Shown here: piece after piece, positions 1 through 64,000 of the stretch
Position numbering within the stretch: position 1 is the stretch's first letter
Layout: each line of letters begins with the position of its first letter
Assembly (NCBI GenBank): GCA_963849325.1
Contig: CAWKHF010000006.1
Span: 512,001-576,000 of the forward strand
DNA: 64,000 nucleotides
Reading direction: 5' to 3'
From: an uncultured Planctomycetota bacterium
Lineage (GTDB): Bacteria > Planctomycetota > Planctomycetia > Gemmatales > Gemmataceae
The notes under the pieces: model-generated
Databases searched by the model: none
What the model was told of the DNA's origin: nothing
What the model saw: the letters and a program-made list of their open reading frames with translations, nothing else
Made by a program: the position numbers and the translations under genes

Positions 1-1325
1 CCGCGAACAGCAGGCGCCGAACTTCAATCCCAACGAGCCGGTCATCCTGGTGGCCCAGGAGATCCTGCCGTCGCAGGCGCTGACGTTCGATCGCCACCTG
101 GTCGCCGGCATCGTCACCGAGGCGGGCGGAGCGACCGGCCACGCCGCCATCCTGGCGCGGGCCCTGGGCATCCCGGCCGTGTCGGGGCTGCGCGGTCTGC
201 TGCGCGAGGTACGGACGGGCGACCTGATCGCGGTGGATGGCCGGGAGGGCCACGTTTATCTGAATCCCGGCCCGGAAGTGGAAGCGGCCTACCGCAAGCT
301 GCAGCGCGAGTACGCCGACTTCGCCGGCCGACTCATCGAGAACCGCGACCTGGAGCCGATCACCGCCGACGGCATCCGCCTGGAGCTGTTGGCCAACATC
401 AACGGCCCGGCCGACGCGGCCACGGCCGGCTCCGCCGGCGCCACCGGCGTCGGTCTGTACCGCACCGAATACCTGTTCCTGACCCACCCCTCCGTGCCCG
501 ACGAGGAGGAGCAGCTGGCCGCCTACCGCGCCGTCATCGAGTCGGCCCCCAACCAGCAGGTGACCATCCGCACCCTCGACCTGGGCGGCGACAAGCAGGT
601 GCCCTACCTCGGTCATCGCAACGAGGCCAACCCGTTCATGGGCTTCCGCAGCATTCGCCTCAGCAGCGCCTACCCCGAGTTCTTTCAGACGCAGCTGCGG
701 GCCATCCTGCGCCGGCCGACACGGCACGGTCAGCCTGCTCTTTCCCATGGTCAGCACCCTGGAGGAAGTGCAGCGCCTCAAGAAGATCGTGGACCGCACG
801 CGCCTGGCCCTGCAGCGCGCCGGCACGCCCTTCGCCGAGGAGATGCCGCTGGGCATCATGCTCGAGGTGCCCGCCGCCGCCCTGTGCGTCGAGGCACTCC
901 TGGAGGAAGTCGATTTCGTCAGCATCGGCTCCAACGACCTCATCCAGTACCTGATGGCCGCCGACCGCGACAACCCGCACGTCGCCCACCTGTGTGAGCC
1001 GTTCAGCCCGGCCCTGATGCGTCTGCTGTCCCACGTCATCCGCGCTTGCAACGACCAGGCCAAGCCGGTGACGCTGTGCGGCGAAATGGCCGGCTGGCCG
1101 CGCTGCTTCCTGCCGCTGTTCGGCATGGGTCTGCGCCGTCTGAGCATGAGTCCCGCCTTCGTGCCGTCGATCAAGGAGGTTGTGCGGCATACGACCCTGG
1201 ACATGGCCCGGGCCGTCACGCAGCGCGTCCTGGGCATGCACACCGTTGGCGAGATTCGCGGCTACCTGACGCGCAAGGTCCGCGAAGCCTGGCCGCACGT
1301 CTCCGTGCTCGACATGAGCCACTGA
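1..1325 (+). CDS. ptsP: PEP-protein phosphotransferase (PTS enzyme I), 5'-truncated by the window, frameshift near 710-750
   Basis: GGATGHAAILAR phospho-His motif, GVGLYRTE, RTLDLGGDK, NPFMGFRSIR; second frame has GIMLEVP, SIGSNDLIQY, CGEMAG. Confidence 0.92.
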
Positions 1326-1327
1326 CC

Positions 1328-1396
1328 CGCCCCCACCAGCCCGGAGCGCCAGCGACGGGTCCGACCCGTCGCTGGCGCTCCGGGCTGGTGGGGGCG
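1328..1396. repeat. REP-like perfect palindrome (CCAGCCCGGAGCGCCAGCG family)
   Basis: cgcccccaccagcccggagcgccagcgacgggtc / gacccgtcgctggcgctccgggctggtgggggcg; related copy at 20012-20069. Confidence 0.85.
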
Positions 1397-1542
1397 ACGC
1401 GGGGAAATCTCCGTCCTCGGCTTGCCATCCGCAAACGGCAACCTATCTTTGTTCAGCGACGATTCTTCAGCAGGAGCGGAACGGAGCGCGCCGGCCGGTC
1501 GTCCATGCTCTCGACGGCGGCGCGATACCAGCGGAACATCAA

Positions 1543-2461
1543 TATGCTTGAGGCGGGTTCGCAACCGATTCCAGGGTTTCGTCTGACGCGACCCCTGGGG
1601 GCAGGGGCCTTCGGCGAGGTCTGGGAAGCCCAGGACGCCGACGGCAAGCTCGTCGCCCTCAAGTTCATGGACTGCCGGGCCAAGTCGAACACGCTCATCG
1701 GCAGCGAGATCCGCGTCCTGCGCGGGCTGAGCGAACTGCGTCACCCCCATTTCATCCAGCTGTACGGCGTGTACGCCTCGTCGCACTACATCGTCCTGAG
1801 CATGGAGCGGGCCGACGGCAATCTGGAGGATTTGCGCCAGGTCTACGTCGAGGAGACGGGCAAGAACATTCCCTCGGACCACGCCCTGGAGATGCTGGAG
1901 CAGGTGGCGGCGGCCCTGGACTTTTTGGCCGAGTTGAAGCTGCCAGGGATCAACGAGTGCTCGCGCGGCTTGCAGCACTGCGACATCAAACCGAGCAACC
2001 TGTTGCTGGTCGGCGACCACGTGAAGATCGCCGACTTCGGCCTGTGCGCGGGCACGAGTTGGCAGACGCACCGTAACGGCTGGCGCGGCACACCGCCCTA
2101 CGCCGCCCCGGAGCTGTTCAAGGGCCAGGCCACGGTCGGCACCGATCAGTACGCCCTGTGCATCACCTTCCTGCACCTGTGTGCCGGCGACCGTCCCTTC
2201 TGGAAGAACGTGTTGGTGGATGGGCCGCCGATGGGCCTACCGATCGACCTGACCAAATTGCGCAAGCGCGAGCTGCCCATCATTCGGCGGGCGTTGCACC
2301 CGCTGCCGGATTCGCGCTGGCCTAGCTGCCAGGCCTTCCTTCAGGCGCTGCGCGACGCCACCCAGTCCGCTCGCCCGCCGCTCAACTTCCGCAAACGGGT
2401 CCGTCCGGGTTTGCAGCGTCCGGCCATCCCCTCTCCACCGCTGGGGCCGTTGCTCCGCTGA
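1543..2461 (+). CDS. Hanks-type Ser/Thr protein kinase
   Basis: LGAGAFGEV, VALK, HCDIKPSN, DFG, GTPPYAAPE, DQY. Confidence 0.92.
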
Positions 2462-3146
2462 GGCCGGTTGGTGGATCGATCAGCACCACGTGAATCTCGC
2501 CTGGCCCATGTACGCCGGTCACCAGGCGCAGCTCGATGTCACCCGTCTTGCTCGGCCCGGTGATGAGGGATAGGCTGGCGGGCAGTTCCTCGGGCTTCAC
2601 TTCGGACGACGCGAACAGGTCAAACAGATCGGGAAGGAGCTGCCGTCGTTCGGCCACGGCGACGTGGATGGGCGGCAGGAGACTGAGCGAACGCGGCTGT
2701 CCCGGCCGGCTCGTCAAGATCACACTGCCCGTCTCGGCGACGAGATAATCCACGCCGGACAGGCCCAACTCGGCCTGAAAGAACGCATCCCGCACCGCCT
2801 GCCCCTCGTCTCCACCGACTTCCCTCACCTCGACCCCCGCGGCCCGCAACGGCTCGACGACCCTCAGCGCGGCCAGGACGTCGCCGCCCCCGACGAGCAC
2901 GCGCCGGGCCGAGCGCGTCCGCACCAAGTCGAGGACGACGGCCGCGGCGCCGGCATGGTCGGCGACGACGTGCGTGTGGCCCCCCGCGATCGTGAACTCG
3001 GCGCGGAAGCGAGCCACGGGATCGGCGCCCGCGCCCTGGTAGCCGACTGCGCCACGCTCGGGGAGGGCGGGTGTACGACCGGCGCGATTACCCTCGGCTA
3101 CCGCCTCGCGCACTCGCCGCAGGAATTCCTCTCGATTCTCGCTCAT
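2382..3146 (-). CDS. lutC: LutC/YkgG (LUD domain) lactate utilization protein
   Basis: AETGSV, RSLSLLPPIH, ITGPSKTGDIELRLVTGVHGP. Confidence 0.9.
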   Translation of the reverse strand: MSENREEFLRRVREAVAEGNRAGRTPALPERGAVGYQGAGADPVARFRAEFTIAGGHTHVVADHAGAAAVVLDLVRTRSARRVLVGGGDVLAALRVVEPLRAAGVEVREVGGDEGQAVRDAFFQAELGLSGVDYLVAETGSVILTSRPGQPRSLSLLPPIHVAVAERRQLLPDLFDLFASSEVKPEELPASLSLITGPSKTGDIELRLVTGVHGPGEIHVVLIDPPTGLSGATAPAVERGWPDAANPDGPVCGS

Positions 3147-3249
3147 AGCGACCTCCGTTACGCCGCCGACGGTTGAAGCCACTCCGTCCTTGCCATAGAC
3201 TCCCCCGAGAGGATACGACCCAGGCCCGTCCGGAGAAAGGAACAACTCC

Positions 3250-5221
3250 ATGAGGCTGCGATCGAATCGCGTTCTGTCGGCGATGTTGGCCGTCGTCCTC
3301 CTCGTCCAATCGGCCGGTCGCGCGGACAGATCTCCCAGGGGAGGCCAGCCAGGGACGCCAGCGCCGATCCATCCGCTCGATCCGCTCGACAAGGAAGAGC
3401 TGACAGCCACGGTCGCCGTGCTCAAGGCCGCCGGCAAGGTCGCCGACACCACCCGTTTCGTGCTGATTCATCTGCACGAACCGCTCAAGGACAAGGTGCT
3501 GGCCTACCGCCCCGGACAATCCCTCCCTCGCCGCGCCTTCGCCGTCCTCTACGACTGGGCCAACAACACGACCAGCGAGGCCATCGTGGACCTGGGCACG
3601 GAGAAGTTGGTTTCGTGGAAGGACATCGCCGGCGCTCAGCCGGCCACACTGCCCGAGGACGATCTGCCAAGGGCCGAAGCGATTGTCCGTGCCGATCCGC
3701 GCTGGCGTCAAGCCATGACGAAACGCGGCATCAAGGAGCTGGACAAAGTCATCATGAAGAGCTACCCGATCGGGGCGTACGCGCCGGAGGACGGGGATGG
3801 CTGCCGCCGCGCTCTCGTCGTTCTGTTCTCCCCCGAGTACGGCACCATCGACGACCTGATCGTGCTCGTGGACCTGACGAAGAAGAAGCTCTTCAAGCTG
3901 GAGGACAAAGACCCCAGTCCGTATCAAGTGAAGCGACACAACTTCCAGCCGATCGACGAGCACGATGAGCCTGCGGAGCCGGTCGGGCCGCCGCTCGCGG
4001 CGCCGGCCAAGGACGCTCGCTTCCAGGTCCGTGGCCGCGAGGTTCGCTGGGGCCACTGGCGCTTCCGTTTCGCCGTGCATCCGCGCGTTGGGCTGGTCCT
4101 GTACATGGTCGGCTATGAGGACCAGGGGCAGCTCCGCTCCGTGCTGTACCGCGCCGCGCTGTCGGAGATGGTCGTCCCCTATGGCGATCCGAATTGGGTT
4201 CTGTGGAGTCCGTTCGATGCGGGCGAGTACGGCATGGGCGTCTACGCCAAGTCGTCGCTGAACGCAGGGGCGGATGTGCCGGATGGCGCCTCTTTCTTCA
4301 GCGCCTGGCTGCACGATCCCAGGGGAACGCCGGTCGAACTGCCGCGAGCCGTGGCCTTGTACGAGCGCGATGGCGGCGTCTTGTGGCGCCACGGCCGCAA
4401 CGCTCGCCGAGCGCGACGAGCTGGTCCTGGCCTCCTTCGTGCGCGTGGACGAATACGACTACGGCTTCCACTGGATCTTCCACGAGGACGGCACGCTGGA
4501 GAAGGAAGTGCTTCTGACCGGCCGCATGAACGTCAAGCTGGTCGAGCGCGAACAGGATGAGGAGGGGCACGAGGGACGAACCCACTTCGGCCACCTGGTC
4601 GAGCCACACCTGGAGGCGCCGCATCATCAGCACTTCTTCAATTTCCGCCTCGACCTCGACGTGGATGGGCCGGGACGCAACACGGTGGTGGAATGGAACT
4701 CTGCGGCGCTGCCCGAAGGGGCGGACAACCCGCACGGCAACGCCTTCGTGATGAAGGAGACGCCGTTGCGGCGCGAGCGAGAAGCGCGGCGGCGGATGAA
4801 CTTTGCCACCGGCCGCAAGTGGAAGGTCGTCAACACCTGCGTCACCAATGCGCTGGGCCAGCCGACCGGCTACCTGCTCGTCCCCGGCGAGAACAGCCTT
4901 CCTCTCGCCACGGCCAAGTCGTTCGTGCGCCGGCACGCGGAGTTCGTCAACGCTCACCTGTGGGTCACACCTTACCGGCCGGACGAGCAGTACGCGGCCG
5001 GCGATTACGTCAACGGTGGTCCGCCCGGCGATGGTCTGCCGAAGTGGACCCGCGCCAATCGCTCCATCGAGGACGAGGACGTTGTTGTCTGGTACACGAT
5101 GGGCGTGACGCACGTTCCGCGGCCGGAGGAATGGCCGCTCATGCCGGTCCATCGCGCCGGTTTCAAGCTCGTGCCGGCCGGCTTCTTCGCGCGCAACCCG
5201 GCGATGAAGCCGGTGAAATAA
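3250..5221 (+). CDS. Copper-containing amine oxidase (TynA-like) with signal peptide; frameshift near 4400
   Basis: HPLDPL, SEMVVPYGDP, catalytic-Asp motif FDAGEYG, Cu ligands HQH and THVPRPEEWPLMP; cofactor site reads DEYDY. Confidence 0.88.
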
Positions 5222-5222
5222 A

Positions 5223-5276
5223 GTTTAGCCGCGACGCGCAGCGGAGCGCGCGTCCGCTGCGCGTCGCGGCTAAACC
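5223..5276. repeat. REP palindrome GTTTAGCCGCGACGCGCAGCGGAGCG family
   Basis: Near-identical palindromes at 5223-5276, 31967-32018 and 63466-63519. Confidence 0.9.
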
Positions 5277-6682
5277 AGTTTCGGCCAGCGCTCGCGGAAC
5301 GAGCGCGCCGCCGGCGCCGGGAAATCGCGGGCCGCCGTCCAGGCGGCACCCGGACCCGGTAGATGCCTCAGCCAGCCATCGCGGGCCAGCGGCCGCAGCA
5401 CCAGCCGGGCACAGCGCAGAGCAAGGCGATACAGCCACGGCCGCCGCAGCACCGCCGCCGACAGCCGATAGGCCAGCCTTTCTCCCAGCCCTTTGCCCCT
5501 CTCGTGCGTTTGCAATTCGCGCAACCCAATGAGCATATGAGGAATGTTGATTTTCACCGGGCAGGCCGCCTGGCAAGCCCCGCACAGCGACGAGACGTGA
5601 GGCAAATGGGGGTTATCGGCGACGCTGTCGTACAGTGGTGTCAGGATGCTGCCGATGGGACCGGAGTAAACGCCGCCGTAGGCGTGGCCGCCGATGCGGC
5701 GATAGACCGGGCAAGCGTTCAGACACGCTCCACAGCGGATGCACTGCAAGCTCTCGCGGAACGGCGTCGCCAACACGCGCGAACGGCCGTTGTCCAGAAG
5801 CACCAGATGAAACTCGTCCGGTCCATCCTGCTCGCCCGACCGGCGCGGCCCGGTGATCAGACTCGTATACACGGACAGCGTTTGCCCCGTCGCCGCCCGC
5901 GCCAGCAGTTTGAGAAACACCGGCACATCGATCCAGCGTGGCAGCACTTTCTCGATGCCCATGAGCGCGACGTGGACGCGCGGGCAGGTCGTCGTCAGGC
6001 GGGCGTTGCCCTCGTTGGAGACGAGTACGATGGTGCCCGTCTCGGCAACGGCGAAGTTGGCCCCGCTGATGCCCATGTCGGCATGGGCGAACTTCTCGCG
6101 CAGCAAGCGCCGGCCGGCCTGAGCCAGTGCGTGTGGTTCATCGGATAGCGCCTCGCCGCTGTGCTTGGACAGGATGCGCGCGATGCTCTCGCGCGTGTGG
6201 TGGACCGCCGGCGCGACGAGGTGCGACGGCCGTTCGCCGGCCAGTTGAATGATGAACTCGCCGAAGTCGGTCTCCGTCACTTCCAGTCCCGCCGCTTCGA
6301 GGGCCGGGTTGAGGTGGACTTCCTCGGAGGTCATCGACTTCGATTTGACGATGCGCCGGCAATTACTCTGCCGGGCGATGTCGAGGATGATGCGGCGAGC
6401 GTCGGCGGCGTTGGCCGCCCAGTGGACGTGGCCGCCGCACTTGTGGACGGATGTTTCCAGCTGTTCAAGATAGCGGTCGAGGTGGGCGAGGGTGTGTTCC
6501 TTGATGCGCTTGGCGTGGTCGCGGAGGGCGTCGCTGTCGGCCAGGGCTGCGTAACCACGGCGATTGCCGGCCATGAGCGTACTGGTGAGTCGGACCAGCG
6601 CCGCTTGCAAGGGCGGGTCGGCCAATGCCTGCCGGGCGGCGTTGAGGAAATCGTGATGCTCGTGCTGTGCGTAGGAGTTCAT
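5270..6682 (-). CDS. lutB: LutB/YkgF iron-sulfur lactate utilization protein
   Basis: VKSKSMTSEE, ETDFGEFIIQLAGERPSH, CIRCGACLNACP, LCGACQAACP. Confidence 0.95.
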   Translation of the reverse strand: MNSYAQHEHHDFLNAARQALADPPLQAALVRLTSTLMAGNRRGYAALADSDALRDHAKRIKEHTLAHLDRYLEQLETSVHKCGGHVHWAANAADARRIILDIARQSNCRRIVKSKSMTSEEVHLNPALEAAGLEVTETDFGEFIIQLAGERPSHLVAPAVHHTRESIARILSKHSGEALSDEPHALAQAGRRLLREKFAHADMGISGANFAVAETGTIVLVSNEGNARLTTTCPRVHVALMGIEKVLPRWIDVPVFLKLLARAATGQTLSVYTSLITGPRRSGEQDGPDEFHLVLLDNGRSRVLATPFRESLQCIRCGACLNACPVYRRIGGHAYGGVYSGPIGSILTPLYDSVADNPHLPHVSSLCGACQAACPVKINIPHMLIGLRELQTHERGKGLGERLAYRLSAAVLRRPWLYRLALRCARLVLRPLARDGWLRHLPGPGAAWTAARDFPAPAARSFRERWPKLV

Positions 6683-6788
6683 ACACGCATCCTAACCGTC
6701 CGACTCCCCTGTTTCGTCTGGACAGACGTTTAGAGGTACAGCATAGTTACCTTCTGGAGAAGCGGAGAGAGGATCTCGGACATCGTGA

Positions 6789-7751
6789 ATGGCGGTCGAG
6801 CGCATGCCCAATCCCAAACCGAAAAAGGACCGTGGCCGCCCTCATGGCACCCCACTCTTCCCGATCGGACAAGGACTATATGAGATCGTCCATGTCGATG
6901 CCTTCGACTGGCTCGCCCGCGCAACCCTGTTCCGTTCATGCGGTCGTCACCGATCCTCCTTATGGTCTCCTGGAATACACCCCCCGAGAGCTGGAGAAGA
7001 TGCGGAATGGGCGCGGAGGGGTTTGGCGCATTCCTCCCGCCTTTGACGGTTGCCGGCGAAAGCCTTTACCGCGCTTCACGGTGTTGACGCCTTCGGATCA
7101 GACGGCCTTGCGCTTGTTTTTTCAACGTCTGGCCGAACGCCTGATCCCGGTCCTCGTGCCTGGCGCCCATGTCTTCATTGCGACCAATCCCCTGGTTTCG
7201 CATTTGGTCTACGAACCGTTTCTCGCGGCCGGCTTTGAAAAACGGGGGGAGATCATTCGCCTTGTGTACACGCTGCGCGGGGGAGACCGCCCGAAGAATG
7301 CCCATACGGAGTTCGCGGAGGTCTCGGTGATGCCGAAATCCTGTTGGGAACCCTGGGGATTGTTCCGCAAACCGTGTGAGGGGCGCGTTCAAGACAATTC
7401 CGCAAATGGAAAACCGGCGGCCTGCGCCGCATCTCGGCGGACGAGCCTTTCAAGGACTTGATTGCCTCATCTCCCGCGCGGGGTTACGAGCGTGAAGTTG
7501 CGACGCATCCCTCGCTCAAGCCGCAACATTTCCTTCGCCAGCTCGTCCGCGCCGCCTTGCCCCTTGGCGAAGGCGTTATCCTCGATCCCTTCATGGGTTC
7601 GGGGTCAACGATTGCGGCCGCCGCCGCATGTGGATTGCGGAGTATCGGTCTGGAGATCGACACCACCTACTTTCAGATCGCTGCCAGGGCTATCCCCCTG
7701 CTGGCAGAATACGTCTCCCCTGAGAGTAAACGTAATGGTACGGAAAGATGA
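6789..7751 (+). CDS. Beta-class N4/N6 DNA methyltransferase, frameshifted near 6920 and 7400
   Basis: Motif IV TDPPYG near the N-terminus; HPSLKP and motif I LDPFMGSGST near the C-terminus. Confidence 0.88.
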
Positions 7752-8352
7752 CTTGGACGCATCGGTCGCTCTGCCTCCTGGCCTGGATGCGGGAGCAATT
7801 CGCCGAGCGATCGAGTACATGGAACGCGAGTTAGTCGATCTAGTCGAACTTTACGAGGAGCAAGCCAACGTGTTCAGCGCCGTGGTCGGTATCTTTGGCA
7901 CGAAAGCTTTGGACTCCGTCAGCAACTACGAGAAACACCGCCACCGAGACACAGCGCAACAACACTTCCCGGACTTGCGGCGTTGTGGCTCCGGCTCAAC
8001 TCCTTCTCCCCAGGAATCGCTGGAGAGCAAGGGGAGTAAGCGGCCCTGGTCTATCCAGTCCCATTATGATCATCCGGGCTGGTACATCGTTTGGCGCTAT
8101 CTTGTCGATCCCACGGAATCCCTCGAACCCGGTAAGCCCGTCGTCATCTGGCGCGTGGATGTCGTCTTTCTGGAGAAATCCGACTGGAAGTACGAGAAGA
8201 GCAGCGCCGGCGAGACGGGGGGTGGGAGGACGCACACGTTCGGAGTGAAGAACCCGGCGAAGAAGCTGCGCGAATGTGCGGTTTATCAGCGCAAGGATGT
8301 CGTTATCCGTGACGGCAAGCCCATTCCCCGCAATGGTAATGATAATTCCTGA
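7735..8352 (+). CDS. Putative PD-(D/E)xK restriction endonuclease
   Basis: FPDL...LESK motif; overlaps the 3' end of the methyltransferase gene. Confidence 0.6.
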   Translation: MVRKDDLDASVALPPGLDAGAIRRAIEYMERELVDLVELYEEQANVFSAVVGIFGTKALDSVSNYEKHRHRDTAQQHFPDLRRCGSGSTPSPQESLESKGSKRPWSIQSHYDHPGWYIVWRYLVDPTESLEPGKPVVIWRVDVVFLEKSDWKYEKSSAGETGGGRTHTFGVKNPAKKLRECAVYQRKDVVIRDGKPIPRNGNDNS

Positions 8353-8365
8353 CCTGCATCGTCTC

Positions 8366-9082
8366 TCAGGTATTCTCCAGCACTTGAGCTAGATGCAGCG
8401 CCCGCACGCCACTACCGCGGCGACGCAGACAGCCGGCGATGTTCATCAGGCAACCGGCGTCTGTGGCGACCACGGCCGACACCCCGGCCTTGTCGATAAA
8501 CGATGCCTTGTCCTGCACCATCGCCCCGCTGATGCCGGGATAACGCACCGCGAACGAGCCGCCGAAGCCGCAGCACTCGTCCGCACGCTCCAGCTTGACG
8601 TACTCCAGTCCCTTCACCCGCGCCAGCAAACGCTCCGGCTCCGTCAGCAGTCCCAGGCCGCGCAGATGGCAGGCCATGTGATACGTCACCCGGCCCTCGA
8701 AGCGCGCTTCCACGTCCTCCCGGCCGAGCACGTTCACAAGGAAATCCGACAGCTCGTGCGTCCGTCGCGCCAGGTCCAGGGCGCGCGGGTGCCAGACAGG
8801 GTCATCGTGGAACAATTCGGGATATTCTAATTTAATCATGGCCGCACACGAACCGGATGGGGCCACGACCGTTTGCCCGTTGTCGAAGGTGCGGAGCGTG
8901 TGACGTGCCAGTTCGCGGGCCTCGTTGTGATAGCCGCTGTTGAAGTGCGGTTGGCCGCAGCAGGTTTGCGCCTCGGGGAAATCCACGGCGACGCCCAGGC
9001 GGCGGAGCAGGCGCACCGTGGCCACGCCCACGTCGGGGAAAAGCGCGTCGCCCAGGCAGGTCACGAGCAGCGAGACGTTCAT
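8366..9082 (-). CDS. lutA: LutA/YkgE CCG-domain Fe-S protein
   Basis: VTCLGD, QTCCGQP, SGSCAAM, YHMACH, ECCGFGGSF, DAGCLMNI. Confidence 0.93.
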   Translation of the reverse strand: MNVSLLVTCLGDALFPDVGVATVRLLRRLGVAVDFPEAQTCCGQPHFNSGYHNEARELARHTLRTFDNGQTVVAPSGSCAAMIKLEYPELFHDDPVWHPRALDLARRTHELSDFLVNVLGREDVEARFEGRVTYHMACHLRGLGLLTEPERLLARVKGLEYVKLERADECCGFGGSFAVRYPGISGAMVQDKASFIDKAGVSAVVATDAGCLMNIAGCLRRRGSGVRALHLAQVLENT

Positions 9083-9088
9083 GAGCAG

Positions 9089-9829
9089 TCACAGCAAGCG
9101 CCGGCTCTCCTGTTCGAGGCCGTGGTGGACGAAGCGCACCACGCGCTCGGCCATGTGGTTGAAATAGTCCCAGCTGTGGCCGCCGGCGCGGGTGGTCAAA
9201 TCGAACTCGTGCGACACGCCCAGGGCGCTCAGCTTCTCGTGCAGCCGGTCGTTGCCGCGGAACCAGGCGGCGTCGGTCGGATCGATGCCGAAGAAGATGT
9301 GCGGCGGATAGCGGCTGGGGTGGACGTGCATCGGCACCGTGTCCTGGCGGCATTGCTCCTTGCTGTCATACATCTCGTCAATGGGCGTGCCTTGGCCGTA
9401 CAGTTCGTAATACTCGATGGCCGGCGAAATCGCGGCCACGACCGGAAACACGTCCGGGTGTTTGAACGCCAGTCGCAGCGCCCCCTGGCCGCCCATGCTG
9501 ATGCCCTGGATGCCGATGCCGCGCGGCGCCAGGTTCCAGCGCTGGCGGAAGAACGGCACGACGCTTTGCAGCAGATAGCGTTCCGGTGTCACCTCGGGAT
9601 CGAACTCGGTACAGACGCGGTCACCCCACCACGAGCGCTGGCCGTGTGGACAGATGCAGACCAGCCGCAGTTCATCAAATAATCGTGTAAAGGCGGGGCG
9701 CTCGATGAGCGTGTGCAGACCGGCACCGTGCAAATGCAGGACGGCGAAGCGCGGTTGGACCGCGGCGGGCAAGTCGTAGACGTCGGCCGATTTGCCGCCG
9801 ATGTCCAGGCGAGACCAGGAGCCGTTCAT
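9089..9829 (-). CDS. Alpha/beta hydrolase (putative esterase)
   Basis: LHG, GISMGG nucleophile elbow, GGHSW. Confidence 0.85.
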   Translation of the reverse strand: MNGSWSRLDIGGKSADVYDLPAAVQPRFAVLHLHGAGLHTLIERPAFTRLFDELRLVCICPHGQRSWWGDRVCTEFDPEVTPERYLLQSVVPFFRQRWNLAPRGIGIQGISMGGQGALRLAFKHPDVFPVVAAISPAIEYYELYGQGTPIDEMYDSKEQCRQDTVPMHVHPSRYPPHIFFGIDPTDAAWFRGNDRLHEKLSALGVSHEFDLTTRAGGHSWDYFNHMAERVVRFVHHGLEQESRRLL

Positions 9830-9883
9830 GGGTTTCCTTTCGCTGAACTCCACGGCTCATTATAGCTATCGGCGGCAGCGGAC

Positions 9884-9924
9884 AAAAAAAGAGCCGCCGG
9901 CAATCCCCTCACTGCCGGCGGCTC
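9884..9924 (-). terminator. Intrinsic terminator (minus strand)
   Basis: gagccgccggca / tgccggcggctc stem followed on the minus strand by a T7 run. Confidence 0.7.
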
Positions 9925-10067
9925 ACAAGGTCCTCTTCTTCTCCCCAAAGCAGAGGACATTAGTAACCTAGGTCACGATTTTGCCGAGTGCAAGTTTCGC
10001 ACGATTTCTTCTGGGAGAAGAGGAATTAGGGGTATTTCCATCCGGTGGACGCGAGCGGAACGTCTGT

Positions 10068-13000
10068 CTACGGCGGCAGCGAAGGACGGTCCCAGTCGCC
10101 GAGTTGGCGCTGCAACTCGTCCCAGCTCAGCGGCCGGCGCGGCACGCGGAAGTAGTTCTCGGCCAGCACCGCGATCGTCGTTCGCGCCGCCTGTACCCGA
10201 TGTACTTCCATCTCCAGCCGGCGCAGCCAGTACGGCACGTCGAGTCCGACGCCCATCGGCGTGGCCGTGTACACCTTCAACTCTTTCCGCAAGCGCGCGA
10301 AGGCCGGCCGTTCGCCTTCCTGCCGGGCTTCGCGCATGGCCGGCTCGATGAGGGCACACAGTCGATCCAGCGCCAGCGGCTTGACGAAGCGCTCACTCAG
10401 GCGGTCGCGGATGGTGCTCAGACGCATGCCGCGGACGCGCTCCAGGCGCTCCAGCTGGTCGAGGTGGCGGTGGGCCAGGTCGCGCGTAACGCGGTTCAGC
10501 GACTGCTCCCACAATATGGCGGCCTGTCCCCGGCCGCGCCGCGCCAGTACCTCGTGGGCCAGCACCAGCGGCCGGAACTGCCAGGCGTGCCGCTCGTAGG
10601 CCGCCTTCAGCCGCAAAAACTCCAGCAGGACGTGCAGGTTCTCGCCGTAGTCGGACTGCGTCGTCGTCGTGTTGTAGTCCTTGTATTCCTCGTAATTCTC
10701 GATGACCGCTTGCAGGACGATCTCCAGGCGGCGGATCGCGTCCTCCCGACGGATGGTCCGGCCCAGTTCCTCGAGCAGGCGCACCGGATGCAGCGGATCG
10801 GGATTGTCGCTGAGGTAGTCAAGATAGGCGGCGGCGCCGCGGTGCAGGATGCCGCGCAGGTTGGCCAACGTCATGAAGCGCGCATGGAACAGGTCGGCGC
10901 CGTAGCGCTGTACGAACGCCTGCACGGCCCGCCATTCCGACTCGCCCGTCAGCGTCTCCAGCACCGACAATTGCAGTGATCGGCTGTGCTCGATCCACAG
11001 CGTCAGGAACGGCGCGGTCAGGCGTTCGAGCACCCCAACCAGTTCCTCGTCGCCGCCGTGCCGGGGATCCCAGGTCGGCGCGGAGGCGACGACGCTTTCG
11101 ACGACGGCCTGGTAGGCGGCCTGGAAGAAGTGGTTGAACTCGGTGACGCCTCGGCCGCGCATCGGCTGGGACTGTTCCATGGCGCGGGCCGTCCGCAACA
11201 GATCGTAGGTTTCGCGGAGCAGACCGAGACGCGGCAGGTTGGCCAGCAGTGCCCGCAGGACGGTCTGGGCCACGCGCACGCGCAGAATCTGACGCGGTAC
11301 GCCGCCCTCGGTCAGCGGCGTGAACAGAAGCGGCTCCGACTGGAACCGATCGAGGAACGCGGGTAGCACCTGGCGCACCGCGGCCGACTCGCCGGCGAAC
11401 AGCGCCTGCTCCAGCCGAATGGCCGAAGCCTCCCATTCCGCGGCGGGGAGATCGGACGTTTCCTCGGCGGTTTCTCCCGTCGCGCCCTGCAAGGCGCCGA
11501 CGGCCAGCGACGTGTCCAGGCAGGCGCCGATGGCCGTGAACAGCAGCTGCTCCTTGAGGACGCGGCGGCGGTCGTACTCGACCAGCGAGTCGTAATCGCC
11601 GGTCGGCTCGTGGATCGGATGCGTGTGGATGGCGTCGAGCAGGGTGAGCAGGCGTCGCTGATTGTTGCGCGCGGTGCTCAGCCAGCCGGCCGGCGTCGCG
11701 TCCCAGTTCGCGCCGGCGCGTTGGTCCTCCGTTACCGTCCGTGCCGCGATCTGCCACAACCGGGCCAGGGTGGACAAAAAGTGCAGTCGTTTCTCCAGGC
11801 GCGCGCCCTCCCCCTCCAGATCGAACTCCTCGACCGGGCCGCCGTCGGCGACGGCGCCTTCGTCGTCACCGCCGGTGGTGTCGCGGTAGGTGACGTCCTC
11901 ATAGGCGGCGCCGAAAACGTCTTCCTCGTCCTCCTCCGCCGGCATCGGACCGAACAGCTCCAGCGCCGGGACCTGCCAGTACTCCTCGGCATTGGCTTCC
12001 AGGTAGTCGAAGAACTTGACGATCAACTCACGACGAATGGCGAGTGGCGAGTGGCGAGTGGCGAGGGAAGAGGCTTCTTCTTCCTTCGCCACTAACCACT
12101 TGCCACTCGCCACTCGCCACTCCGGATTGGCGACGGCCAGCATCCAGCGCAGGGCCAGGGCGTGGAAGGACGAAACATTGTCTTCGAGCGGCACCTGCTC
12201 GGCCTGGCTCAGCCAGCTGCACAACAGCGCCAGGGCGGCGCGATAATCGGCCTTGCGTAACAGCGTATCCACGACCAGGGCAAACGCCTTGGGCGAGTGG
12301 AACTGTTCGAGCTGGCCGCGCCAGAAGCCGAGGTCGGCGCTGGCCTCACCGCGCTCGTGCCAACCGGCCAGCGCCCGGGCCACGCCCCGCGCCGACGACG
12401 CCGCCTCGCCGCCGTGCAGCCGCCGCACGTCGCCGACCTCCACCGTGGCGAAACGGTCCCACCACTCCGCCAACCGCTTCAGGCCGGCCGTCAACGTCTG
12501 GACTAGTTCGCCATCACCGGCGGCGGCTCCCTCGCTCATCAGGCGCGCGTAGAGATGAAAAATCTGCTCGACGACCTGGATCAGTTCCTCAACGCGCGGA
12601 TCGCGGATGCTGTCCTCGCGGGCCGGCGATAGCGGGAATAGCCCCTGGAAGCCGAGGATGTTCCACGGATCGACGAAGGCGCCGCAGGCGATACCGCGGT
12701 GCAGCAGGTCCTCGACCTCGGGCAAGCGTCGGGCCGAGTCGCGCAAGCGGCCCTGGTCGGCCTCGACCTGCCCGCTCGTCAATCGGCCGAGCATTTCGCT
12801 GAGCAGGCGCATGGACACGGCGGGAATGCGACCGGCCTCGGCCCGGCTGGACTCCGGGTAGCCCATCTCGGCGAACAGCAGCGCCAGATCGCGCTGCTGC
12901 AACTGCGTGGCGCGATGGCGGGCCAGGTAAGCGTTGAGGTGCTGACGGGCGCCGCCGAACGCCTGCCGCGTCGTCGCCTGCTCCTCGCGCAGCCGGGCCG

Positions 13001-14026
13001 CATGTGGCCCTTCCAATCCCTTGAGCAAATGCTCATAGAAGATGTCCCGGTAACGCGCGATGCGCGGCAGCAACGTGGCGAGTGTCACGGTGGAGTCGTG
13101 GGCAGCCGGGCTATTTCCGCTGATGCCGGTGGCCATGAGCAGGGTGCCGGCCAGCACGGCGGCGCCCTCCAACAGTAACTCGTTGCGGTCGATCGGGCCG
13201 GGCGTGTCGATGCGCTCCCGCAGGGCGTCCAGAGTGATCTGTCGCGCCACGTAGCGGCGGAAGCGGCCCTGATTGTCCAGGTGATGCGGATCCCACTCGC
13301 CGAAGACATAATTGGGGCGACGGTTGACCGGGTGGCCGTGATCGTAGGCCCGTAAGTCAACGGCCAACTCGTCGAGCAAATCGAGGTCGAACTGCGCCTC
13401 GGCCCGAATGGCGGGATCGGTACCCTTCAGGATGTCGAGGGCGCGGGAGATCAGATCGTGGTACGGGCCGTAAGCGACGCCGCCCCCCTTGAGATACAAG
13501 GGCAACGGCCGATGGCGTTCGCGGTCATACGGCTCGCCCTGCGGCCGCGTCTCTAGAATGGCGATGGGCCGATGGCCGACGAAATCGTTGAGGCGAGCGA
13601 GAACGGCAGCCACGATGGCGTCGGCGTCCTCGCCGGCTCCGGCGGCCCGCTGGGCGAGGACGGCCTCGAAGACGCGCGCAGGAAAAAAGGCCCGAAGACA
13701 TTGCGGTCGTCGAGATGGGCGAGCAAGTCGGCGTGATGGCGACGGTAGGCGGGTAGGGTCCGCGCGGCCAGGGCGAGAATGTTCTCGGCCTGCGTCACGT
13801 CGCGGAAGGCGGCGCTGCCGCCCTCGTGTAGGGTGCGCAGGCTGGCCGACAGCCAGTCGAAAAGCGCCTGCCACGGCGCCGGCTCGCCGTGCTCGGCGAG
13901 GAAGGCGTAAGCGTCGTTGAACTGCTTCTGCCAGCGCGGATCGGGCCGTCCGTCGGAGAAATTCAGGTAGCCCAGCAGTGCCGACGCGGAGACGGCCTGT
14001 TCCAGTTGTGCGTAACGGTCATCCAC
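10068..14026 (-). CDS. Large (~1300 aa) alpha-helical hypothetical protein; frameshift near 13680
   Basis: Long ORF with typical codon bias; N-terminus in ORF 13553..14083 (LLGYLNFSDGRPDP); function not recognised. Confidence 0.8.
12038..12122. repeat. Inverted heptamer tandem repeat (TGGCGAG)n/(CTCGCCA)n inside a CDS
   Basis: tggcgag x4 ... ttcgccactaaccacttgccactcgccactcgccactc. Confidence 0.85.
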
Positions 14027-14151
14027 CGCTGGTTCCTCTTGTGTCCCTCGGGCCGTCCTCGCCCGTCTGTCCCTCTGCAGCATAGCGGGGCGGCCGGAAT
14101 CTCACCAGCCAGGGACGGGACCGTTCCCCTTGCAGCACTTCGGTGGCATCT

Positions 14152-15044
14152 TCAACGGCGGGAGGATTTGCGACGCTGCGGCTTCGGCGGCGCCGGCAGC
14201 AGTTCGTCCCAGGACTGTGACTGATAAACGCGCCGCGTCAATTGTTCCAGTTGGAGCAGATCTTGGATCGCCTCTACTTGTGCCTGTACGTTGGAAGAAG
14301 CCGCTGCGCCGAAACGATCCTGTCCCAGTTGCAGCAGCAGCTTGCGCTTCTTCCATCGCTCCCTGGGCAACTCCCTTCCGAACGATGGCCTGATACGTCG
14401 TGGATTCTTCCATACCGAGAACTCCTTGCAGCAATTGTTCCACCACCGTGTCTTGATAGCGCATGCCCATCAGCACGTACACCGCCGTCCACCAGCGCCC
14501 TAACCGGCCCCGATCGCGCACCCGCGCCACCCGATGCTTCATCTCCCGCAGCACGCCCGGCAACTCGGCTTCGCCCACGGCGCTGACCGGAGCGAGAGCC
14601 AATCGCCCCAGCCCGCCGCTCAGCAGCGACGCCACCGGCAGCTGCCAGACGCGAATCACCTGGTAGCGAAAGACTCGATACGGTTCGGATGCCTGCGGCA
14701 GGCTGTCGCTGGTAGAGGCCCGTGAGGAGGCGGAGATTCGCTTCCGGCCGCAGCAGCACCGCCACGCTGGCCACCGGCAGATCATGCCGATCTTCCAGCG
14801 CCGCATTATACACGTTCATACGTCGCGGCAGAGAGGCATCCGGCCCGGCCTGGAACTCCAAGTGCATCAACGACGGCGGCGGGCCGTACAGACGCAGCAC
14901 CTTGTCGGCTGCCCCGGAGATGGTGGACACATCGGCGTCAATCACCTCGACCCTCGGCTCGTGGACGCCGGCCAAGATCGGCCAGTCTTCCGGCGAATCC
15001 TCCAGCAACGATTTCAAGGTGACGTCGAATTTCTTTTCCAACAT
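14152..15044 (-). CDS. Rpn/YhgA-like (PD-(D/E)xK) putative transposase-related protein, frameshifted
   Basis: FDVTLK, ADKVL, MHLEFQAGPD, YRVFRYQVIRVWQLP, MEESTTYQAI and a C-terminal DUF4351-like tail. Confidence 0.7.
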
Positions 15045-15094
15045 TCGTCTCCGACGGTGTTCCTCTCCGGGTTAGGTTGCTGGAAGCGAATGGC

Positions 15095-15790
15095 TCAATA
15101 CTCAATGTTCCTCAGATGATGTTCAACCTTGATCGGTCTTTTGGATGTGCGAATCCTCTCGGCCATTTTTGTGAGAGATTGTTTCGCCCCAGCCCATTCT
15201 TTGTCCGACGCAAAGTGACGGGGCTTCTCTTGCCGCAAGGCCCACTCGGCCCCTTCCAGTTGCAGATCGGCCAGAGTCTTGCCCTTCCGGTCCTTCAGCC
15301 ACGACTTGTAACCACCGCATGCGAGAATGAACGAGATACTGCGCGGGATGCTTGCGAAATCGGGCTTGGTGGTGTGACACTGATGGACTTCCACATGCAC
15401 GTCGATGATCTGACGGCACGCATAACCGACCGATGCTTTGACAAAGGCCCCGCTGGTTCCGTACTCTTCGCGGACGTACGAATAACGATCATCATGTGCG
15501 TTTCTTACAAGAACGGGCAAGGAAACCTCAATATTGTCACTCAACTTATTGTAGGCTTTTTGGATCTCCATTAAGGCTTTTTTGTCCTGGCCTTTCGGCG
15601 GTTTGAGGACGTAGTCCTTGTCGAACGGCGGCTTATTCGGATTGACGAGTTTCTTGACGAGCTTCTCGCATTCTTTCACAGAAATCCGGTCTTTCTCGGG
15701 AGCGGAACGCTCTCCGGCCTTCATCGAGGCGGCGAGAATGGCGAAAAGACCAATCACGCTGAGAAACCGGATCAATCTTCGTAGGAACAT
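15095..15790 (-). CDS. Hypothetical secreted protein, lower GC than flanks
   Basis: Signal-peptide-like N-terminus MFLRRLIRFLSVIGLFAILAAS; Lys-rich. Confidence 0.7.
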   Translation of the reverse strand: MFLRRLIRFLSVIGLFAILAASMKAGERSAPEKDRISVKECEKLVKKLVNPNKPPFDKDYVLKPPKGQDKKALMEIQKAYNKLSDNIEVSLPVLVRNAHDDRYSYVREEYGTSGAFVKASVGYACRQIIDVHVEVHQCHTTKPDFASIPRSISFILACGGYKSWLKDRKGKTLADLQLEGAEWALRQEKPRHFASDKEWAGAKQSLTKMAERIRTSKRPIKVEHHLRNIEY

Positions 15791-16004
15791 GAAAACCTCT
15801 TTTTGTTTTATCCGCGAGTTACCAGTCCACCGTTGACCATCCTCTCGGCTTGAGAGGTTCCCGTCAAGCATCCACCAGAGAATACTCCATCTTATTCCGG
15901 CGGAGCCGGACGACGACTTTGCATTGAGCCATCCGCACAGCGACACTACGATGAGACGGCCACGGGGCGGCATTGTCACACCGCATCCCATGAGGAAGGA
16001 ACGC

Positions 16005-17491
16005 ATGAACGACAGATACGAGGATAAGGGCGCTCCCGCCGACGCCGGGCTGGACACCGAGTTTCATCGCGGCCTGGGTCTGTTCGATGCCACGATGGTC
16101 GTCGTCGGCTCGATGATCGGCTCGGGCATTTTCATCGTGCCGGCGACGATGGCCCGCGAGATCGGCAGTCCCGGCTGGCTGCTCGTCGCCTGGCTCCTCA
16201 CCGGCGCGCTGACCGATCAGCGCCGCCCTGTCCTACGGCGAGCTGGCCGCGATGATGCCGCGGGCCGGCGGACAGTATCTCTACCTGCGCGAGGCGTTCT
16301 CGCCGCTGTGCGGCTTTCTCTACGGCTGGACGCTGTTCCTCGTCATCCAGACCGGATTCATCGCGGCGGTCGCCGTCGCCTTCGCACGCTTCGCCGGCGT
16401 GCTGTGGCCGGCCATCTCCGAGGAGAAATATCTGCTGGGTCCGTGGCACCTGACGCCCGGCTATGCCGTGTCGCTGTCCACGGCCCAACTCGTCGGCGTG
16501 ACCATGATCGCCGTGCTGACGGCGACGAACATCTGCGGCCTGCGCTACGGCAAGCTCGTGCAGAACCTGTTCACCGTCACCAAGACGGGGGCGCTGTTGG
16601 GACTGATCGTCGTAGGGCTGGTGCTCGGCTGGAACGCGGAGGCGGTCGGCGGCGAACTTCGGCGACCTGTGGACGGTGCGCGGCTGCCAGGATCTCGGCG
16701 GCGGGCTGACGGCGGCGACCGGGTTCGGCCTGTTCGTCGCCCTGTGCGTGGCGCAAACCGGATCGCTGTTCTCGTCGGACACCTGGAACAACATCACCTT
16801 CACGGCCGGCGAGGTGCGTCATCCGCGGCGCAATCTGCCGCTGTCGCTGGCGCTGGGCACGTCGTCGGTGCTCGCCCTGTATCTGCTGGCCAACCTCGCC
16901 TATCTGGTGACCTTGCCGTTTGCGACCATTCAGCGCGAGCCAGCCCCGCCGGTGGCGACGGTGATGATGGAGCGCATCTTCCCACGAACCGGCGTGCCGC
17001 TCATGGCGGCGGCCATCATGATCTCGACGTTCGGCTGCAACAACGGCCTCATCCTGGCGGGGCGCGAGCGTACTACGCCATGGCGCGCGATGGGCTGTTC
17101 TTCCAGTCCGCCGGCCGGCTCAACGCCGCCCGCGTGCCGGCCGGCGGCCTGGTCCTGCAAGGCGTATGGGCCGCCCTGCTCGTGCTGCCGCGCACCTACG
17201 CCGGCGGCCAATACGGCAACCTCTACAACGATCTGCTCGACTACATCATCTCGGCGGCGCTGCTGTTCTACGTGCTCACCATCGCCGCGGTCTATCGCCT
17301 GCGCGTCAGCCGGCCCGAGGCGGAGCGGCCGTACCGGGCCTTCGGCTATCCCGTGGTGCCGGCGTTGTACATCGTCGGGCGCGACAATCCTTGTCGGCGT
17401 GCTGGTGGTGTATCGGCCGATGACGACCTGGCCGGGAATGGTCATCGTCTTGCTGGGATTGCCGGTGTACTATCTCTGGAAAGGACGATGA
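16005..17491 (+). CDS. APC family amino acid permease (several frameshifts)
   Basis: LGLFDATMVVVGSMIGSGIF, PRAGGQYLYLREAF, GEVRHPRRNLP, ERPYRAFGYPVVP. Confidence 0.9.
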
Positions 17492-17501
17492 GGAGTGTAC
17501 T

Positions 17502-17903
17502 TCATTTCAGCAGGGCGATAAAGCCGGCTTGCTCGAAGTGATGATCGCCGGTCAGCGCCTCGCTGATCCCCTCGCGCTGCATGACCACGAACGAGATGCA
17601 ATCGGTCAGCGACCAATCTTTATCGGGACGCTGGGCGTAGAGTTGGAAACCCTCCTGGAGGAGTGCCCGACTCGCCGGGACGATCTCCAGTTCCTTCCGT
17701 CCTTGCAACTTCTGGTAAATAATCACGAAGGTAGCCCGATTCGGCGGCCGGGCGAAGGCGTCCGCCAATTCCACCATCACCCAGTCCGTGGTAACCATGC
17801 GACCCTGGAAAGAGTTGGTGAACCTCGTTGCTTTCTCGTGAGCCGTGTCGTGGGGATTGAACTGGGCAAGGAAGTAAAACGTGTCCGCGAAGAGGGTTTT
17901 CAT
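17502..17903 (-). CDS. vapC: VapC-family PIN-domain toxin
   Basis: FADTFYF, E, SLTDCISF, LTGDHHFEQAGF. Confidence 0.9.
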   Translation of the reverse strand: MKTLFADTFYFLAQFNPHDTAHEKATRFTNSFQGRMVTTDWVMVELADAFARPPNRATFVIIYQKLQGRKELEIVPASRALLQEGFQLYAQRPDKDWSLTDCISFVVMQREGISEALTGDHHFEQAGFIALLK

Positions 17904-18115
17904 CGCTTGGAAGTTCCGTGGATGTAGTGATCGTGCTGCTCGGCCATGTCCGGCGGTAGGTCCGTCATGCAGCCGGCGTACTTTCTCAGCACGTCGCCGA
18001 GCGTCGCCTCTGGTCCCAACTCGTTAACGGTTATCGACACCCGCGTTCCCTCGGGGAGGGTCAGGTTGTTATCGAACACAACCACACCGTTCTGGACCGT
18101 TCCATGCAGTTCCAT
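17900..18115 (-). CDS. Antitoxin partner of the PIN toxin
   Basis: 71 aa, 4-bp overlap with the toxin gene; GTVQNGVVV...LPEGTRV, DMAEQHDHYIHG. Confidence 0.8.
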   Translation of the reverse strand: MELHGTVQNGVVVFDNNLTLPEGTRVSITVNELGPEATLGDVLRKYAGCMTDLPPDMAEQHDHYIHGTSKR

Positions 18116-18202
18116 GAGGATTTCTCCGGGATCAAGAGAGCTTCATTCGCCTGTTGTTATTCTACAGAGGGAGCAGCGGAGGTACGGACTACCATTTCCC
18201 CG

Positions 18203-18649
18203 TCAGAGGGTCTCGATCTCGCTGATGACAAAGCGTGGGTCTCGCGGCACCAGACGCTGATGCAGGCAATCCACCAGGTAATCCAGGTCTTCGAGAACGA
18301 TGGCCCCGATCAACGCCTCGGTGCGCGAGGGCTCGCCGATGGCGGTAAACGTCCCTTGGCGTCCGCGAATCTCGACTTGCACGTCCTGCGCCGTGTCGCG
18401 CGTCCGCGTACGGCCATCGGCAGAACGGACCTTGACCTTGTCGGCCTGGGGCAAGCCGAGTTGTTGGACAACGGCTTGCGGCAGCACCAGGCGGCCCGCG
18501 CCGGAATCGACCACGCCGCGGATCGTCACGCGCCGTACCTGATCCTCGGCGAGGGCGCCCTCTTCGGCCTTGATGATGTCTCGTCGATTCGCCACCTGGA
18601 ACTCGACCGAGAATCGTCCCACGCCGTTGTCTCCCCTGGTCCTCATCAT
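18203..18649 (-). CDS. Retropepsin-like (clan AA) aspartic protease
   Basis: VVDSGA catalytic motif, ADGR flap, LIGAIVLEDLD. Confidence 0.85.
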   Translation of the reverse strand: MMRTRGDNGVGRFSVEFQVANRRDIIKAEEGALAEDQVRRVTIRGVVDSGAGRLVLPQAVVQQLGLPQADKVKVRSADGRTRTRDTAQDVQVEIRGRQGTFTAIGEPSRTEALIGAIVLEDLDYLVDCLHQRLVPRDPRFVISEIETL

Positions 18650-18821
18650 GCCATCTCCGCGGGAACGAAATGCCTTACGCGGATTATACACCACCGGCGA
18701 ACACCGTTGCGGTTGCTCCTCCGGCTTGTCACGAAAAGGCGATCAGGGATGATCCGCGCCGGGGGAAGAAGTGAAGAGGGGATGCCGCGATGAGAACGCA
18801 GCATCCGCGGCCGACGCAACG

Positions 18822-19997
18822 TCACCAGCCGAAGATTTGCCGTCCCAAATCGATCAGACCGTAGAGCATCCCCCCAACGACCAATAGCGCCAGCGAGAGG
18901 GCGATTCCGTGCGGCAGGCAGTGCGAATAAAAGGGGAAGGTGTAGACGCCGCTGAAAAAGGGGTATGGCGGCGGCGGCGGAGTGGACCGTTCGCGCTCGG
19001 CGATCCGCTGGCGCACCTGCTCGGCGAACAGTTCGGATTGCGGTTCCCTCGTGGTCGGCGGTTCCTCGGACGCCTCCTGCATGTCGATCGGCTCGTACTC
19101 CTCGGGGGACACATAAGGAAGGGGCTTCGCCGGCTTCTCGGACGGCGGCTCCGACCGGGCCGGCTTGTCGGCGGCGATGCCGTAGCCCTCGATTTCATCC
19201 GGGCTGGGCGGCGTTAACGCCGTCTTCGCCTTCGGCGGCGGATCGTCGGCCCAGGGGAAGCGTTTGCTCTTGGCCCGCGTCTTTCCCTCCTCGGGGGCCG
19301 CCCAGGGGTCTTGCACCGCTGCCGGCGGCTTCCGCTTCTTCTTCCCGCCGGACGTGACCGGCGGACGTTTCACGGCCCTCGATTTGGTGGTGGCGCGGGG
19401 GGCGGACGGCAAGCGCTGGATGAGCCAGGCCATGCGGCCGAGCAGACGGGAATAGATCAGGACCACGGCGGCGCCGACCCCAGCCGCCACCGGAAGCAAC
19501 ACGGGACGGTTCGCGGCCAGGGCGAAATACCACGGCGCGACCCCGATCCCAATGAGGATGGCCGTCAGCAAGTAAAAGCCCAGCGCGGCGGGAGCGAGAC
19601 GCAGGAAGCGACAGAAGATGGTCCAGCGGAACGGCACCCAGCGCGATTGCGCACTGAGCGACGACAATAGACCGATGGGGAAGAACAGCCACAATCCCGG
19701 TCCGGCCAGGATCAGGACGCGCAGGGCGCCCTCGCCGGGGAGCCAGACGTCGCGCAAGGACCGGGCCAGGATGCCGGCCGGTGCCAGCCAGATTCCCAAC
19801 AATTCGATGAACAGCACGGCATGGCCGAGCCAATCGACGTAGGGCTCGGTCGGCCAGATCACTTCGTCCTGCCCCAGCCCGGTCTCCTGCACCACCACGA
19901 GCACGCACCGCGCCACGAAGGCCAGCACGCAGACGCCGACCCCGACCGACGCCGCCAACAGCATCACGAAGAGAATGACAGGACCGGCCGCACCCAT
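18822..19997 (-). CDS. Hypothetical membrane protein with Pro-rich cytoplasmic region
   Basis: Multiple hydrophobic segments and a long ORF. Confidence 0.7.
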   Translation of the reverse strand: MGAAGPVILFVMLLAASVGVGVCVLAFVARCVLVVVQETGLGQDEVIWPTEPYVDWLGHAVLFIELLGIWLAPAGILARSLRDVWLPGEGALRVLILAGPGLWLFFPIGLLSSLSAQSRWVPFRWTIFCRFLRLAPAALGFYLLTAILIGIGVAPWYFALAANRPVLLPVAAGVGAAVVLIYSRLLGRMAWLIQRLPSAPRATTKSRAVKRPPVTSGGKKKRKPPAAVQDPWAAPEEGKTRAKSKRFPWADDPPPKAKTALTPPSPDEIEGYGIAADKPARSEPPSEKPAKPLPYVSPEEYEPIDMQEASEEPPTTREPQSELFAEQVRQRIAERERSTPPPPPYPFFSGVYTFPFYSHCLPHGIALSLALLVVGGMLYGLIDLGRQIFGW

Positions 19998-20011
19998 GAC
20001 GATGCCTCCCA

Positions 20012-20069
20012 ACAAGTCCCGAGCGCCAGCGCGGGAGCTTTTCACCCCGCGCTGGCGCTCAGGGCTTGT
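20012..20069. repeat. REP-like palindrome (same family as 1328-1396)
   Basis: acaagtcccgagcgccagcgcggg / cccgcgctggcgctcagggcttgt. Confidence 0.7.
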
Positions 20070-20081
20070 GACAATTCCTTG

Positions 20082-21556
<1,475 letters not shown>

Positions 21557-21770
21557 TACCTGGGAGGGATTGTAGCCCAGGCGAGGCACTACGGCCACCG
21601 ATCCATCGTCGCTCATGGAAGGACAAACCGGCGACGGGCCGGGATTTCGCTTGACAGAGAATCGCCCTGAGCTTGAGATAGCGCCGTTAGGGTGCGCCGG
21701 CACGCCGAAGCAGAGGCTTAGGCGCGCACCGGCGCGCCCGAAGAATGAGTTCGGCCGCAGAGATCCCGGG

Positions 21771-22295
21771 ATGGCGATCCGCTATACGGTCTACTGCAAA
21801 CGCAGCGTCGCTGGTGTCGCGCCGGAGCAACTGCTCGCTGGCGTTCGATCGGCAGATTTGCACACGATTGCAGAAAATGATGAAATCTCCGACGATGCGA
21901 TCATCGATGCACTGGACCAATTGCGGATAGAGAACGTCGATCCGAGCGGCTTTCGCTGTTATCGTCTTTGCTACCGGCCGACTGGGAAACGGCAGGTCGA
22001 TGTCGAACGGTGGCAAACAGCCGACGAAGTTCGCGGCGTGGCGACCGAAGTGCTCGAAGGCCTGGAGGAGGAGGGACATCCGGCTTTGGAGCATATCCGA
22101 ACCCACCTCCAGCAAACCGTGGACATTGTCGATGCCTCCTTCGGTTCGTCGCCAGGCGAGCAAATGGCCCCGGTGCTGGCCTCGGAAGTGACGCGCTGGC
22201 TGGCGGAGAAATTCGATGGTATCATCCGGGCGGCCGATGGTACTTGGTGGGAGTTGGGATCGCGCCATCACGAGTATCAGCGCTTGCACTCGTAG
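21771..22295 (+). CDS. Hypothetical protein, possibly an immunity protein
   Basis: Acidic 174 aa ORF with lower GC, next to an orphan toxin module. Confidence 0.6.
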   Translation: MAIRYTVYCKRSVAGVAPEQLLAGVRSADLHTIAENDEISDDAIIDALDQLRIENVDPSGFRCYRLCYRPTGKRQVDVERWQTADEVRGVATEVLEGLEEEGHPALEHIRTHLQQTVDIVDASFGSSPGEQMAPVLASEVTRWLAEKFDGIIRAADGTWWELGSRHHEYQRLHS

Positions 22296-22386
22296 GGGTG
22301 GTCGGGCCGAACCAGATGGTGCTGCCGCAGACCGATCGCGCGAATGAAGGCTTGTCGAGCTTCAGCGCTTCTCTCCGCGTGATCCG

Positions 22387-22734
22387 GTGGCAGAGTTGGA
22401 TCGTTCGGGGATTCTCGTGCATAATGCCAGCGGACAAACCCCTCTGCAGATCGCGGAGTCAGGAGGCCGTCACTCCGGCTTTTTGCGACAGCGACGGGGC
22501 AAGACGCCTGACGAGCTACTTCGGGAAGGCCAAACCTTGCGCCAGCGCGCCGCCGAACACGCCGAGAAAATCAGGAACCGTGTTGGTTACAATAAGATCA
22601 GCGATGATCCCGTGATCCAAGCGCAGTCGGAGGCTGGTCGTACTCGGCATCTGCAAAAGGAGGTTGACAACTTCACCCAGCAGGCCGAAATCGTCGAGGA
22701 ACTCGCCCGCAGAAAGGCAGCAGGTGGACCATGA
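22387..22734 (+). pseudogene. Orphan polymorphic-toxin C-terminal module starting at a Hint-domain end (GILVHN)
   Basis: GILVHN then a ~100 aa helical domain; in-frame stop upstream at 22345-22347. Confidence 0.6.
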
Positions 22735-22976
22735 ACGAGGCGCTATCTTGCATCGAGGATACCCTTCGGTCATTGCTCGACGAAGCCAAAGAGGCGCGGC
22801 AGGCAGCCATCGCGGGCCGTGGGTCTACGGGAGAAGGTTTCGTCGTCGGACGCGCGGAGGCGCTCACCGAAGTCCTTCACACGTGGTCCAATCAACTTCA
22901 AACATTCGGCCTTGCCGCTCCACTCAACGGCGTCTGGACGGAGTTGCGCGAGTTTCTCGCCCCTCAGGGTTACTGA
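22731..22976 (+). CDS. Small acidic protein, putative cognate immunity
   Basis: ATGA overlap with the toxin tip; 81 aa. Confidence 0.55.
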   Translation: MNEALSCIEDTLRSLLDEAKEARQAAIAGRGSTGEGFVVGRAEALTEVLHTWSNQLQTFGLAAPLNGVWTELREFLAPQGY

Positions 22977-23106
22977 CTTGGGAGGGGCCAGGCCGAACGT
23001 CCGAATCGCCAGGGCCAGAGCGCGCATGTCGGCCACTCGTACAAGAAGTGTGTCATGAGGAAACTCGTTGGTTGCGTCGTGCGGCGCAGCCCGGCCGTGG
23101 ACCCGA

Positions 23107-24470
23107 TCAGTGGATCGCGGACTGACAGTCGTTGTACGTGCCGAGGAACAGTAGCAAGCGCACCTGGGCCTTGTTGTAGGCGCTGACGGCGGTCAGGTAG
23201 CTGGCGTGGGCCTGGGAGAGTTGCTGAATGCTGGCTAGGACCGCGGTATAGCTGTTGTTCCGCATCGACTCGCGGGGCGATTCGGACTCCAGGCGCAGGT
23301 TGGTGATGCGATAAGTCTCGGCGGCGTGCTCGATGGTGTTCGAGCCGCGCGTGATCTGTTCGCGTCCGCTGAGGGTGGCTGAGATCGCTTCCTCGACGCC
23401 GGCCTTCAGCTTGCCGCGTACATCGATCAGCGCCAGCTGGGCCTGTTGCAACTGGCTCTGGGCGATTTGCAATCGGCCGCACACCATGGCGGAGCCAGTG
23501 CAGTTGCACAGACGCTGAGCGCCCGCGCGTCGTCGAGTCCATGCTGGATCGACGCCGCCAGCCCTTGCAGCTCGCGCACACCCGGTCCATTGTCCATCGC
23601 CTGTTGCACCAAGGCGGCGGATGGGGCGGCGGCGTCCACGAGATCGATCGGCTCCAGCGCGGGAGCGGCCGGCGCCGGCCCGGCGTCGCTCAGGCCGAGA
23701 AGGTAAGCCAGCTTGGCGGCGGCGGCTTGACCTAACTGTCGTGCCCGAGCGCTGAATTGACGCCGGCCATTGAGGGCGGTCTGCGTGGCCTCGACCAGCA
23801 CCTGCGCCGGCTTCTCGCCCGACTCGATCAGGGCCCGCGAACGCTTGAGCAGCTTCTCCTCGTACTTCTCCAGGTCGCGGGCGACCGTCTCGCCGCGCAG
23901 GGCCGTCAGCCAGTCGAAGTAGGTGTTCGCCGCGTCTTGCAGGGCATCGAACTGCTTCTTGCTCAGCTCGGCGCGGCGCCGCCAGACTTGCGCCTCGGCG
24001 ACGGGCCGCTTGAACAGATCCTTGCGCAGCAACTCCGGCATGCACGATCGCAGCGCCGCATCCAGGGCGATCTGGCTCTCGTTGACGCGCTCCCGCGCCA
24101 GGAGGATCTCCGGGTTGCGCTCGCAGGTCAGACGCAGCACCGTATCGAGATTGAGTACCGGCCCGCTCGGGACGGTCGTGTCCTCGTCGCCGTCCTCTTC
24201 CTCTTGATGCGAGGCACGCACTAGGTCGGACGCCCTCGGCGCCTTCGCGCTTCGGCTCCAGGTGCCGCGCGCATAGGGGACGGACGTCAGGCTCAGCGGC
24301 GGGGTCAGCCCGCTGGACAACGGACCCGGCACGGGCGGCCCGTTCAAGGCGAGCCGGGACATGGGCAGGTTGCAGCCGACCGACAACAGGAGAGAGCCGG
24401 CAGCGCACCACGCCGCCAGGCACGGCAAACGGCGACATCGGGGCAAAAGGCGAAAGCGGAGGCGGGACAT
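23107..24470 (-). CDS. TolC-family outer membrane efflux protein (frameshift near 23500)
   Basis: Lipoprotein-like leader, LRLTCERNPEILLARERV, YLTAVSAYNKAQVRL. Confidence 0.75.
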
Positions 24471-24575
24471 AAAACGAGTCTCCTGCAAGCTCGGATGAGC
24501 GGGTATAGCTGGCTCGCAGGTTACATCGGTTGCCCTCCTATCCGAACTTTGCCGATTGTGCCAAACGCTTGCCGT

Positions 24576-26567
24576 TTAGCGCGTTGACGATCCTTGCCGG
24601 GACAGGGCGGCGACGATGGCCTCGACGTCGTAGACGCAGCCGCCCCAGGTGCCGCCGCTGACGCGCTGCAAGGCCGCCCACAGCCGCGTGTCGTCCGGCA
24701 AGTTCGGGTCCGGCGCGCAGGTCCGGCCGCGGCGGCCGGCGTGCCAGCACGCACGCCCCTTCCTCGGCGCCGAACCGCGTCTCGCCCTCGCCGACGAGAT
24801 CGACGCTGCCTTCCAGGCGGTTGCGGTCGATGACGATGCGGATGCGGTCGCCGTCGCGGACCTTGCCGATCGGGCCGCCGGCCAGCGCTTCCGGCCCGAC
24901 GTGGCCGATGCACGCTCCCGTCGAGACGCCGGAGAAGCGCGCGTCGGTCAGCACGGCGACCTGCTTGCCGAAGCTCAGATGCTTCAGGGCCGAAGTGATC
25001 TGGTAAATCTCCTCCATGCCGGCCCCCATCGGCCCGCGGCAGATCAGCACGAGCACGTCGCCGGGCCGGATGGCGTCGGGTCCGTGGCCCTTGATGGCGG
25101 CGATGGCGGCCTTCTCGCTGGTGAAGACGCGCGCCGGGCCGATCTTGCGATACACGCCGTCGGCATCGACCACGCTCGGGTCGATGGCCGTGCTCTTGAT
25201 GACCGAGCCTTCCGGCGCCAGGTTGCCGCGCGGAAACGTCACGGTCGAGGTCAGGCCGCGCGCGCGGGCCTGCTCGGGACTCATGATGACGTCGATCGGG
25301 ATCGACGCCGTCCTTGCGGCGCAGCACCTCGCGCAGACGCTGCCGGCGCTCGGAGTGCTCCCACCAGTCGAGGACGCGGCCGAGCGGTTCGCCGCTGACG
25401 GTCAGGCAGTTGACGTCGAGCAGGCCGAGGCGGCGCAGGTGCAGCATGACCTCGGGCACGCCGCCGGCGAGGAAGACGCGCACCGTCGGATGGCCGACCG
25501 GCCCGTTCGGCAGGGCATCGACCAGGCGCGGCACGCGGCGGTTGACGTCGATCCAGTCCTCGACCGTCGGCCGGCGCAGGCCGGCGTGATAGGCGATGGC
25601 GGGGACGTGCAGCAGCAGGTTCGTCGAGCCGCCGAACGCCGCGTGGACGGCCATCGCATTGCGCACGGCGGCGTCGGTGAGGATGTGGCGGGTGTGGATC
25701 TGTCGCGTCTGCAGATGAGCGACGGCACGGGCGGAGCGGCGGGCCATGTCGAGCCAGATCGGCTGGCCCGACGGCGCGAGGGCGGCGTGCGGCAGCGCCA
25801 GGCCCAGCGCCTCGCCGACGACCTGCGCCGTGGCCGCGGTGCCGAGGAACTGGCAGCCGCCGCCCGGCGAGGCGCAGGCGCGGCAGCCCAGCTCCGCCGC
25901 TTCCTGCAAGCTGATCTGGCCGTGCGCGAAGCGGGCGCCGATGCGTCTGGATCTTGCCGGCGTCCTCGCCCTGCTCCGGCGGCAGCGTCACGCCGCCGGG
26001 CACGAGCACGCACGGCAGATCGTGCATCGCCGCCAGGGCCATCATCATCGCCGGCAGGCCCTTGTCGCAGGTGGCCACGCCGAGGACGCCGCGCCGCGTC
26101 GGCAGCGAGCGGATCAGCCGGCGCAGCACCATCGCCGCGTCGTTGCGGTAGGGCAGGCTGTCCATCATGCCGGCGGTGCCCTGCGTGCGGCCGTCGCAGG
26201 GATCGGTGCAGAAGCCGGCGAAGGGGACGCAGCCCAGCGTCCGCAGCTCCTCCGCGGCCGCCTTCATGAGCAGGCCGACTTCCCAGTGGCCGGTGTGATA
26301 GCCCAGCGCGATCGGCGTGCCGTCGGCGGCGCGGATGCCGCCGGACGTGCTGAGGATCAGGAACTCGCGGCGGCCCAGCTCCGCCGGCTTCCAGCCCATG
26401 CCGACGTCCTGCGTCCAGCCGAACAGGTCGCCGCTGGGCGCCTCGCGCAGCAGCTCCTCGGTCAGCGGCAGGCTGCCGGCGGGGCCGGCGGCGCTGGTTT
26501 GCACGTCGAAGAGGGAGGGATCGGACTCGACGAGAGTGGTGAAATCCACGGTGGATGGGAATGACAT
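24576..26567 (-). CDS. YjhG/YagF-family D-xylonate dehydratase (IlvD/Edd family), frameshifted
   Basis: [62 protein letters not shown]. Confidence 0.9.
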
Positions 26568-26847
26568 GCGGGGTCTCGATTACGGTGTGTCCGGGCGGAT
26601 GGTGGTGAGCGCTGTCGCGGCGCAAGTTACCCCTATCATACCGCAAGTGTTGCCCAAACCGACCCTCGTCGGCAAGAAGGACAGGATGACGTCATTCGTG
26701 GCGTGAGAAAAAAAACTTGTTCCTCGGTAATGCCGGGTTAGAATCAGGCGCGGCGGACGCCCTGGCGGCGATGGTCGCCGAGACCGAGAATCCCCGAATC
26801 CGCTGGTGCGTTGTTCTCTCGCTGCCTTCCTTTGACGAGGATCATCC

Positions 26848-27723
26848 ATGACCAGCCGTGCCCTGAAAGAGTATCGCTACGAGAAACTGACCTGGCCGGA
26901 GATCAACGACGCCGTCGAGCTGGGCAAGGTGTGCATCGTGCCGTGCGGCGCCGTCGAGCAGCACGGGCCGCACCTGCCGCTCGACGTGGACCTCATCTGC
27001 CCCACCGAGATCGCCCGCGGCGCCGGTCGGGCCGTGCCCGACAAAATGCTCGTGCTGCCGACCGTCTGCTACGGCTACACCGGCCACGTCATGGACTTCC
27101 CCGGCACGATCAACAACGACTTCGAGCACTTCATGCATCACGTGCTCGACATCACCAAGTCGCTCGCCTATCACGGCTTCAAGAAGATCGTGCTGCTCAA
27201 CGGCCACGGCTCCAACATGCCCAACCTCGACCTGGTGGCCCGCCGCACCAACCTGGAGACCGACGCCGAGTGCATCCTGGCGGGCTGGTGGAACCTGCTG
27301 ACGGTGGACAAGGAGTTCCTGCCGCGCTGGCGGCAGAGCAAGTTCCCCGGCGGCTGCGCCCACGCCTGCGAGCTGGAAACGTCGCTGTACCTCTACCTCG
27401 ACGGCGACAACGTGCGCAAGGACCAGATCAAGAACGGCGTCATCAGCTTCAACGAGGAGCACAGCCCGTTCAACTGGGTCGATCTGTTCGCGGCGGGCCC
27501 GGCGACGGTCATCTCGTGGACCAGCAGCTATTCCGACACCGGCGTGCTCGGCGAGGCGGAGCTGGCCACGGCCGAGAAGGGCAAGCAGGCCTACGAGGAG
27601 GCGGTCAAGCAACTGGTGCGTTTCGTCACCTGGTTCAAGGACCGGCCCAAGGACCAGCGCAAGGACCGCCACGCCAAGCCGCCGACCATGCCGATCCCCT
27701 GGGGGCAACGGCCGCTGCGCTAA
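26848..27723 (+). CDS. Creatininase/mycofactocin-peptidase family amidohydrolase
   Basis: GAVEQHGPHLPLDVD, NGHGSN, HACELETS. Confidence 0.92.
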   Translation: MTSRALKEYRYEKLTWPEINDAVELGKVCIVPCGAVEQHGPHLPLDVDLICPTEIARGAGRAVPDKMLVLPTVCYGYTGHVMDFPGTINNDFEHFMHHVLDITKSLAYHGFKKIVLLNGHGSNMPNLDLVARRTNLETDAECILAGWWNLLTVDKEFLPRWRQSKFPGGCAHACELETSLYLYLDGDNVRKDQIKNGVISFNEEHSPFNWVDLFAAGPATVISWTSSYSDTGVLGEAELATAEKGKQAYEEAVKQLVRFVTWFKDRPKDQRKDRHAKPPTMPIPWGQRPLR

Positions 27724-27855
27724 GAGCCACTAACTAATGCACTTTGAACCACGGATAACACGGATACCACGGATAAAACAAAAGAAGGATGCTGATTTTC
27801 TTTATCCGTGTTATCCGTGTTATCCGTGGTCAAAATTGCATTTGGTTAGTGCCTC
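27724..27855. mobile_element. MITE-like shell (GAG(C/G)CACTAAC termini) enclosing inverted 9-mer ACACGGATA repeats
   Basis: taa|GAGCCACTAACT...GGTTAGTGCCTC|gaa. Confidence 0.6.
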
Positions 27856-27881
27856 GAAGCCGCGAGCGGCGCGACACGAAC

Positions 27882-28562
27882 ATGACCGAAATCGCCATCC
27901 ACGTCCGCGATTTGGCCAAGTCCTACGGGACGGCCTCCGCCCCCGTGCATGCGCTGCGCGGTGTATCGCTGGAGATGCGCCGGGGCGAGAAAGTGGCCCT
28001 GCTGGGCAAATCCGGCTCCGGCAAATCGACGCTCCTGAACCTCGTGGGCGGACTCGATCGCCCCTCGTCGGGCCGCATCGAGGTCCACGGCCGCGACCTC
28101 GGCCGCATGAGCCGCAACCAACTGGCCCGCCATCGGCTGGAGACGGTCGGCATGATCTTCCAGTCGTTCAACCTCATCCCCTCGCGCACGGCCTGGCAAA
28201 ACGTCGAGTTGCCGATGCTGTTCGCGGCCCGGGCGCCGGCCGAGCGGCGGACGGCGGCGCGGCAAGCCCTCGAAGCGGTCGGGCTGGGAGAGCGGTTGAA
28301 CCATCGGCCGGGCGAGCTGTCCGGCGGCGAACATCAGCGCGTGGCCATCGCCCGCGCCCTGGTCAATCGGCCGAGCATCCTGCTGGCCGACGAGCCGACG
28401 GGCAACCTCGATTCCGCCACGGCCGGCGAAGTCCTGGACGTGCTCATTGCCCACGTTCGCCAGCAGGATACCACGCTCGTCCTGGTAACGCACGATGAGG
28501 AGCTGGCCCGTCGCTGCGCCGACCGTATCGTGTGGCTGAAGGATGGACAGATGGCCGGCTGA
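27882..28562 (+). CDS. ABC transporter ATP-binding protein (LolD/MacB type)
   Basis: GKSGSGKS, LSGGEHQRVAIARAL, DEPTGNLD. Confidence 0.95.
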   Translation: MTEIAIHVRDLAKSYGTASAPVHALRGVSLEMRRGEKVALLGKSGSGKSTLLNLVGGLDRPSSGRIEVHGRDLGRMSRNQLARHRLETVGMIFQSFNLIPSRTAWQNVELPMLFAARAPAERRTAARQALEAVGLGERLNHRPGELSGGEHQRVAIARALVNRPSILLADEPTGNLDSATAGEVLDVLIAHVRQQDTTLVLVTHDEELARRCADRIVWLKDGQMAG

Positions 28563-28581
28563 TCCTTCGAGGAGAATAAAC

Positions 28582-30139
28582 GTGCGTTTCGCCAACGTCG
28601 TGGGCCTGGCCCTCTCGGCCCTGTATCAGCAGAAGGTGCGCACGGCGCTGACAATGCTCGGCGTAGTCATCGGCGCGCTGGTGCTGCTGTTGAGCCTGTC
28701 GGTCGGCCAGGGCGTGCGCGAGGTCATCGCCACCGCCTGGCGCCGCAACGACCAGCTACGGCAGATCAACGTCCGATCCAGCTTCCGAACCCCAGCGGAA
28801 AACATCCCCGCGGAAGAGATCGCGGTCAAGGGCCAGATGAGCGACGCCCGCCACGAACGCTTGCGGCAGGCGCTCATCCGTCACTGGCAGGGCAGCCCCA
28901 AACAAGACACGGCCAAGCGCCTTACACCCGAACGGCTCCAGGAACTGGCGGCCCTCGACCACGTTGAGTCGATCGTGCCCGATATCTACCTCCTCGGCCG
29001 TGTCCACTTCCACGAGAAGGACTGTCCCGGCAGCACCTTCGCAGTGGATGCGAACGATACGTATGTCCGTCAGAGACTCGTGGCCGGTTCCCTCTTCACG
29101 GCGGATCAGCCGCGCGGCGCGGTGGTGACCGAATACTTGCTCTACCAGCTTGGCGTGATCGACGAGGCGGACATGGAAGGCGTTGTCGGGCAAACGCTGC
29201 GTCTGAAGTTCTCCTCGCAGCCGTACCGTTTTAACAACCTGATGTGGCTGCTGACCGGCGATGCGTCCCGCTTGACGCCGGCCGAGGATGAGGTGCTCGA
29301 CAAGGTTGTTCGGCAGTTGCCCGCGGCCGTCGCTCGTTTCGATCTGACGGAGGCGGACAAGGGAACCCTGACGAAACTGCTCCAGCGTCGGCAGACGAAA
29401 CGCAAGACCTCCCCCCCGATCTATTTCTCGGAAGAGTTCACCATCACCGGCGTTGTCCGCGTCGCCACGCCCGAGGAGATACGCGGTTCGCTGCAATGGA
29501 TGAAAGATCACTCCGATGTTTTTCTGCCCGCCACCACGGCGGCGGAGTTGTATTTCCGCATCCCGGACAACCGCGAAGTCGGCGTGAATTCGGCCATCGG
29601 TGCGCGTGGACAGCGAGGACAACGTCAAGGAGGTGGACGGTCGCATCGCCGACATGGGCCTGGAATCGTATGCGCCGATCAAAATACTGGAGCAGGTGCG
29701 CTTCAATGCTCTGATGATCTCACTGACGATGAGTTTCGTCGCCCTGGTGGCGCTGGTGGTGGCGGGCCTGGGCATCGCCAATACGCTGCTGATGAGCGTG
29801 CTGGAGCGGACCCACGAAATCGGCGTCATGAAGGCCGTGGGAGCGCGCGACCGGCACATTCAGATGCTGTTTCTGGTGGAGGGCGCGTTGATCGGATTGG
29901 CCGGGAGTGGGCTGGGATTGCTGAGCGCCTGGCTGGTGTCGTATCCGCTGGACCGCCTGGCGCGACGGCTGGCCGAGCAGCAGGCGCAAACGCCGTTGTC
30001 GCAATCGTTCTTCGTCTTCCCGTGGTGGCTGTTGCTGGCCGTGCCGCTGTTCGTGACGATGCTGACCATGCTAGCGGCGCTGTATCCGGCCCGTCGCGCC
30101 GCCCGCGTCAATCCGATGACGGCGTTGCGGCACGAGTGA
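28582..30139 (+). CDS. ABC transporter permease (MacB/FtsX family), frameshift near 29600
   Basis: KVRTALTMLGVVIG, GIANTLLMSVLERTHEIGVMKAVGA, YPARRAARVNPMTALRHE. Confidence 0.92.
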
Positions 30140-30212
30140 GAACAAATCGCGTTGTTCGCCGGATCGCCGCACCGTTATAGTACAGGGCAGACTTCCGTTC
30201 GGGGGATGGCTC

Positions 30213-31945
30213 ATGGCCCGCTCGTCCGCAACACCACTGCAGTGGCAGGTCGCCCGAGTACGGCGGCGCCTGTTCGGACAAATGCTCCTCGAAACGCTGG
30301 TGTGGAGTTGGGTCGGTGCCCTGGCGCTGGCGGCCGGCTGGTTCCTCACCGAGCCGTATGTCCACGCCGACGCGGCGCCCTGGCTGCGCTGGGCGGTGGG
30401 CGGTGGTCTCGCCGGCGCGGGCATGGTGCTCGCCATCGTGCTCGCCGTGAGGAAAACGCCTTCGCATGTCGCCGCCGCCCTGGCACTGGACGAACGCTTC
30501 CACCTCCAGGAGCGCGTGACGACGGCTTTGACATTGTCGGAAGCAGAACAGGCGTCCCCTGCAGGTCAGGCTCTCCTTGCCGATGTCAACTCCCGTGTGG
30601 TGGCGCTCCGCATTGGTGATCGCTTCCCCCTGCGCATCCCCCGGTCGGCTGGCCTGGTGCCTTTGGCTGTCCTGCTGTTGGTGGGGCTGGCTTTCTTCTA
30701 CAAGCCGGTCCTCAACCCGGCGCAGGCCGACACGGACCAAGCGCTGACAGACAGTCCGGCCGCCAGGGCAGAGATCGAGAAGGCACTGCGTCCGTTGCAC
30801 AAGAAGCCGATGAAGAAGATCGATCCGCGTCCCACGTCCGAGGAACTGCAGCGGCTGGAGGCCGAACTGGATCGACTGGCGCGGAAGCCGCACGACACGA
30901 AAGAACAGGCCCGCGAACTGGTCAAGGACCTCACCAACGCCGAAGACGAGGTCCGCAAGCGCGAGAAGCAGTTGGCCGACCGCGCCGACGCCCTCAAGGA
31001 GCAGATGAAACAGGCCGAACGCCTCCGCAAGAAGGACAAGAGCGATGGACCCGCTCGCAAGCTGGACAAGGCGCTCGACCAGGCCGAGTTCAAAAAGGCC
31101 CGCGAAGAAATGGAACGCCTGGGCAAACAACTGCAAGCCGACGAAGAAGTGGCCCGCCTTCGGAAAAAGATGCGGGAGGACAAGCTGACCGAGGAACAGA
31201 AGCAGGAGATGCGCGAACAGCTGGAAAAACTCAAGGACCAGGAGCTGAGCCGCCAGCAGAAGGAACAACTGGAGCAACAACTGCACGACATCCAGGACAA
31301 GCTGGAACGACTGACGCGGTCGGAGGAGGCGAAGGAACGTCTCTGCGAACTGCAGCGCCAGGGGGCCATCAGCAAGGAAGAACTCGACCGCGAACTGGAT
31401 CAGTTGGAGAAAAACACGGCCAAGCTCGACCCCGAGACCTTGCAACAGTTGAACGACTTGGCCAAAAAGCTCGGCGAGTGTCAGCAGTGCATGAAGGAAG
31501 GCAAGGAGGGCGAAGCCGCTCAAAAGCTCGCCGAGGCCGCCGAGAAGCTGGCCAAGCTCGATCCCAACGGCGAGCACAAGGAGCTGCGGGAACAACTCAA
31601 ACAATTACAGGCGGCCCGGCAAGCGGTCTGCCAGGCGCTGGACGGCAAGCCGGTGCCGGGCGTCGGCCAACGGCCCGAGTCCAAAGAGGGGCCGACCGCA
31701 TCCAGGGAAGAATGGGCCCACTCGCCGATGGGCAAGGGACGTTTGCAGGTCATCGATCACGTGCCCGGCGACGGCTTCAAGGGACCACGCCAGCCCGCCG
31801 AGATGACGGAAGAGATTCGCCGAGCATCGCAAGAAGAACCCGAAGCGATCGACCGCCAGCGTCTGCCGCGCTCCGCCAGCGACATGGTCGCGGTTACTTC
31901 GAGAAGCTGCGCGGCCCGGATCGAAAGGGCAAGAAGAATCCTTAG
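30213..31945 (+). CDS. Membrane-anchored coiled-coil protein
   Basis: 3 TM segments, ALDERFHLQERVTTAL, long E/K/Q-rich coiled coil; frameshift near the C-terminus. Confidence 0.75.
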
Positions 31946-32043
31946 GGCGCGTCCAGGAATAACTTCGTTTAGCCGCGACGCGCAGCGGAGCGCGCTCCGC
32001 TGCGCGTCGCGGCTAAACTTGGAAGTCATTCGTGGACGCCTCC
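31945..32043. mobile_element. MITE-like shell with TTA duplication enclosing a GTTTAGCCGCGACG REP
   Basis: tta|GGGCGCGTCCAGGAATAACTTC...GAAGTCATTCGTGGACGCCTCC|tta. Confidence 0.65.
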
Positions 32044-32046
32044 TTA

Positions 32047-32172
32047 ACCACGGATTCCACGGATAACACGGATAAATACAGAAGACCGAATGGATCGTTC
32101 CGACTTCTAACGAAGGCCATCTCTTTATATTGTCTTCTGTATTTATCCGTTTTATCCGTGTAATCCGTGGTC
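32047..32172. repeat. Inverted 9-mer tandem repeat (ACACGGATA)n/(TATCCGTGT)n
   Basis: Same unit as 27748-27830. Confidence 0.8.
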
Positions 32173-32223
32173 CTCTTGATGCCTGGCCCTGTCGCCCTCT
32201 CACGAAGCGACCGGAGTTTCCGC

Positions 32224-32670
32224 ATGACCAAGCCCATCCCTGCGCCGATCGACCCCGCCCATCTCGTCGAGCGGGCCTTGCGTGTCCTCTCGGCGGATCG
32301 CTTTCCCTATCTCGCCACCCTCGATGGCGATCAGCCTCGGCTCCGTCCCGTCTCCCCGGTGAAGACGGATCGCTTCACGGTCTACGTCGCCAACCTGCGC
32401 GGCTACCACAAGACGGGCGAGATCGCGGCCAATCCCAAGGTCGAACTGTGTTACCTGGACGATCACCACGATCAGGTACGCATCACCGGCATCGCCGAAG
32501 TCGTCACCGACCGCGGGTTGCTCCAGGAGATCTGGGACGCCAATCCCTTGCTGCGCCAGTACCTGGGCCGAGTCGATAACCCCGAGCTGATCCTGTACCG
32601 CATCCGGCCGATGCGCGTCCGCTACATGCAAGAATGGGCGCTGGAATACCACGAGATCGCGCTGGAGTAG
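32224..32670 (+). CDS. Pyridoxamine 5'-phosphate oxidase-like FMN-binding protein
   Basis: YLATLDGDQPRLRPV, KTGEIAANPKVELCY, QVRITG. Confidence 0.88.
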   Translation: MTKPIPAPIDPAHLVERALRVLSADRFPYLATLDGDQPRLRPVSPVKTDRFTVYVANLRGYHKTGEIAANPKVELCYLDDHHDQVRITGIAEVVTDRGLLQEIWDANPLLRQYLGRVDNPELILYRIRPMRVRYMQEWALEYHEIALE

Positions 32671-32688
32671 CGGGGTAGGCGGGGAGAA

Positions 32689-33276
32689 TCAGTTTCGTAA
32701 TTGCGGCACGGGCAAGAGAGGGAACTCGACGGCGAGATCCTCCGTGGTCAGAGGCGGCAGAGGGGTAAATCCCTGGCGAGCAACACGGGCCGAGCGAACG
32801 GCACACTCCTTCTCCAGCACGTAGTAACGATTGTAGCCTTCGCGCAGCTCGTTGACGGTGCCTCGGTCCACCATCGGCAGGAACACACGCCAACGTCGGT
32901 TGAAGTGCTCCAGGCTCTCACATAGCTCATGCAGGGATCGCTGGAGTATGCGGATCGATGCGCTCGGATCGATGTGTGTGCGCAGCTGCGGATTCAGCTC
33001 GTCATGTAGCCGGCGCAGAATGTCGAGCTGATCGTCGTCGGCGAGCAGCGGGCGGAGGTTGTGCCAGTCGCCGGCCAGGGCACGCAGCAGGCCGAGGCGA
33101 AGGCGCACCATTTTCAACCACTCCGTCCGTTGCCGGCGACAGCAGGCGAGCAAGTCCTCCAGAGCGCCTTGCACGGCCCGCGCACGACGAATGTACGCGG
33201 GGGCATCGTACTGCGTCAGGAATTGCTTGAACTCGTCACTGCCGTCGTCGCCGCTCGGGATCGATACTTCCTCCAT
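32689..33276 (-). CDS. Hypothetical protein
   Basis: 195 aa ORF with an RBS (aggag). Confidence 0.7.
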   Translation of the reverse strand: MEEVSIPSGDDGSDEFKQFLTQYDAPAYIRRARAVQGALEDLLACCRRQRTEWLKMVRLRLGLLRALAGDWHNLRPLLADDDQLDILRRLHDELNPQLRTHIDPSASIRILQRSLHELCESLEHFNRRWRVFLPMVDRGTVNELREGYNRYYVLEKECAVRSARVARQGFTPLPPLTTEDLAVEFPLLPVPQLRN

Positions 33277-33346
33277 TCGCTCCTCGCCGGCTTGTACATT
33301 TGGACCTGCACATTTTACATAACGATATGGACCTTTCTACAAACGT

Positions 33347-33648
33347 GCCGGTCCTCACCTGCCTCGGCTCCGGGACCATTTGGGAGCTAACCCGTGGGTG
33401 GCAGGGCGGTTCGGTCCTCTCGCGAGGCTTGGGCCGGATTTACGGCACGCCGGTTGCTTTTCATCCTAACGACTGCAAGGAACACGCAGAAGCGAAAGCG
33501 ACGGTCCTCGATCCGCCGGGCCATCCCCGTGGCTCCGGCAGCGGTAGGAGGTCTTTCCCCCCTCCCATCGTCGCTCCGAACCCCGCCCCTGAGCATTCCG
33601 CTATCCCCCTTGGGCCATCCGTTCCCCCCGGATGGCCCTTTTCTTTTT
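33347..33648 (+). ncRNA. Candidate structured non-coding RNA or attenuator leader
   Basis: Nested long-range helices, sigma70-like promoter upstream, intrinsic terminator downstream, no credible ORF. Confidence 0.5.
33612..33648 (+). terminator. Intrinsic terminator
   Basis: gggccatccg / cggatggccc stem followed by ttttcttttt. Confidence 0.8.
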
Positions 33649-33748
33649 CCCCTCCTCTTTTGTGTCTCTCCAGCGGAGCTTGTTTCACTGAAACCGCTTC
33701 ATTACGCTGAGAGTTGGCTCGATCGCCGCTTTCGTCGGAGTCGTCGGC

Positions 33749-34579
33749 ATGGCCTTTTCTTCCTCGCTCGATCCCGTGTCCATCCGGCCGGAAGTGCTGG
33801 CCTTCTTCCGAGACATCAAGGAGCATCCCGACGACGACACGCCGCGCCTCGTCTTCGCCGACTGGTTGCAGGAACACGGCGATGCCACAGCCGCCGCTCG
33901 CGGGGAGTTCCTGCGCCTGAGTGTTCTCCGTCATCGTCTGGCGCCGGATGATCCCAGCTATGAGCTGCTGAAACGCCGGGAGGGAGAGCTGTTCCGGCAA
34001 TATGGGTGGGCGTGGCTGGGTCCGTTAGCCGATGCGGCCAGGGCATGGACCTTCGAGCGCGGCATGGTCCAGATCACGGCACTCGCAGGAGACCTCCGCA
34101 GCCTGGCAGTCTCCACCTGGGCGCGGACGGAATCGGCTTTGTGGATCGATGCCCTCAAGCTTCCGTTGGGTGTTCCCGGGGATCACGGTGCGGCCGAAGA
34201 CCATGCCAATCACCTCGCCTACTCGCCCTTGCTGCCGCATATCATCCGCATCGACCTGAGCGACCATGCGAACCCTTTTGGCATGCGCTTTCTCTTCCGC
34301 GCCCTGCGCGACCGCAATCTGCCGTTTCTCAGGGAATTGCTCCTGTCCCGCAGTCGATTGACAACGCGGCACGTTACGTCCCTGGCCCGCTGCCGCCATT
34401 TGCGCCGGCTCCGTCTCCTCGACTTGCAGCAGAACCAACTGACGGACGGGGAAGCCCGACTTCTCGCCGAGTCGCCCCATCTCACGAGCGGGCCCATGCT
34501 CCGACTCGGACACAATCGTTTCACCGCCGAGGGAATCGCGCTGCTCCGGCAGGCGTTCGGTGAGCGGGTCTCATTCTGA
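33749..34579 (+). CDS. TIGR02996 repeat-companion domain protein with LRR-like repeats
   Basis: [28 protein letters not shown]...[22 protein letters not shown]. Confidence 0.88.
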
Positions 34580-36738
34580 CGGCCTGGTGGACGGTTTCAT
34601 CCGCAGGTTCTTCACCAGGAACGCCCACTGGTCGGCCACCTCCTCGATCAGCTTGGCCGTCGGCTTGCCGGCGCCGTGGCCGGCGCGCGTCTCGATGCGG
34701 GCCAGCACCGGCGCGTCGCCGGCCTGGCAGTATTGCAGCATGGCGATGAACTTGAAGCTGTGGCCCGGCACCACGCGGTCGTCGGTGTCCGCCGTCGTCA
34801 CCAGCGTGGCCGGGTATTTCGTGCCCTTTTTCAGGTTGTGATACGGCGAATAGGCGTACAGCGCCTTGAACTCCTCCGGCGTTGTCCGGCGAGCCGTAGT
34901 CGTCCACCCAGAAGCGGCCGGCGGTGAACTTGTGGAAGCGCAGCATGTCCATGACGCCGACGGCCGGCAGGCAGGCGCCGAACAGGTCCGGCCGCTGCGT
35001 CATGACGGCGCCGACGAGCAGGCCGCCGTTGCTGCCGCCCTGGATGGCCAGGCGATCCGGCCGCGTGTACTTGTTGTCGATCAGCCACTCGGCCGCGGCG
35101 ATGAAGTCGTCGAAGACGTTCTGCTTGCTGCAGCTTCGTGCCGGCCTCGTGCCACTCCTTGCCGTACTCGCCGCCGCCGCGGAGGTTGGCCTGCGCGAAC
35201 ACGCCGCCCATCTCCAGCCAGGCCGCGCGGCTGATCGAGAAAGCCGGCGTCAGCGGGATGTTGAAGCCGCCGTAGCCGTAGAGCAGCGTCGGGTTCGAGC
35301 CGTCCAGCTTGAGGCCCTTCTTCGCGCGTGATGAACATCGGCACCTCGCGTGCCGTCCTTGCTCGTGTAGAAGACCTGCTTGACCTCGTAATCGTCCGGA
35401 TTGAACTTCACCTTGGCCCGGCGGATCAGCTTGCTCTTGCCGGTGACCAGGTCGTAGCGGTAGATGCTCGGCGGCGTGGCGAAGCTGGAGAAGGAGTAGA
35501 ACGTCTCGGTGTCGGTGCGCTTGCCGCCGAAGCCGCTCGCCGTGCCGATGCCGGGGAACTCGACCTCGCGGACGAACGTGCCGTCCAGGGCGTACAGCTT
35601 GACCTGCGTGCGCGCGTCCTTGAGGTAGTGGGCGACGAACAGGTTGCCGACCAGGTCCGACGCCGCTCAGGTTCTCCTTCGCTTCGGGGATGATCTCTTT
35701 CCAGTTCGCCGCGCTCCGGCTTGCGCGTGTCGATGGCGATGAGCCGGCCCTTCGGAGCGTCGCAGGTCGGTCTTGAAGTAGAAGACCGGGCCGTCGTTGC
35801 CGACGAAGCTGTATTCGTTGTCGAAGTCCTCGATGAGGTCGACCGGCATGCGCGTACGGCTCGCCGAGGTCCTTGTAGGTGATGCGGTACTGGTGATTGG
35901 TGCCCTTCCAGATGGTGAGGACGAGATAGCGGCCGTCCTCGGTGACGTGCGTTTGAAAGCCCCAGTCGGGATGGTCGGGCCGGCGGTAGACGAGCACGTC
36001 GTCGGCCTGCGGCGTGCCGAGGCGGTGGTAGTAGACCTTCTGGTTGAGCGTTGACCTTCTGAAACGTCTCGCCGGCCTTCGGCTCGTCGAAGCGGCTGTA
36101 GAAGAAGCCCTTGCCGTCCGTGGTCCAGGACGCGCCGCTGTACTTGATCCACTTCACCTCGTCGGCGAGCACCTTGCCCGTGGCCACGTCGAGGACGTGC
36201 CAGGTCTGCCAGTCGGAGCCGGCCTCGGCGACGCCGTAGGCGAGGTACTTGCCGTCGTCGCTGACCTCCAGGCCCGCCAGGGCGACGGTGCCGTCCTTCG
36301 ACCACTTGTTGGGATCGAGCAGCACGCGCGGCTCGCCGTCGAGCGCGTCCATCGTGTACAGCACGGACTGGTTTTGCAGGCCGTCGTTCTTGGTGTAGAA
36401 GTAGCGGCCGCCGGCCTTGAAGGGGGCGGAGTAGCTTCTCGTAGTTCCACAGCTCGGTGAGGCGCTTGTGGATCGCCTCGCGCTGGGGGATGGCGTGCAG
36501 ATAGGCGAAGGTGAGCTTGTTTTCCTCGGCGACCCACTCGGCCACCTCCGGCGACTTGCGCACGTCGTCTTCCAGCCAGCGGTAGGGGTCGGCGACCTTG
36601 GTGCCGTGGTAGTCGTCGGTATGGTTGATGCGTTTGGTCTTGGGATACGACAATCGCGCTTTCATCGGCCAGAATGGTTGTCATGCTGAACAGTATGCTC
36701 GCGAGGAAGAAAACGCCCCAGGTGTTACGCGGTAACAT
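34571..36738 (-). CDS. Prolyl oligopeptidase (S9A), many frameshifts
   Basis: [44 protein letters not shown]. Confidence 0.92.
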
Positions 36739-36923
36739 CACAAGCTCCTTTCGCCGGGGGACGGTGTCGTCTGGGGATAGAGTGTATCGAGTCTCTCCTG
36801 TGCCTGCCACGACGAAGCGCGGGAAGGAACAGGACCGCACGTGAGAATCCGGGAACGGAGGGCAGGCATCCCATTGCTACCATGCTGGACGAGGTTATCA
36901 GCGAGGTGTATAAAATTCAGTTA

Positions 36924-37024
36924 GAGGCACTAACCAAATAGGCGAGCGGGGGGCGTAAGCCCCCTGTTGACGGCGAAAAAACAGGGGGCTTACGCCCCCC
37001 GCTCGCCAAAAAGTTACACGCCTC
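36924..37024. mobile_element. MITE-like shell (GAGGC..TAAC termini, TTA duplication) enclosing a GGCGAGCGGGGGGCGTAAGCCCCCTG REP
   Basis: tta|GAGGCACTAACC...AAGTTACACGCCTC|tta. Confidence 0.65.
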
Positions 37025-37158
37025 TTAGATTCAGCGAGACACATGGTCTGTCTGTCCCGACGGAGAACACCGCCCATGATTCGCTTTGCCCGCCCAAACT
37101 TGTCTAACCGTTCTCCCATCATCTCTCCAACGACAGGCAACTCCAGGAGTCTCTCTCC

Positions 37159-39039
37159 ATGCCTATCCACTTCCGTTGCACGAGTTGCGGGCATCTTCTC
37201 TCCATCGGCAGGCGAAAAGCGGGCATCGAGACCGCTTGTCCCATCTGCCGCCATCCGCAAAAGGTTCCCCATCAGACAAATGCGGAGCCGCCCATTAGCT
37301 CTGGACCGGAACGAGCGGCTCAATCTTGCCGCCCGGTGGGTATAGCGGCCCGTTTCGTCAGCTTGACGCTCGGCTTAGCGATACTGGGTTTGCTCGGCTG
37401 GATAATGTGGACTTTCCCCCGTTTTTCGCGTCCGCCCGGTGAGCAACGGCCTCCCGACGATGAACAGCTGGCGAGCTTGGCGCGAATTAATCCTCTATTG
37501 CAACCCGAGGTCGAAGTTTCGCCGAGAAGCCCTCCTGTTCCTTTGCCGACGCGAAGACCGCTTCCGCCTCCGCCTGTTCCTCTCGCCGACGCCCAGAAAC
37601 CACCCTCCGACCCGCCGCCTGCAGTCAGGAAACCGGACAAGCGTCCTCCGCCTGGTCTGCCGAGTCCCGCAAACGATACTCCTAAGAAGAAACCACCTTC
37701 GCCCCCCACGAAGCAGGAAGAGGCCGACGCGATCGGCAACGAACTGCTCAAGGCCGCGCCCGAACAACAAGACGTGTTGTTGGAAAAACTGCGGACAGGT
37801 AAGGGGTCGGAGTACACGCAGGCGCTGGCCGCCGCCATCGGCCGGCTTTCCGGTGCAGCCAAGTCCAGGGCACGCCAGACCCTGGCTGAACGGCTGACGC
37901 GATTTACCTCTCCTACCTTGCTCGCCTACCTCGGGAGCGAAGACGCCGAGCTGCGCCGTGCCGCCGCTCTGGCTCTGGGCATGAAGGACGATAAGGACCA
38001 CATTAGTGAACTAATCGATTTGTTGGAAGATCCCGATCCATCCGTTGTACGGGCCGCTCATGCCTCCTTGAAAAGTCTAACGAGCGCGGATTCCGCCCGT
38101 GGGGCCGAGGCTGTCTCCGAGAAACCTGCCGAGGCGGGGCCGGCGCGAACACCCCCGCCGAGAGAAAAACCCGCGATCCCGCGGCGTCCAACGCCCTCCG
38201 CCGAAGGGGAAGCTCCAGCCACGGATTCGCCGGCGTCCAGGAAGAAGGCGCCAGCAAAGGACGACGACCTGCCGGACGTGGCCCTTGTACCGCCCGAGGA
38301 AACGTCTTCGGAGATGAAAGCCTTTCTCCGCGCCGTTGCCGTTGGCCTTTCCTCCGGGAAAGTTCCCGAACGGATCAAGGCCGCCCGAACGCTGGGCGAG
38401 CTGGGCGAGCAGGCCAAACCCGCTCGCCGTCTGCTCTGTGCCGCCATGCTCGATCCCGTCGCCGCTGTCCGCGTGGCGGCCGCCGACGCCCTCAAGAACA
38501 TCGATCCCAAGATGCACTATCTGGCTGTCGTGCTGGCGACCGAGAGGGTGGGAAGCGGGGCGGACGCTTCCCGAGTTGCCACCCTGCTTGGAAAAATTCA
38601 AAAGCTGGAGGACGATGGAGAGCCACTGGCGCCGCTCGTTGCCTACGTGGTCAAGTTTTCGGCAAGCAATGGGACTAATCACCTTCTCATCACGGCCTTG
38701 ACCACGCTGAGCCGAATCGGCCGGAAGGATTTGTCGTCGTACCGGGTCGTCGCTTCGGCGTTGACGAACCGCGATCCCTTCATCCGGACCATTGCGCTGC
38801 GAGGGTTAGTCCGCATGAAACATGGAAAGCTGGCCGTCTCCAGAATCCTTGCCCTTCTGCGAATCGATCTCCCCGTCAACCGCATTGCCGCGATCGAGGC
38901 TCTGGCAGTTTTAGCCGATGAGAGTACCGAAGAGATCATCGCGGAAGCCATCGCGGCTCAGCGCTACCACCATGATGAAGGAGTCCGCCAAGCCGTCGAA
39001 ACGGCCCTTAACAAACTGGAGAACAAACGAAATCCGTAA
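37159..39039 (+). CDS. Zn-ribbon + TM + Pro-rich + HEAT-repeat protein
   Basis: MPIHFRCTSCG...CPIC, TM helix, LRRAAALALG, VRVAAADAL. Confidence 0.8.
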   Translation: MPIHFRCTSCGHLLSIGRRKAGIETACPICRHPQKVPHQTNAEPPISSGPERAAQSCRPVGIAARFVSLTLGLAILGLLGWIMWTFPRFSRPPGEQRPPDDEQLASLARINPLLQPEVEVSPRSPPVPLPTRRPLPPPPVPLADAQKPPSDPPPAVRKPDKRPPPGLPSPANDTPKKKPPSPPTKQEEADAIGNELLKAAPEQQDVLLEKLRTGKGSEYTQALAAAIGRLSGAAKSRARQTLAERLTRFTSPTLLAYLGSEDAELRRAAALALGMKDDKDHISELIDLLEDPDPSVVRAAHASLKSLTSADSARGAEAVSEKPAEAGPARTPPPREKPAIPRRPTPSAEGEAPATDSPASRKKAPAKDDDLPDVALVPPEETSSEMKAFLRAVAVGLSSGKVPERIKAARTLGELGEQAKPARRLLCAAMLDPVAAVRVAAADALKNIDPKMHYLAVVLATERVGSGADASRVATLLGKIQKLEDDGEPLAPLVAYVVKFSASNGTNHLLITALTTLSRIGRKDLSSYRVVASALTNRDPFIRTIALRGLVRMKHGKLAVSRILALLRIDLPVNRIAAIEALAVLADESTEEIIAEAIAAQRYHHDEGVRQAVETALNKLENKRNP

Positions 39040-39052
39040 CCGGAGAACAACC

Positions 39053-39920
39053 ATGCGAAGCAAGCTTGCGATCGTGCCTTTCTGTCTGCTGTTGGCGACA
39101 GCCGTGGGAGCCGATGGACCGGAGTTGAAGACGCAGAGGCAGCCGTCTACTGTCCGCCACGGCACAGCTATCGATTTCGTGGATACTCCCGTCGAGGCGG
39201 CGAAGCTGGCCGCCAAGCAGAAGAAACTCGTCCTGGTCGTACACGTGTCGGGCTACTTCGAGGATCCGGACTTCACCTGAAACAACGCCGAGGCGCTCCG
39301 TGTGAACGCTCTAGCCGACCGCACAGTAGGCGAGCTGGTGAACAAGCACTTCATCGCGTCTTTCCAGCGCGTGGGCAGCTTCAAGATCGAGGGCAAGCAG
39401 AAGCAAGGGGGGAACGTGGCAACCTACTTCTGCGCCGGATGGTCGCGTTCTCAACGCCATTGCCGGCCCGGTAGACGCCAGGACGATGCTCGAAGAAACG
39501 CAATGGACGATTCAGAAAACGCGCGATGCGATCAAGGAGAGCAAGGGCAACGCCGACAAGTTCAAGGGGCTGCTGCGGAAATATCATGCCGAGCGGCTAC
39601 AAGACCAGTATGGCGCCCGCGTCACGCCGATCCTGAAGGACCAGACCATGCAGGATCTGAAGACGGCCCTGGCTTACCGGGATAAAGACGGCCGGAAGTT
39701 GGCTCCGGTTCTGCCGCTGCCGCCCATCGAGAACAAGGAAGAAGTGAAGCCGTTGTCCAACCTCGGCAAGACGCACCGGCTCTTGGCGGCGCATGCGGGA
39801 GCGAAGATTGAACAAATCTATGGCGCCGTGTTCCAGGGCATCCTGAACGAGAAGGTGACAACCAAGCCGGTCCAGACGAAGGACCCGTTTCCCTGGCGGA
39901 AAGAGATCAAGACACGTTGA
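39053..39920 (+). CDS. Putative selenoprotein (in-frame TGA at 39278-39280), thioredoxin-like/SELENON-like; frameshift near 39435
   Basis: The frame continues past TGA: KLVLVVHVSGYFEDPDFT-U-NNAEALRVNALADRTVGELVNKHF. Confidence 0.7.
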
Positions 39921-40043
39921 GATGACGGTGGGATCGGTTACTGACGAGCATCCCGCCAATCATCCACCGCCATCTCATCGCTGTACTCCCGCGAACGGAG
40001 GCCGGCAGCAAACGGCCCATCGCCTGGTTAGCTTCTTGACCTC

Positions 40044-41261
40044 TCAATAATCGCGCACTGAGCCATCCGCATACGTGGGGGTCGGCCACTTGAACTTCCG
40101 TTTCGGGTCAGCGGCGACCTTCGCCATCCTGTCCTCGTCGATCTCGACGCCCAGGCCCGGTCCCTGCGGCAGCGAGGCGTAGCCGTCCTTGTCGATCGAC
40201 CAGTTCTTGCGCCACGCCGGGCGGCATGATGTGGCCGTCGATGTAGCCCTCTTGGATCAGGAACAGCGGAATCGACGCCGAGACGTGCAGGCTGGCGGTC
40301 AGGCCCAATTCGGAGCAGGTGTTGTGCGGGGCCATCGGCACGTAGTAGGCTTCGGCCAGCGCGGCGATCTTCTTGAGCTGGCTGATGCCGCCGCAGTGGC
40401 CGACGTCGGATTGCAAAATGTCGATGGCCTGATTCTGCAGGTAGGGCGATCGACCTCCCAGATGGTGCGGTCGCGCTCGCCGGTGGCCAGCGGCACCTTG
40501 ATGATCTGCTGCAGTTGCTTGAACACCTCGATGTTGCCCGGCACGGCCGGCTCCTCGATCCACATCACGTCATACGGCTCGATGGCGGCGGCGAACTGGA
40601 TGAGCAGCGGCGGCGGCATCGAGCAGTGGGCGTCGAACATGACAGCGCCGTCGGGGCCGACCCGCTTGCGGGTGTCCTGGATCATCTTCACCAGTGGAGC
40701 GATGTCGTGCATGTTGCCGGAGAAGGGATGCGGCCCGCCGGTGCCGACCTTGTGGCGCCTTGGGCGTGGGATACATGCGGATGCGCTCGCGGCACGGGCC
40801 GCCCAGCAGGCGGTAGACCGGCACGCCATGCAGCTTGCCGGTGATGTCCCACAGCGCCATGTCGATGGCCGAAAGCGTGTGGACCATGAACGGCCCGCCG
40901 CGCATGTCGCGGTGCGAGCGGTACAGCTTCTGCCAGAGGTGCTCGATGCGCGTCGGGTTCTCGCCGTCGAGCAGCTCGCAGCAGCGACTCGGCCAGGGCG
41001 CAGGCGACGCTGCGGCTCCAGGCCGGTGATCTCGCCCCAGCCGGTGATCTGGTGGTTGGTCTCGATCTTGACGTAAGCCTTCGGGCCGACGGGAATGGCC
41101 CGCAGGTTGGTGATGCGAATCGAGGAACTGCGGTCTTCGACCTTGGCGGCCGGACCCTCCCCCAATGCCGCCTCCAGTGCCATCCCGCTCGCGGCGACCG
41201 CGCCCACGGTCCCCAGCAGCGTGCGCCGATCGATGCCGCTATCTTTCGTTTGCTCGCTCAT
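40044..41261 (-). CDS. Mandelate racemase/galactonate dehydratase-like enolase-superfamily enzyme with Tat-like leader, frameshifted
   Basis: IDRRTLLG leader, SAIDMALWDITGK, FDAH, IEEP, ATGER, APHN, GPGLG, DGSVRDY. Confidence 0.88.
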
Positions 41262-41735
41262 CGTGGACTCCTGGCCAAGGCCCGGCGCGGAGTTGCGCCG
41301 GTGAAGAACAGGCTATCGGGCGGAGGCGGAGGCGGCGAAAGGAAAAGGAAAGACAGCTGCGGACCACGGAGGATATCTCAGCGAGGCCTTAACTTACGTC
41401 ATTTTTCTAGCCAACCCCTTTCGTCTTCCTCAATCCATCCCCTACAATTGATGCAGGCGGGACGGGTTTCTGGCCAACCTGTGGGACGATGACCTTGCGA
41501 TGGACTTCGAGCCGAAGCATTATTATGAAGCGGCTCAAGAGCGCCTGTTCCAGGCTGAGACGCTCTTCAACCTCTGTCCGGAGTGCCGAAAGAACCTGCG
41601 GGGCGAACGATATGCGGTCGTCGTGTACCTGGCGGGCGTGGCGGTAGAATCCATGTTCCGGGCCTACAAACTCAAGGTAGTCAGCCAATTTGACGAGAAG
41701 CACTCGCTGGACAGGTTGTTCGTCGCAAGCAGATT

Positions 41736-43066
41736 CAGTAGTTTCCGGTTCGGTCGGAACGACAAAAGGTGTAGAGGGCAATCGCAAGGCTCCTCCTGAT
41801 AATGACTTGTACCACCAAGGACATTTCAGGAGGAAGCCATGCGACACTCGGCAGTATACACTCACCCCCGCCCACGTCCAGGCCCACGCCGCCTAGCGCA
41901 TCCAAAAACATCTCCGCCTGCCAGACCACGGCCGCAAATGCACCAGCCGATACCCTGTGGACCGTCCTCTGCTACGCCGCCAGCCGCATCATCTCCCTGG
42001 CCGCTGCCTGCGCCGCCCTCCGCGATGCTCCCTCCGACAGCGCCGCCCACGATGCCTTGCTGGCCACCCTGCCCGACCTACGCCCAATTACAACGCCGCC
42101 TCAACCGCGCCCTGCAAGGCGACCTGCCCCACGCCTTACGTCGCCATCGCCAACCCCTGGCCATCGACCTCACCCTCATGCCCTACCACGGCAAACCCTT
42201 GCACCAACCCGACGAGATCTATCGCAGCCAGGCCAAGAGTGGCACCAGCCACTTCCACGCCTACGCCACCGCCTACGTCATCCGCAAAGGACGACGCTTC
42301 ACGGTCGCCCTGACGACGGTGGGCCGCCACGATGCCTTACCCGTCGTGCTCAAGCGGCTGTTGCGTGAAGCGGCCCGGGCCGGCGTCCGCCCGCGTTATC
42401 TGCTGTTGGATCGCGGCTTTTGCAGCGTGGACGTCATCCGCTACCTGCAAAACGCCCGCTACGCGTGGCTGATGCCGTTGGTGTTGCGGGGCCGCAAGGC
42501 CGACCACCCCAAGGGGCCATCGGGCAGCCGAGTCTTCGCCGGCCGCAAGCGGAGCGGTTGGGCGGCAGTACACGATGACCAACGCCGGCAAACGTCGGGC
42601 GCGGTTCCGCGGTGTGTATCAAGTGTCGCAACCGGCGGGGCGAGCGTGGACGGCATGGTCGTGAGGCGTTGGTCTATGCCTTCGGTGGGCCGTTGCGTCC
42701 GTCGTCGTATACGTGGGTGAAGGAGACGTACCGGAGTCGGTTCGCCATCGAGACGAGTTACCGGCAGATGCACCAGGCGCGGATTCGGACGTGTACGCGC
42801 GATCCGCTGCTGCGGTTGTTGTACGTGGGGATAGCGTTGCTGCTTGCGTAACGTGTGGGTGTGGTTGCATTGGCAGGTGTTGGCGCGTCGTCAGCGTGGC
42901 GGTCGGCGGATCGACCTGGGGCGTTTGAGCTTTCGCAAGATGCTGGTGTGGTTGCAACACTGGGCCGAAGCCCGTTTGGGAATCCACGATGAAATCGCCA
43001 CGGAACATCGGATGTATGAATGAGTTGGGGCATGGTATCATAATTCGAGATCACCGGAAACTACTG
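41736..43066 (+). mobile_element. ISH3-family insertion sequence (transposase ~41839-43023, frameshifted)
   Basis: TIR CAGTAGTTTCCGGT / ACCGGAAACTACTG, 5-bp TSD AGATT; LAIDLTLMPYHG, LLDRGF, YRSRFAIETSYR. Confidence 0.9.
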
Positions 43067-43126
43067 AGATTGGACTTCCGACTGGAAGATAAGTTGAAAA
43101 GCCAAAGGGAAAAGCCTCAAAAAATC

Positions 43127-43377
43127 GTAACCGTTCACCCGACCTCGGAATTCGACACACTTGACGGTGCATGACAGCTGAGGCAGAGTGAACTTTTGGC
43201 CTCTTTTGTAGCTTTGCAACGTAATTCGGCAAAATGTCAAGTTGGTGAACATGGTTAGTCACCTAGCTTCACCAGATTACCACTTTCCGGAATTACGTTG
43301 CAAAGCCCTCTTTTGTCCACAAATGGCTACGATGCCTGGGCGATAATGGCACTTCCGGAGGTCGGGTGAACGGTTAC
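43127..43377. mobile_element. IS66-like MITE (non-autonomous, 251 bp)
   Basis: TIR GTAACCGTTCACCCGACCTC / GAGGTCGGGTGAACGGTTAC; flanks AAAAAATC and GAAAAATC. Confidence 0.8.
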
Positions 43378-43606
43378 GAAAAATCAACGACCAGCTGACG
43401 CGGCTTAGAGCTGCGGTGGATGCCGTTGCTGGAGTGTGGCGGAACAATTACCGTTACGCTTCTGAGAAGCGCATCTTCCAGGATTTCTTAAAGCGAAGGG
43501 TAATCCCCGTGAAGGGAAATAAAGGCGAGGAAGTCAAGATTCTCCGGAAGAAGGCGAACTTACTTCTACGAGACGCCCGCGTGATCGTTGAAGCGGGGGA
43601 GAAATC

Positions 43607-43921
43607 ATGGACCTAAAACAGAAGATCCGGGCAGCTTTTGCTGCTACGACAGCGCTGAAGAAAGCCCGCGTCGCCAAGGTCAAGTCCCTCGGCAACCGTG
43701 TGCTTGTCTACCTCGTCTCCCCATCCTTCTCCAACAAGACCCCATTGCAGAAGCAGCGGCTAGTGTCTAAGGTCATGCGAGGAGCCAGCACGCTCACACC
43801 GGAAGACGTTCGCCGTGTCGGTTTGGTGCGCACTCTTACGCCAGCAGCGTACAACCGGATGGTGAAGGCTCGCAAAGCACGGCTCAACCAAGTTAGCGGC
43901 AAGTCAAAGAAGGACGGCTAA
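43607..43921 (+). CDS. Small basic BolA-like protein coupled to the HEPN gene
   Basis: VYLVSPSFSNKTPLQKQRLV resembles the BolA IVSxxFxGxxxxxRQRxV pattern; overlaps the HEPN stop. Confidence 0.55.
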   Translation: MDLKQKIRAAFAATTALKKARVAKVKSLGNRVLVYLVSPSFSNKTPLQKQRLVSKVMRGASTLTPEDVRRVGLVRTLTPAAYNRMVKARKARLNQVSGKSKKDG

Positions 43922-44966
43922 TGCAATCGGCTGTCCTTCCCTCCCCTCCCGGACCATGAACGGCCCCGGCAACCATTTCCCCATTGGCTCGAAACGCAAT
44001 CGGTTCCGTTCGCCAATCCCAGGACGGCAGACGAGAGCCGATGACGACCGCGAGCAGCGCTTCGGCGAGATTAAAGCGTGCCAGCCGTCGCAAACCGACG
44101 TAGGACGTGGTGAGCCGCGGATTGATCTCGATAACCACATCGCCGCTACCATTCTCGGCGTCGCCGAGGACGAGATCCATGCCGAACCAGCCGTGCAATC
44201 CCTCCACGCAACGTGCGGCTCGTTCCGCCAGGCGGCGGGCGCGATAATCCAGGCGTGTGGGCAAGGGCAGATGTCCTCCCAGGTAGCGGAAACGACCCTC
44301 GTTGGAGAGATGTTGCTCCACGGCCGGCAACGAGTGCCATTCGCTGCTGCCGGCGAGGAAGGCGACACTCACCGCCAGGCCGCGCACGTACGGTTGCCGT
44401 ATCAACTCCCCGCTCCATCCCTCGTCTTGGGCCTGTCGGCGAGCGCGGTCCAACTCGTCCTCGTTATGGACCAGGAACGTGGCCTGCGAGCCGGCCCCGA
44501 AGCGCGGTTTGCACACCAGAGGATAAGGGGAGGGGGAGGACGGCGTGGGGATTCCCGACGAAATCCAGTGACACGTCAATGTCAGCTTGTCCGCCGTCAT
44601 TCGCACCGCCGCGGAGGATGGGCCGAGTAAACGTCCTCCCTCCTCTTCGACCCAGCGACAGCGCTGAAAAAGGATGTCGTCGAACTCCGGCGCGATGAGG
44701 AGCGACCAATCGGCGTGAGCAGCCAGTGTCCGAAAGACTTGCTCTTCACTCCCAACCGGCGCGGCGTGTGGGACAACGCTCGGAGCCAATTCCGCGACGG
44801 CGGGGAGCAGACATGGATCGAGCAGCGTAATCGTCTCGATGTCGGGACAGCGAGCGAAGTCCTCCAGCACGGCGGAGAGCATGGCCCAGCCTTCGACGTG
44901 GAGAGAGGTTTCGGGACTGCCGCCCCGCCCACCGGCGCACAGGTATTCGTAGACGAAGACCTTCAT
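43893..44966 (-). CDS. ATP-grasp ligase (MfnD tyramine-glutamate ligase-like)
   Basis: MKVFVYEY, EGWAML, IAPEFD, KPRFGAGS, EINPRLTTSYVG. Confidence 0.8.
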   Translation of the reverse strand: MKVFVYEYLCAGGRGGSPETSLHVEGWAMLSAVLEDFARCPDIETITLLDPCLLPAVAELAPSVVPHAAPVGSEEQVFRTLAAHADWSLLIAPEFDDILFQRCRWVEEEGGRLLGPSSAAVRMTADKLTLTCHWISSGIPTPSSPSPYPLVCKPRFGAGSQATFLVHNEDELDRARRQAQDEGWSGELIRQPYVRGLAVSVAFLAGSSEWHSLPAVEQHLSNEGRFRYLGGHLPLPTRLDYRARRLAERAARCVEGLHGWFGMDLVLGDAENGSGDVVIEINPRLTTSYVGLRRLARFNLAEALLAVVIGSRLPSWDWRTEPIAFRANGEMVAGAVHGPGGEGRTADCISRPSLTCR

Positions 44967-44976
44967 GCGTCGGCCC

Positions 44977-45486
44977 TCAGGCGTGGCCGTTACGCTCCCG
45001 ACGGAGCCGCCCCACCTCGCGCTCGATCATGGCGCGACGGTCGGCGATGAGCTTGCGATGCTGATGCAAACCATAGCGGCGCGTGGCCCAGTAATCGAGC
45101 GCCGCCAGAAAGACCACGGCCATCAGCACAAGCAGGAAGACGATCCAGAAGCCGCCGTAAAAGCGGGCGAACAGGCGTTGCTCGTCACGGAGGGGCGCGA
45201 CATCGCCTTGTCGCTCCATCTCGGCTCGTTCGTCGGCCAACTGCTGCGCCGGCACTTCGAGATAGATCAAGGCCAGCGCCAGCATGACGCCCAGCAGGAG
45301 CAGCAGCACCGAGGTCACCAGGCGGCGGCGCGTGCGGCTGACGAGATAGGAACGCTCCTCCAGCGGCATCTCCTCGGCGTGACGCAGGCGGCGCATCGAC
45401 AGGACTTGCCGCACACCGTACAGCGCCGCCACGAACAGCAATAGCACGACAAGGACGGCGCCGAAGACGATTTGCGACCAACCCAC
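44977..45486 (-). CDS. Hypothetical membrane protein (3 TM)
   Basis: Three hydrophobic segments. Confidence 0.7.
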   Translation of the reverse strand: MGWSQIVFGAVLVVLLLFVAALYGVRQVLSMRRLRHAEEMPLEERSYLVSRTRRRLVTSVLLLLLGVMLALALIYLEVPAQQLADERAEMERQGDVAPLRDEQRLFARFYGGFWIVFLLVLMAVVFLAALDYWATRRYGLHQHRKLIADRRAMIEREVGRLRRERNGHA

Positions 45487-45516
45487 GATGAGGCTCCACG
45501 GAGGCGGAAAGCGCTT

Positions 45517-46582
45517 TCACTTCACCCGCTGCAACCACACGCTCAAGACCTTCGCCACCTGTTCGAGGCCCTCGGCCGAACAGTTTTCCGGAAGGTCGCT
45601 CAATCGGTGCCAATGCGGATACTTGAAGTCGATGATGTCGATGGCCGGGATGCCATTTTGGTAGAGCGCGACGTGATCGTCCTGGACGTGCGCCCCGAAG
45701 GAGTCGGCGTCGAAGGCCGAGCATTCCAGTTGCTTGGCGATGCCCCAGATCGCTTGCACCAGGCCGGGAGCCTGTTCCGACGAGTACGGCTCGATGGGGA
45801 AGCTCGGCTTCTTGCCGCCGATCATGTCGAGCAGGATGGCGGCGCCGTAGAACTTCTGGCCGCGGGCCTTGCGGTACTCGCGGCCGAAGTGCTTCGAGCC
45901 GAAGAAATAGTCGTCGTCCTGCTCGAAGACGTACTCCTCGCCGTCGAAAAAGACAAAATCGACGCCGACGTTGACCTTCAAGTCCTTCATGGCGTGGGCC
46001 AGCTCCATGAGGAGGGCGACGCCGGAGCCGCCGTCGTTGGCGCTGACGAACGGTTTGCGCCAGTTCCGCGTGTCGTGCTCCTGGTCGGCCAGCGGCCGCG
46101 TGTCGTAGTGCGAGCAGAGGAGGACGCGGCGCTGGCGCGTCGGGGTGCCAGGAGACGACGAGGTTAGCCATGTCCACGCCCTTGCGGACGCTGCGCTGCG
46201 TGGCCGTGAAACGCTGCCACTCGATCTGACCGCCCTGGGCCGTGAAATGTTTTTCCAGCAGCTCCTGCTGCTTTTTCATGCCCTCGGTGCCGCTGATGCG
46301 CGGGCCGATCTGGCACAGCGCTTCGAGGTAGCCCATGGCGCGGCCGGCGTTGAAGGGGGCTGGTTCGACCGCGGCTTCGCGGTCGGCGGCGAAGGCGTCG
46401 CCGGTCTTTCGGGGCGTTTCGGCGTTGCCGGCTGCTTCGTCTGCTTGAACCATTGTTCGACCAGCTGCGTCGCCGGTCTTTCGCGGCGTTTCGGCGTTGC
46501 CGTTCCAGGGTCGCAGCATGAACAGACAAACCACCAGGGCCGCGAGGACGACGATCGTGATACCACCGGCCATTCGACGCAT
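45517..46582 (-). CDS. M28 family peptidase (glutaminyl cyclase-like), frameshift near 46140
   Basis: GPRISG, HYDTRP, SANDGGSG, FFDGEE, LLDMIG, DDH, HWHRLSD. Confidence 0.88.
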
Positions 46583-46722
46583 GACGGACCCCCCTCGTCG
46601 AACAGGGAATAGGGACCAGGGACGAGGGGCGAGAGAGGAAGGCGAGAACTCCTCATCCCTCAGGGAATCATAGCCGGTCGGCGAATGGCGAGCGAGAGCG
46701 ATTTCACTGGCGGTAGGTGCCG

Positions 46723-48229
46723 GGGTGGGCAGCTGTTACTTGGGTGGGTTTTTGGCTTGTCGCGCGATAGGTTGACTCCCAGGTCCAAAACGCACACGCC
46801 TTCTTCACACTCAGGAGTTGCATCATGGCTTCCCAGCACGGTCCTTCCCCAGTGGCCCCATCCCGCCAAGAACGCATCGAAGCCATCCTGCAACAGCTGC
46901 GACCCCAGATCGAACAGACCGTTCGCCAGCTTGTCGAAAGGGCCGTCGATGTTCCCGAGGCGGAGGAATTCGGCGCCATCGACTTCGAGTTCCGCGATGC
47001 CGGGCAGAAGCTGGTCAACCACGTCCGGCAAGCCAGCGTGGCGAGCCGGAAAAAAAGGGCTACGTAGGCTCCAGCGTACGCTGCACCTTGTGCGGGCACA
47101 CGGCCAAGTTTCATTCCTACCAGTCCCGGCGGCTGTTGACCGTGCATGGCGAGGTGCGTCTGGAGCGCGCCTATTCCTACTGTGCCCGCTGCCACCACAG
47201 TTGCATCCCCTACGACGAGGTACTGGGCTTGCACGATGCCATCAGCCCCGGCTTGCGGCCGCTGGTCTGTCTGGCCGGGACGATGGTGCCCTTCGGCGAT
47301 GCGTCCGAAGACATCCTCCGGCGTTTCTCCGGAGTGCGTCTGTCGGCTTCCTCGGTATTGCGCTGTACCCAAGGGGAGGGCGAACGCTTGCGGGCGCAGC
47401 AGAAAGCGGGGCCGATGGTCGAGCCGACGCAGCCCGAACTCCTCTGGACCGCACCGCGAAGGGAAGGGCAGCCCGCGGCCTATGTCGGCCTGGACGCCTT
47501 CAGCGTGCCGATGCAGGGGATCGGAGCAGGCAAGGCCGAGCATCGCATGCTCTACACCGCGTTGTTGTACACGCCGCAAAAGGAGCACAGCCGCTACCTG
47601 GTCGATTTCGACCTCGATGTGCTGGCGGAGCAAGTGGCGCGCAGGCCCGGGCGTTGGGCGTTACGCGGGTGAGTGACTTGATCGCCGTGACCGACGGCGG
47701 CAACGGCCTGGAAGAAGCCTTGCAGCGTCACCTGGCCGAGAACCTGACGACTATCCTGGATTGGTATCACGCCGCCGAACACCTCTGTGCCTTCGCCAAC
47801 GTCTGGCATGCCGGCGAGGAAACGGCCCGCGTGCTGTGGCAGCAGCAGGCCAAAGGAATCCTCTATGAGCAAGGGGGCGAAGCCTTGCTCACCTTTTTGC
47901 GGGCGTTGGACTTGCCGCCGGAGACATCGGCAGAGGTTCACGAGGAACTGCGGAAGCTGATCGGCTACTTCGAGAACAACCGGCATCGCACCGATTATCC
48001 GCGCTATCGTCAGAAGGGCTGGGACATCGGCAGTGGGCCGACGGAGGCGGGCTGCAAGATCATCGGTGAAAGGCTCAAGGGTTCGGGCATGCGCTGGGTA
48101 GAAGACGGTGCGGCAACCGTGGCGGCCCTACGGGCTTTATATGTCAGTGGCGGCAAGGTGTGGGACGGCTTCTGGTCGCAGCCTCACCGCGCCGCCGCGT
48201 AAAGTCACCCAAGTAAATGATTCACACCC
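46723..48229 (+). mobile_element. ISKra4-family insertion sequence (transposase 46825-48202)
   Basis: Imperfect TIR GGGTG...TTACTTGGGTG, 9-bp TSD TAGGTGCCG; TDGGNG, LDWYHAAEHL, IGSGPTEAGCK, GMRW; A7G slippery site at 47050. Confidence 0.9.
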
Positions 48230-48283
48230 TAGGTGCCGCGAGCCGAGCGGCACAGGGCGTCCGGCTCGGCTCGCCGGACCTAC
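48230..48283. repeat. GTAG-type REP doublet (target of the ISKra4 insertion)
   Basis: (g)taggtgccgcgagccgagcggcac ... gtccggctcggctcgccggacctac. Confidence 0.75.
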
Positions 48284-48348
48284 TTGCGTGTTTGCAATGT
48301 TCGCCTTACTGTGAACGTGACGAAGGATACTCAACCGGGAGCGTGACG

Positions 48349-50055
48349 ATGTGCCGACTTCTGGGCATCCTGTGCGCCGTTTCTCTCTTCTTACCTGTCC
48401 GCGCTGCATCCGCTCGCGGCCCATTCGCGGACCTCGTCGTGACGAACGCGCGGATCTGGACGGTCAACTCGGCCCAACCGGAGGCTGAAGCGTTGGCGAT
48501 CGTGCGCGATCGAATCGCGGTTGTCGGCAGCGGCGCCGACGTGCGACCGATGATCGGCCCGAAGACGCGCGTCCTCGACGCGCAGGGTCGGCGAATCGTA
48601 CCGGGGTTTTACGACAGTCACATTCACCTGCTCGGCTCGGGCCTTCGTCTCTCCGAGGTCGCCCTGAAGGACGCGGCGAACGAGGCCGAGTTCGGCAAGC
48701 GTTTGCAGGCGTTCGATCGCAAACTGCCGCGCGATCGCTGGCTGCTGGGCGGCGAGTGGGACCACGATCGCACCTTCGGCGGACGTCTGCCCACGGCCGA
48801 GCTAATCGACAAGTACGTCGCCGACCGTCCCGTGTTCCTGCGCCGCTATGACGGACACATGGCCGTCGTCAACACATCCGCCCTTCGCCTCGCCGGCATC
48901 ACCGCCGAGACGGCCGAGCCAGCCGGCGGCGTGATTTATCGCAAGCCCGGTTCGCGTCACCCCAGTGGCGTGCTGCGCGACAACGCCATGAGCCTGGTCG
49001 AACGTCTTGTCCCGGCGCCGACGGAGGAGCAGATCATCGAAGCCGTCCGCGCCGCCCTGGCCGAAGCGCGGCAAGTCGGCGTCACCAGCGCCCAGGACAT
49101 GGGCGGCAGCGCCGGCGCGATGCGGCGTCGCCTGTTTCGTCTGTATCAGCAGTTGGCCCGGCAGGGTCAGCTGACGATGCGTCTCGATCTCCGCTGGCCG
49201 TTGGCGGACTGGCGCAGTCTGGCGATGCTGGGCGTCGAGGCAAATTACGGAGACGACTGGGTGCGTATTGGCGGTGTCAAGGGCTTCGTCGATGGCTCGC
49301 TCGGCTCCAGCACGGCGAAGATGTTCGACTCCTACCGGAACGAGAAGGGCAGTACGGGCGTGTACGTGACGCCGCTCAACCGTCTGCGCGAATCCATCGA
49401 AGGCGCCGACGCGGCCGGGCTGTCGATTGCCGTACACGCCATAGGCGACCGCGCCAACGCCGAGCTGCTCGACATCTTCGCCGAGGTGGCGAAGAAGAAC
49501 GGGCCGCGCGATCGTCGTTTCCGCATCGAGCACGCCCAGCACTTACGGCCACGCGACTATGCACGCTTCAAGGAACTGGGCGTGATCGCGTCCCTGCAAC
49601 CGTACCACGCCATCGACGACGGCCGCTGGGCCGAGGGACGCATCGGGGCGGAGCGATGCGCTTCGTCCTATGCGTGCCGGTCGCTGCTCGACGCGGGAGC
49701 GCGGCTGGCGTTCGGCTCGGATTGGTCGGTGGCGCCGCTCAACCCGCTGCTGGGCATCGACGCCGCCGTCAATCGCCGCACGCTGGACGGCAAGCATCCC
49801 AAGGGCTGGTTCCCGCAGCAGAAGATCGGCGTCGCCGAGGCGATCGCGGCGTACACGCTCGGTTCGGCGTATGCGGCGTTTCAGGACAAGGATCGCGGCT
49901 CGCTGGAGGTGGGCAAACTCGCCGACTTCGTGGTGCTGTCGCGCGACATTCTGGCGGACTCGGAGCGCGATCGCATCGCTGAGACGAAGGTGCTGGCTAC
50001 CATCGTCGGAGGCAAGGTCGTTCACGAGAACAGTCGAGAAAAGGGCCGCCCTTGA
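48349..50055 (+). CDS. Amidohydrolase 3 (YtcJ-like) family protein
   Basis: PGFYDSHIH, KGFVDGSLGS, HAIGDRAN, RIEHAQ, FGSDW, GSLEVGKLAD. Confidence 0.93.
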   Translation: MCRLLGILCAVSLFLPVRAASARGPFADLVVTNARIWTVNSAQPEAEALAIVRDRIAVVGSGADVRPMIGPKTRVLDAQGRRIVPGFYDSHIHLLGSGLRLSEVALKDAANEAEFGKRLQAFDRKLPRDRWLLGGEWDHDRTFGGRLPTAELIDKYVADRPVFLRRYDGHMAVVNTSALRLAGITAETAEPAGGVIYRKPGSRHPSGVLRDNAMSLVERLVPAPTEEQIIEAVRAALAEARQVGVTSAQDMGGSAGAMRRRLFRLYQQLARQGQLTMRLDLRWPLADWRSLAMLGVEANYGDDWVRIGGVKGFVDGSLGSSTAKMFDSYRNEKGSTGVYVTPLNRLRESIEGADAAGLSIAVHAIGDRANAELLDIFAEVAKKNGPRDRRFRIEHAQHLRPRDYARFKELGVIASLQPYHAIDDGRWAEGRIGAERCASSYACRSLLDAGARLAFGSDWSVAPLNPLLGIDAAVNRRTLDGKHPKGWFPQQKIGVAEAIAAYTLGSAYAAFQDKDRGSLEVGKLADFVVLSRDILADSERDRIAETKVLATIVGGKVVHENSREKGRP

Positions 50056-50073
50056 ACTCCCATGCGGCCCTTA

Positions 50074-50162
50074 GAGGCACTAACCGAATGTGGCGGCACG
50101 TTTGTAACGTGCCGTACAATCCAACACGTTGAAAACGTGTTGCCACATTTTGTTAGAGCCTC
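50074..50162. mobile_element. MITE-like shell (GAGGC(A/T)CTAAC termini, TTA duplication) enclosing a TGTGGCGGCACGTT..AACGTGCC REP
   Basis: tta|GAGGCACTAACC...TGTTAGAGCCTC|tta. Confidence 0.7.
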
Positions 50163-50271
50163 TTAATCGTCACATTCGGCAATCTTTCCCGCATCCTCTT
50201 TTCTCGCCCCCAAGAAAATTGGGAAAAGTGGGTAACGCAACTCACCCTGAGCGACAATGAATAGGTGAGGA

Positions 50272-50916
50272 TTGACGCCCTGTTCCGAGCCGGAGCGAAG
50301 TCGGATGGGTGGAAATGCGTCCGATGGCGGACCCGAGACGACCGGCGGCGACCGGGCGGAGCACCTGCGCCGCGCGATCGACTATGCGATCAACTACGAG
50401 TATGAAACGCTGATTCGCCGCGTCGGTCTGCTGGTCTACCGCATCTGCGGCCGATTGAGGCGCGATGAGGTTGCGGATCGGTCCCAGGAGGTTCTCGGTG
50501 AGGCGGTGAAGCGCGCCTTGCAGGCGGCGGAGCGGTTCGATCCGGGACAGTCGGCGACCGCCTGGTTAATGGGTTTCGCTCTGCACATTCTGCAGGAGCA
50601 GCGGCGCGGCCGGGCGAAGCGCGTCGTCGCTCAGAGCGATCTCGGCGAGGAGGCGTGGCGGCAAACCCTGGCGGAATTGTGCGCCGCCGATACGGATGCC
50701 GCGACCATCCGTCTCGACGTCCGGCAGGCGTTGGCGCGTCTGGACGAAGGGCAGCGACGCATCGTGGAGTTGCGGTATTTCGATGGGTTGGATGGAGAAG
50801 AGTTGGCGCGAGCTGTGGACGCGCCGTCCGCGGGCGCCGCGCGGGTGCGGTTGGCGCGGGCGTTGCAAGCGCTGCGGCGACAATTTCGACTGGCTGAAGG
50901 CGAGGGGACGCCATGA
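50272..50916 (+). CDS. ECF-type sigma-70 factor
   Basis: Region 2 (DRSQEVL...RFDP...TAWL) and region 4 (LARLDEGQRRIVELRYFDGL..EELA...RVRLARAL). Confidence 0.85.
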   Translation: MTPCSEPERSRMGGNASDGGPETTGGDRAEHLRRAIDYAINYEYETLIRRVGLLVYRICGRLRRDEVADRSQEVLGEAVKRALQAAERFDPGQSATAWLMGFALHILQEQRRGRAKRVVAQSDLGEEAWRQTLAELCAADTDAATIRLDVRQALARLDEGQRRIVELRYFDGLDGEELARAVDAPSAGAARVRLARALQALRRQFRLAEGEGTP

Positions 50917-51482
50917 CGGAACACGAACAGGCCGCCGGCTGGGCCGAGACCGCCCTGCGCTACCTCGACGCCCTCGACGCCGGCGACATCAACACACTGG
51001 CCGCGCTGTGGGAGCAAGCGGCTGCGAATCCCGAGTTGGAGCAAGTGTTAGGGGAGCTGACGGATGGACTCGCCGCCGAGGAGGGGGCATGGCCGTCGTG
51101 GGAGGCCGACGCCGCCCGCGTTCGGGATCTGTTGCGCGAGCATTTACCCAGTGGCTTCTCCGCTCCGGAGGAACCGCCGCCGCTGACCGTCCGTGATGTG
51201 GCGGCTCGCTTGCAGTCCGATAATGCCGTGGCCGGGCGTCTGAGCGTGGCGGATCGGACGGCCAACAGCCGACTACTGGCCGACACGACGCCGGTGCCGG
51301 AAGAACTGGGTTTACCGCACTTCGAGAAGTGGAAGACGACGCTGGGTGTCAGCGCCAGTCCGCACTATTGGCGAGCCTTTCGGCAGACGGCGGTGCTGCT
51401 GGCGATGGGTCGATGTCAACAGGCCGGCGAGTTGGCCGCGGCGCGCCGAGCCGGCCGGACACCGAGGGGAGGGCGGTCATGA
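50913..51482 (+). CDS. Hypothetical soluble protein, putative anti-sigma factor
   Basis: ATGA overlaps with both neighbours; helical N-terminus; no TM segment. Confidence 0.6.
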   Translation: MTEHEQAAGWAETALRYLDALDAGDINTLAALWEQAAANPELEQVLGELTDGLAAEEGAWPSWEADAARVRDLLREHLPSGFSAPEEPPPLTVRDVAARLQSDNAVAGRLSVADRTANSRLLADTTPVPEELGLPHFEKWKTTLGVSASPHYWRAFRQTAVLLAMGRCQQAGELAAARRAGRTPRGGRS

Positions 51483-52144
51483 GTCGGGCCGACGATGGCG
51501 TCCTCGTCGCCGACGCGATCCGGCGGCTTCACGCCGCTGCCGGTCTGCCGTGGCCGCCCCCCGCCAACCCCGTCGTCACGCCGGTGCCGCTCGATACGCT
51601 CATCGCCAGCTATAACCTGGTGCATGAGGAGGTCCCCGAATTGAGCCACGCTTCCGCCGGGGCCTTCCTCGTGCGCTGGGGAGTACGGCGCCCCGAACTG
51701 CTGGAAGATTCGTCGCCGCTGGCCGGTTTCCTTTTCGCCAACGCACGCGGCGGCTACATTCTGGTCCGAGGCGATGATCCGCTGCCGCGCCGTCGGTTCA
51801 CGGCGGCGCACGAACTGGGGCATTATCTGCTGCACTTCCTGCCGCGATTGCAGGCGAAGCAAGATCCGGAAACGTATCTGCTCAAGGATGACAGGGACGA
51901 TATGGTGCGCGAGGAGGCGAAGGACGGGGATGTCAAGGCGTTGTCACTACCGGAGATGGAGATGGAGCGGCAGGCCAATCGATTCGCGGCCGAGTTGTTG
52001 ATGCCGGAGTCCGTGTGCCGGATTGCTTGCGTGCAATGCTTCCGCCCGACGCCGCGATTTCTGGAGCATCATCTCGCCGGTACTCTGCTTGTCAGTCGAG
52101 AGGCGGTGCGCTGGCGTTTGCGGGGGCTGGCGCTGACAACCTGA
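51479..52144 (+). CDS. ImmA/IrrE-family (M78) zinc metallopeptidase
   Basis: RRRFTAAHELGHY (HExxH), EMERQANRFAAELLMP, C-terminal VSREAVRWRL. Confidence 0.92.
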   Translation: MSRADDGVLVADAIRRLHAAAGLPWPPPANPVVTPVPLDTLIASYNLVHEEVPELSHASAGAFLVRWGVRRPELLEDSSPLAGFLFANARGGYILVRGDDPLPRRRFTAAHELGHYLLHFLPRLQAKQDPETYLLKDDRDDMVREEAKDGDVKALSLPEMEMERQANRFAAELLMPESVCRIACVQCFRPTPRFLEHHLAGTLLVSREAVRWRLRGLALTT

Positions 52145-52209
52145 CAAGCTCGGAGTGCCAGCGACGGGTAGCACCCGCGACGGGTCGAGGAACCAACGAG
52201 GCAGCGACG

Positions 52210-53241
52210 ATGAGCCTGGATTTCCTCCTGCACTACGGCGGCCGGCGTTTGCGGCAGTACGTCGAACAACCGCCGCTCGACGCGCCGGCCGACGACGACG
52301 ATGACGGAACGCCGATCGCCACGCTCGACCTGGAGGCGCCCCTCGACGCCTGGCAGCCGCGTTCGGTCGCCTCCGATGTGCTCGACCCGGACGCCGTGCC
52401 GCGGCGTTTCATCGACGGCTGTCACTCGGGACAGACGGTCGCCTGGCTGCAAGATGCACTCGGCCATCCCATCCCCGTCCGGTTAGCCGAGATCGGCGGC
52501 GTGTGCATGCAGTCTGAAGGCCGTTCCCTGCGCCGACAATTCGCCCATGTCGAACGGATCGTGTGCTTGATCGTCGATCCGTTCCCCTGGCACGAGGTTG
52601 AGAACTTCGCCGCGACGTTGGCGGAGATCGGCATGCGTCTCTTGCCGGCTTTGCCGCCGATGATCGAGGACGCACGCCAACTGATCTACGATTACGCGAG
52701 CATGGAGCAACGGACGTACACCCAAGCGCAAGTGGAGATGCGCATTCTGGAAGAGTTGGCGTTAGGTCAAGATCCCGAGGCGCTGAGTTTGGTTGATGGC
52801 CCACTCGGACGGCTGGAACACCCTCGGGCGATCGGGGTCATCAAGCAGCATCGAAAGAATTATCTGGGTCTGCATCCGCAGTGCTGGCAGGTGTTCTACC
52901 AACTCGAACCGGGGCAGCGCACGCCGGCGTTTCGGCTGGCCAGCCAAAGCGCGCCGCTGGTGTCGTGGTATTTCAAGCTGGACGGCGCACACGGCGCCAT
53001 GCCGAACTGGGGCATCGTTCGCATCGAAATCAGCTGCGCTCACTTCGAGCGCCACGATTGCGACTTTCGCTATCTCGATAGATTGTCGAACGCTCTGCTG
53101 CACCTGCGCTGCCGCCAGGGCAGCTATGCGCGAGCGCCGGTCTCGATGGAACCGATCGTGCGCGCGGAGGAGAGCCTGAAATCGCTCCTCACCGCGCCGG
53201 CCACGTTGGCCCAGCGGTTTTACCATCTGACCGGCTTGTGA
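52210..53241 (+). CDS. nurA: NurA-family nuclease (RNase H fold)
   Basis: RFIDG, LVDGPL, IGVIKQH, GQRTPAF, SWY, EPIVRAEESLK; directly upstream of HerA. Confidence 0.75.
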   Translation: MSLDFLLHYGGRRLRQYVEQPPLDAPADDDDDGTPIATLDLEAPLDAWQPRSVASDVLDPDAVPRRFIDGCHSGQTVAWLQDALGHPIPVRLAEIGGVCMQSEGRSLRRQFAHVERIVCLIVDPFPWHEVENFAATLAEIGMRLLPALPPMIEDARQLIYDYASMEQRTYTQAQVEMRILEELALGQDPEALSLVDGPLGRLEHPRAIGVIKQHRKNYLGLHPQCWQVFYQLEPGQRTPAFRLASQSAPLVSWYFKLDGAHGAMPNWGIVRIEISCAHFERHDCDFRYLDRLSNALLHLRCRQGSYARAPVSMEPIVRAEESLKSLLTAPATLAQRFYHLTGL

Positions 53242-53269
53242 GGCGGTTTCGACTTGGGAGTATTCAACG

Positions 53270-55088
53270 ATGAACGATGGAATCCCAACTGTGCAGCAAG
53301 CTCCATCTCGTTTGGTTTCCGTGTCGCCGTCTTCGGCCAAGGACGTCATCGGCAAGGTCGCCTCGCCGCCGCGACGCGAATCGACCAGCGAGGAGTTCTA
53401 CTTCTGGGTCGCGCCGGATACGCTCGTCGAAAAGTCGCAGATCGTCCGCACCGAGAGCGAGGTCGCCGGACAACGGTTGGTGTTTTACGGTCTCATCCGC
53501 GAGGTCTATCGCCAGAGCCGGCAGAGCGATCTCGGCGAGGAGTTTGACCGTCACGATGGCGACGTGGGTTATCAACCGCCCTTCGATTCGCCCGGTTTCA
53601 CCTACGCTGCCGTGACCATCCTGCGCACCGAACCCGCCGTGATGACTCCGCCGAAGGAAGGCAGCGATGTTTTCCTCGGCGGCGAGCGCGAGGCGTACAT
53701 GGCTTACGGCGCGGACGAGATCGAGAAACCGCTGGCCGTCGGTCTTGTCAAGAACGGCGGCACGCGCCTGATCGGCCCCGGCCGCATCGACCTCGACTAT
53801 TTGCTCGGCGCCAATGGCGGCCACCTGAACGTCAACGGCGTCGCCGGCCGCGGCACGAAATCGAGTTTGCTGTTGCACTTCAATTACCTGCTGCTGCGCG
53901 AGGCGCGCAAACAGCAGCGCGAACGCCCCGGCGACCGGGACCGACTGCGGATCGTGCCCATTATCCTCAACGTCAAAAACTTTGATCTCTTCCACATCGA
54001 CCGCCGCAGCACGCGCTACGATCCGGCCAAGCACGCCGCCGACTGGCACGCGCTGGGCATCGACGATCCGGCCCCGTTCCAGAACGTGTCTTTTTATGCT
54101 CCGCAGTTGCCCGGCCAGGACATACCTGTCAACACCGGGCGGCCGAAGTCCGACGTGAAGGCGTACAGTTGGAGCCTGCGCGAAGTGATCGAGCGCGGGC
54201 TGCTGAGTTACCTGTTCGCCGAGGACGACGTGCGCAACGCCAACTTCGGCACCCTGGTCCTCGATATCGAGAACTACCTCACGCAAGAGCGATTGGAACG
54301 CGACAACACCCGTCTGCGCAAGCTGAAAACCGGCCCCGACGTGCCGTGCCATTTTGATGGGCTGCTCAAATGGGTGGAGGAATTGGCCCTCAACGAGCAA
54401 GGCACTATCAATCCCCTCAAGGGCAAACATCACTCGGCGACCCTGCGCAAACTCTACCGTCGCCTGCTGCGACTGGTCTACGAGGGCAACGGCGTGCTGC
54501 GCCGCGATGCCCAGCAGGGCAAGCCACTCGACGTTTGCGCCCGCGATTCGCGCGACCCGATCGTCGTCGATCTCAACGGCCTGTCGGCCGTGCCGGCGCT
54601 GCAGCGCTTTGTCGTCGCCACCATCTTCCGCCAACTGGTCGAGGAACGCACCGGCTCGCACGCTCAGCGCGGCCTCATCTATCTCGTCACGCTCGATGAA
54701 TTGAACCGCTTCGCCCCGAGCGGCGCGCACGATCCCATCACCGAATTGATCGAGCGCGTGGCGGCGGAAATGCGTTCCCAGGGCATTATTCTCCTGGGGG
54801 CGCAGCAACAAGCGTCGCTGGTGTCGGGCCGCGTCATCGAGAATGCCGGCATCCGGGCGCTGGGCAAGAGCGGTTCGCTCGAGTTGAGTCATAAGGTCTG
54901 GGGAGGTCTGAGCGAATCGGCGCGTCGCAAGGCGTCGATGCTGCTGCCGGAGGAGAAGCTGCTCATCCAGGACAGCTTTCGCGAGCCGCTGCTGGTGAAA
55001 ATCCCGTTCCCGCCCTGGGCGGTGCGGGGCCGAAGCCGTCGAGGAGGTGCCAGCCGCGGGGAGCAGGGTCGAACTGGAGGATTTGTGA
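53270..55088 (+). CDS. herA: HerA-like ATPase/DNA translocase
   Basis: N-terminal HAS-barrel-like region, HLNVNGVAGRGTKS Walker A, LDELNRFAP Walker B, RSQGIILLGAQQ; probable frameshift in the last codons (given ORF runs to 55165). Confidence 0.85.
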
Positions 55089-55181
55089 CGAAGACGGACC
55101 TACGGACTTTGCATCCGGGCCGAGACTTCTGCGATAATACGTCAAATTGTGTTTGCGGGCGATGAGGAGAAAGGCGAAGGC

Positions 55182-56414
55182 ATGCGTATCCTGCACACGG
55201 CGGACTGGCACCTGGCCGACCGACTTGGCCGCATCGATCGCACCGACGACCTGCGTCGAGCGGTGGAGCGCGTGGCCGACTATTGCCGCTCGGAAAAAGT
55301 CGATGTCCTTCTCGTTGCCGGCGACCTGTTCAGCGAGCTGGCGGGACCGGACGCGCTGCGCGAGTCGATCCGTCATTTGCAGGAGACGTTTGGGCCGTTC
55401 CTGCGCGAGGGCGGAACGATCCTCACACTCACCGGCAATCACGATAAGGAGAACTTCTGCCAGACCCTGCGTCATGCCATGAACCTGGCGGCGCCCGGCG
55501 TCAAACCGGGAGCACTGGCCCCGGCCGGCCGGCTCTATCTCGCCACCGGCCCCGCGCTGCTGCAACTGCTGGATCGGGATGCGCAGAAGGGCGTTCAGTT
55601 CCTCCTCATGCCGTATCCGACACCCACGCGCTACCTCCAGGACGAGGTGGCCCAGCGCTATCAGGGGCTTGACGAGAAAAACCGTCACCTGATGGCGGCC
55701 TACACTAGCCGCCTCAACGAATTGCAGACCGACCCGCGTTTCGACCCGCGCTTGCAGACGGTGCTGGCCGCTCATATCCACGTCGAGGGCAGTTTATTGA
55801 AAGACGAGTCGCCCTTTCGGATTACCGAACAGGAGGATGTGCTCTTCAAGCCTGCCGACGTACCGACCGGCTTCGCTTACATCGCCCTGGGCCACATCCA
55901 CAAGGCGCAGTGTCTGGGAGGTCAGAAACACGTCCGTTACTGCGGCAGCGTTGAGCGCTTGGACTTGGGCGAGAGTAACTACCAGAATGGCGTCGTCCTC
56001 TTCGACCTCGGGCCGGAGGGCTTGCGAGGCGAGCCCCAGGTATTGCCGCTGGAGGCAACGCCGATTTACGAGGTTCCCATCCATTCGCCGCAAGACGAAA
56101 TCCCTGGCCTACGCCAGCGCTACCCCGACTCTCAGAAAGCCTTGGTGCGCATCGTCTGTACCTACACCGCCGGGGTCGATAACCGCGAGGAGATCCTGCG
56201 CAAGTTGGATGACATCTTCCCGCGCTGGTACGATCGAAAAATTATCGAGAAAAACGCGCTGAGCGAGACCCTTGCCGGCCCGCAGGGTCCGGCGAAGAGC
56301 TTCGAGGAAACGGTGCGCGATTATCTGCGGCAGGAGCTGACCAACCATGCCGATGACTTCCGCGAAGCCGTGCTGGCACGGGCCGAAGACCTTCTGAAGG
56401 CGGTGGACGCATGA
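55182..56414 (+). CDS. sbcD: Mre11/SbcD nuclease
   Basis: LHTADWHL, AGDLF, GNHD, AH, LGHIH. Confidence 0.95.
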   Translation: MRILHTADWHLADRLGRIDRTDDLRRAVERVADYCRSEKVDVLLVAGDLFSELAGPDALRESIRHLQETFGPFLREGGTILTLTGNHDKENFCQTLRHAMNLAAPGVKPGALAPAGRLYLATGPALLQLLDRDAQKGVQFLLMPYPTPTRYLQDEVAQRYQGLDEKNRHLMAAYTSRLNELQTDPRFDPRLQTVLAAHIHVEGSLLKDESPFRITEQEDVLFKPADVPTGFAYIALGHIHKAQCLGGQKHVRYCGSVERLDLGESNYQNGVVLFDLGPEGLRGEPQVLPLEATPIYEVPIHSPQDEIPGLRQRYPDSQKALVRIVCTYTAGVDNREEILRKLDDIFPRWYDRKIIEKNALSETLAGPQGPAKSFEETVRDYLRQELTNHADDFREAVLARAEDLLKAVDA

Positions 56415-59400
56415 TCCCCCAACGCATCCGACTCAAAGGCTTCCTGTGCTACAAGGACGAACAGGAAATCAACTTCGACAGCAACGCCACGCTCTGGATG
56501 CTGTCCGGACTCAACGGCAGTGGCAAGTCGAGCATCTTCGATGCTGTCACCTACGCGCTCTTCGGCCATCATCGCGGCGGCAGCCAGCACGCTGTCGAGC
56601 TAATCAACAAAGACGGCGACGGCTTGGCCGTCGAATTCGATTTCCGCCTCGATGAGCGCGTTTACCGCGTGCGGCGGACCCTCCGCCGCAAGGTGCGCGG
56701 CGCACCGAGCCCGACGCAGCAGATCTATCGTTACGAGCCGGGCGGCGAGCACGACTGGGTCGCCGTGGAGGGAACGAATTACAGTAGCGAATTCCAGAAC
56801 TGGATAAGAGATAAAATTGGTCTTACATATGATACATTCACCTCCTCCGTCCTGCTGCTTCAGGGCAAGGCGGACAAATTGCTCGATTCGAAGCCGGAAG
56901 GACGGCGGGCCGTGCTGGCCAGCATCGTCGATCTGGAGCGCTACAAATGCTTGCACGAGAAGGCGGACGCCAAGCGGAAAGAGCTGAAAGGAAAGCTGGA
57001 GGGTCTGTCCGACCGTTTGGCGGCGCTGCCGGAGGTCAAGGCGGAGGAGGTGGCGGCGGCGGAAGAGAGCATCCGAACGGCGGAAACGTCCCGCGAACAG
57101 GCCCGCGCGGAGGTCGAGCGTTTGCGCGAGATGGAACGACAAGCCCGCGCCTGGATGGAGCTGCAAAGCAAACTGGCGGCCGCTCGGCAGCGCTGGCAGC
57201 GCCGGACAGTTGCTCGAGGACGCCGCCGCCATTGAACGCGGCGTGGATCGGCTGCGCGAGCTGCGCGAGGTGCTGCCGCGTCTGCGCGAGATCGTCAAGC
57301 AACGCGGAACGATCCGCGACGTGGACCTCGCCAGCAAGGGACTGCTGCAAGAAAAGGACAAAACGGCGGAACAGCTGGCGCGGTGCGACAGCGCGCTGGG
57401 GCAGGAGCGCGACAAACGAACGACGCTGCAAACGCGCATGGAGGCGGAGGAGAAACAGCGGCAAGAGTTGGAGCCGCAATTGCGGAGCGTCATCGCCGGG
57501 GTGGAGAAGTTGACGGAGTACGAACGGCAGTCCGCGGAGCTGGCGCGCATCCGCGAGGAACTCGCCCTGTTGCCCGCCGACGCCACCGAGGAAGTGAAGC
57601 GAGCGCGAACGACGTGCGAAGGACTCGCCGCGCTGGCGCAACTCCTCCCCCAGCTCGTTCGCTTTCACGAACACCGCGAAGGGCTTCGGCAGGCGCTGGA
57701 GCGCGAACAGACGGCGAAACAACGTCTCGCCCAGGTCGAGACGCGCGGCAAGCACTGGAACGCCGAGCTGAAGCGCCTGGGACCGTTGGTGAAGGACGCC
57801 GATGGCGCGGCGCGGCAGGCCAGGGACCAAGAGACCGAAGCGCGCACCTTGCTCCAGCAGGCGCGGGACAGTCTGCGCGAAATCACGCATCTCGACGGCG
57901 CCAAGCGTTGCCGACACTGCGGCTTGGAGCTGACGCCGCAGCACCTCCACGAGGAGAAACGCCGCCGCGACGAGGAGGTGAGGCGGGCCGAGGAGCGACT
58001 CCAAAAAGCCGCTGCCGTTCTCCAGGCGGCGCGGCATGAGGAACAGCGATTGCGCGAAGACGAGAGCGGCGCGCAAAAGAACTACCAGGAGGCGCGCGAA
58101 GAATACCGCGAAGCGCAGAGCCAGGTAAACCAGGCCCGCGCCGACGTCACACGCTTGCAAGGTGATTGCGCCCGCGCTCACGACGACTTGCCGGACGAGC
58201 ATCGCCGGCGAATCGGGGCGGCGCCGGTCGCCGACTGGCTGAAGACGGAATATCCCACGCCGAGCGATCTCGAGCAGCTGCGCGCCGAGGCGGCCGGCCA
58301 TTCCGCGGCGCGGCAACGCTTGCACAAGGCCGAAGACGTCCTGAAGCAGTGGACCAAGCTCCACACGCAAGAGTCCGACAAGCTCGCCACCCTCGACCGC
58401 CTGCAAGCCGGCCTGCCTGCTGACCGCGAGGCGGTGCGGCGGATGCACACCGATCTCAGCGTCCGCCTCGAAACGCTTGACAAAGACCTCAAGGCCAAGC
58501 GCGGCCAGCGGAAAGACGCCGACGCGGAGATCGAACGCTGGACGCGCGAACGCGAGCGTTGGCAGGGACAGCTCAACCGCATCGACCTGGAGCTGAAGAA
58601 AAAGGAACTGGATGGCCAGAAGGCTCGGGAATTGATCGCCGTCAACCAGAAGGCGTTGCCGGTTTCGTGGCAGGCGGCCGCCGAGACCGCCGGCGCCGCC
58701 GAGTATAACCAGTGGGACAAGGAACGCGCCGACCTGGAAGCGTCCGGCGCCGATTCGCGCGGCAAGGAACTCCTGGAAGCACGCCATAAGCTCGACTTGT
58801 TTCGACAGGACAAGGAATCGCTGGAGTCTCAGCAAGATGCCTTCGCGGCCGAGGCGCGCCGCGATCCGGCGGACATCAAGGCGGAACTGGACCAGGCCAG
58901 GCAGGCGGAAGCGCAGGGCGACAAGGGCTTGACCGAGGCGCGGCAACAGCTCGCTCTCTTGCACGGCTACTGCAAACAGCGCGAGCAGATTGGCGAGGAG
59001 AGCATTCGACTGGAAGGCGAATGGTCCCTGTACAAGATCCTGGCCGAACTGCTTGGCAAGGACCGCCTGCAACTGTACCTGGTGCGGCAGGCGGAAAAGC
59101 AGGTGGTGGAGTACGCCAACGCCGTGCTCGATCGGCTCTCCGGCGGCCAGCTCTACTTGAAATTGAAAGGCGAAGCCGACGGTGAGGGTGGAATCCGACC
59201 GCGCGCTCGACCTGGAGGCGTACAATCGCGGCACCGGCGAGAAGCCAATCAACGTCGCCTTCCTCAGCGGCAGCCAGAAGTTCCGCGTCGCCGTCAGCCT
59301 GGCGCTGGGCATCGGCCAGTACGCCAGTCGGCAGCATCGACCCATCGAGTCGGTGATCATCGACGAGGGTTTCGGCTGTCTCGACAGCCAGGGCCGACAG

Positions 59401-59550
59401 GTCATGATTCAGGAATTGCAAAACCTCCGCAGCCAGATGCGCTGCATCCTGCTCGTCTCGCATCAGGAGGAGTTCGCCGAGGCGTTCTCCGACGGCTATC
59501 ACTTCGAGCTGGAGTCCGGGGCCACGAAGGTACGGCGCGTCCAGAAATGA
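56411..59550 (+). CDS. sbcC: Rad50/SbcC SMC-like ATPase, frameshifts near 57200 and 59180
   Basis: GLNGSGKSS, Q-loop LLQG, coiled coil with CRHC zinc hook (~57909), LSGSQKF, IIDEGFGCLD, LVSH. Confidence 0.93.
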
Positions 59551-59612
59551 AGCCGCCGCTGGCTTTGCGGAACTTTTCGTGTCCCGTTGGGTTCAAAGAA
59601 CAGCGGACCGAA

Positions 59613-59670
59613 CCGAGCCGCGACCGTCAGGGAGCGGAGAATACCTCGCTCCCTGACGGTCGCGGCTCGG
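59613..59670. repeat. REP palindrome GAGCCGCGACCGTCAGGGAGCG family
   Basis: ccgagccgcgaccgtcagggagcg / cgctccctgacggtcgcggctcgg. Confidence 0.85.
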
Positions 59671-59709
59671 ACGGTATCTGGTTTCGCTCCTGCTTGCGAA
59701 AGGTCTACC

Positions 59710-60660
59710 ATGCGTATCCTCCGCTCCTTCGCGTTCACCGCGGGGATTGTGCTGTTGCTCGCCGGATTCACGGCTTGCCGGAAAGGCCACTCGGTCTCGC
59801 AAGCTCCGGAGACGGCCGACACCGGCACCAAATCCAAGCCGATAACGGTGGCCGTCAACAAGCCGGCTGCCCCCGTGAATCCGGGGCCGACGGCTCCCGT
59901 GAAAGTGGAGAAAGCCCCGGCCCCGGACCTGAATCCCCTCAACATGGAAGTGACCGCCCTGGAGACACTCAGTCAGTTCAAACTCACGCGGGAGCAGCTC
60001 CAACAGCTCGCCAAGCTCGCTCCGATGACGGCGCGGAAACCGGCCCCTCCCCGGCCAACCAAGGTGAGCGAGGAATATCACAAGGCGCTCAAGGACCTGC
60101 GCGAAGCGCTGCTCGACGACAACGAGGTTCGCGTCGCCGACCTGACGCTGACCCTGGAGGAGCTGCGCGACAAGGAAGACCCCGACTTCGATGACGTGGA
60201 GATCACCGACGCGGCCCGGCGGCACACCCCGGAAGTCCTGCGCAGCCTCGGCGCTCGGCAACTGATGGGATACCTCTCCGACTTCGCCGAGGAATTCCCC
60301 GACCCACGCGAGAAGCTGACGGACGCCTTCGAGGACGTTCGCAAATTGCCCGCCAAGGAATGGGAGGAGCTGCGCGATGAGGTGGCGGGACAGGTTGGCT
60401 GGCTGGCGGCCGGGCTCGACATCGCGGCGGAGGGCAGGGTGCGCAATCGCGCCGCGGATTTGCTCAACCGTGTGCGCCGCCTCAAAGACGACGAATACAC
60501 CGTCCAGCGGGAGGAACTGGAGCGAGAGGTGCAGGGCATCGTTGGCAACATCGGGCCGACCGACGTTATCCGTCATTTCGCCGAGCGCTCGCTGGCCGAG
60601 TTGCTTGCCAATCCCCGTCTCGCCGCCGCCGTGGAAGGTCTCTTGAAGAAGGCCGAGTGA
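59710..60660 (+). CDS. Hypothetical lipoprotein
   Basis: MRILRSFAFTAGIVLLLAGFTAC lipobox-like leader. Confidence 0.75.
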   Translation: MRILRSFAFTAGIVLLLAGFTACRKGHSVSQAPETADTGTKSKPITVAVNKPAAPVNPGPTAPVKVEKAPAPDLNPLNMEVTALETLSQFKLTREQLQQLAKLAPMTARKPAPPRPTKVSEEYHKALKDLREALLDDNEVRVADLTLTLEELRDKEDPDFDDVEITDAARRHTPEVLRSLGARQLMGYLSDFAEEFPDPREKLTDAFEDVRKLPAKEWEELRDEVAGQVGWLAAGLDIAAEGRVRNRAADLLNRVRRLKDDEYTVQREELEREVQGIVGNIGPTDVIRHFAERSLAELLANPRLAAAVEGLLKKAE

Positions 60661-60666
60661 CGCCGA

Positions 60667-61848
60667 TCAGGACGAGACCTCCAGGCCGAGCAGCGTCAGG
60701 TCGTCCGGCTGCTCGCTGGCGCCGAAGAGGTCGCGGGCCAGGCGGTCCACGAAGTCGTGGATCGGCAAGTCCCGATGCCGGGCGGCACAGGCGAGCAAAC
60801 TCGCCGTCCCCGGTGGATGATCCTCATATCGTCCCGTATCGATGCCGTCGCTGTACAGCAGCACCTTGTCGCCGGGTTTCAGGGTGTAGGTATGGGCGGG
60901 GAAGACGGCATCGACCACTCCCAGCAACAAACCCTCCTGCCGCCAGAACACCGGCTCGCCCTCGCGCGGCACGTGCAGCGGATAGGGGTGTCCCGCCCGC
61001 GCGAAACGGAACGTGCCTTCCTTGTGGTTGTACAGACCATAGGCCATGGTGATGAACGGGTTCTCGGCCAGCTGCTGGTCGAGCAGGTCTTTGTTGAGCC
61101 GCTGCAACACTTCTCCCGGCGGCACCAGACGGTAATGCTGGCCGAACACCTCCTTGGCCCGCACTCCCTTCTTGACGAAGATGGTCAGCAGGCTGGCGGG
61201 TACGCCGTGGCCCATCGCATCGGCGACGTACAGGCCGACGTGTTGCTCGTCGAGGCGAAACACGTCGTAGAAGTCGCCGCCGACGCGATCGCGCAGAAGA
61301 TAATGGACGGCGAAGCGCGTCCGCGACACGTCCGGCAGCGTTTGCGGCAGGAAGCTCGATTGGATACGCTGGGCCAGCTGCAGCTCATGGTCGATCTGCT
61401 GGTGGAGTTGCTGGAGGCGTTTGTTGATGCGATGGACCTCGGCAGTCTTGCCGGCGAGGCGGTCGTGTGCGTCCTTGATGCGGAGCAGCGCCCGTGCTTG
61501 TGCGAGCAATTCCCCGCGAGCGAACGGCCGCAACAAACAGACGTCGGCGCCGGCCTCGAAGCCGGCCAGGCGGGCCGCATCTCCCCGATCCTCCGTCAAA
61601 TACAGAATCGGCACAAATCGGGCATCCAGACGCTCGCGCAGGCGGCGACACAGGTCGAGGGCCGGACCCGAACACCGGCCACCCTCGATCGCAATCAACT
61701 GGTAGTCTCCCGGCCCGTCCGGGTCCGGGGTGTCCAACAGGTGCCCGGTCAGATCGCAACCGATGCCCGCGAGAAGGTGGCGCAGCTCGGCCAGCGTGCC
61801 CGGCTGATTGGCGCAGACGAGAATTCGGGGTAGTCCGTTGACGCTCAT
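60667..61848 (-). CDS. REC + PP2C (SpoIIE/RsbU-like) phosphatase
   Basis: AQRIQSSFLP, VGGDFYD, ADAMGHG, RAGHP, YSDG, DDLT. Confidence 0.92.
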   Translation of the reverse strand: MSVNGLPRILVCANQPGTLAELRHLLAGIGCDLTGHLLDTPDPDGPGDYQLIAIEGGRCSGPALDLCRRLRERLDARFVPILYLTEDRGDAARLAGFEAGADVCLLRPFARGELLAQARALLRIKDAHDRLAGKTAEVHRINKRLQQLHQQIDHELQLAQRIQSSFLPQTLPDVSRTRFAVHYLLRDRVGGDFYDVFRLDEQHVGLYVADAMGHGVPASLLTIFVKKGVRAKEVFGQHYRLVPPGEVLQRLNKDLLDQQLAENPFITMAYGLYNHKEGTFRFARAGHPYPLHVPREGEPVFWRQEGLLLGVVDAVFPAHTYTLKPGDKVLLYSDGIDTGRYEDHPPGTASLLACAARHRDLPIHDFVDRLARDLFGASEQPDDLTLLGLEVSS

Positions 61849-61909
61849 GCGTGCCTCCCGCAACCGCCCCACTATACGCTCCGCCTCGCCCTGCGCTAAG
61901 ACGAGTGGC

Positions 61910-62016
61910 TCGGAAGAAGGGACTAGGGACTAGGGACTAGGGAAGAGACGTGGCCCCTGTCTTCTCTAGTCCCTAGTCCCTAGTCCCTAGTCCCTAGTCC
62001 CTAGTCCCTTCTTCCG
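61910..62016. repeat. Inverted heptamer tandem repeat (AGGGACT)3/(TAGTCCC)6
   Basis: Read directly from the sequence; flanked by tcggaagaa / ttcttccga. Confidence 0.9.
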
Positions 62017-62108
62017 ATGTACGTCGTTTCAGCTTGCTCGAATGACGAAGGACGGTATCATGGGTCTTCCGCGGGACATCTCTCCCCAAGCTGCATGGAG
62101 GCAGCGTC

Positions 62109-62900
62109 ATGATGCCAACCTTGAATCTGGTCGATCGCGTTCTGGCCATGGGACGGCGCTATCAGGATGTCGGGCGCCACCGTGATGCCGTGACGGTCCT
62201 CACGCGCCTGTCTCGGTTCCGTTTTCTGCCGGCCGAGGTCGCCGAGGAGACGCAGGCGCGGCTGGCCGAAATCCACCTGAAACGACGCAAGTACAAACAC
62301 GCACGCCGTCACCTGACGGCCGCCCTGCGCCATCAGCCCGACAACGCCCGCTATCACTATCTGCTGGCGACGGCCTTGCAGGCCGAGGAAGGCGACGACC
62401 TCCAGCGCGCCGGCGAACACTATCGCCGCGCGCTCGAACTCGATCCCGGGCACGTCAAATGCCTTGCCGATTACGGACTGTTGCTGCTGCGTCTGGGGCA
62501 GACCGAGGAAGGGTTGGTCCGGCTCCGCGAGGCGGCCGAGCGCGCGCCGGAGGACGTGGAGGTGCTGGGCAAGCTGGTCAAGGGACTGCGCCAGGCGGGG
62601 CGCGGCGACGAGGCGCGGTCGGTGTTGCAAATCGCCCTGTTCCGCAACTCCCGTTCGCCGCGCTTTCGCAAGCTGTGGAATGAGTTTCGTTTCCAGCAAG
62701 CGCGTCGTCGCGACAGCGAACGCCTCAAGAGCGGCGGCGACGACGGCGACGAAGAACAGCCCATTGTGCTGCCGTTCGTCCGCATCGAGAAGGAGAACCC
62801 CACAGGCAGCGATTGCCCGACGATCGTCCGCTGTGAGGGTGCCCACGCCGAAAGATCGCCGCTCTCATTCCGCAAGACGCGGCGATCGAACATACAATGA
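62109..62900 (+). CDS. TPR protein
   Basis: ALRHQPDNARYHYLLA, YRRALELDPGH. Confidence 0.85.
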   Translation: MMPTLNLVDRVLAMGRRYQDVGRHRDAVTVLTRLSRFRFLPAEVAEETQARLAEIHLKRRKYKHARRHLTAALRHQPDNARYHYLLATALQAEEGDDLQRAGEHYRRALELDPGHVKCLADYGLLLLRLGQTEEGLVRLREAAERAPEDVEVLGKLVKGLRQAGRGDEARSVLQIALFRNSRSPRFRKLWNEFRFQQARRRDSERLKSGGDDGDEEQPIVLPFVRIEKENPTGSDCPTIVRCEGAHAERSPLSFRKTRRSNIQ

Positions 62901-62904
62901 AGGT

Positions 62905-63471
62905 ATGTTCAACCGAGTGACAACGACGATCTTGCGCCGTCTGGGTGGACCTCCCAGCTTCCGAATCTACGGCAAGACGCGCCGGGAGAGCGACTGGCAC
63001 GTCATTGGTGTCCACGCCACGCACCGCCGCGATAGCGCCAGCCGGTGGCCGAGGTATCTCTTTCGCGGCACTTGCATCACCTGGACGGCGGAAGTCATCG
63101 CGGTCGGCTGGGACTTCGCCGAGGACGTGCTGCGCGAGCAGGTGAGCGAACCGGCTTCGCGCGAGCGGCCGGTGGAGGTGGCCGCCGGCCGCATTCGCGG
63201 TCCTCTGCGCCGGGCAGAAACGGGAGCTTCGCCTTTCGCCACTGCCAGCGAAGTGTTGGCGCACGAATGCGGACACACCGGACAAATGTTACGGATGGGC
63301 CTTTTGTACTGGCCGATCGGCGGAGCGCTGACGCTGTTCCGCGAAGGTCCGCACTGGTGGAACCGCTTCGAGAACCAGGCCAGCGAGGAGGGCCAGTTCG
63401 GCGGCATCGTCAACGGTTCCGTCTGCGTGAAGTTGATGCAACGGCTGCACAATCCCATACATCCCGTTTAG
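62905..63471 (+). CDS. Hypothetical protein with HExxH motif
   Basis: VLAHECGHTGQ...NRFENQA. Confidence 0.6.
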   Translation: MFNRVTTTILRRLGGPPSFRIYGKTRRESDWHVIGVHATHRRDSASRWPRYLFRGTCITWTAEVIAVGWDFAEDVLREQVSEPASRERPVEVAAGRIRGPLRRAETGASPFATASEVLAHECGHTGQMLRMGLLYWPIGGALTLFREGPHWWNRFENQASEEGQFGGIVNGSVCVKLMQRLHNPIHPV

Positions 63472-63519
63472 CCGCGACGCGCAGCGGAGCGCGCACTCCG
63501 CTGCGCGTCGCGGCTAAAC
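63466..63519. repeat. REP palindrome GTTTAGCCGCGACG family
   Basis: Matches 5223-5276. Confidence 0.9.
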
Positions 63520-63544
63520 GAGTCCGTATCACCGGATACGTGTA

Positions 63545-64000
63545 CTAATTCTTCGGTTCGGCCACAATCATAACCATCGAGATCTGAGGGAGGTTATCGC
63601 CGAGCACCTCGGCGCTGGCGTCCTTGCCCTTCTTGACGGGCGCGCGCGGAGCGTCCTTCTTCTTGACCAGCGTCACCTGGATGATCTGGTCCTGCTTGAT
63701 GTCGGAGAATTCGCCGGGGAAGCCGGGCAACTTGTCGTCGCCCTTGAGTTCCCTCAATTCCTTCTTGGTGTACTTCTTGACGCGGCCCTTGTCGTCGAAC
63801 TGGGGCGGCGGGTTGAGCATGCGGACCTTGACGTCGTCGGTCGCCTGCCATTCCACGTCCTTGGTGGTCGTGGCGACCTGGTAGATGGTGGCTTCCGCCT
63901 GGGCCATCCGCTGCTGCGCCTGCATCATCTGCTGATAATTTTGCGCCGCAACATGCTCAGCTGCGCTTGCTGATAACTCTGCAAGGCGCCGGTATTGAGC
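63545..64000 (-). CDS. Hypothetical protein, 3' part (start beyond the window)
   Basis: Open frame PPPQFDDKGRVKKYT..LPG; coding-like bias. Confidence 0.7.
   Translation of the reverse strand, partial: AQYRRLAELSASAAEHVAAQNYQQMMQAQQRMAQAEATIYQVATTTKDVEWQATDDVKVRMLNPPPQFDDKGRVKKYTKKELRELKGDDKLPGFPGEFSDIKQDQIIQVTLVKKKDAPRAPVKKGKDASAEVLGDNLPQISMVMIVAEPKN

Follow-up and report, generated by a model that had tools for sequence, protein, structure and literature searches.

We identified, in an uncultured Planctomycetota bacterium (Gemmataceae; contig CAWKHF010000006.1), a seven-gene cassette in which genes for an ECF-type sigma factor, a probable anti-sigma factor (ORF2), and an M78 zinc metallopeptidase precede nurA, herA, sbcD, and sbcC, all on the + strand of the 64,000-nt stretch analyzed here (the window). 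We propose, with a probability of roughly 0.6, that this is a mobile, self-regulated cassette in which a protease-released sigma switch would turn on a DNA-end degradation machine, with defense slightly favored as its role. An earlier sequence-only reading had described seven co-oriented genes joined by ATGA overlaps and short gaps, and this layout was borne out, with overlaps at 50913 (sigma/ORF2), 51479 (ORF2/M78), and 56411 (sbcD/sbcC) and gaps of 65 bp (52145 to 52209), 28 bp (53242 to 53269), and <100 bp (herA-sbcD). The six identities that it had named (ECF sigma, M78 peptidase, NurA, HerA, SbcD, and SbcC) likewise held in profile and structure comparisons. A pattern scan, which has low power, revealed no terminator between the regulatory trio and nurA (52144 to 52210). 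Since many unrelated genomes share this order of genes, the cluster is more than a chance arrangement.

The effector enzymes were assigned from profiles and, for NurA, also from a model fold; their activities would be those of their relatives. NurA (52210 to 53241) and HerA (53270 to 55088) of the window themselves matched nothing in Pfam, NCBIfam, or PADLOC. The NurA family profile, however, matched Deinococcus radiodurans NurA (7f6d_H, 8.4e-28) and TM1739 (1zup, 9.7e-11), and the NurA model (pLDDT 93.2) matched 7f6d_G by fold at E 5.1e-14, as well as 1zup and Sulfolobus NurA 2ygk. A NurA/RNase H fold for this open frame had been set beforehand as a test of the assignment, and a bacterial-type NurA with an RNase H-like fold is what was found. 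Pfam NurA was recognized in 7 of 45 relatives. Residues D196 and G197 do not vary in the family, and D69, G70, and E181 hardly do. The HerA family profile matched D. radiodurans HerA (7f6d_B, 6.6e-60) over almost its full length, consistent with a HerA-type hexameric translocase ATPase; its deviant P-loop (K197-S198) and Walker B motif (D476-E477) are invariant, and relatives carry the JGI name "DNA helicase HerA-like ATPase." The SbcD/Mre11-type nuclease (55182 to 56414) matched TIGR00619 (5.2e-31; 108.3 bits against a cutoff of 77.65) and Metallophos (3.6e-11). In the SbcC/Rad50-type ATPase (56411 to 59550), the N-terminal piece matched TIGR00618 (5.1e-46) and AAA_23, the middle piece shows a CxxC zinc hook, and the C-terminal piece matched TIGR00618 (7.8e-16) and SbcC_Walker_B.

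Reading of the frames revealed breaks that the sequence-only reading, which took sbcC as one open frame, had overlooked. In the assembly, sbcC occupies three frames (56411 to ~57205, ~57198 to ~59180, and ~59182 to 59550), with breaks near 57200 and 59185, and herA changes frame near 55030 to 55040; its homologous C terminus lies in another frame and ends at 55088, and the open frame as read stops beyond that point, at 55165. Formally, three frame breaks inside 4.2 kb could be genuine frameshifts in a decaying pseudogene cluster, and real reduction is seen in congeners, of which L003 and L004 retain only M78-nurA-herA and L001 is without the sigma gene and half of ORF2. We consider decay of the window cassette quite improbable, however, given that the sbcC pieces keep every motif and, apart from the breaks, are free of internal stops, that the assembly is just 84.69% complete despite having only 14 contigs, and that 49 of 55 relatives have an uninterrupted sbcC, the six broken ones all coming from one series of MAG records. 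Because rpoC, an essential gene, is also read in three frames in the same assembly, the breaks in herA and sbcC are probably assembly indels.

Among 80 related loci surveyed by tblastn, the same gene order was seen repeatedly. The sequence-only reading had set linkage of the regulatory trio to nurA-herA(-sbcDC) as a test, and profile searches found sigma, ORF2, and M78 together in 36 of the 54 loci whose upstream DNA extends for 3 kb or more. By the same approach, nurA and sbcD/sbcC were present in 50/58 loci with at least 4.3 kb of downstream DNA, and all seven genes occurred in this order in 30 of the 48 loci with both flanks; five loci for which the ORF caller gave no herA were excluded from these counts. 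Loci with the cassette belong to Planctomycetota, Chloroflexota, Armatimonadota, Acidobacteriota, and Actinomycetota, and Zavarzinella formosa DSM 19928 (L011) is a carrier that has been cultured. In a HerA tree, every full trio fell inside one 56-row clade, whose sister clade (17 rows) has none (100% local support for the split), and phyla were interleaved. By this tree, the cassette moves horizontally as a unit between phyla. Within the family, herA was found in 23 of 151 genomes and sbcD in 127 of 151; two sbcD matches were present in 17/23 herA carriers versus 7/128 other genomes. The cassette is therefore accessory and usually adds a second sbcD, and the claim that it is a self-contained module is supported to this extent. 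Only one sbcD was found in the window genome and in each of its three congeners, so in this genus the cassette may supply the housekeeping SbcCD.

The product of the first gene matched Sigma70_r2, Sigma70_r4_2, and Sigma70_ECF in Pfam and scored 57.2 bits against TIGR02937 (cutoff, 42.9). Its frame is open from TTG 50272, but alignment with loci L005 and L006 makes ATG 50305 the more likely start (gene, 50305 to 50916), because a conserved, promoter-like block on the same strand fills positions 50231 to 50258. This block, shared with L005 and L006, consists of a GTAAC -35-like element, a spacer of ~17 to 18 nt, and a CAAT -10-like element. The motif TGT[AC]AC-N16-19-[CG]AA was present upstream of the sigma gene in 16/29 loci and in 0/87 control coding segments; 300 shuffles gave a mean of 0.33 and a maximum of 2. 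The window copy starts GGTAAC and thus fits a relaxed pattern only. We infer that the conserved block (TGTAAC, ~17 nt, CAAT) is an ECF-like promoter. In six loci, the motif also occurs between herA and sbcD.

ORF2 (50913 to 51482) had no match in Pfam, NCBIfam, or PADLOC and is conserved across 37 aligned relatives. Its model (pLDDT 87.0) is soluble, helical, and two-domained, with no membrane segment. The predicted sigma-ORF2 complex scored 0.82 (0.80, 0.83, and 0.82 in separate runs), the best control scoring 0.01; in calibration, 116 of 157 solved complexes reached the mark, as did 2 of 215 mismatched pairs. The runs had at least 72% of their contacts in common, with partner pLDDT of at least 73, and the predicted interface sets ORF2 residues 4 to 78 against sigma residues 40 to 111 and 169 to 202 (regions 2 and 4). 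Sigma complexes with other anti-sigma families have been solved, so the high score may partly reflect likeness to these. Searches for a recognizable anti-sigma family or fold in ORF2 found none: the best Foldseek match had an E of 0.53, giving no convincing solved relative, and comparison with the PupR anti-sigma domain gave a Z of 6.0, which lies inside the noise range for helical bundles. ORF2 is, on the strength of the predicted complex, a probable anti-sigma factor whose N-terminal domain would clamp sigma regions 2 and 4, and its conserved C-terminal domain is presumed to be a target or sensor.

The peptidase (51479 to 52144) matched Pfam Peptidase_M78 (PF06114, 5.3e-14) and PADLOC capP (2.9e-19, over profile positions 43 to 150 of 242 only), and its family profile matched the solved structures of CapP (7t5t_A, 3.8e-12) and IrrE (3dte_A, 1e-7). 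Residues H111, E112, H115, and E163 do not vary across 36 sequences. The protein has an extension N-terminal to its peptidase domain but no HTH-GAF tail, the part of CapP and IrrE that is reported to bind single-stranded DNA (10.1101/2022.04.27.489752).

The regulatory layer of the switch that we propose is largely inferred. Cytoplasmic ORF2 would keep the sigma factor inactive, with the N-terminal helical domain of ORF2 lying between regions 2 and 4 of sigma. Upon a signal, for which broken or single-stranded DNA is the most plausible candidate, the M78 peptidase would cleave ORF2, and the sigma factor so released would drive the operon through the TGTAAC-N17-CAAT promoter before its own gene, giving positive autoregulation; some relatives have a second copy of the motif before sbcD. 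SbcCD, of the Mre11-Rad50 type, would then recognize and open DNA ends, and the HerA hexamer and NurA dimer would thread and digest the duplex. Alternatively, the sigma/anti-sigma pair could be real and the peptidase could act on something other than ORF2, namely, sigma, NurA, HerA, or a phage protein, or a different cue could release ORF2, with the peptidase serving as an effector or safety device. Consistent with this, the peptidase has none of the CapP/IrrE sensor domains, and in L003 and L004 it stays beside nurA-herA with sigma and ORF2 undetected, which shows that it can persist without them. However, known family members adjacent to a regulator (ImmA/ImmR, IrrE/DdrO, and CapP/CapH) are all reported to cleave that regulator (10.1101/2022.04.27.489752). 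Moreover, the ORF2 and M78 genes share an ATGA overlap in the window, the ORF2 C-terminal domain and M78 are joined in one open frame in L001, and in L064 an HTH_3 (XRE) gene and an M78 gene stand directly before nurA-herA-sbcD-sbcC, the classical repressor/protease pair in the position of sigma and ORF2. A target other than ORF2 thus seems unlikely, and we retain cleavage of ORF2 as the preferred reading.

Because of the analogy with ImmA/IrrE/CapP, the sequence-only reading took the cassette to be damage-inducible and LexA-independent, which it could be; the window genome encodes LexA elsewhere. The same anatomy and switch could, however, serve repair of the host's own chromosome, as inducible double-strand-break end resection feeding RecA, a counterpart of archaeal HerA-NurA-Mre11-Rad50 and of the Deinococcus repair regulon controlled by IrrE/DdrO. 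The closest solved relatives, D. radiodurans NurA-HerA, have been studied as repair enzymes, for end resection and DNA-damage survival (PMC9960219), the four-gene set parallels the archaeal operon as described (PMC3326311 and PMC2288612), the window genome and three congeners have the single sbcD noted above, and no RecC was found in the window genome, which is 84.69% complete. In a screen of 16 loci, made without a control set, about half had neighbors of defense or mobile type, comprising Cas3-like, Cas1, Cas4-Cas1, DUF3375 with an SMC-like ATPase, DUF87, DUF4276 with AAA_21, an integrase, and transposases; three more loci adjoin DUF2397, Uma2/HEPN, and AbiEi_2. In 6 of the 16, neighbors were housekeeping or unassigned only, as a repair function would allow. 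On the other hand, repair fits poorly with the patchy distribution of the cassette, its transfer between phyla, the second sbcD in most carriers, the frequent CRISPR and other defense neighbors, and a peptidase whose best score is against the defense regulator CapP; the genome, besides LexA, already has a large open frame with PDDEXK_1, possibly for an AddAB-type enzyme. We therefore regard chromosome repair as possible but the less likely purpose. We favor an attack on linear DNA of invading phages or plasmids over it only slightly, because the cassette is an accessory element that passes between phyla, usually duplicates a housekeeping sbcD, and is often found next to defense genes.

By profile and fold, the closest solved relative of the effector pair is D. 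radiodurans NurA-HerA (7F6D, 7WRW, and 7WRX; PMC9960219). The two genes are adjacent there as in the window, and in the printed alignment both HerA proteins have a deviant P-loop with T before K. The NurA proteins share low identity, however (18% in the fold alignment), and the operon in the relevant passages of that paper consists of two genes, with neither SbcCD nor a regulator mentioned as linked to it, whereas the window pair is embedded between the sigma/anti-sigma/protease trio and sbcDC. The herA-mre11-rad50-nurA operon of thermophilic archaea, as outlined in PMC3326311 and PMC2288612, places the same four families side by side. The window differs in its order (nurA-herA-sbcD-sbcC), in its dedicated sigma switch, in its host, which belongs to a mesophile-type soil lineage, and in its bacterial-type NurA and HerA; archaeal NurA structures matched the NurA model far more weakly (2ygk, 1.9e-6; 3tai, 2.1e-2).

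CapP/CapH, IrrE(PprI)/DdrO, and ImmA/ImmR likewise place an M78 protein with HExxH beside a small regulator heading an operon, and the HTH and M78 genes of L064 form an exact pair of this kind before the same four effector genes. In the window, in contrast, the partner is a predicted sigma binder instead of an HTH repressor, the switch would work by freeing an activator rather than by loss of a repressor, and the peptidase is without the HTH-GAF tail of CapP and IrrE. The combination had been thought undescribed, and we found no paper describing the seven-gene design; the regulatory part has been touched on in print, however, as Lau et al. note 24 CBASS systems in which capH and capP occur with a sigma factor (10.1101/2022.04.27.489752). 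Compared by description only, that set resembles the window trio and the L001 fusion, with CBASS as effector in place of NurA-HerA-SbcCD, and the matching passages of the report do not say how the sigma factor works.

HerA-type hexamers also act with a nuclease or other effector against invading DNA in TdpAB, Sir2-HerA, and DUF4297-HerA (PMC11291478, PMC11472057, and PMC11514289), and TdpAB chain 8wfd_G matched the NurA model (E 1.0e-4). As presented in those reports, however, these are two-gene systems without SbcCD or a sigma switch, and the window NurA and HerA matched none of the PADLOC models. Finally, DdvS/DdvA of Myxococcus xanthus is an ECF sigma/anti-sigma pair reported to switch on a CBASS-CRISPR island, a DNA-targeting defense (PMC11506125 and PMC6061681); DdvA is described there as a transmembrane anti-sigma factor, whereas the ORF2 model is soluble and its partner is a cytoplasmic M78 peptidase.

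Open reading frames on the + strand between 50272 and 59550 followed the arrangement that the sequence-only reading had described, namely, seven co-oriented genes joined by short overlaps and gaps, in the order sigma factor gene (50305..50916), ORF2 (50913..51482), M78 peptidase gene (51479..52144), nurA (52210..53241), herA (53270..55088), sbcD (55182..56414), and sbcC (56411..59550). Gene content and order were thus upheld; what had been missed is that both herA and sbcC are interrupted as assembled. For three of the products, matches over family cut-offs bore out the earlier assignments. The 214-aa sigma frame carried Sigma70_r2 at residues 47-115 and Sigma70_r4_2 at residues 148-201, also matched Sigma70_ECF in Pfam, and scored 57.2 bits against TIGR02937 (cut-off, 42.9); with regions 2 and 4 present and regions 1 and 3 absent, it is an ECF (group 4) sigma-70 factor. 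The peptidase matched PF06114 at 5.3e-14 (52.5 bits; cut-off, 22), and SbcD matched its family model TIGR00619 at 108.3 bits (cut-off, 77.65).

NurA and HerA were identified only through family profiles and a fold model, as the candidates at 52210-53241 and from 53270 onward had no direct match in Pfam, NCBIfam, or PADLOC; the window's NurA did not match PF09376 (0 families at E values up to 0.01), and its HerA did not match Pfam DUF87. Leads from a protein atlas went to NurA-bearing clusters (0.96) and HerA-type clusters (0.96-0.98), and relatives of both proteins proved numerous, chiefly in Gemmataceae metagenome bins and nearly all without a name. Among 45 aligned NurA sequences, 7 matched PF09376 (best, 2.5e-5), and the profile built from all 45 found 7f6d_H (8.4e-28), which is NurA from the HerA-NurA complex of Deinococcus radiodurans, as well as Thermotoga TM1739. 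The AlphaFold model of NurA (pLDDT, 93.2) matched 7f6d_G (5.1e-14), TM1739 (1zup_A; 1.7e-11), Sulfolobus NurA (2ygk_A; 1.9e-6), and the NurA-like subunit of TdpAB, so that model and profile agree on the RNase H-like NurA fold on which the earlier assignment of this ORF depended. Residues D196-G197 were invariant in the 45 sequences and D69-G70 and E181 were at least 90% conserved, and the protein thus carries the acidic “DG” motifs that a review names motifs I and II of NurA. The HerA profile aligned with 7f6d_B over profile positions 21-591 of 606 (6.6e-60), with K197 and S198 (Walker A) and D476 and E477 (Walker B) invariant, which amounts to HerA homology over almost the full length. The HerA P-loop (residues 190-199) is deviant in having a threonine directly before the lysine; this was invariant in 18 relatives and, in the printed alignment, is common to the window's HerA and that of D. 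radiodurans. By profiles and model, the window's pair are NurA and HerA of the bacterial type.

SbcC was recognized correctly, but it is not a single open frame as assembled. TIGR00618 matches both the N-terminal and the C-terminal piece, and Walker A, the coiled coil with its CxxC hook, the signature, and Walker B are all present, spread here over three frames, the breaks lying near 57200 and 59185. In herA, about the last 20 codons lie in another frame, so that the homologous tail ends at 55088 and the ORF as read ends at 55165. Among relatives, 49 of 55 have sbcC in a single open frame, with the six exceptions all in one series of MAG records, and the essential rpoC of the same assembly (G000:C1:338780-343005) likewise falls into three frames. 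Because rpoC is broken alike and sbcC is intact in most relatives, the herA and sbcC breaks are most likely assembly indels. The one sequencing run found to contain the stretch, a soil metagenome DNA run (share, 0.07), gave contigs of 151 to 191 nt, none of which crossed 55030, 57200, or 59185; among RNA runs, no match to the stretch was found. The assembly (14 contigs; 84.69% complete) seems rich in indel errors, a point that affects all genes called from it. Outside the window, an amidohydrolase-like gene at C6:660407-662066 seems split as well.

We then asked how closely the sigma-ORF2-M78 trio is tied to the effector genes in relatives. A HerA-alignment scan with one genome per species gave 80 loci from Planctomycetota, Chloroflexota, Armatimonadota, Acidobacteriota, Actinomycetota, Dormiibacterota, and other phyla, and linkage was counted by tblastn and then by profile searches, with five loci lacking a called herA excluded. 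Among the 54 loci with at least 3 kb upstream, 36 had sigma, ORF2, and M78, 1 had an ORF2 remnant with M78 (the congener locus L001), 3 had M78 only (L003, L004, and L064), and 14 had none of the three. Where 4.3 kb or more was available downstream, nurA and sbcD/sbcC were both found at 50 of 58 loci, and all seven genes were found at 30 of the 48 loci complete on both flanks, so the predicted linkage holds well beyond the window. In the HerA tree, the full trio was restricted to one clade of 56 rows, inside which phyla were interleaved, and its sister, 17 rows drawn from Dehalococcoidia-type Chloroflexota, Dormiibacterota, Binatota, Myxococcota, and a single actinomycete, had the four-gene core without the trio; this split had 100% local support. 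The interleaved phyla and the linkage counts indicate that trio and effector genes move as a set and have passed from one phylum to another. As a unit, the cassette is real, conserved, and transferable, and its parts are of known kinds.

Two cultured organisms carry it. All seven genes occur in Zavarzinella formosa DSM 19928, where an ISL3 transposase gene closely follows the cassette and another sbcD lies at a separate location; Limnoglobus roseus PX52 has sigma-ORF2-M78-nurA-herA with no adjacent sbcDC. Two congeners of the window's organism (L003:8249-11797 and L004:8107-11773) kept M78-nurA-herA; adjoining sigma/ORF2 and sbcDC genes were not found, and a single sbcD lay on another contig in each. 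The window's own cassette is flanked upstream by an Amidohydro_3-type gene (48217-50055), 78% identical in L001, and downstream by a gene for an unnamed 357-aa protein (59587-60660), 69% identical in L001; beyond the latter, an opposite-strand 401-aa ORF (60667-61872) lies where L001 has a SpoIIE-family phosphatase gene. None of these flanking genes is a defence gene.

A broader TGT[AC]AC motif upstream of the sigma gene was first spotted by eye and then tested against controls and shuffles. In the form TGT[AC]AC-N16-19-[CG]AA, it occurred 5' of the sigma gene at 16 of 29 loci, compared with 0 of 87 control segments and a shuffle mean of 0.33. A -35 element containing AAC is expected of the self-regulated promoter of an ECF factor, for which this motif is a candidate. 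Since the window's copy of this promoter-like block occupies 50231-50258, the sigma start is probably the ATG at 50305. A second copy stands in the herA-sbcD gap of six Fimbriiglobus/Gemmata-type loci and one Armatimonadota locus (gaps bearing the sigma-gene motif include those of L028, L037, L039, L042, L050, and L025). This is the pattern that a sigma-dependent regulon would be expected to show, and its position suggests that at these loci sbcDC may form a separate transcription unit served by the same sigma factor. The window-type variant with a CGA[CT] -10 element was confined to close relatives, and exact-word dyad counts over all upstream regions gave no excess over shuffles. Scans of 49800-60800 found 2 sigma-70 promoter matches (1.2 in shuffles) and 6 terminator matches (8.8 in shuffles). 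The sole other genomic site of the window's promoter variant, C6:660308, falls within a coding frame, at its 3' end, and was dismissed for this reason.

ORF2, the candidate anti-sigma factor, proved difficult to place by homology. It had no match in Pfam, NCBIfam, or PADLOC; its profile found only noise among solved structures (E value, 0.1), and the best match of a Foldseek search (E value, 0.53) was no convincing relative. Superposition on the PupR cytoplasmic domain gave a Z score of 6.0 and an rmsd of 2.5 over 52 residues, which did not stand above unrelated rows. The fold model and aligned relatives describe a conserved helical protein of two domains, and the predicted sigma-ORF2 complex scored 0.82, compared with 0.01 for the best control; of 157 solved complexes, 116 attained that mark, as did 2 of 215 mismatches. 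Separate runs had at least 72% of contacts in common, with partner pLDDT values of at least 73, and placed ORF2 residues 4-78 against regions 2 and 4 of the sigma factor. The modelled interface has the geometry of an anti-sigma domain, and its high score may have been helped by solved sigma/anti-sigma complexes of other families.

The peptidase is clearly of the ImmA/IrrE kind in its active site: H111, E112, H115, and E163 (HExxH and the downstream glutamate) were invariant in 36 of 36 aligned sequences. Its best PADLOC match was capP (2.9e-19; profile positions 43-150 of 242), and its family profile matched CapP and IrrE, covering CapP residues 57-150 of 291. At 221 aa, the chain stops a few residues past the matched peptidase part; it has no HTH-GAF part and thus departs from the Peptidase-HTH-GAF architecture of CapP and IrrE, in which a groove between domains is reported to bind ssDNA (Lau et al. 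preprint, 10.1101/2022.04.27.489752). The neighboring ORF2 likewise had no HTH family match in Pfam and is not an XRE-type partner like the CapH, DdrO, and ImmR substrates.

Two loci bear on what the peptidase acts upon. In the actinomycete MAG locus L064 (7650-8743), an XRE-type HTH_3 protein (2.4e-13) and M78 stand directly before nurA-herA-sbcD-sbcC; the classical pairing of repressor and protease thus occupies the position of sigma and ORF2, which shows that the regulator of the core is exchanged as a module. In L001 (7818-8888), the ORF2 C-terminal domain and M78 share one open frame, a natural fusion, whereas neither sigma nor the N-terminal half of ORF2 is present. On the basis of this pair and this fusion, we infer that the peptidase acts on the middle protein. 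In L064, the HTH_3/M78 pair is closely preceded by AbiEi_2 and HIRAN-domain genes, and in L001 a 985-aa ORF matching no Pfam family occupies the place of sigma.

The sequence-only reading had proposed a LexA-independent, damage-inducible module either for repair or for degradation of linear invader DNA. Cassette-type herA was present in 23 of 151 family genomes (21 of 88 high-quality ones), and the cassette is accessory. By comparison, sbcD was found in 127 of the 151 genomes. Of the 23 herA carriers, 17 gave two sbcD matches, compared with 7 of the 128 other genomes, showing that the cassette usually adds its own SbcCD to a resident one; the window's genome and three congeners had a single sbcD. 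The window's genome encodes LexA and a large PDDEXK_1-bearing frame, and RecC was not found in this 84.69%-complete assembly, which together argue that the cassette supplements an SOS-type system rather than replacing it.

A Pfam screen of 97 flanking ORFs at 16 loci, which had no control set, found defence-type or mobile neighbors at about half of the loci. They comprised a WYL regulator with a Cas3-like helicase, Cas1, a Cas4-Cas1 fusion, DUF3375 with an SMC-like ATPase (which we take to be Wadjet-like), further DUF87 ATPases, DUF4276 with AAA_21, an integrase, and transposases; DUF2397, Uma2/HEPN, and AbiEi_2 lay near the cassette at three other loci. The neighborhood points to defence in a suggestive way only. 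The sole specific PADLOC match within the cassette was capP, by the peptidase; the effector genes fit no defence model, SbcD matching only at 0.0079 and the SbcC pieces hitting SMC-like models of a generic sort, mad3 and LmuB among them. On balance, we weigh defence slightly above repair.

We hypothesize, with a probability of roughly one in three, that foreign or broken DNA would be sensed and lead the M78 peptidase to cut a cytoplasmic anti-sigma factor, and that the ECF sigma factor thus freed would turn on a Mre11-Rad50-HerA-NurA machine of bacterial type, which would act as an inducible nuclease against phages or plasmids and would have spread horizontally among soil phyla. Within this scheme, the predicted sigma/anti-sigma pairing and the putative promoter are well supported by modelling and sequence, and cleavage of ORF2 by M78 and the nature of the trigger are what we infer. 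If the scheme is correct, a four-enzyme end-resection set regarded as archaeal is a stable, transferable cassette in many mesophilic bacteria, and the action of a cytoplasmic ImmA-type protease on a soluble anti-sigma factor is a new route of ECF sigma activation. Since cultured carriers exist in Z. formosa DSM 19928 and L. roseus PX52, both the switch and the question of repair versus defence are directly testable.

Full-text literature searches turned up no account of the cassette, nor of an anti-sigma factor cut by an M78 peptidase, and none of the terms M78, IrrE, SbcC, HerA, “DNA repair,” and metallopeptidase occurs in the main text of the ECF reclassification paper. Bacterial NurA-HerA is described in a review as characterized only in Deinococcus and Thermus. 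In CBASS, 24 systems reportedly encode capH, capP, and a sigma factor together, and 15 have a capH-capP fusion (Lau et al. preprint, 10.1101/2022.04.27.489752). In Myxococcus, an ECF sigma/anti-sigma pair is reported to govern defence islands too, but with a membrane anti-sigma factor (PMC11506125 and PMC6061681). The protease-regulator logic of the cassette is that of ImmA/ImmR, IrrE/DdrO, and CapP/CapH, and if our reading holds, one protease module has been wired either to a repressor, as in the actinomycete locus, or to a sigma/anti-sigma pair.
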